NCBI GenBank assembly: GCA_002269645.1 | Contig: NIVC01001170.1 | Coordinates: 62,001 to 126,000 of the forward strand | Reading direction: 5' to 3' | Source of the DNA: Macrostomum lignano | Taxonomy: Eukaryota | DNA: 64,000 nucleotides | Shown: positions 1-64,000 of the stretch, piece after piece | Numbering within the stretch: the first letter of the stretch is position 1 | Layout: each line of letters starts with the position of its first letter | Notes under the pieces: generated by a model | What the model was told of the DNA's origin: nothing | What the model saw: only the letters and a program-made list of their open reading frames with translations | The model's database searches: none | Position numbers and translations under genes: made by a program

Positions 1-270
1 TGGAGTCAGTAGACAGTGGAGTCAGTTGACAGTGGAGTCAGTAGACACAATAGTCAGTAGACAGTGGAGTCAGTAGACACAATAGTCAGTAGACAGTGGA
101 GTCAGTAGACACAATAGTCAGTAGACAGTGGAGTCAGTAGACACAATAGTCAGTAGACGGTGGAGTCAGTAGACACAATAGTCAGTGGACATTAGATCAT
201 GTAGACGCTGTAGTGGACATTAGATAATGTAGACGCAGTAGTGGACATTAGAGTCAGTAGTAAGTAGTCA
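1..270. repeat. Minisatellite, AGTCAGTAGACA family (16-20 bp units)
   Basis: Tandem tggagtcagtagacag / acaatagtcagtagac; core shared with 9692 and 63085. Confidence 0.9.
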
Positions 271-409
271 CTGTCATGACCCCAGAACAACAGAAGGTCG
301 ACTGCATTTGTGACCCTAACTGCTGCCTGCCTTTCATAGAAGGACTTAGAAAAATGAAAATTATAGAATCTCATTCTCATAGTAAGCTAAAGTTTCATGT
401 CGATTTCAG

Positions 410-5450
<5,041 letters not shown>

Positions 5451-6739
5451 TTGAAATTCTAACGGGTTGGAGGGCAGTTTTTCGGGAAGAACAATTGACT
5501 AATTCTATTGTTATTGAGGTTACTTACTGTTACTAAAAATTAATGTTTTCTTTGTTCTGCTGTTGTTTTCTTGTGCTCGGGGTGAAGTGCCTTGGATCAG
5601 CAGCCGAGTGTCAAAATTGAACCACTCGTTTTGGTTCTGTTTCAATGATGTTAAAGCTTGGATTGTTACTATGCATACATTTATTATTTTTTTTATTGCA
5701 GTGCTTCCTTAGCTATTTTGCAACTCATCGTCTTTTTACCTGCTTTTTTGCCGCCCAGCCGTTGCGCAGAGTTTACTGAGATTTTGTAAAAAAATAGAAT
5801 TAAAAAACTACTTTCGCCTACTTGTAGTAGTATCTTTTTTAGTAGTACTAGTAGTACCTTGTTGCCGCGTGCCCGTGTGCCTTTGCTCTGCTAGTCCAGT
5901 CGCTAGAACTAACATTGTATATTTTAATTTATAATATCTAGCTTAGAGCGGACCAGACTACTTACGATTTCTATGCTAGTAGTTTTCCTCAGCAGACAGA
6001 TGGTCTAATGCGCACAATTTTATTTGAAACAAGTTGTACATCATAAAGAAGTGCAATTCTGTCAATAGGATTTCATTTCTTAAAGTATATATAGGTATGT
6101 TGACTGTCTATCCTCAATCATAATGCTGAGTTGTGCTTTAACACTAATAGTTTCTATCTATGCTCATTGTGAGTTCTTTTTTAAATTGTCTTATTAGAGT
6201 GGATTTAATGAATTAAAGTTGTTCTACTGTACGATGATTTCAGAACAGCGCTGTGTTCTAGACAGGTCTTTGTTGTAGTGTTTATTTTAAAGAAGAACCT
6301 ATTATTTTCTCTATAATTTTTTATCATAAATTACGCTGTTTTGTAGACAAAAGATTTTTTGTCAAAAGTCAAGTCCTCTGCTCTCCTACTTTTAGTAGTA
6401 CCAACAACATATATCTAATCCTAATATTTGTCATGTATATTTATTTTGCTTGAATCTCCTTTGGCTTTCTACCTGCCCGTTGCTATGTAGCCCTCTGTGC
6501 ATGAACTGTGTGATTGTACAAGGCCTATAACTTTAGCTTTCATTAGGCACCAGCTTTGAATGTTTGTGTAACATAATTCTATCTATAATTAGCTAATGTC
6601 ATTTTCAGGGCCAAGGAGAATAAAATTTGTATGCCTGATTTGCGCTATATGCTGTTACTAATAGGTGCCGTACATTTAACTGCTTATTATTTTTACTGTG
6701 GAGACTACACTATTCCAATACTCAGGATGGGCCACCGCC

Positions 6740-7215
6740 AGCTTGCCAGATCCTCAGTTGCTGGGCCAGCCTCCCAGATCCTCAGTTGCTGGTCCAGCCT
6801 CCCAGATCCTCAGTTGCTGGTCCAGCCTCCCAGATCCTCAGTTGCTGGGCCAGCCTCCCAGATCCTCAGTTGCTGGTCCAGCCTCCCAGATCCTCATTTG
6901 CTGGGCCAGCTTCCCAGATCCTCAGTTGCTGGGCCAGCCTCCCAGATCCTCAGTTGCTAAGCCAGCCTTCCAGAGTTTAAGTTGCTGGGAGGGCCTCCCA
7001 GAGTGTCAGTTGCTGGGCCAGCCTCCCAGATCCTCAGTTGCTAACCCAGCCTTCTAGAGTTTAAGTTGCTGGGAGGGCCTCCCAGAGTGTCAGTTGCTGG
7101 GCCAGCCTCCCAGAGTGTCAGTTGCTGGGCCAGCCTCCCAGATCCTCATTTGCTGGGTCAGCCTCACAGATCCTCATTTGCTGGGCCAGCTTCCCAGATC
7201 CTCAGTTGCTGGGCC
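6740..7215. repeat. 28-bp minisatellite GCTGGGCCAGCCTCCCAGATCCTCAGTT, locus 1
   Basis: Visible tandem array; explains overlapping ORFs. Confidence 0.95.
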
Positions 7216-7347
7216 AACGCTACCCTCGTTGACCAGATAAATTCTAGCCTAGGTTTGTGATACTAGCGGGCCACATATTCCAAATATTAACCTATTGCCC
7301 TCCACCTCACCCTGCAAACAGTTTCCAGCCAATTAAGCGTCATAACA

Positions 7348-10300
7348 ATGGCCAAAGCAATCGCCTGGAAATCTGTAGACGATCTGTTCTTCAGCCCGGT
7401 TGTGTACCGCCTGCTCCGATCCATGGCAATCTCGCAGCCCGCCGATCGGCGCGCTATGCTGAAATCCGCCACTGCCGCCTCAACGGAGGCTACGGCGGCC
7501 GCCGCTGGTCAATTATTACCTGGCGCCGCTGCCGGTGCTCAAATCGACGGCGGCGCCGATGGCTCGTCGGCTTCGCCTTTTGGTGGCGCCTCCACCTCGG
7601 ACTCGTCTAGCGCGCCATTGGAACGGATCTGCTTATTAAACGAGGCCCAACTGCAGGAGCATATGCGTAAAGCGGCTATATTGGAGCAGCAGGCCATGCA
7701 GATGCCGCCTTATCTACAGGTGGGTTTCCTTGTACATTCTTTTTTAATCTATTCTATCTACTCATTCTCGATCCCTATGCCGAAATTCCCAAAAATCCTC
7801 CCTAGATCTTCCTAATCAATCCTGAAGATCCCCTAATCCTCCCAGAAGATCTCCTTATTCATCCAGAAGCTTTCCATAATATCCATCCTAAAGATCCACC
7901 CTAATCCATCCTGAAGATCCACCCAAATCCATCCTCAAGATCCACCCTAATCCATCCTGAAGATCCACACTAATCCATCCTGAAGATCTACCCTAATCCA
8001 TCCTGAAGATCCACCCTAATCCATCCTGAAGATCCACCCTAATCCATCCTGAAGATCCACACTAATCCATCCTGAAAATCCACCCTAATCCATCCTGAAG
8101 ATCCACCCTAATCCATCCTGAAGATCCACACTAATCCATCCTGAAGATCCACACGAATCCATCCTGAAAATCCACCCTAATCCAGCCTCAAAATCTCCTA
8201 TAAATATCCCTGAAAATCCTTAATCCATAACAAAAATCACACCTAATCCATACTGAAGTCTCTTCTCTAAAATCCTTCGAAGAAGCAACTTACAAAGACT
8301 CAGCTTTGCATTGGTGTGTACCAAGCCAGCCCTTCTTATACCATCATGAGCTGGCCTGGAAGGATTAAACAATGCAATATTAAACAGCTGTGCTGTCAGG
8401 CTTTTCACCGTGTCGATTGCTGTTTGAATATTTGCTGTTGCAATTGACACTCCGAGGTCTGTCTACAGAATTTTAATAGTTTTTTGATGATATTTTGCTC
8501 TCTTTAAGTCACCTTAGAAATGGTTCTTAATTTCTTAATTAATAAAAAACATTTCATGAGAAGGCTAATGTAACAATACTTCAATTGCTTAGCGAATCAT
8601 GCTATTTTCGGCATAAAAATAAACGTTAATTACTTTAAAAGTCCTGCCTTAATTCACCGTGAGAGTCATGCCCTAATCACTGGGATAATCATGCCCTAAT
8701 CACTGGGAGAGTCATGCCCTAATCACTGGGAGAGTCATGCCCTAATCACTGGGAGAGTCATGCCCTAATCACTGGGAGAATCATGCCCTAATCACTGGGA
8801 GAGTCATGCCCTAATCACTGGGAGAGTCATGCCCTAATCACTGGGATAATCATGCCCTAATCACTGGGAGAGTCATGCCCTAATCACTGGGAGAGTCATG
8901 CCCTAATCACTGGGATAATCATGCCCTAATCACTGGGAGAGTCATGCCCTAATCACTGGGAGAGTCATGCCCTAATCACTGGGAGAGTCATGCCCTAATC
9001 ACTGGGAGAGTCATGCCCTAATCACTGGGAGAATCATGCCCTAATCACTGATAGAGTCATGCCCTAATCACTGCGAGAGTCATGCCCTAATCACTGGGAT
9101 AATCATGCCCTAATCACTGGGAGAGTCATGCCCTAATCACTGGGAGAGTCATGCCCTAATCACTGGGAGAGTCATGCCCTAATCACTGGGATAATCATGC
9201 CCTAATCACTGGGAGAGTCATGCCCTAATCACTGGGAGAGTCATGCCCTAATCACTGGGAGAGTCATGCCCTAATCACTGGGTGAGTCATGCCCTAATCA
9301 CTGGGTGAGTCATGCCCTAATGACTGGGTGAGTCATGCCCTAATCACTGGGAAAGTCATGCCCTAATCACTGGGACAGTCATGCCCTAATCACTGGGAGA
9401 GTCATGCCCTAATCTCCGAGTAAATCTTCAATAAAACAATCAATGTCAAATTTCCATCACTGCAGGCTTGGAAAGAAAAATCAGACACTCGCGTACTGCA
9501 AGACGACTCCGATAGGCTGGCCAACTGCCTCCCACCTGGACAAAAAATCGTAGTCGTCGATATTGGCATCAAAGACAAGGTGGCTCCCCAGGATCGATTT
9601 ATGGCTATTCGCGAGAGCAACGGCCAATTGCGGTCCCCGATGCGCAGCGAGAGACGGGATTTATTGCAGGTTAGTACTCGTAAACTCTTTGATTCAGAGT
9701 CAGTAGACACAGAGAGTCAGTAGACACACAGAGAGTCAGTAGACACACAGAGAGTCAGTAGACACAGAGAGTCAGTAGACACACAGAGAGTCAGTAGACA
9801 CAGAGAGTCAGTAGACACAGAGAGTCAGTAGACACACAGAGAGTCAGTAGACACAGAGAATCAGTAGACACAGAGAGTCAGTAGACACACAGAGAGTCAG
9901 TAGACACAGAGAGTCAGTAGACACAGAGAGTCAGTAGACACAGAGAGTCAGTAGACACAGAGAGTCAGTAGACACAGGGAGTCAGTAGACACAGAGAGTC
10001 AGTAGACGTAGACACAGGAAGTCAGTAGACACAGAGAGTCAGTAGACGTAGACACAGGGAGTCAGTAGACACAGAGAGTCAGTAGACGTAGACACAGGGA
10101 GTCAGTAGACACAGAGAGTCAGTAGACGTAGACACAGGGAGTCAGTAGACACAGAGTCAGTAGACGTAGACACAGGGAGTCAGTAGACACAGAGAGTCAG
10201 TAGACACAGAGAGTCAGTAGACACAGAGAGTCAGTAGACACAGAGAGTCAGTAGACACAGAGAGTCAGTAGACACAGAGTCAGTAGACACAGAGAGTCAG

Positions 10301-11858
10301 TAGACACAGAGAGTCAGTAGACACAGGGAGTCAGTAGACACAGAGAGTCAGTAGACGTAGACACAGAGAGTCAGTAGACACAGAGAGTCAGTAGACGTAG
10401 ACACAGGGAGTCAGTAGACACAGGGAGTCAGTAGACACAGAGTCAGTAGACACAGGGAGTCAGTAGACACAGAGAGTCAGTAGACACAGAGAGTCAGTAG
10501 ACACAGAGAGTCAGTAGACACAGAGTCAGTAGACACAGAGAGTCAGTAGACACAGAGAGTCAGTAGACACACAGAGAGTCAGTAGACACAGAGAGTCAGT
10601 AGACACAGAGAGTCAGTAGACACAGAGTCAGTAGACACAGAGAGTCAGTAGACACAGAGAGTCAGTAGACACAGAGAGTCAGTAGACACAGAGAGTCAGT
10701 AGACGTAGACACAGGGAGTCAGTAGACACAGAGAGTCAGTAGACGTAGACACAGGGAGTCAGTAGACACAGAGAGTCAGTAGACGTAGACACAGGGAGTC
10801 AGTAGACACAGGGAGTCAGTAGACACAGAGTCAGTAGACACAGGGAGTCAGTAGACACAGAGAGTCAGTAGACACAGAGAGTCAGTAGACACAGAGAGTC
10901 AGTAGACACAGAGAGTCAGTAGACACAGAGTCAGTAGACACAGAGAGTCAGTAGACACAGAGAGTCAGTAGACACAGGGAGTCAGTAGACACAGAGAGTC
11001 AGTAGACGTAGACACAGGGAGTCAGTAGACACAGAGAGTCAGTAGACGTAGACACAGGGAGTCAGTAGACACAGAGAGTCAGTAGACGTAGACACAGGGA
11101 GTCAGTAGACACAGAGAGTCAGTAGACGTAGACACAGGGAGTCAGTAGACACAGGGAGTCAGTAGACACAGAGTCAGTAGACACAGGGAGTCAGTAGACA
11201 CAGAGAGTCAGTAGACACAGAGAGTCAGTAGACACAGTCAGTAGTCAAGAATATATAGTCAGTCAGGAGTCAACGATAAAGATGGACATCTCAAAACCCG
11301 CAGACCTACTTCCCGCTGCCGCACCGTCGCACCGTAGTGCCCAGCATGTTTGCCGTGCCGAAAAATCTTGAGCGCCTCTTGTCGCCAGAGTTGCACAAGT
11401 ATGCCTACGTATTGGACCGGGCCACTGTCCAGTTCGAGCCAAACGATCCGCAGTACGTTCGAATTCGCGACCGAGTCTACGAAGCCGTCGACGAGGCCAA
11501 GGCCTACGCCGAGCTGCAGGCTACTCGCCATTTCGGCGGCCTAGTATTGCACCTAGTGTTAAAGCAGAAAACTGCCGGATTAATCGTATTCCTACTGCAA
11601 ACTGAACAGTTTGAGCGTTGCTTGCATCTGCTCAGACTGCGCACGGCTATACACGATTCGGACGCTAAAGCTTTGCAGAACTACGATTTACCGTTTGTAC
11701 TTAACGACGCGAAATCGTTTGATAATCAACGCAAAATTGGTTTATTAGTGTGTCTGATGAAGCTGGAACCGACCGTGTCCAGAGTTGCCAAGCCGCTGTT
11801 GGAGCGGTTTCGACAGGCTAGCGTTGTTGGTCGGCATCGATCGGATAGTCAGAGCTAA
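7348..11858 (+). CDS. MRPS22: Mitochondrial ribosomal protein S22; exons 7348-7719, 9466-9669, 11304-11858 (possible extra 5' exon 6631-6664)
   Basis: Phase-0 GT-AG joins. Segments LLNEAQLQE..QMPPYL, DRFMAIRESNGQLR..ERRDLLQTYFP and QFEPNDPQYVRI..LQATRHFGGLV match recalled MRPS22 motifs (QFEPDS.EY, LRSTRYFGGM). Confidence 0.88.
7865..8190. repeat. 23-bp minisatellite ATCCACCCTAATCCATCCTGAAG
   Basis: Visible tandem array in MRPS22 intron 1. Confidence 0.93.
8303..8470 (+). ncRNA. Box H/ACA snoRNA, copy 1 (MRPS22 intron); 5' pocket matches 18S CCUU-U-G-UACACACC
   Basis: Hairpin 1: TTGCATTG/CAATGCAA and CCAAGCCAGC/GCTGGCCTGG. H box ATATTA at 8377-8382. Hairpin 2: CAGGC/GTCTG and GTGTCGATTGC/GCAATTGACAC. 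ACA at 8465-8467, 14 nt below the pocket. Confidence 0.82.
8660..9415. repeat. 23-bp minisatellite GAGAGTCATGCCCTAATCACTGG
   Basis: Visible tandem array in MRPS22 intron 1. Confidence 0.96.
9692..11245. repeat. 17-bp minisatellite CAGAGAGTCAGTAGACA with variants
   Basis: Visible tandem array in MRPS22 intron 2. Confidence 0.96.
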
Positions 11859-11894
11859 AGTTGTTCGCTTGGAAAGGGTCGTTTCTTATCATAT

Positions 11895-12770
11895 AACCTG
11901 AGGGAGCTCATTGAAGGACCTGAGGGAGCTCATTAAAGGACCTGAGAGAGCTCATTGAAGGACCTGAGGGAGATTATTAAAGGACCTGAGGGAGCTCATT
12001 GAAGGACCTGAGGGAGCTCATTAAAGGACCTGAGAGAGCTCATTGAAGGACCTGAGGGAGATTATTAAAGGACCTGAGGGAGCTCATTGAAGGACCTGAG
12101 GGAGATCATTGAAGGCCTGAGGGAGCTCATTGAAGGACCTGAGGGAGCTCATTAAAGGACCTGAGGGAGATTATTAAAGGACCTGAGAGAGCTCATTGAA
12201 GGACCTGAGGGAGATTATTAAAGGACCTGAGAGAGCTCATTGAAGGACCTGAGGGAGATTATTAAAGGACCTGAGGGAGCTCATTGAAGGACCTGAGGGA
12301 GCTCATTGAAGGACCTGAGAGAGCTCATTGAAGGACCTGAGGGAGCTCATTGAAGGACCTGAGGGAGATTATTAAAGGACCTGAGGGAGATTATTAAAGG
12401 ACCTGAGGGAGATTATTAAAGGACCTGAGGGAGCTCATTGAAGGACCTGAGGGAGATTATTAAAGGACCTGAAGGAGCTCATTAAAGGACCTGAGGGAGA
12501 TATTAAAGGGCCTGAGGGAGCTCATTGAAGGACCTGAGGGAGCTCATTAAAGGACCTGAAGGAGCTCATTAAAGGACCTGAGGGAGATATTAAAGGGCCT
12601 GAGGGAGCTCATTGAAGGACCTGAGGGAGATATTAAAGGGCCTGAGGGAGCTCATTGAAGGACCTGAGGGAGATATTAAAGGGCCTGAGGGAGCTCATTG
12701 AAGGACCTGAGGGAGATTATTAAAGGGCCGGAATGAGCTCATTGAAGGACCTTAAGGAGCTCATTGAAGA
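11895..12770. repeat. 22-bp minisatellite GAGGGAGCTCATTGAAGGACCT
   Basis: Visible tandem array just after the MRPS22 stop. Confidence 0.95.
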
Positions 12771-13884
12771 ACTCAAAGACGCTAGTAAAGATCTTCATGG
12801 TCCTAAAATTGTGCTAATGCCTTGTTATGGAGAGCCATTCGTTAGAGTTTAAGTTGAATTTTAAGTTGAATTTGAAACACCTGATCACCTGATCAGTATG
12901 TGTGATAGCACACTCTAGCTTGTTAAAATTGCATTTTAAAAATAAGAATAATGTTGCTTTAATTTGCTTATATAGTCCACAACTTGTCATCCTGACTTGA
13001 CCGTTTGGTCAACCTGTGTCCAACTGTTTCATTACACTACGCACTATTATTATAGTGGAAATATAGTCATGTGAGCTATATAGATACACGCCTGGCTAAT
13101 GAGTTGATGAATGAAATAAATATAAATCCATTTTTACTATTTGTTTGATCGAACCAGTCGGGAGATTTTGCTTTTAACTTTAAATCATATTAGTAAGAAA
13201 AATTATATATAGTACAAAGTGAACTTGATAATTCAATGTTAGATAAGCAGTATCGATTTAAGTACATATTCTGATGTATTAATATTTCTTAGAAATATAT
13301 ATATATATATTTATGCTTTCAACAATCTGCGTCCCAGTCGTTAAGCGAGAAGGCAGAAGACCAAATCTCTCCGGAAGAGGGTCCAAGACTATCAGTGGCA
13401 TCGGAAAATGAAAATTTTAACGAATAAACTTGTCAGGCAGAGAAACACGTCAGCGAGATTATTCGCTTATTTTTCAGGCTTTTCTTATTGGCGTTTATTT
13501 GTATTATATACATTTATACTTTTCTAAATGACTCAAACTACTGTACAGGCAACTGTTGAGTCACGAGCGCATCACGTGAGTTGCAAAAATCGTAAGAGAG
13601 TTGAAAATTTGTTTTAAGAGTCGTTTATTAACTTTCTATCAACTCAAGTAGACTAAATAGAGTTGTCATCAATGTGAAATGCGATTCTGAATTCATAGTG
13701 ACGCATAGTGATGAATTCATAGACTCATTATGAAAGCGCCTAAAAGTCGCTTGCGCTGCTCCAAAGTAGTTTTAAAGTCGCCAACAATAAAACGCCTCAA
13801 ATTGACTCTTAGGCGACTCTGACGGTCTTTTTGGCCACTTTTATCAAGACGTTTCGGTTTTAAGAGTCGTCTAAGAGTTGCAAG

Positions 13885-14056
13885 CATGCATGCGCAACCT
13901 TGGGAGTCGCCCGGCCGTTTCTAGTGGCAACACACACATGTAAGTCACTATTGGCTGAGAGCAGTCACGTGACTACTATTCCGTCCAATAGCGACTTACA
14001 TGTGTGTGTTGCCAGTAGAAACGGCAGGGTGAGTCCCTGGGTTGCGCCCAAGCATG
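13885..14056. mobile_element. Foldback MITE, hAT-like (172 bp)
   Basis: 8-bp TSD GTTGCAAG (13877-13884 and 14057-14064). Termini CATGCATGCGCAACC / GGTTGCGCCCAAGCATG. Internal 41-bp inverted arms (13914-13954, 13985-14025) with 2 mismatches. Confidence 0.85.
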
Positions 14057-15806
14057 GTTGCAAGTCATGCAACGCTTCTTGGCCCAGATACCATTTTCAT
14101 AGGGTTATATTTCGGCGTTTTATGTGTTTGTTATAGTCTTTCATATCCGCGCTTGATTATCATTATATTGTACATAAAATACTGTATAGAAAACTGTAGT
14201 CATTCTTTATTTACATCTGCATTTCAGTAGATTTTTGTACGCGTTTACCTGCTTTTATTTTCATATTGCATGCTATTTTGTATGCCCGCGCTGTCTTTTT
14301 TCTTCGAATGCGGCAAGAAGAGATTCGTCTAATGTGTCGCCTTATGCAACAAGCAATAGCGCAGCAGCAGCAAAGCAGCAAAAATCTTCTAACAGCAGCT
14401 CAGCTTGCAGCACAGCAGCAGCAGTAAAAGCAGCAAAAATGAACCTCTCGACACAGCTAATTAAAGCTCAGCTCAGCGCTTCAGCCTGCAGCTCTCAGCT
14501 CGCCACAATAGTTTGCACCCTCACACCTACTACACTACTACAGCCCAGCCGCCTCATCGTTATAAGTTAATGCTAAGAGTTAATCCCCCCGACTGTCGAG
14601 TCAGTGGCACACCCGAGAGCAAAGAGAGAGTGGGGAGAGAGGCGGATCGAGTGCGTTCAGCGACAGTTGCTAATTCCTTCGTCTCGGCTTTTCCATCACA
14701 GTTCCTACCACCGTCTCGATGGCTAGACAGAATGTTTAAAAATACTCGGCGATATTGGCGCTGCGCCCGTCGTTTAAAGTCTGCTAAAAAAACCGACCTT
14801 CCTATCCCCCCTCTCCCCCTCTCTGCCTGCTCTGATTCGCGCTCACTTTTCGCGCGGTAAGTTGACTGCAATAATTTTATTTATTGTAAAGCGTCTACCC
14901 TTAGGGAGTTGTTGAAAAGGAAACATCCGAAGGATTATGCTTAGTTTCTTATATGCTACTAAATAAGTAGCATGCTATAAGATTTAGAACTCTTGAGATT
15001 TTTAGATTTTTTTGAGTGAGATTATTAAAAATAATAAAGTTGCATTACCCCTCTAAATTAAGCTGCAGTTGCTGCTCTGTAGTTCAATAAGTTTATTGGT
15101 TGCGCAGTTTTATCTCTATCTACTGATATGTGCAGAATCTTCAAAGAAAATTCGTTTAGAGAGCCTTTTATACCCAAGGAAAAGCAGAAATACAATTTGC
15201 ACTGTTAAACATGAAAACTCAGTTGGGGAGCTACACTATTGTAGTGCTTTAAGAACCGTGCTTATCTTTGCCTTCATTTATCGAGGATAATTCTATATTT
15301 TGTGATGAAAATTAATAACGTGTTGCAGAATTTTTACCAAAGTTTTTTAATGCACTCCTCATATCCGTCTACGTTGTTATCTGTTTCTCTGTTAATCTCT
15401 TCTTTCTGACTTCTTCTGTGGCCTAGATTTTTTGGTGGCAGTGTGGCGGATAATTAGTGATTTTCAACTAATGCTTTAATATTAATTGCAAGCGTCTTGT
15501 GAGCATCCTGGCGCAACGCCTTCGGCGACATGGTCCCACGTACACAGGCACGCACAGTTATCGTTAACCCATTGCTCAAATACGCAACTGTCTGAAATTT
15601 ATTAAAAGCTTACTTGATAAAGGCCATGCTTCATCGAAATTACCCCATAATATCTTTTTTTAACTTGCTACGCATCTCTGCACTTTTCCATCTTAAATTA
15701 TCTCCGTAACTCGCCTCTGACTTCTGCTCTCATACTAAAAACAGCTTAACACCCCCCCATTGCCCACCTCTCGCCATGGTTTTCAAGGTTTTAAGCCAGC
15801 TAAATA

Positions 15807-16313
15807 ATGTCAACCAAGCGTTACGACGACGACGACGGCTGCAAAGTGTACATCGGCGACCTGCCGCGCGACGCTTCGGAGTCAGAAATTGAGAAAGCGT
15901 TCCGGCACTACGGCGCCGTCCGCTCCGTTTGGGTTGCCCGCAATCCGCCCGGCTTTGCCTTTGTTGTATTCGAAGATTCGCGCGACGCTGGCGACGCTGT
16001 ACGCGATCTAGACGGCACCGTCATCTGCGGAGTTCGGGCTCGAGTTGAACTGTCCAGCGGCCGGTCGCGAGCCCGCCGACCCGGCCAGGGCGGCTTCGGT
16101 GGCGGCGGCGGTGGCGGCGGCGGCCGAGGCGGCGGCTGCTACTCGTGCGGCCGGCCCGGTCATTTCGCTCGCGAGTGTCCCCGACTGCGCGGCGGCGACC
16201 GCGACAGGGACCGGTCTAGGGACAGGGACCGCGATCGCGGCGGCCGCTACGACGATCGGCGGCGTCGGTCGAGGTCGCGCTCGACTCGCTCCCGGTCCCG
16301 ATCTAGGAGCTGA
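15807..16313 (+). CDS. SRSF7: SR splicing factor, SRSF7/SRSF3-like (RRM + CCHC zinc knuckle + RS), paralog A, intronless CDS
   Basis: [54 protein letters not shown] tail. Probable 5'UTR intron from donor gtaagt (~14857) to acceptor ttcaag (15787). Confidence 0.93.
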
Positions 16314-16479
16314 ACAGCTGCAGCATGTAGCGAGGGAGCGGCGAAGAGCGGCGTCAGGGTTTGAATGTTGGATAAACTGAACCAACTGCAGGCTTTTTTA
16401 GACAGTGTAAGGAGCCGCTCTCGAAGCAGCCTACCTATTATGGCCAGCCCGATGAGAAACAGTACCTAACCTATTACCG

Positions 16480-16835
16480 TGTTCAGCTACTCTAGAAGCT
16501 ACCCTATTACCATATTGAACTGACTCTACAAGCTACCCTATTGCCATATTTAACTGACTCTAGAAGCTACCCTATTGCCATATCTAAGCTACTCTAGAAG
16601 CTACCCTATTACCATATTAAGCTACTCTAGAAGCTACCTATTGCCATATGTAAGCTACTCTAGAAGCTACCCTATTGCCATATCTAAGCTACTCTAGAAG
16701 CTACCCTATTGCCATATGTAAGCTACTCTAGAAGCTACCTATTGCCATATGTAAGCTACTCTAGAAGCTACCCTATTGCCATATGTAAGCTACTCTAGAA
16801 GCTACCCTATTGCCATATTAAGCTTCTCTAGACGC
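16480..16835. repeat. 33-34-bp minisatellite GTAAGCTACTCTAGAAGCTACCCTATTGCCATAT
   Basis: Visible tandem array downstream of SRSF paralog A. Confidence 0.92.
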
Positions 16836-17499
16836 TACCTTGACCCTTGGTAGCGTTTTTATCTGGCTGGAATAATAGTAGCCGTCGGCTTTGTCGTTGT
16901 CATTATTATTACTTTATTATATAATTAAATAAATCGAAGTCATAATTTCGCAATGCCGCACTATGACCCGGTTTTGTAAGAATAAAGTATCTGTTTAAGT
17001 TATTTATTGTAGTTAACTAATTAAACATTTTTATTGGTCTGTTATACGGTAGGCAATACTGCCTTCTCTTAATATTAGTAATAAACAGCTCTTTTATGAA
17101 GTTTCATTGGCTGCCGTCAATTGTTATAAGCTTAAATAGCCACGTTTATGGGCAATGCTGTCAATTTATGTTACTGTAAGTAGCATGCTCGTCACGCTTC
17201 TACGCTGTATTTTTTATTTTCTATTAACTATTAGCTGAACCAAAATTTATAATTCACGGCAACTATATTAAAAAACAAAAAATTTAACTAATCAAATAAA
17301 ATATTCAATACTGACCCTTGAAATTCCACTGAATTTCTCTTCATGTCTGTCGTAACTAGTGTTCATTTTGCAGTGCCTTTTTCTTTTTCTCCTGTGTCCT
17401 AGCTGAGATCAATAAACCTACTAGGCCATAATTAGGGACTTAATTAAGAGAACCGCCTCAAAACCATGCTTTAGAAAAATATCACCAGAACTCCCTCTT

Positions 17500-18330
17500 C
17501 AGCCATTCCCCATCAGAATCTCCTTCAACCATTCCCAAACAGAATCCCCCCTTTCAGCCATTTCCCAACAGAATTCCCCCTATCAGCCATTCCCCAACAG
17601 AATTCCCCCTATCAGCAATCACCCAACAGAATTCCCCCTTTCAGCAATCACCCTGACCCAACAGAATCCCCCCTATCAGCCATTCCTCAACAGAATTCCC
17701 CCTATCAGCAATCACCCTGACCCAACAGAATTCCCCCTTTCAGCCATTCCCCAACAGAATTCCCCCTTTCAGCCATTCCCCAACAGAATTCCCCCTTCAG
17801 CAATCACCCTGACCCAACAGAATTCCCCTTTCAGCCTTTCCCCAACAGAATTCCCCCTTTCAGCCATTCCCCAACAGAATTCCCCCTTTCAGCCATTCCC
17901 CAACAGAATTCCCCCTTTCAGCAATCACCCAACAGAATTCCCCCTATCAGCCATTCCCCAACAGAATTCCCCCTTTCAGCAATCACCCAACAGAATTCCC
18001 CCTTTCAGCCATTCCCCAACAGAATTCCCCCTTTCAGCCATTCCCCAACAGAATTCCCCCTTTCAGCAATCACCCTGACCCAACAGAATTCCCCCTTTCA
18101 GCCATTCCCCAACAGAATTCCCCCTTTCAGCCATTCCCCAACAGAATTCCCCCTTTCAGCCATTCCCCAACAGAATTCCCCCTTTCAGCCATTCCCCAAC
18201 AGAATTCCCCCTTTCAGCCATTCCCCAACAGAATTCCCCCTTTCAGCAATCACCCAACAGAATTCCCCCTTCAGCAATCACCCTGACCCAACAGAATTCC
18301 CCCTTTCAGCCATTCCCCAACAGAATTCCC
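17500..18330. repeat. 29-bp minisatellite CAGCCATTCCCCAACAGAATTCCCCCTTT
   Basis: Visible tandem array. Confidence 0.95.
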
Positions 18331-18495
18331 CCATTCATCTAGATAATTGTTTACCCCTTAAGCCATGTGCAATGCTCCTTATTCTCACTAACCTGTAGCT
18401 CTATCAAAATGTGTTCGCCCACATTTCAGCACTGGGACCGCTATATTACTACTATACTCAATCGGCAGTCGCAGTCTCACAGCTAGAATTCAATC

Positions 18496-19534
18496 ATGTC
18501 CCGCCAAGAGATGGGCCGCCGAGTGTACGTGGGCGATCTGCCAGGCGGTGCGGACGAACGCGACATTAAATCGGCGCTGCGCAGCTTCGGCGAACTAGAA
18601 TCTGTCTGGGTGCACGGTCGCGGCACCTATGCTTTTGTTACTTTTCGAGAACGCCGCGACGCTGAAGACGCCGTTAGAAGTCCGCCAAGAATACGCGGTG
18701 CAAGGGCTAGGTAAGGAGACTCCCGTAGCCTAATGGTCTAGCGCTGTGCTCTGATGTGCCAGCGGCCCAGGCTCGATTCCCCAGTGCAGTCACATTACAT
18801 AATTTGGGGCTAAACTGGAATCCCGGCTTGGCTCTGCTCGTGCAATTAACGCCCTGAGGGCCAACCCCCAAGGCACAGTAAAGTGTACATGCCAAACGAT
18901 AAATAAAGTTAGGGCCGCTGTACACTCCTGTGTGAGTGTGTGCCTGTGCGTATGACTGCGTACGTATCCGCGCGCTTGTGTGCCTGCTCAGGGGAGTCGG
19001 CGGAATGGGCAGCAATGCCTCTTGCCGGTTGTGTAACAATGGCGCTTAAAGTGCTCCAGGGTGTGTACTTTGAATCAATTGCCATTCATGCACACGCTCA
19101 CATAGGATGTACACCTTGACTTTACACATTCAACAATAGCTGTTTATTTTTTCCAACTTAGACTGGAACTGGCCAAGCACGAGAGGCGTCCCGCAGCTGC
19201 CGGCGGAGGAGGCGGTGGCGGAGGCGGCGGTGGCTTTCGAGGCCGCAGTCCGCGCGACGACCGGTGCTACAGCTGCGGCCGCAGCGGCCACTACGCTTAC
19301 GAGTGTCCGAGTCGAGGCGGCCTTGGCGGCCGCGGCAAGTACGGCGGTCGATCGCCCAGTCCGACAAGAGATCGGGGTGGCGGCAGCGGCGGTAGCCGAA
19401 GCAACCGAGGTCGCGATCGGGACCGGAGCCGCAGTCGCAGTCGTGGCCGAAGCCGCAGTCGCAGCGTCGATCGTCGTCGAGACCGCGGCAATCGCGGCGG
19501 CAGCAGCAGTCGGGGCAGCAGTCGCAGTCGCTAA
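18496..19534 (+). CDS. Second SRSF7-like protein (divergent RRM + zinc knuckle + RS), paralog B; exons 18496-18710, 19162-19534
   Basis: RRVYVGDL..AFVTFRERRDAEDAVR; phase-2 GT-AG join gives RARLELAK; CYSCGRSGHYAYECP; RS repeats to TAA at 19532-19534. Confidence 0.9.
18718..19062 (+). mobile_element. SINE family B, copy 2 (inserted just after the donor of the SRSF paralog B intron)
   Basis: TAGCCTAATGG..GGCTCGATTCC head and a body matching 4765-5060. Confidence 0.82.
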
Positions 19535-19565
19535 GCGCATCAAAGGTATATAACAGTCCTTTAAA

Positions 19566-20005
19566 AATCGCCCCTGAGTCATCAGTATAAGAATCGCCCC
19601 TGAGCCAGCAGTATAAGAATCGCCCCTGAGCCAGCAGTATAAGAATCGCCCCTGAGTCATCAGTATAAGAATCGCCCCTGAGTCATCAGTATAAGAATCG
19701 CCCCTGAGTCATCAGTATAAGAATCGCCCCTGAGCCATCAGTATAAGAATCGCCCCTGAGCCATCAGTATAAGAATCGCCCCTGAGCCATCAGTATAAGA
19801 ATCGCCCCTGAGCCATCAGTATAAGAATCGCCCCTGAGCCATCAGTATAAGAATCGCCCCTGAGCCATCAGTATAAGAATCGCCCCTGAGCCATCAGTAT
19901 AAGAATCGCCCCTGAGCCATCAGTATAAGAATCGCCCCTGAGCCATCAGTATAAGAATCGCCCCTGAGCCATCAGTATAAGAATCGCCCCTAGCCAGCCC
20001 TGAGC
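19566..20005. repeat. 26-bp minisatellite CAGTATAAGAATCGCCCCTGAGCCAT
   Basis: Visible tandem array. Confidence 0.95.
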
Positions 20006-20334
20006 TTAAACTTATAACTGTCCAATTCTGCCGAAAATTAAACACCTGACGATAAGCGAATAAACAGCCATTAACCGGAGTTGCTCTTGGGAGATGTTTT
20101 AAATTTTAAAATATAATTTACGTGTAATTTGTTATTATCAATGCCCATTGCTGTTGTATGTGTTTTGTATGTTTCTGCTAAACTTTGTTGGTCAAAAATT
20201 GCTGCATTTTTATTTTCTCTTCTTCTCCCTTTCATTCTATTTTAAATTTTATGTACCTGTTCGGTCCATATAGCTCTGTCTCCACTACCTGCATGTTGGC
20301 TATTGGTTATCTTCTAAAACCTTTTTTCAAAAAT

Positions 20335-20625
<291 letters not shown>

Positions 20626-21275
20626 TGCAAAAGTAGTTTGTATTGACAATTGAAATCGCTGAGACTGGAACTAAAACTACACTATATTACTCATAGCGAT
20701 ATATGCAAGTATATTATGTTAGGACATCCAAGATTGTGTAGTAACGTCACAAATGCTATGTTTCTTTCATATTTTTATGAACTTGTTTAGCGTAAAATAC
20801 CCAATAATTAATTAGACAAGTTCGACTCGGCGCATCACATATCGGCCCAGTGACTGTACAAAATCACTTTGGTTGCGCAGAACAGTGCTTGCGCATCTGT
20901 GAGTTTTTTGTTTGCGTTATAGCTTTCTGCAATGCTATAATTATATAATTATTGCCTTGAAATGTCACTATAGTAATTAATATTCAAATTCAATTAGGAC
21001 ATTATAGTGTGAAGTTGTTCATATGAACAACTAATAATTATGTTAATACCTTAATGACAAATAAATATGCCACTATTTGGGCACCTGCTAGTTTGCTGTT
21101 TAACTTGCTGTTGAATTTATTAATTTGTATTTTTTTTGTTTTGGTGTATTTTATTCATACTTATTTTCTTATATTAACTTAAGTCTAAAAGCACCTGTCG
21201 ATGCACTAATTTACAGGTAAATAATAAAAGCTGAGATCAATACTGTTTATTGACAAAATAATTTAATCGCGGCAC

Positions 21276-22563
21276 ATGAAGCCCAACCAGCCGCCACCGC
21301 TACCGCCGCATTCCAATTTGCCGACGTCGCACTTCTCCGCCGCAGCCGCCGCTGCCAGCCTCCAGCATCATCAGCACCACCAGCATCAGCTGTTGCAGCA
21401 GACTCGAGCTGATAACGAAGAGCGACAGCGCTTTCAGGTAATACCTACTTGGGTACAGGTGGCCGCTGTAACCTGTGGAACAGAATACATATCCCTTTAC
21501 CATAGAATCGCCCATTTATCCCAAAGAATCGCCCATCCATCCCATAAAATCGCCCATCCATCCCATAAAATCGCCTATCTCTACCATAGAATCGCCCATC
21601 TACCCCATAGAATCGCCCATCTACCCCATAGAATCGCCCATAGATCCCATAAAATCGCCTATCTGTACCATAGAATCGCCCATCTATCCCATAGAATCGC
21701 CCATCCATCCCATAAAATCGCCTATCTATACCATAGAATCGCCTATCTACCCCATAGAATCGCCCATCTACTCCATAGAATCGCCCATCATCCCATAGAA
21801 TCGCCCATCTATCCCATAGAATCGCCCATCTATCCCATAGAATCGCCCATCTATCCCATAAAATCGCCCATCTATACCATAGAATCGCCCATCTATCCCA
21901 TAGAATCGCCCATCTATCCCATAGAATCGCCCATCTATCCCATAGAATCGCCCATCTATCCCATAGAATCGCCCATCTATCCCATAAAATCGCCCATCTA
22001 TACCATAGAATCGCCTATCTATACCATAGAATCGCCTATCTACCCCATAGAATCGCCCATCTACCCCATAGAATCGCCCATCTATCCCATAAAATCGCCC
22101 ATCTAACTATGGATACGCAAAGAATTAAACAGCCTATGTTTATTCATCCCAACCACATCCCACCCCGCAGGTTGAACTAGAGTTCGTCCAGTGCCTGGGC
22201 AATCCGAATTACCTGAACTTCTTAGCCCAGCGTCGCTTCTTTGAGAAACGCGAATTCATCAACTACTTAAGCTACCTGCAGTACTGGAAAGAGGCGGACT
22301 ACGTCAAGTACATCAAGTACCCATTCTGTCTGCAGCTGCTGGATCTACTGCAGCATCAGCAGTTTCGCAAAGACATCGCTAAAACAGGCCTAGCTAGGGA
22401 AGTTGACGAGCAGATCCTATTGCATTGGCAGCACTATATACCTAAGCGGCATCGGTTGCTAACTAGACAGGCCAATCAGCAACTGCAGGAGCAGCAGGAG
22501 CAGCAGCAGCAGCAGGGCGTCGATGGCGGATCCGTTCCAGCATCAACAGCTGGCCGGTCGTGA
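21276..22563 (+). CDS. MED31: Mediator subunit 31 (SOH1); exons 21276-21437, 22171-22563
   Basis: RQRFQ|VELEFVQCLGNPNYLNFLAQR..FINYLSYLQYWKE..Y.KYIKYPFCL..LDLLQ..FR is the SOH1/MED31 signature. TGA at 22561-22563. Confidence 0.95.
21497..22105. repeat. 21-bp minisatellite ATAGAATCGCCCATCTATCCC (MED31 intron)
   Basis: Visible tandem array; the unit is a multiple of 3 and produces spurious long ORFs. Confidence 0.95.
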
Positions 22564-24891
22564 AGGCGGCGGCGGAAATCGCGGCTCGGACGATTGTCTT
22601 GACGAGCTGATCGACCGACTGCGCGGTATTCGGCGAACACTGTGCTCCTTGATTGCTAAAGTTGACGAGAAGCGTCCGGCCACCTGGCCTGAGGTAAGGT
22701 GACTGGCGGCAATTGTCCTGATTCTTTGTTTGCGCTTGTCTGTCATGTGGTTTCGATTTCCCTGGCTAACTAAGGGTTGTCGGATTGTCTCTGAGGTTGT
22801 CAGAATCTGTCTCTGAGGTTGTCAGATTCTGTCTCTGAGGTTGTCAGATTCTCTCTGAGGTTGTCAGATTCTGTCTCTGAGGTTGTCAAATTCTCTCTGA
22901 GGTTGTCAGATTCTGTCTCTGAGGTTGTCAGATTCTCTCTGAGGTTGTCAGATTCTCTCTCTGAGGTTGTCAGATTCTCTCTCTGAGGTTGTCAGATTCT
23001 GTCTCTGAGGTTGTCAGATTCTCTCTGAGGTTGTCAGATTCTGTCTCTGAGGTTGTCAGATTCTCTCTGAGGTTGTCAGATTCTCTCTCTGAGGTTGTCA
23101 GATTCTGTCTCTGAGGTTGTCAGATTCTCTCTGAGGTTGTCAGATTCTGTCTCTGAGGCTGTCAGATTCTCTCTCTGAGGTTGTCAGATTCTGTCTCTGA
23201 GGTTGTCAGATTCTCTCTGAGGTTGTCAGATTCTGTCTCTGAGGTTGTCAAATTCTCTCTGAGGTTGTCAGATTCTGTCTCTGAGGTTGTCAGATTCTCT
23301 CTGAGGTTGTCAGATTCTCTCTCTGAGGTTGTCAGATTCTGTCTCTGAGGCTGTCAGATTCTCTCTCTGAGGTTGTCAGATTCTGTCTCTGAGGTTGTCA
23401 GATTCTCTCTGAGGTTGTCAGATTCTGTCTCTGAGGTTGTCAGATTCTCTCTGAGGTTGTCAGATTCTGTCTCTGAGATTGTCAGATTCTGTCTCTGAAG
23501 TTGTCAGATTCTGTCTCTGAGGTTGTCAGATTCTGTCTCTGAGGTTGTCAGATTCTGTCTCTGAGGTTGTCAGATTCTGTCTCTGAGGCTGTCGGATTCT
23601 GTCTCTGAGTTTGTCAGATTCTGTCTCTGAGGTTGTCAGATTCTGTCTCTGAGGTTGTCAGATTCTGTCTCTGAGGCTGTCGGATTCTGTCTCTGAGGTT
23701 GTCAGATTCTGTCTCTGAGGCTGTCAGATTCTCTCTCTCAGGTTGCCAGATTCTCTCTCTCAGGTTGCCAGATTCTGTCTCTGAGGTTGTCAGATTCTGT
23801 CTCTGAGATTGTCAGATTCTGTCTCTGAGGTTGTCAGATTCTGTCTCTGAGGCTGTCGGATTCTGTCTCTGAGGTTGTCAGATTCTGTCTCTGAGGTTGT
23901 CAGATTCTCTCTCTCAGGTTGCCAGACTCTGTCTCTGAGGTTGTCAGATTCTGTCTCTGAGGTTGTCAGATTCTGTCTCTGAGGTTGTCAGATTCTGTCT
24001 CTGAGGTTGTCAGATTCTGTCTCTGAGGCTGTCGGATTCTGTCTCTGAGTTTGTCAGATTCTGTCTCTGAGGTTGTCAGATTCTGTCTCTGAGGTTGTCA
24101 GATTCTCTCTCTCAGGTTGCCAGACTCTGTCTCTGAGGTTGTCAGATTCTGTCTCTGAGGTTGTCAGATTCTGTCTCTGAGGTTGTCAGATTCTGTCTCT
24201 GAGGTTGTCAGATTCTCTCTGAGGTTGTCAGATTCTGTCTCTGAGGTTGTCAGATTCTCTCTGAGGTTGTCAGATTCTCTCTGAGGTTGTCAGATTCTCT
24301 CTGAGGTTGTCAGATTCTCTCTGAGGTTGTCAGATTCTCTCTGAGGTTGTCAGATTCTGATGTTTCAAACTTATTTAAATTACTGAGGTGAAGCAAGTGT
24401 CAGATAAATTTTGTCTTCAACAACGCCAAACAAACCGCCAACTACAGATTCTGAACTGCCTGGCCGAGTGCGTCTCCCAGCTCTCCGCCCTGCACCGCAC
24501 CCTGCGCAACGAGAAGCAGCTTCGTTTAAATGATTTCGCTCTACTACCAATTGGCCTGAGTCCGCAGCTCGATCAGCACCTGTTGAACCACACAGAAGGC
24601 CGTCTCGGCCTGCTTAATCACGACAGCGTGCCGCACTATCTGCGAACTAAACTCGACCTGAGCGTTGAGCACAGGCGCAACGAGTTTCAGAAATCCAGCA
24701 CTAACATTGAAGCTCAGCCGAGAACGTCCGAGCAGATGCGTAAAGCGGCCGAGACCGCATTGAATTCATTGAAACAGGCCAGGCCGGACTTTGAGAATGA
24801 GCAGTCGGAGCGGAACCAGACTATGCGTAGCAATGAGCAGGATACGGCTAAACTGCTGCTAGCCATTAACTTTGGTATTGGACTCAATTGA
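22523..24891 (+). CDS. MED8: Mediator subunit 8; exons 22523-22693, 24448-24891; start overlaps MED31 3' end
   Basis: LDELIDRL..TLCSLIAKVD..TWPE|ILNCLA..QLSALHRTLRNEK..LLPIGLSPQLD..TEGRL..HDSVPHYLRTKLD..LLLAINFGIGL matches recalled MED8 (TWPSVLD, TEGRVPVFSH, VPDHLRTKPD, AVAFGKGL). Clean gtaagg/ctacag phase-0 intron. Confidence 0.9.
22780..24358. repeat. 20/22-bp minisatellite CTCTGAGGTTGTCAGATTCT(GT) (MED8 intron)
   Basis: Visible tandem array. Confidence 0.96.
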
Positions 24892-25294
24892 CTCAGTTTC
24901 GCTGTCTCACACTGTGCTGCTCACATCTCTTATTCATTATTCTCTGCATGATTGGTTCCCTAACGATTTGACCTTCCGGTGACCCTTAGTAATACTTCAT
25001 TTATTGTCTCAATGCTTTATATCTTGTAATTACTAATATCAAGCTTAGCATTCTAATTAAATGTGAATTGTATTAAAGAATAAACACGCTTATCGTTCAT
25101 TACTTATTGATATATTTAAATACAAAAATGTTTCTTTTAATTGGCATATAATTAATGTTTGGTTTTTACTGTTAATGTTGTTAATAAAGCTACTAATTAA
25201 TAACATACTAATTATTATGCATGCATTCTCGACTGAGCAGCCATTCTCAAGCTATAAGCTAGACAACAACGATTCGGAGGTACAACCGAGATAA

Positions 25295-26698
25295 ATGTCC
25301 CAGCTGCTACTGGGCTATGCCAGCCGCCTGCTAGGCTGTCAGTCTCGCTCGGGCTCGGCCGCAACAACCGCTGCCGCCGCCGCCATTCTCAGCCAGCAGC
25401 CGGTGCGGCACAAATCGCCTCTACAGAAAGTTCGCAAGCGCGGCCCGTTTCCGGAATGGACCAAGACCGACCCGGACCCGCACCTGTTCACGCGGCACAT
25501 TCCCAAAACTGACGAGCGTCGGACTAAAGCTGTCCGGCCGCCTGGCAAGTACCAGATATTCAGCGTGCACTACGATCCTATTGTAAACAGCTTTGCTGGA
25601 CACTTTGTCAAATGCGGCGAGCGAGACAAATTGCGCGACGTGTTCACCCAGATGATGGCAGAGATCAAGCACATCCAGATGGCCCGGCGAAACGCCGCGC
25701 CGCCTGAGGAGAAAGCGTCCATTGAGGCTAGTTCACTCTGGGATTGGAAATCTTTGGGAGTAGGAAATCCTTCGAGATCTTCCCAACCAAATAGATCCTG
25801 ATCTGCTGGGCCAGCCTCCCAAATCCTCGGTTGCTGGGCCACTGCTCTCCCAGATCCTCAGTTGTTGGGCCACCGCTCTCCCAGATCCTCAGTTGTTGGG
25901 CCACCGCTCTCCCAGATCCTCAGTTGTTGGGCCACCGCTCTCCCAGATCCTCAGCTGCTGAGACAGCCTCCCAGATCCTCAGTTGTTGGGCCACCGCTCT
26001 CCCAGATCCTCAGCTGCTGAGACAGCCTCCCAGATCCTTAGTTGCTGGGCTACCGCTCTCCCAGATCCTCAGCTGCTGAGACAGCCTCCCAGATCCTTAG
26101 TTGCTGGGCCACCGCTCTCCCAGATCCTCAGCTGCTGAGACAGCCTCCCAGATCCTCAGTTGCTGGGCCACCGCTCTCCCAGATCCTCAGCTGCTGAGAC
26201 AGCCTCCCAGATCCTTAGTTGCTGGGCCAGCCTCCCAGATCCTCAGTTGTTCGGCCACCGCCACCCTCCCAGATCCTCAGCTGCAGAGACAGCCTCCCAG
26301 ATCCTCAGTTGCTGGCCCAGCCTCCCAGATCCCCGGTCTTTCTACAGCCATAGAATTCCACTAACTAAGCCTCACCATCGCTGCAGGTGGACCCCACTCG
26401 CGTCATACACAAAGCCGTTGAGAACTGCTCACCTCTGCTCATCATTAAGCACGTGTTTCGCGGCGGCTTCCTATACAAAGTGCCCTGCCCGCTGCGCGAG
26501 TCGGAGAGTCAAATGCGAGCGTTTAAATTTCTGCGAATTGCGTCAAACGTTCGCGGCACTAAGGAGCACCTGTACCGCTCGCTGGCCAGGGAGCTGGTGA
26601 ATGCCAGCAACAATGAAGGCAAAGCTGTGCACGCCAAATTGCAATTGCACAAAACATGCGAAGAGAACAGGGCCTATGCTAATTATCGTATAACCTGA
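25295..26698 (+). CDS. MRPS7: Mitochondrial ribosomal protein S7 (uS7m); exons 25295-25726, 26387-26698 (GC-AG intron favoured)
   Basis: Arg/Ser/Ala-rich targeting-like N-terminus. AAPPEEKASIE|VDP..HKAVENCSP..GGFLYKVPCPL..ELVNASNNEG..K..LHKTCEENRAYANYR matches uS7m. Confidence 0.92.
25790..26335. repeat. 28-bp GCTGGGCC family minisatellite, locus 2 (MRPS7 intron)
   Basis: Visible tandem array with variants. Confidence 0.94.
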
Positions 26699-27180
26699 GC
26701 TGTTAGCTAAGATTGTCTTAAGTCGACTGTAGTTTTTACCTGTCTAATCCGCCTGTTTGCTTTCGCTTATCTAAGCAGGTTCAATGCCATTTATAAATAA
26801 ATTATTTCAATTTAAATTTCTTCTACTCTGTTAAATGTTTGATTTTTCAATCACTTATCTGGTATTGTTAGGCAATGCATGGATTTTATTAATTTCATAT
26901 TTCTGTCCTAATCTAGCCTTAAGATTTTCCATAGACCGACCTCCAGATTGTTCCTTAATCCAGTCTCAGTATCTCCCATGATCCTAACGCCAAAGTTTCC
27001 CATAATCTAGTCCGAAAATTTCCCATAAAATAGTCCTAGATCTCCCATAATCCAGTCTCATGATCCTCCATAATCCTCCATGCGAATCTCCATTAATCCA
27101 TCCCGAAAATCTCACCTAATCCATACTGAGGTTTATCCTCTTATCTGAACCCTCATGAAGTTGCAACTTACAAAACCTCA

Positions 27181-27351
27181 GCTTTGCATTGGTGTGTACC
27201 AAGCCAGCCCTTCTTATTATACCATCATGAGCTGGCCTGGAAGGATTAAACAATGCAATATTAAACAGCTGTGCTGTCAGGCTTTACACCGTGCCGATTG
27301 CTTTTTGAATATTTGCTGTTGCAATTGACACTCCGAGGCCTGTCTACATGT
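27181..27351 (+). ncRNA. Box H/ACA snoRNA, copy 2 (between MRPS7 and METTL14)
   Basis: Near-identical to 8303-8470. H box at 27258-27263, ACA at 27346-27348. The lower 3' stem is CAGGC/GCCTG (G-C where copy 1 has G-U). Confidence 0.78.
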
Positions 27352-27394
27352 TCTATTGAAATAATATATATATGTAGTCGTTGGGTTGTCGGGC

Positions 27395-27560
27395 AATTCG
27401 AACCCGTGAGTGCCAGCCCCAAAGGCGCAGACTGTACATGCCTTACGATTATAAAGTCAGGACTGATGTGTACACCCTGTGTGAGCGCGTGTAGAGTGCG
27501 CGCCTGCGTTCAGTAATGGCACGCTTGCTTGTGCTCAGAAGTCAGTGGAATCGGCAGAAT
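27395..27560 (+). mobile_element. Divergent relative or fragment of SINE family B
   Basis: TGTACATGCC..ACGAT..AAAGT.AGG.CTG.TGTACAC.C.TGTGTGAG..GGAAT.GGCAG shared with family B. Confidence 0.55.
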
Positions 27561-27657
27561 TTCGTTTTTTAGAATTTTTGCTGCATTTAACTACTGTTAG
27601 TAGTTGTTCATAAACTTTTCAATATTGACATTTTACTTATGTCTGAAAGCAGCGCCC

Positions 27658-30600
27658 ATGCAAACAGCAATTCACGGCGCAGATTCTCTCTGCAACCCTG
27701 GCGGAAATTCCGAGGAGCAGCAGATGCCGCCGCCTCCTCCGCTGTCACCGCCTGCAGTCCATCAAGATGACGACAAAGACGAATTAGACGAAGCTCCGTC
27801 GTTTGCCGAATCCGCGCTGTTGAAGCAGCGCTCCAGACGGCGTTGGCTTCGGCGCATACGTCGGCGCCAAGCAATCCGGCGCCACTCTCTGGCGCACCTG
27901 TTCGGCTTGCTGCACCCGGACCAGCTCAGCCGGGTGCTCGGCAAGTCTGGCTTCGATCCCGAGGCCTACGTGACCGGCATTCGCCGATTGGCGGCTCCGC
28001 CACCGCCAAAGCTGCCGTCCTCCCTGCTGCTGTCCATGACTTCGGCGGCTACCGCGTCCAAGGCAGCGGCGCCTGTCAGCGACGATGCAACCAAGGCGGC
28101 TACAACCGCAACGTCGAATGCGGGCCCGACGGCGACCTCCGTGCTGCGGCACAGGCGAGTTCAGAGCGCCGGTGGCGACTCGTCGACTAGCGAGGCCGTT
28201 CAAAAGTCTGCCGAGGAAGTTGTGAGTTGCATTGCGGTCTGCTGCCGCTGCGAACTGGAGTAGCCTGGGGTTTCTTGGGATATTGCGGGAATTTGCGGCT
28301 GAGCAGCCAGCCTCCCAGATCCTCAGTTGCTGGGCCAGCTTCCCAGATCCTTAGTTGTTGGGCCAGCCTCCCAGACCCTCAGTTGCTGGGCCAGCCTCCC
28401 AGACCCTCAGTTGCTGGGCCAGCCTCCCAGACCCTCAGTTGCTGGGCCAGCCTCCCAGACCCTCAGTTGCTGGGCCACCCTCCCAGATCCTCAGTTGCTG
28501 GGCCAGCCTCCCAGACCCTCAGTTGCTGGGCCAGCCTCCCAGACCCTCAGTTGCTGGGCCAGCCTCCCAGACCCTCAGTTGCTGGGCCACCCTCCCAGAT
28601 CCTCAGTTGCTGGGCCAGCCTCCCAGACCCTCAGTTGCTGGGCCAGCCTCCCAGACCCTCAGTTGCTGGGCCACCCTCCCAGATCCTCAGTTGCTGGGCC
28701 AGCCTCCCAGACCCTCAGTTGCTGGGTTCTGGGTTTGTATTTTATTGCAAATGTATTCTAATAGAATTCTTAGAAAGTCCATATTCAAATTCGCGCGCCC
28801 GAAACTCAACACTGCCAGGCCGCCAGTCTGCTTTCCACGCAGGACGCAGCCGGCAACACGCGCAACCCGGCTGACTTCAAGAACATCTTCCTGAAGGGCA
28901 CCCAGTCGGCCAATCCGCACAATGACTACAGCCAGCACTTTGTTGACACCGGCCTGAGGCCGCAGAATTTCATTCGCGATGCCGGCCTGGCCAACCGGTT
29001 TGCTGAATACCCGAAATTGCGCGAGCTTATTCGGCTGAAGGACGAACTTGTGAAAGAGACGGCTACTCCGCCCATGTATCTCAAGTATGTATTAACTTCT
29101 CAAGTAACAGTTACCTAGAATTTTCTCTATTGTCACCCTCAGATTTCTCCCAATAGTCTCATATTATCATCTTCCTAATTGCCCCATCATAATATTCCCA
29201 GTTGCCCCTTCATAATTTTCCCAGTTTCCCCATCAAAATTTTCCCAGTTTCCCCACCATCATTCTCCCAGTTGCCTCATCATAATTTTCCCAGTTGCCTC
29301 ATCTATCATAATCTTCTCAATTGTCTCATCATAATCTTCCCAGTTGCCCCGTCAGAATCTTCCCAAAAGCCACCATCAGAATCTTCCCAAAAGCTACCAT
29401 CAGAATCTTCCCAAAAGCCACCATTTGAATCTTCCCAAAAGCCACCATCTGAATCTTCCCAAAAGCCACCATCAGAATCTTCCCAAAAGCTACCATCAGA
29501 ATCTCCCCAAAAGCCACCATCAGAATCTTCCCAAAAGCCACCTTCAGAATCTTCCCAAAGCCACCTTCAGAATCGTCCCAAAAGCCACCTGCCACCATCA
29601 AAATCTTCCCGATAGACGTACACCTTCAGAATCTTCCCAATCGTCACTTGCACCTCTAATTCCCAAACACCAGGTGCGACCTGCTCACCTTCAACTTGAA
29701 CGATCTCAACTGCAAATTTGACGCCATCTTGGTCGAGCCGCCACTCGAAGAGTACAACATATCGCACGGCGTTTATTACCCTCGCTATTGGTCCTGGGAC
29801 GAAATTGAACAGTTGAAAATTGAGGAGATCACCGCCCCCCGCTGCTTCGTGTGGCTCTGGTGCGGCAACGGCGAGAGTCTGGAGCACGGCCGCCGCTGTC
29901 TGCGCAAATGGGGCTTCCGTAGGTGCGAAGATATCTGCTGGATCAAGACTAACAAGGGCCGGCCAGGACACAAGCTGGTAGGCGGATTGTTTCTGGCAGT
30001 TAGATGTTCCTGATATTGGGGTGCGCTTGCCCCGTTGGATGATTGTTGGATTTTAGGGATTGTGAAGCTTGGGGATAATCATAAATTATGGGGATTGTCA
30101 TGAATTTTTGTGATTGTCATGAATTTTTGGGATTGTGAAGCTTGGGGATAATCATTAATTATGGGGATTGTCATTAATTATAGGGAATGTCATGAATATG
30201 GGGATTATCATGAATTATAGGGATTGTCATGAATTTTTGGGATTGTGAAGCTTGGGGATAATCATGAATTATGGGGATTATCATGAATTATAGGGATTGT
30301 CATGAATTTTTGGGATTGTGAAGCTTGGGGATAATCATTAATTATGGGGATTGTCATTAATTATAGGGAATGTCATGAATATGGGGATTGTCATGATATT
30401 TGGGGATTGTGAAGCTTCGGGATAATCATGAATTATGGGGATAATCATTAATTATGGGGATAATCATGAATTTTGGGGATTGTAAAGCTTGGAAAATGTC
30501 ATGAATTTTGGGGATTGTGAAGCTTGGAAAATGTCATGAATTATGGGGATTGTGAAGCTTGGAAAATGTCATGAATTATGGGGTTTGTGAAGCTTGGAAA

Positions 30601-31818
30601 ATGTCATGAATTATGGGGATTGTGAAGCTTGGAAAATGTCATGAATTATGGGGATTATCATGAATTATAGGGAATGTCATAAATTATGGGGATTGTCGTG
30701 AATTATAGGGAATGTCATAAATTATGGGGATTGTCGTGAATTATGGGGAATTTCATGAATTTTGTGGATTGTGAAGCTTGGAAGATGTCATGAATGATGG
30801 ATATTGTGAAGCTTGGAAAATTTCATGAATTATGGGGATTTGTGAAGCTTGGAAAAGGTCATGAATTATGGGGATTGTGAAGCTTGGAAAAGGTCATGAA
30901 TTATGGGGATTGTGAAGCTTGGAAAAGGTCATGAATTATGGGGATTGTGAAGCTTGGGGATTGTCATGAATTATGGGAATTATGAAGTCTGGGGATTGTC
31001 CTGAATTATGGGGATTGTGAAGTTTGGGGATTGTCATGAATTATGGGAATTACGAAGTCTGGGAATTGTCATGAATTATGGGAATTATGAAGTTTGGGGA
31101 TTGTCATGAATTATGAGGATTGTGATGTTTTTTACAGAGTCATTACGGAGTGCGATATAACTGCGGAACGTGACGAAACGCCCCCCTTCCTTCTGTCTGT
31201 TAAAGTACAACTGCTCGCACTTTTAATCCTCACCCTTAATCGCAGGTGGAGGCGGAGACGGCCCTATTCCAGCAGACCAAGGAGCACTGCCTCATGGGTA
31301 TCAAGGGCACGGTTCGCCGCTCCACTGATGGCGACTTCATCCATGCCAACGTTGACATTGACCTCATCATGCACGAGGAGCCGGGCTGGGGCCAGAAGGC
31401 GCACCCAGCCGAGCTGTTCAACATTATCGAGCACTTCTGTCTGGGCAGGCGCCGGCTGCACCTGTTCGCCAGGGACGACACCGTTAGAAAAGGCTGGCTG
31501 TCCCTGGGCCCCGAGCTGGCCGCTTCGAACTTCGATTCGCGCATCTATTCTGGCTATTTCAGCCGCGACGCGCAGGCCCACCTGACCGGCTGTACAGAGG
31601 AGATCGAACGCCTGCGGCCGAAATCTCCGCCGCCCAGAAATTCTGCTGCCGGAGGCAAATCGGCCTCGGCGGATGATGCCGGCGGAGGCGGCAGCAGCGG
31701 CGGCCCGTCTGTGGCCATTGGAGCGATGCAGCAGCCGGCGACAATCTATCCCATGCAGCCGCCTCCCCCGCCTGGGATTATTGCCCCAGCAGCGACTGTG
31801 CCTAATCCCATGCAGTAA
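27658..31818 (+). CDS. METTL14: m6A methyltransferase non-catalytic subunit METTL14; exons 27658-28221, 28843-29084, 29674-29977, 31246-31818
   Basis: [54 protein letters not shown] (degenerate EPPL), [61 protein letters not shown]. All joins are GT-AG and in frame. Confidence 0.97.
28300..28727. repeat. 28-bp GCTGGGCC family minisatellite, locus 3 (METTL14 intron 1)
   Basis: Visible tandem array. Confidence 0.95.
29340..29640. repeat. 24-bp minisatellite CCATCAGAATCTTCCCAAAAGCCA (METTL14 intron 2)
   Basis: Visible tandem array. Confidence 0.92.
30050..31110. repeat. Composite minisatellite GGGGATTGTCATGAATTAT / GTGAAGCTTGGAAAATGTCATGAATTAT (METTL14 intron 3)
   Basis: Visible degenerate tandem array. 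Confidence 0.9.
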
Positions 31819-32189
31819 GGCTTATCAGTCAGACAGTTAAAGTTGAGCATTTTTGGCTATATTATTCGGATGTATTCATTCACCGCTGTAACTCTGCTGC
31901 TTTATTGAAATACACCGGTTGGAAACCCCAGTTCATTAATTGCTTCAATTGTTGTTGCTATGCAGAAAATGTCGTGCGACTATGATGCCAGGAATATATT
32001 TGGTTGTTTTACTGTTTTTTACAAAGGAATCCGCTTTGATTCCTGAAAACGTGGTCTTTGAAGTCTACGCAGCAAGTTTTGCACAAGCTATATGTACATT
32101 TAAAAGAGATCGTTTCATTATCAAGTGAATCGTGTGAATTTCATAATCACTTCAATCAATATCTACAGATGATTTAGAAACACTGTGTG

Positions 32190-32515
32190 CACCTGGGTGC
32201 ACTTTAAGCGACATTGTCACACAACCCCATTCCGCAGACTCCCCTGAGCAGGCACACAAGCGCGCGGATACGTACGCAGTCATACGCACAGGCACACACA
32301 CAGGAGTGTACAGCGGCCCTAACTTTATTTATCGTTTGACATGTACACATCACTGTGCCTTGGGGGTTGGCCTTCAAGGGCGTTAATTGCACGAGCAGAG
32401 CCAAGCCGAGACTCCAATTTAGCCCCAAATTAATGTATGTGACTGCATTTGGAATCGAGCCCATGGGCCGCTGGCACATCAAAGCGCCACGCCAGACCAC
32501 TGGGCTACGGGTCCC
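32190..32515 (-). mobile_element. SINE family B, copy 3
   Basis: Reverse complement of 18718-19062 over ~320 bp. Confidence 0.82.
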
Positions 32516-33894
32516 TCATTTAGAAACCATTTCTAAGAATTTACTAATGCGTGATTTGAATATCACTAAAAAAGTGAAGTATCCAGGCGTTATACAGGTG
32601 ATTTTTGCCGGCGCCCACGTTTCCATTTCCTGTGGTTTCCACCAAGCAGATTTAATCGTTTAAGTATCTGCTACAAACTTTGTCAAAGTCTAATTAAACA
32701 ATTTGTGCATTCATGTATAGCGAAAATTCAGTTTAACCTATGAAAGTAAATAATAAACAAATTAAAATTGCAAATAGAAACTTTTTCTGCTCTTGTTCGT
32801 TTGTACCAACATCAAGGTCGCTGGTACACTGCTCTGCATCTCTGCTGGTGGTGGCGCCTGTATAATTGTAACAAAGTTAATTTTTTAATTATATACATAT
32901 ATAGATACGGTTGTTATAAACCATTTATTTCTGTTTCTATTGAATAACAAAAAACATTTTTATATACTTAGAGTGGGCGTGGAAACTGATATATCAATGC
33001 AGTAAAAATGATTAATTCAATAACTAGGCATGAAGGCCAGTATAAATTGAAATGTAATAAATGAAAACCTTTGCGATGGGGCAGATTATAAGTTGTGACA
33101 AATTTAATGCAGACAATGACGAATGCGTTCTGAGGGATAATTCAATATAATTATAATTGTATTATTAATCGGGTTTTAACTAAACTAGCAGAAACGACAT
33201 TCGAAAGAGGGTTAATAAATTATTACTGCAATACCATAAAATATTCTATAAAACTGAACTACACAATTCAAGAAATAAAAAGTGAGCATATCTCTTAAGA
33301 CTAATCCCAATGAAAAATACTTTTTTACAGTTGAATAACAAATTTAGCAAATGTTTGCAATCCGTACTACTTACAGTAAGTGATTTCTGTCGCATTCTTT
33401 ATTCGAAATTTTATAGTAAAAATGGCATATTAGAAGCTAACTCACAATGTGCACATATTTTTTGAGTAAATTAATATAGTAAAATAATATAAATAAAGTA
33501 TAACACAGCAAGCCATTCGAAATTCGTACAAATGACGCTCAAGTATAATTCAGTCCTAGTTAATATTATTAATAAGCATGCGGTTTATAAGTTAGGCATT
33601 TCGCTATGCAAAATAAAGTACTCGCAATTACGATTCATTCAAAGCCATCGAATTCAATCGTCACACGGGGGTTTACAATGAAAAAAATTGATTCGAAAAA
33701 TTCCAACCAACAATAAGGAATCAGCGCAGAGGGCGTCAAGGAAATAATAGATTTCGATCTGTCACACGCGAATTATAAGATCAAATTTGTGAGACAATGT
33801 GCACGCTGTTTATATGACAACCGCATGTGGAATATCGCATTACCACGTGCGCTTGTATTAGTCAAAAGGTTATTTTCCTAGGAATACCGGAACC

Positions 33895-34450
33895 GTTTCA
33901 TAGACTGTCGCTGAGGGAATTCCCAAATGGTTCTATAGACTGTTGCTAAGGGAATTCCCGAATGGTTCTGTAGACTGTTGCTAAGGGAATTCCCGAATGG
34001 TTCTGTAGACTGTTAAGGGAAATTCCAAATGATTCTATAGACCATTGCTAAAGGAATTCCAAAATGATTCTATAGGCTGTTGCTAGGGGAGGGAATTCAC
34101 GAATGGTTCTGTAGACTGTTGCTAAGGGAATTCCCGAATGGTTCTGTAGACTGTTAAGGGAAATCCCGAATGATTCTATAGACCATTGCTAAAGGAATTC
34201 CAAAATGATTCTATAGGCTGTTGCTAGGGGAGGGAATTCACGAATGGTTCTGTAGACTGTTGCTAAGGGAATTCCCGAATGGTTCTGTACTCGTAGACTT
34301 TTGCTAAGCGAATTCCCGAATGATTCTATAGACCGTTGCTAAGGGAATTCCCGAATGATTCTATATACTGTTGCTAAGGGAATTCCCGAATGATTCTATA
34401 CACTGTTGCTAAGGGAATTCCCGAATCATTTTATAGACAGGGGAATTCGC
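33895..34450. repeat. ~35-bp minisatellite GAATGGTTCTGTAGACTGTTGCTAAGGGAATTCCC
   Basis: Visible tandem array with higher-order variants. Confidence 0.9.
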
Positions 34451-34855
34451 GGATTATTTTATACGATGATCAAACATAGCCTCAGAAACTGAGGTCTTAA
34501 AAACGCACACACACAAGCACGCAAGAAACAGGACAGGAGGAAGAAAAACAATTTTTATTTCGATCGATAATTTGTAAATAAATTTTACAAGGTATAACTT
34601 TTTTATTTTTATTTGTCACGTACCGTGTAAAAAAACAAGTTCGGAGCCAAATTGCAACAGCAGCAAATCTTTTTTATCTGGTTAAAGCAGAAGAAATTTG
34701 CCGCAGAAGTTGTCACACAAAGTTGTCAGTCAAATCGTAGTTTTTCAAACTCTGAATTGAAAAAAAGAACAATAAGACCGATTAAGACTGGGTCCGCATT
34801 GTCTGTTTGCAGCCGGCAATCTTTGTCTACTCGGGACTGTCAATTAGTACTTTTC

Positions 34856-45774
<10,919 letters not shown>

Positions 45775-46295
45775 AGTAATTAAGGTGCAGAGGTTACAGG
45801 CTTACAACAAGGTAGTAGTATAAGTAGGAAAGTTTTTTATTTTAGTTATAGACCTGATGCTTGTCTTTTAGATTGCCAAATAAAAGAAAAAAACAAGCAG
45901 CCTACGAAGGGTCTCTACAGAGAAGTAAAAATTATTGCGTTATCTCGATAGTAAAGAGAATATAACAACTAGCAAATATAGCTCCAATGCCAACGTGATG
46001 TATCTTATATCTTTAAAGGTCCAGACGAAAATTATTTTTATTCAAAAAATCAAGACTTTTAGTAAACTAAAACAAATATATGTTAAGAAAAAACGCAGTT
46101 TTGAGTAACTGTCCTAAGAAGAATTTTTTAGTAAAAATAACACTTTTCACTGTTTATATTTTTCTAGCAATTGATCCAATGACTTTTTTCTAAGCGGTAT
46201 CCTACTTTTTAACTTGTACCTATTCCACTATTTTTTCACACAAAGCTTGTTGGTCGATTATATTTCAAAACTAAAACAGTCAAATCTAATTGACA
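45775..46295. promoter_or_regulatory. Putative bidirectional promoter between DNM1L and UNC119
   Basis: Divergent ATGs at 45774 (-) and 46296 (+), 521 bp apart. Confidence 0.6.
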
Positions 46296-48465
46296 ATGGC
46301 TTCACAAACTAAAGCAATTCCAAAGAAGAAAGGTGGAAGTGTCCTTGCAAGAAGAGCAAATGAATCAAAAGTGAAGACGGAAGATGATTTGCTTAAGTCT
46401 GGAACTATTCGTCCTGAGGATGTTCTTTGTCTGAAGTCGGCAACGAAAGGTAGGAGACAACAATGCCACTAAATTCTAAATTAACGATAGTATTTACTAG
46501 CATAGGTACCCCAAAGAAGTTTAAATTGAACAGAATGTACCATTCGGTATCGATTGAACGGTTCTCCTTTCATTGAATGCAAAGCTGTCCAAACCAAGTC
46601 CCCTATAAAAACAGCTCAGCTGCTGAGTTCAGGTAACTTTCCTATTTAGTTGTTTTATTGAGTCATAAAGTGGGTCAAAATATTTTTGACTTCGTAGGCA
46701 AGCTGGCAAGTGTATTCAAATAAATTATCTGCTTTACTCCGAAAAATAATGTAGTTTTGATTTTGACTAAATACAATTAGTTAACAAAGTAAGAGAATTG
46801 AAAAAATGATTTTGTTCGTTAAAAAATTCACTTAAAAATTTGATTGTTATCGTTTAAACTTCAGTCATTAGGCTCAAACTATAGCTAATTTGAATCGACG
46901 CCTAACCTCTTTATTTAAGAATACCTGTGCAGTACGGACGCAAACAAGTACGAAATCGAGTTCACGCGATTCAAGCTCCGCGATCTGGTGTCCAGTCAGG
47001 TCCTGTTCGAAGTTTCAAAACCGCCAGATTCGGGTACTGCATGAACTGAGATCTTTCCTGCCTTTTAATTGCATTTTTGTTTTTATTTATGCACCTACCT
47101 AATATCTAACTTTCCTACATGACTTTAGAAATTGTTCAAAACCCAGACGACCCGAATGCCGGTCGGTTCATTCGCTACCAGTTCCCGAAAGATTTTCTCC
47201 GGCTTAAAACTGTTGGCGCCACGTGAGAATTCTATTCTTAATTCTGTGATTTGTTATTTCTTTCTAGCCATTTTTCAGAGAAATGCATTCGTTGGTTTGA
47301 GTCGGTAAGTGCAACATGTTGTCCGTTTATAACTGAAGGTTCTAACGAAAGAATGCAGTGCAAGTATAAGCAACTGAAAAATTATATTTAAGCCAACATA
47401 GCATCTGCATGTACTTTTGCGCTGCACAAAACAGTGCTGCCTTCAAATAAAAAGGCAAAAGTACACCGCAGTGCCATCTTGCATCAGCTTTAGGGGCTAT
47501 GCTCTACTTTACGGGTATTTCTGCAGAATTTACCATAGTATTATTTACAAACTACATGTATATAGTACATGGCGATAACTTGACCTCTTTAATTCCATCA
47601 GAATCGAATTCACAGTCGGCGACCTGGAGATCACCAAATTCCGCATGATTGAGCGTCATTATTTTCGCGACCGGCTATTGAAATCGTTCGATTTCGATTT
47701 TGGCTTTGTTATACCGCATTCAAAAAACACCGTCGAGCATATTTACGAATTTCCGAGTCTAACGCAGGAGGAAGGTAAGATTTTAGCGTTTAAAGGTGCG
47801 CAAGTTTAGGGTGAGAGAGCTCGTGCGTGAGATCCATGCCAGCCCCCACAAGGCACAGAGAAATGTCTACATGCAGATGTATTATTACATTTTTGCGCTC
47901 TATTTGGCGAAATCTAAGTTTAATATGGTGCGAATTTGCCAGTAGGGTTTGGCCATAGACTTAGCAGAGAGCAGAAAGCAATTCGGAAATAGCCGTGTAC
48001 TTGTGTTCAATTTGCTCCGCCCAAAATTAGCTCTAGTACAAGAGACATGGCACATAGAGGCCGTTATTCCAAAATTAGCTTTCTAGACCCTTAGAGAATC
48101 TTTATAGAGAATCTTTAGTTAGCTCAAATAGAATGCAAATAGAGACCAAATTGATTGCTGGTTTTCTGCACAAGTCTATGGCAAACCCATGTCTTTCGGC
48201 TTGGCTTATTTCCGCTGCGTGTGTCCCTGTTCACGATATAGTGAATAAGTGGATTGGGTGATTGTGTGGGTGAGTTAGTGAATGAATAAGCAGTTTAATG
48301 AATGAGTAATGTAAGTAATAATGAGTAAAATCAATTTTGTTCGAATAACAAATTTCAGTCAAAGAGATGATTGACAACCCATTCGAGACGAAGAGTGACA
48401 GCTTCTACTTCGTGAATGATCGCCTCGTGATGCACAACAAAGCTGATTATGGTTACAACGGCTGA
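46296..48465 (+). CDS. UNC119: UNC119 (myristoyl-cargo carrier, PDE6delta family); exons 46296-46449, 46920-47033, 47129-47222, 47602-47774, 48359-48465
   Basis: [84 protein letters not shown]. Joins are in frame. Confidence 0.96.
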
Positions 48466-50191
48466 TGCGCCCTCGTGTGTAGGTTCAACAGCGCCTATGA
48501 CAATGTCGAATTCTGTTGCTGTACTACTATCAGATAATTATTCGACCTAATATTCTGGCATTCCAACTTGCTGTAATTCACTGTAATTGACTGTAATCTA
48601 ACTTCCTCTGTCAACCCGCTTGTTTTTAAATAACGATTTTCTCACTTTTCCTTCTTAGCGCATATATTTTTGTAGATATGAATTGCATCAAATCATTTTT
48701 CAAATTCAATCTTTTCACATGAGTACGCGGCTTTAAGAACTCATTGTAATTGTTTGACTCACCTGGCAGATCGGCTCGGTAGTGGATAATTGATAAATCC
48801 CTGATACATTAAAATACACGCTCGCACAGGGTGTGAACGAACCGAGCAACAACACCCCGGGTCAATGCGAATGCGGCAGTGCACTGAATAGAACAAGGGG
48901 TTGCGGATACCTGACTTTACCTGGCATAAGATGCCATAAGAATGTCTGACCCAGCTGACCCATGCTCTACTAATTCAACTTACAAAGTCCATGAGATTCT
49001 GGGGTAGACTTGGATCCAAGTTACATAATGCTTCTCAACATTTTAGCTCGCGCGACTCAGCAGGAAATGTCGTATAAATTTGTTATAACTTTTTGCCAAA
49101 TATTTTGCTAAACTTAACTAGAGGTAGCAAGCTGGTTTGTTTTACATTGACTAAATATAATAACTATTATATTACTATAATGACTTTGTTCTACTAAGAT
49201 TCAATTATAATTGAAAAACTCCAAGCAAAACTTTACTGTTCTGTTTGTGATTTGAATTTTTCCAAACAGCTCTGCGCTTACTCAGATGCATTCAACTCAT
49301 GAACTCATGACTAACTCACTCATGAACTCATGACTAACTCATTATCTCACTCATCATCTCACTCATGAACTCACTCATTAACTTACTCATGATCGCACAC
49401 TAAAAACAATCACAAAACAGTAAAGAAAAGGTCAAATATTCCTTTTATTATCTTTTTTGAGAAATTATATTCATATAGAGTTAAAACTTCATTTACTTCA
49501 CAAAAGTCTTCAATCTACTGTTGAACACACAATATACACTTGTATGTTACCGCTTGTAACGCATTGCCCGAACGGTCAAATTCAATGAAACATAATTATC
49601 AGTAAATGTTGCGGCGAAGACTACTCGTGGCCAGTAGCTAAAATAGTACATGTCTCGTATTCTTGTTATTGTAACAATAAAAAAACGTTATTGCTAATGA
49701 AGAATGTTGGACACCAAAGGAATTAAACTGCAACACTGTCGACATATTGCACAGGGACATTGTGTGTTCAATACCATGTATATGTATATTATATATGTAT
49801 GTATAAATAGCTTGGAAAAATACAGACTATCGAGTGCAGCAAAGATTAGCGAAGAGCGACGAGTTGAAACATTGGTGGCGCAATCTGTGTCAGAATAAAT
49901 GTCATTTGCAACAATCTTAGAACTAATATAAGTAAATCGACTTTGAGGCAAAATACGTTCTGTACGTCTAAATATAAATTTATTTTATCAAGTTCAGCAA
50001 TGTAGCGACGTAAATGATCGCACAAACAGGTAAAATATTGATTATTTGTGAGAATACTTATCAATTTTTTGTGTGTTTAACACACGCCATCTTGCAGCAT
50101 TTTTCTTTTCAGGTGGAATTTACCTGACTTTCTAGGCAGCTAGTGACAGAATTTAGACCACTTTCCCAGAAATACTTTTGAAGTCAAAATC

Positions 50192-51135
50192 CCAACATGA
50201 TCAGTTAAGGTGAGTCAAGATCCCAACATGATCAGCTAAGGTGAGTCAAGATCCCAACATGATCAGCTAAGGCGAGTCAAGATCCCAACATGATCAGTTA
50301 AGGTGAGTCAAGATCCCAATTGATCAGCTAAGACGAGTCAAGATCCCAACATGATCAGCTAAGGCGAGTCAAGATCCCAATTGATCAGCTAAGGTGAGTC
50401 AAGATCCCAACATGATCAGCTAAGGTGAGTCAAGATCCCAATTGATCAGCTAAGGCGAGTCAAGATCCCAACATGATCAGCTAAGGCGAGTCAAGATCCC
50501 AATTGATCAGCTAAGGTGAGTCAAGATCCCAACATGATCAGTTAAGGTGAGTCAAGATCCCAATTGATCAGCTAAGGCGAGTCAAGATCCGCCTTGATCA
50601 GCTAAAGTGAGTGAACATGATCAGCTAAGGTGAGTCAAGATCCCAATTGATCAGTTAAGGTGAGTCAAGATCCCAACATGATCAACTAAGGTGAGTCAAG
50701 ATCCCAACATGATCAGTTAAGGCGAGTCAAGATCCCAATTGATCAGCTAAGGCGAGTCAAGATTCCAACATGATCAGCTAAGGCGAGTCAAGATCCCAAT
50801 TGATCAGCTAAGGCGAGTCAAGATCCCAACATGATCAGCTAAGGCGAGTCAAGATCCCAATTGATCAGCTAAGGCGAGTCAAGATCCCAACATGATCAGC
50901 TAAGGCGAGTCAAGATCCCAATTGATCAGCTAAGGCGAGTCAAGATCCCAACATGATCAGCTAAGGTGAGTCAAGATCCCAATTGATCAGCTAAGGCGAG
51001 TCAAGATCCCAACATGATCAGCTAAGGTGAGTCAAGATCCCAATTGATCAGCTAAGGTGAGTCAAGATCCCAACATGATCAGCTAAGGTGAGTCAAGATC
51101 CCAACATGATCAGCTAAGGTGAGTCAAGATCCCAA
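50192..51135. repeat. 30/31-bp minisatellite GATCAGCTAAGGTGAGTCAAGATCCCAACAT
   Basis: Visible tandem array. Confidence 0.95.
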
Positions 51136-51577
51136 TTAAAATTCATTGAACTTTTACAGTTTTCAAAGTAGCCTTCAGCCATGGCTCAAAAACGCCTAGA
51201 ATCAAAAAAATTCCTCAGAAACAATGTCGCCCCACAGGAGAAGTTTAAAGCAGAGAAATGCAAGCAAGTTAGAAAACCCAATCTGTGCCAAAATTTAGTC
51301 ATCAAGCGCAGACAGACAGCAAAGCCAGATAGATAAACAAGTCTGAAATTTCATATCCGAACAGATGGAAACTAAGACAAATCTACTACGCATATGAAGG
51401 TGTTTAAATACGAGTATGTAATAATGAATTTGGTTATTTTTTAAATGGTAATTTGAAGAGACAAATAAAACTATAAAATTTTGAGTTATAATCAAATTCA
51501 GGTTTTAACAAAAATTAAACGGGTTTTCGGTGTCATAGTCATACCGAGATGCATCCGTAGAATATGAGTTTAGAGGC

Positions 51578-52320
51578 CTAGGTCAAGATCCAAAAGGATT
51601 TCCCATATTTCGAGGCATGGGTCAAGATCCCAAAAGATTTCCCATATTTAGGCCTGGGTCAAGATCCCAAGGATTTCCCATATTTGGAAGCCTGGGTCAA
51701 GATCCCAAAGGATTTCCCATATTTAGAGGCCTGGGTCAAGATCCCAAGGATTTCCCATATTTCGAGGCCTGGGTCAAGATCCCAAGAATTTCCCATATTT
51801 CGAGGCCTGGGTCAAGATCCCAAAGGATTTCCCATATTTCGAGGCTTGAGTCAAGATCCCAAAAGATTTCCCATATTTGGAGGCTTGGGTCAAGATCCCA
51901 AAGGATTTCCCATATTTGGAAACCTGGGTCAAGATCCCAAAAGATTTCCCATATTTAGGCCTGGGTCAAGATCCCAAGGATTTCCCATATTTGGAAACCT
52001 GGGTCAAGATCCCTAAGGATTTCCCATATTGGAAGCCTGGGTCAAGATCCCAAAGGATTTCCCATATTTAGAGGCCTGGGTCAAGATCCCAAGGATTTCC
52101 CATATTTCGAGGCCTGGGTCAAGATCCCAAGAATTTCCCATATTTGGAGGCCTGGGTCAAGATCCCAAGGATTTCCTATATTTCGAGGCCTGGGTCAAGA
52201 TCCCAAGGATTTCCCATATTTCGAGGCCTGGGTCAAGATCCCAAAAGATTTCCCAGATTTAGGCCTGGGTCAAGATCCCAAGGATTTCCCATATTTGGAA
52301 ACCTGGGTCAAGATCCCAAG
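51578..52320. repeat. ~38-bp minisatellite GCCTGGGTCAAGATCCCAAGGATTTCCCATATTTCGAG
   Basis: Visible tandem array; shares GTCAAGATCCCAA with 50192-51135. Confidence 0.95.
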
Positions 52321-52537
52321 GAAAACTCATAATCGCTAGCAACATCCCAAGGAATTTCAACGAATATTATAAAAATCCCTAAAATTACCATTGAAACTTC
52401 CATAAAATTCCCAAATAAGTTTTTCGGGTCCCTATATAACTTGCCCAGTCGAATAAAATTTGTAACAATAAGTTTGGCAAGAGCTTCATTCGGAGAGGAG
52501 GAGAGTTACAGCTGGGTTGCTAGGCGCGGACAGAGCT

Positions 52538-59886
<7,349 letters not shown>

Positions 59887-59984
59887 CTGTGGTAAGAATG
59901 AAAATAGATTGGGTTTTGAGCCAGGAAAATCAATAAATTACAAAACTTGCAAGCTATTGTACTTTTATAGTATGAGACTAAACG

Positions 59985-60628
59985 CTTCCTAAATGAGACT
60001 TAACGTGTCCTAAATGAGACTAAACGTGTCCTAAATGAGACTAAACGTGTCCTAAATGAGACTAAACGCGTCCTAAATGAGACTTAACGTGTATCTGTAC
60101 TAAATGAGACTAAACGTGTCCTAAATGAGACTACATGTGTCCTAAATGAGACCAAACGTGTCCTAAATAAGACTACATGAGTCCAATATGAGACTAAACG
60201 CGTCCTTAATGAGACTAAACGTGTCCTAAATGAGACCAAACGTATCCTAAATGAGACTAAACCTGTCCTTAATGAGACTAAACGTGTCCTAAATGAGACT
60301 AAACCTGTCCTTAATGAGACTAAATGTGTCCTAAATAAGACTAAACCTGTCCTTAATGAGACTAAACCTGTCCTTAATGAGACTAAACCTGTCCTTAATG
60401 AGACTAAACGTGTCCTAAATAAGACTAAACCTGTCCTTAATGAGACTAAACCTGTCCTTAATGAGACTAAACCTGTCCTTAATGAGACTAAACCTGTCCT
60501 AAATGAGACTAAACCTGTCCTTAATGAGACTAAACGTGTCCTAAATGAGACTAAACCTGTCCTTAATGAGACTAAACGTGTCCTAAATGAGACTAAACCT
60601 GTCCTTAATGAGACTAAACGTGTCCTAA
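59985..60628. repeat. 21-bp minisatellite AATGAGACTAAAC(C/G)TGTCCT(T/A)
   Basis: Visible tandem array. Confidence 0.95.
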
Positions 60629-63084
60629 AGTTGTCGCTAATTCCCATGTATTTTACATTTAGATTACACTTTGTGTTTTTAAACAAAGATTTGGAAATAC
60701 TAAATAGTACTGTTATAAATACGGATTCACCATGCTTTGATGTTTGGGTGCAGACAATTTCTGGATAGCTATGGCTTGTCAGTCTGCAATGCGGCTACTG
60801 CATACACACTATGCGCTCGCCTTTGATGGCAAAGAGAATACTAGCTATTGTTATAAAAGCTGTTGCCTGTTTTATTCTAAAAGCTAATAATCGATGGGAC
60901 TCGCGGTAAGGTGCAGCCACGAGGAGAGGGTCGGGCGATTATTCTAGACCGCCTACACTAGACTAGCTATATCCCATCCCTTTCCCGCCAAAGCTTGTAG
61001 GAATGTTGCCTGACAGGCAGACAGACTGGGTGCGGGAAGGAAAACTCTAGCTCTGTTGACGGTCATCTCGCGGCATCCTGTTTATCTGCATATGGCTGCT
61101 GGCTAGAAATATTTTATATATATTCTGTTTTCGCGCCTCGACATTTCTCTCTCTCTCCCACGCGACCGCCGCGAGGTGCACTTCGATCGTCTTTGATCTT
61201 GAATCTTCGCCGAATGTGAATTTGGGATAATTTGAATTTTGCGAATATTTTTAACTGCTTTTAACAAAATATTTTTGCAAATGTAACATGTTAATCTAAT
61301 AATGCAGTGTATTTACTTAAATACAGTATTTATACACATTTCATTTGCTTCAAAGGGTCGTATAGAGCGCATTATATTATAACTTAATTATCTTTCTTAA
61401 TTATGTGGAATTACATGAGTTACTTCAAAGTATGAAAGCCAGACAGCTGCACGAGGAAAATTACCATTTTTATTTAATTGTCCAAGAATATTGACAAAAC
61501 CCAACATATTCCGGTATTTTATAAGCCATCGCAGAGCGGAAAAACTGTTCGAAAATGCATGGCACCACTCGACTAATTTAATTGCTGACTTTTTATATTT
61601 AAATACGGATTTAAAACCCTTTAATTACAAAACGTATGGCTTTTGTTGTTATAATTTCAAAATTCTCATAATTTTCTGCATAAAAATGGTTCAACGGTAA
61701 GGTAATGTTTATATTACGTACGATATAGCTAAAAATTTAAAAATACAAATCTTTTTTTAAAAACTATTAAAAACTATTTAAAAAATATAAATACTATTAT
61801 AACCAATTATTAAGAAATCAAAAAGACTTATATTAACAACACCTTCAGATTATATTTTCTGTATGCGAATAAAAAAACACTAGATAAAATATAGTAGCTA
61901 TCAAACGTAAATAAGTATATTAATATTAATACTCAATGCGGAATACACTCGTACTCATCGTAATCGCTGTGTATTAGTAAAGTAAATGTACTTAAATTAA
62001 TTAAAGTTAACTTGAGTGTCACGATTAAAATAATTTTGCGAATTAGTTTTAATACTTCTTATTTACTCAAATTTAAATTTTATCTCGAAAATAATATTAA
62101 TAACGGTAAATGTCGACAAGTACATGCAATTTATTGGATTTACTATCCCCGAAAGTTAAGCAGTAACCAACAAGATGGTTACAACAAGTGTCAGGGTCAT
62201 CGGAAAAAAAGAAAACTGGTTCATACTGAAGCGATGGATGCTCCCGATGGGTTTTTCTTCCCGAAGAAATTTTCTCAAATTGGCAATACATGGCTATAGC
62301 TAACACAAGACTAAATGCATAAAACCGGCACAGTTATACACATATGTGCTCCATCCTTATGCACTAGATCGCTCCCAGTTCTACTCCAACCCATCCGCCA
62401 GAGATTTCCCGGCTCAGAGATCTAGCTAGTATAGCCGCCCCCACTCCTTCCTCAAACCAGCTTTCTTCCACGTTGGAAAAATTCTATTCTAGCGAGGAGG
62501 GGAGGAAGAGAGAGAGAAAAGTCCAAGATTTAGCGATTGGGCAGAGTGGAGTGGGCAGAGAACGGCCTCTATACTCTTTGAGTCTTCGTGATTTGAGTTC
62601 GAAAGTATATCCCCCTTGCCTATAGAGCTGGGGCATTCCACTTGCCTATAGCCTGAGGGATTCGCCATTGGGGAATTGCCGGGGCCCAGCGCCTTCTCTC
62701 TTCAGCTTCCCTCCCTCATCCCGTCGATCCCCCAACTTCAACCTTCTCCCTAACCCCCATCCCTCCCTCCCTCGGGCCAGCTTCCCATTTCTCCTGCAAG
62801 CGGAGGGCTTCTCTTGGTAAAAAAATAAACAGAACAATATTGCTGGGAATGGGAAAATAATCCCTGCATGAGCTGCTGTTTAACTCAGACGAGTCTGGTT
62901 CCGCTTTGAGATGCAGGCTGGGCACCAGACAAGTTCGCATGGTTGCAGCCATGGAAAATTGTGGACTTTGAAATGGCACTAAAGCTGCAATTACAGCGAA
63001 CTTCTCGACAAACTGTGTGCAAAATAAACTGAAGTAGGTCGCTTTCAAAAAGTTGCCATCTTGTTTTATTCAATCCCAACAGTA

Positions 63085-63980
63085 CTCACAGAGAGTCAGT
63101 AGACACAGAGAGTCAGTAGACACAGAGAGTCAGTAGTCACAGAGAGTCAGCAGATACAGAGAGTCAGTAGACACAGAGAGTCAGTAGACAAAGAGAGTCA
63201 GTAGACAAAGAGAGTCAGTAGACAAAGAGAGTCAGTAGACAAAGAGAGTCAGTAGACACAGAGAGTCAGTAGACACAGAGAGTCAGTAGACACAGAGAGT
63301 CAGTAGACACAGAGAGTCAGTAGACAAAGAGAGTCAGTAGACAAAGAGAGTCAGTAGACACACAGAGAGTCAGTAGACACAGAGAGTCAGTAGACACAGA
63401 GAGTCAGTAGACACAGAGAGTCAGTAGACAAAGAGAGTCAGTAGACACAGAGAGTCAGTAGACACAGAGAGTCAGTAGACAAAGAGAGTCAGTAGACACA
63501 GAGAGTCAGTAGACACACAGAGCGTCAGTAGACACACAGAGAGTCAGTAGACACAGAGAGTCAGTAGACACAGAGAGTCAGTAGACACAGAGAGTCAGTA
63601 GTCACAGAGAGTCAGTAGTCACAGAGAGTCAGTAGACACACAGAGAGTCAGTAGACACACAGAGAGTCAGTAGACACACAGAGAGTCAGTAGACACACAG
63701 AGAGTCAGTAGACACACAGAGAGTCAGTAGACACACAGAGCGTCAGTAGACACACACAGAGTCAGTAGTCACAGAGAGTCAGTAGTCACAGAGAGTCAGT
63801 AGACACACAGAGCGTCAGTAGACACACAGAGAGTCAGTAGTCACAGAGAGTCAGTAGACACAGAGAGTCAGTAGTCACAGAGAGTCAGTAGACACACAGA
63901 GAGTCAGTAGTCACAGAGAGTCAGTAGACACAGTGAGTCAGTAGACACAGAGTCAGTAGTCACAGAGAGTCAGTAGACAA
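63085..63980. repeat. 17-bp minisatellite CAGAGAGTCAGTAGACA, third locus
   Basis: Same unit as 9692-11245. Confidence 0.96.
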
Positions 63981-64000
63981 AGTCAGAGGTTCGGTCAGTT

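Follow-up and report, generated by a model that had tools for sequence, protein, structure and literature searches.

The window analysed here is a stretch of 64,000 nucleotides of the Macrostomum lignano genome (contig NIVC01001170.1), and all of the features described below lie on its forward (+) strand. The MED31 gene is composed of two exons. Exon 1 (21276–21437, 54 codons) begins with the ATG at 21276, whose context is weak (−3 is C, +4 is A), and ends at the donor CAG/GTAATA at 21438. The phase 0 intron (21438–22170) consists almost entirely of a 21-nt minisatellite (29 copies, 21500–22105) and is missing from the cDNA contig of a related species (termed L001), in which exon 1 is cis-spliced to exon 2. 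Exon 2 (22171–22563) encodes the Med31 domain and a Q-rich tail and closes with the stop codon TGA at 22561–22563. The resulting ORF of 555 nt encodes 184 amino acids and matches the Pfam Med31 family (PF05669, 6e-37) at profile positions 2–94 of 95. A spliced-leader-like remnant is located at 21195–21222 (CTGTCGATGCACTAATTTACAG followed by GTAAAT), 59 nt 5' of the MED31 ATG, and at this remnant the paralog L004 contains AATTGCATG, the final 8 nt of the spliced leader (SL).

MED8 is likewise encoded by two exons. Exon 1 (22523–22693, 57 codons) ends at the donor GAG/GTAAGG, with an exon junction identical to that in the cDNA contig L001, and is followed by a phase 0 intron (22694–24447) that contains about 74 copies of a 22-nt minisatellite (22775–24359) and by exon 2 (24448–24891), which ends with the stop codon TGA at 24889–24891. 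At the start codon, −3 is T and +4 is G, compared with A and G in L001. The product matches the Pfam Med8 family (PF10232, 6e-28), our model is 100% identical to GenBank PAA71343.1 (BOX15_Mlig020072g2, Macrostomum lignano), and GenBank gives a complete MED8 coding sequence (CDS, 204 amino acids) for each of the three copies of the locus. Based on the Pfam matches, both ORFs are genuine members of the MED31 and MED8 families, as was proposed in the initial annotation.

The two genes share a dual-coding overlap of 41 nt (22523–22563), in which MED8 is read in the +1 frame relative to MED31. MED31 exon 2 reads ...CAG GGC GTC GAT GGC GGA ... CGG TCG TGA, such that the MED8 ATG is embedded in the MED31 codons GAT-GGC(-GGA) and the MED31 TGA is embedded in the MED8 codons CGT-GAA. 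A TAA closes the MED8 frame at 22460–22462, 5' of the MED8 ATG, and the frame is open from 22463; the sequence CTAAC is found at 22459–22463. The only ATGs in 22100–22700 are those at 22109 and 22136, both within the MED31 intron, and the one at 22523, which is the only possible MED8 start. All of the sequence statements initially made about the overlap (the position of the stop, the single exonic ATG, the open MED8 frame and the CTAAC) are confirmed.

The +1 offset is retained at the M. lignano loci L002, L003 and L004, between which the sole length difference in the (CAG)n tract is 3 nt. L001, a Logan contig (SRR30276804), encodes a MED8 that is 74–75% identical to M. lignano MED8. In this related species, where conservation of the overlap was to be sought, it is retained with a length of 35 nt, again in the +1 frame, with the ATG in GAT-GGC-GGA and the TGA in CGT-GAR, and the MED8 frame is open from position 385, 5' of its ATG. 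The MED8 ATG and the 'MA' start of the protein are conserved in both species. Judged at the level of sequence, the overlap is beyond chance or error, as it is shared by three paralogous loci and by the cDNA contig of a related species. No MED8 is present within 10 kb after MED31 in Clonorchis, and a profile search for other Macrostomum MED8 or MED31 transcripts, in a collection that evidently lacks M. lignano RNA-seq assemblies, gave only matches of ≤38% identity from unrelated compact genomes, with no adjacency of the two genes. Nothing relevant on a dicistron of MED31 and MED8 or on Macrostomum bicistronic genes was found in the literature, and the supplementary tables of PMC5816591 and PMC5730564 have no entry for the genes of the MED31/MED8 locus.

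Downstream of MED8, the next cistron encodes mitochondrial ribosomal protein S7 (mRpS7, Mlig020072.g3; 25295–25726 and 26387–26698) and contains a GC–AG intron. It is followed by a METTL14-like cistron with an MT-A70 domain (27653–31818, the end being that of the last ORF with an MT-A70 match). The GenBank CDS of METTL14 is 5'-partial and begins with the first full codon after an acceptor AG at 27651–27652, while the genuine ATG is at 27658. According to their GenBank names, MED8, mRpS7 and METTL14 form one co-oriented transcriptional unit: MED8 and mRpS7 are Mlig020072.g2 and Mlig020072.g3, and all three of MED8, mRpS7 and METTL14 bear names of the form Mlig030536.gN in the other copies. The rule for naming genes by transcriptional unit is given, together with the annotation pipeline, in PMC5730564. 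The numbers Mlig020072.g1, Mlig030536.g2 and Mlig030536.g4 are absent from GenBank. An Rfam scan of the whole window gave no matches and no SL RNA gene. In the protein collections searched, no M. lignano MED31 protein is deposited for any of the three copies, which is expected if one CDS is kept per transcript and MED8 (204 amino acids) is preferred to MED31 (184 amino acids). MED31 is contained in just one public protein, UniProt A0A1I8I420, a chimera of four genes that bears the name METTL14.

Several lines of evidence bear on whether MED31 and MED8 are read from the same RNA. No AATAAA or ATTAAA is present in 22171–25056, no variant hexamer is present in 22400–22900, and the MED31 stop falls inside MED8 exon 1, in agreement with the earlier observation that neither a poly(A) signal nor a spacer separates the genes. 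Due to the location of this stop, any MED31 mRNA must reach into MED8. The first AATAAA 3' of either ORF is found at 25079–25084, with a second at 25183–25188; it is presumed to be the shared poly(A) signal, and the 3' end of the MED31 mRNA most likely lies after 25079. L001 is intronless and contains MED31 exon 1, MED31 exon 2, MED8 exon 1 and MED8 exon 2 unbroken, with both transcript ends missing; incomplete processing of a precursor, or the joining of overlapping transcripts in the de Bruijn assembly, could also account for it. The deposited gene models provide additional information. A transcript start within 22463–22522 would lead to a MED8 CDS annotated as 5'-partial. Since the MED8 CDS is complete while that of the SL-cut METTL14 is 5'-partial, the annotated MED8 mRNA appears to begin 5' of the in-frame TAA at 22460, a conclusion that depends on our interpretation of the behaviour of the annotation pipeline (PMC5730564). 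MED31 and MED8 are most likely read from a single shared mRNA, a rare but already known animal arrangement, and we infer that in M. lignano this bicistronic RNA serves as the mature template.

In the spliced sequence, the MED31 and MED8 starts are separated by a stretch of 511 nt (21279–21437 joined to 22171–22522) that is AUG-free in all three frames. Dinucleotide shuffling gives an expectation of 4.9 ATGs for this stretch (P(0) = 0.0024), a statistic that is post hoc and mostly due to missing Met residues. L001 contains 0 ATGs in 498 nt (P = 0.035) and the paralog L003 is also ATG-free, while MED8 and mRpS7 contain 5 and 11 internal ATGs, respectively. MED31 is without an internal Met, as are 4 of 120 homologs, and the probability of finding no out-of-frame ATG given the protein sequence is 0.22 for M. 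lignano and 0.18 for L001, which is not significant alone. Zero-Met MED31 homologs from Tara metatranscriptomes, the first cistrons of other bicistronic cDNAs, were considered as the basis of a general rule and rejected: they carry out-of-frame ATGs, so that a general AUG-free rule is unsupported. The weak context of the MED31 start, set against the G at +4 of the MED8 start (with A at −3 as well in L001), speaks for leaky scanning but discriminates poorly, since a T or C at −3, and thus a non-Kozak start, is seen in the neighbouring genes too.

We propose that a single mature mRNA, spliced and with its poly(A) tail added 3' of MED8, would carry MED31 and MED8 as its two cistrons; it would belong to a longer co-oriented unit from which, as is usual in flatworms, mRpS7 and METTL14 would be split off by SL trans-splicing. 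MED31 would be translated from the first AUG at 21276 in its weak context. Some scanning 40S subunits would skip this AUG, cross the 511 nt of AUG-free MED31 sequence and initiate at the next AUG at 22523, which is the MED8 start and lies 41 nt before the MED31 stop. The chances that this mechanism, a bicistronic mRNA with MED8 initiated by leaky scanning inside an SL-resolved operon, is the correct one appear to us to be evenly balanced. We are similarly divided on the broader proposal that a metazoan might encode MED31, from the middle module of Mediator, and MED8, from its head, as overlapping cistrons of a single mature mRNA that are conserved in well-diverged Macrostomum species, with their output ratio set by leaky scanning through a first ORF purged of AUGs.

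The main rival reading is trans-splicing within MED31. An operon junction inside this gene would have the 35-nt SL, which ends in AUG, joined in exon 2, at TTCCAG 22540, or at the 3' splice site of the intron (22170), to give a separate MED8 mRNA, with MED31 produced from escaping pre-mRNA. This is possible but doubtful, and the same is true of the variant in which the acceptor lies 5' of 22460 and MED8 would still be reached by scanning AUG-free MED31 sequence. Trans-splicing is biologically reasonable because M. lignano resolves operons in this way; about 30% of its genes are trans-spliced, about 15% are in operons, and downstream operon genes are normally trans-spliced (PMC8629364). Acceptors that serve both cis and trans splicing are frequent in parasitic flatworms (PMC12582326). 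MED8, mRpS7 and METTL14 carry common transcriptional-unit name prefixes, and the missing gene numbers (Mlig020072.g1, Mlig030536.g2 and g4) may stand for MED31 models that were cut separately; as proof of such models the numbering was rejected as ambiguous, as the absent numbers could equally represent the upstream SRSF7-like gene. The SL-acceptor motif of M. lignano is [T/C]TNCAG (PMC8629364), which is fitted by the TTCCAG at 22535–22540 (part of GTTCCAG, 22534–22540). The AUG of an SL joined at this site would be in the MED8 frame, the site is kept in that frame in the three M. lignano copies, and MED31 exon 2 contains four CTGCAG sites. However, L001 has no TTCCAG in that place or frame, and the CTGCAG at 22483 is CTGCTG in L004. 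The candidate junction AGs are also pyrimidine-poor (T 5–23% versus 42% at the METTL14 acceptor), although this is a weak discriminator because the cis acceptors at the locus are pyrimidine-poor too. An SL operon junction would be marked by a poly(A) signal that separates the cistrons, which is absent, and by an acceptor in a stop-to-start spacer, which here measures −41 nt. L001 crosses the junction without a branch, and trans-splicing directly 5' of the MED8 AUG would leave the AUG desert unexplained. The complete MED8 CDS of all three copies argues against an SL-defined 5' end at 22463–22549, and the acceptor at 22470–22515 envisaged in the initial annotation would yield a 5'-partial CDS, as for METTL14. 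Donation of the SL AUG at TTCCAG 22540 or at CAACAG 22549 was rejected as a reading in its own right and retained only within the trans-splicing rival: the 199- and 196-residue products are absent from the protein collection, the site is unconserved in position and frame in L001, and the complete CDS speaks against this arrangement.

The remaining alternatives are much less probable than trans-splicing. Independent tandem genes that overlap, with a MED8 transcription start in the MED31 intron or exon 2, or with an alternative 5' exon that skips the MED31 ATG, and with a MED31 3' UTR that overlaps MED8, seem distinctly unlikely. As exon 2 contains no earlier ATG, a transcript that skipped exon 1 would have 22523 as its first AUG, and the donor-like GTAAAT is found 59 nt 5' of the MED31 ATG in both the window and L003, but it is lost in L004 (CTAAAT). 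Moreover, the MED31 intron is nearly pure minisatellite and its unique 3' end has ATGs at 22109 and 22136, ahead of MED8, and L001 links exon 1 to exon 2 and then runs into MED8. The human MOCS2 gene offers a precedent for such an arrangement, as it uses alternative first exons and each ORF has its own mRNA. Termination–reinitiation, in which ribosomes would end MED31 at 22561–22563 and the 40S subunit would move back 38 nt to 22523, is very unlikely, even though the evidence for a bicistronic RNA (the lack of an intervening poly(A) signal, and L001) applies equally to it, stop and start are some 40 nt apart in both species (41 and 35 nt), and under-representation of AUG near the stop would also be favoured under this mechanism (PMC11892635). 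The AUG desert covers the whole MED31 ORF, including sequence >400 nt from the stop, which reinitiation would not require. Inspection of the roughly 120 nt that precede the stop showed no UGGGA motif (TURBS-type, complementary to 18S rRNA) in M. lignano or in the related species, and the local fold is not significant (z = +0.30 and −1.14). Reinitiation past an ORF of 184 codons is normally inefficient without a dedicated element, and termination–reinitiation upstream of the first stop has been described for the pneumovirus M2-1/M2-2 ORFs. Hence, of the original suggestion of a bicistronic mRNA with coupled termination and reinitiation, the bicistronic mRNA is the best supported of the options (no poly(A) signal between the ORFs, both ORFs spliced in L001 and a GenBank MED8 model that apparently reaches 5' of 22460), while the coupling is less likely than leaky scanning because MED31 is AUG-free and there is neither a UGGGA motif nor a significant RNA structure. 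An antizyme-like programmed +1 frameshift at UCG-UGA to give a MED31–MED8 fusion protein, also raised at the outset, is extremely improbable. The +1 relation is kept in both species and the MED8 frame, open from 22463 in M. lignano and from position 385 in L001, extends 5' of its ATG, but the shift codon is unconserved (UCG UGA A versus CCG UGA G), no significant downstream structure is evident from the same z values, the open upstream frame is explained by CAG repeats, which are stop-free in every frame, and the conserved MED8 ATG and 'MA' start would be needless in a fusion. That an assembly indel masks an in-frame fusion is barely conceivable, and this proposal is in practice refuted. The overlap does adjoin a (CAG)n tract, a typical site of length errors, and a fused UniProt model (A0A1I8I420) exists, but three separately assembled paralogs hold the +1 offset with a tract difference of only 3 nt, and the related species has the same offset with another overlap length. 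In addition, A0A1I8I420 needed an impossible 7-nt 'intron', the GTTCCAG noted above, and its assembly must therefore have the same frame offset.

If MED31 and MED8 are indeed expressed from one mRNA by leaky scanning, they would represent a clean animal case of transcription-complex subunits that share an mRNA with overlapping frames, in a species for which transgenesis is already available. It would also follow that SL-resolved operons can contain pairs that are never separated, and that a second, translation-level layer of polycistrony can exist within an operon resolved by trans-splicing. Annotation that retains a single CDS for each transcript will systematically overlook such upstream cistrons, and the deposited M. 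lignano proteome is without MED31. This would suggest that there are more hidden bicistrons, and more 'missing' proteins, in flatworm genomes.

Overlapping ORFs in different frames that encode two subunits of one enzyme are known from human MOCS2 (MOCS2A/MOCS2B). The MED31/MED8 locus is similar in that two subunits of one complex are encoded at one locus in overlapping frames, and the difference is that MOCS2 relies on alternative first exons to provide each ORF with its own mRNA. In the pneumovirus M2-1/M2-2, calicivirus and influenza B (TURBS) systems, the second ORF starts tens of nucleotides 5' of the first stop. Unlike these viral systems, the M. lignano locus has no TURBS-like motif or significant structure, and AUG depletion extends across the whole MED31 ORF. 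With the SL operons of flatworms and nematodes (PMC8629364, PMC12582326), the locus shares co-oriented housekeeping genes in one unit and a METTL14 model that begins at an AG acceptor. However, MED31 and MED8 are not separated by a poly(A) signal, by a spacer (typically about 100 bp) or by an annotated SL acceptor, and the stop lies 3' of the start.

The closest parallels are with bicistronic mRNAs translated by leaky scanning. An AUG-poor first cistron is an experimentally validated mark of such mRNAs in Drosophila stoned, in Snapin and in green algae (PMC11892635). In stoned (stnA/stnB) and Snapin, an AUG-deficient first cistron with a non-consensus start precedes a second cistron that is translated by leaky scanning (Wall, Phillips & Kelly 2005, J Biol Chem 280:27670, cited by PMC11892635). 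MED31/MED8 resembles them as an animal nuclear gene in which two full-length proteins would be encoded on one mRNA, with an AUG-deficient first cistron that has a non-consensus start and a second cistron that would be translated by leaky scanning. It differs in that its ORFs overlap by 41 nt in different frames with no spacer, and in that the products are subunits of one complex encoded inside an SL-resolved operon. The conserved bicistrons of the green algae Chlamydomonas, Auxenochlorella and Chromochloris (PMC11892635) likewise have a short ORF 1 (medians of 291–357 nt; 555 nt for MED31) with a weak start and few AUGs 5' of ORF 2, and little or no sequence separates their two ORFs. The pair described here differs in that it belongs to a metazoan lineage and in that its inter-ORF distance is negative. 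Thus, the MED31–MED8 bicistron would be another case of a known class, that of stoned/Snapin and the green-algal bicistrons.

The window contig, NIVC01001170.1, belongs to the Mlig_3_7 assembly (GCA_002269645.1), and the 14.4-kb locus L002 taken from its record is identical to the corresponding part of the window. Two gene models were read from the sequence on the + strand, MED31 (21276-21437 + 22171-22563; 184 aa) and MED8 (22523-22693 + 24448-24891; 204 aa). The MED31 product covers the whole Pfam Med31 domain (6e-37), the MED8 product matches Med8 (6e-28), and GenBank PAA71343.1 (BOX15_Mlig020072g2) agrees with the MED8 model at 100% identity. MED8 is read in the +1 frame relative to MED31, in a frame that is open from 22463, after a TAA at 22460-22462, and that contains a sole ATG, at 22523; the two ORFs overlap by 41 nt, MED31 ending with the TGA at 22561-22563. 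The other ATGs within 22100-22700 (22109 and 22136) are both intronic, and a CTAAC is located at 22459. No AATAAA or ATTAAA is present in 22171-25056 and no variant poly(A) hexamer in 22400-22900, the earliest AATAAA lying at 25079, 188 nt past the MED8 stop. The initial annotation had placed the MED8 start inside the MED31 ORF with neither a spacer nor a poly(A) signal at the junction; its stop, ATG, frame, overlap length and CTAAC were all correct on re-checking, the missing elements are indeed missing, and a T-rich tract is also absent. Judged from sequence, the overlap is confirmed and biologically real.

The MED31 and MED8 introns are both phase 0 and consist almost entirely of minisatellite, with 29 copies of a 21-nt unit at 21500-22105 and ∼74 copies of a 22-nt unit at 22775-24359, respectively. 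The sole intron of the downstream gene mRpS7 (window 25727-26386; 10497-11036 and 8286-8825 in the paralogous copies L003 and L004) is of the GC-AG type (GAG/GCTAGT...CAG/G) in all three copies and carries a minisatellite with a 31/59-nt unit at 25793-26332. Each of the three introns inspected is thus dominated by a different minisatellite. Intron lengths vary among the paralogs; MED8, for example, occupies 2369 nt in L002, 3661 nt in L003 and 1448 nt in L004.

M. lignano DV1 has duplicated chromosomes, and the same MED31/MED8 junction occurs in L003 (NIVC01000884) and L004 (NIVC01000309). L004 differs from the window by a few substitutions and a deletion within the CAG tract that is 3 nt long and in frame, so that the +1 offset is kept. 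The UniProt entry A0A1I8I420 (METTL14 by name, 1171 aa) is a predicted chimera of MED31, MED8, mRpS7 and METTL14 (window 21276-31818); to move from the MED31 frame into that of MED8 it invokes a 7-nt 'intron', GTTCCAG (22534-22540), which is impossible, and hence its source assembly has the same frame offset. A0A1I8I7C4 (679 aa) is likewise chimeric, the end of mRpS7 being joined to METTL14. The initial annotation had pointed to related species as a check on the overlap, and it is conserved, at 35 nt, in L001 (Logan SRR30276804), a cDNA contig from a related species with the same architecture. Both introns have been removed from L001 by cis-splicing; the contig reaches from MED31 exon 1 to a point 38 nt beyond the MED8 stop, without either transcript end. 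An assembly indel, which the initial annotation had also considered, is refuted by the presence of the +1 offset in three paralogs, in the A0A1I8I420 source assembly and in L001, and has practically no probability left.

Protein identity between L001 and M. lignano is 74–75% for MED8 and 79% for MED31, and only 50–60% of the codons at conserved residues are identical, which indicates considerable divergence between the two species. That L001 shares the architecture despite this divergence shows, at the level of sequence comparison, that the overlap has been kept by selection. In both species the MED8 ATG is embedded in the MED31 codons GAT-GGC-GGA and the MED31 TGA in the MED8 codons CGT-GAR. 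Codon identity is slightly raised at the MED8 start (10/14 in the first 20 codons versus 64/137 elsewhere), which fits dual coding, although the numbers are small.

M. lignano has a single 35-nt spliced leader (SL), CGGTCTCTTACTGCGAAGACTCAATTTATTGCATG, on ∼30% of its genes, and ∼15% of genes are in operons, with a typical repeat-adjusted spacer of ∼100 bp and the SL-acceptor motif [T/C]TNCAG (PMC8629364). For the GenBank annotation, transcriptional units were divided into separate genes only at places supported by SL or poly(A) reads, and TransDecoder was then used to call ORFs (PMC5730564). In the window copy MED8 and mRpS7 share a unit prefix (Mlig020072.g2 and Mlig020072.g3), and in the other two copies MED8, mRpS7 and METTL14 are all under Mlig030536. 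The + strand from ∼11 kb to 32 kb carries mRpS22 (fragment, 11337-11858), two SRSF7-like genes with RRM and zinc-knuckle domains (15837-16181; 18496-18711 + 19046-19531), MED31, MED8, mRpS7 and METTL14. Because of the common unit names and the co-oriented genes, the locus is assigned to an operon-like unit. Compared with an ordinary operon junction, the MED31/MED8 junction lacks the poly(A) signal, the spacer and the T-rich tract. The co-oriented run of housekeeping genes spans 11337-31818; an SRSF7-like gene of the window copy apparently has no GenBank annotation, and the − strand carries dynamin (∼37-39 kb) and a SYDE-like RhoGAP (∼59 kb).

An SL-like remnant precedes the MED31 ATG by 59 nt (window 21195-21222; L003 ∼4630-4660; L004 ∼5030-5060). 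It reads AATTGCATG, the final 8 nt of the SL, in L004, TTTCATG/GTAAAT in L003 and TTTACAG/GTAAAT in the window, where CTGTCGATGCACTAATTT precedes it (compare CTGCGAAGACTCAATTT of the SL). Differences among the paralogs cluster exactly at this remnant, between nearly identical flanks, and it could have been left by an SL-bearing mRNA that was retroposed, or by a fragment of an SL RNA gene.

The annotation itself bears on where MED8 transcripts begin. The METTL14 CDS is 5'-partial and opens with 'PMQ...', at the first complete codon behind the acceptor AG at 27651-27652; genes cut at an SL site have this appearance in the M. lignano annotation. The MED8 CDS is annotated as complete in all three copies. 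Given the presumed behaviour of the pipeline, a MED8 mRNA model starting in 22463-22522 or at 22541 would have been 5'-partial, and the model therefore probably starts upstream of the TAA at 22460, in or before the MED31 CDS. No M. lignano MED31 protein was found in the searched protein collection for any of the three genomic copies (window 21276-22563; L003 4712-6041; L004 5110-6041), and the best database match is an insect protein that is only 51% identical; M. lignano, a model species, thus in effect lacks an annotation for this conserved Mediator subunit. The absence is consistent with a two-ORF transcript of which the longer ORF alone was kept (204 aa for MED8 versus 184 aa for MED31).

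In the spliced RNA the 511 nt from the MED31 ATG to the MED8 ATG contain no ATG in any frame, against an average of 4.9 in dinucleotide-preserving shuffles (P(0)=0.0024, in a test conceived post hoc). L003 shows the same AUG desert, and L001 has no ATG in 498 nt (P=0.035, likewise post hoc). The corresponding counts of internal ATGs are 5 over 615 nt for MED8 and 11 over 744 nt for mRpS7. The signal comes mostly from the total lack of internal methionine in MED31, a property of 4 of 120 MED31 homologues, which usually have 2–3; the probability of no out-of-frame ATG given the protein (0.22 in M. lignano, 0.18 in L001) is a further factor. The MED31 AUG has a weak context, with C at −3 and A at +4; position +4 of the MED8 AUG is G, and the L001 MED8 AUG additionally has A at −3. 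At METTL14, an SL joined at the acceptor (AG at 27651-27652, within 27640-27662) would give AUGCGCCCAUG, whose SL AUG precedes the real AUG by 5 nt in another frame. Ribosomes would need to bypass this SL AUG by leaky scanning, an independent reason to regard the mechanism as plausible in M. lignano.

We propose, with about even confidence, that MED31 and MED8 are translated from one bicistronic mRNA in which MED8 is reached by leaky scanning. A single mRNA, possibly SL-capped and polyadenylated past 25079, would carry both ORFs; ribosomes halting at the first AUG would make MED31, and those bypassing it would scan the AUG-free MED31 ORF and initiate MED8 at 22523. The overlap would then be incidental: the MED31 tail, which is poorly conserved, would continue to a TGA formed by the Arg-Glu codons of MED8.

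Of the options in the initial annotation a bicistronic mRNA is the best supported, but the termination-reinitiation attached to it does not hold up as well: the UGGGA motif is absent, RNA structure is not significant (z=+0.30, −1.14), and the AUG desert favours leaky scanning, leaving reinitiation improbable. The strongest competitor, though doubtful, is SL trans-splicing inside MED31 to yield a separate MED8 mRNA. TTCCAG (22535-22540) fits the SL-acceptor motif and is shared by all three copies, and an SL AUG joined there would be in frame with MED8; other candidates are four CTGCAG sites and the MED31 intron acceptor, and cis and trans splicing often use common acceptors in flatworms. However, the MED8 CDS is complete in the annotation, candidate acceptor sites are not conserved in L001 or L004, and an acceptor beside the MED8 AUG leaves the AUG desert without explanation. 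An independent MED8 start site or alternative 5' exon, for which a donor-like GTAAAT, itself non-conserved, is the one point in favour, is only marginally more probable than reinitiation. A +1 frameshift producing a MED31-MED8 fusion, also raised at first, is contradicted by a shift codon that varies while the MED8 AUG is conserved, and is very improbable.

The arrangement seems confined to the Macrostomum lineage, since MED8 has neighbours other than MED31 in two compact genomes and does not occur within 10 kb downstream of MED31 in Clonorchis. The Macrostomum MED31 intron (window 21438-22170) lies between RFQ and VELEF; the introns of Clonorchis sinensis MED31 (genomic locus L010, 10001-11992) are elsewhere, at positions that are intron-free in Macrostomum. 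A literature search found no mention of the arrangement. In the eukaryotic metatranscriptome cDNA contigs L005 (JGI 3300018974), L006 (JGI 3300018901) and L007 (Logan ERR1712126), a MED31 ORF lacking Met is followed by another, unrelated ORF, either for phosphomevalonate kinase or for a glutamate-receptor ligand-binding fragment. One contig bears a poly(A) tail as well as a template-switch 5' end. All three appear to be further bicistronic MED31 transcripts, yet out-of-frame ATGs are present in their MED31. In Drosophila (stoned, Snapin) and in green algae, leaky-scanning bicistrons have an AUG-poor first cistron with a weak start context as their experimentally established hallmark (PMC11892635). 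M. lignano MED31 shares the AUG depletion of these first cistrons.
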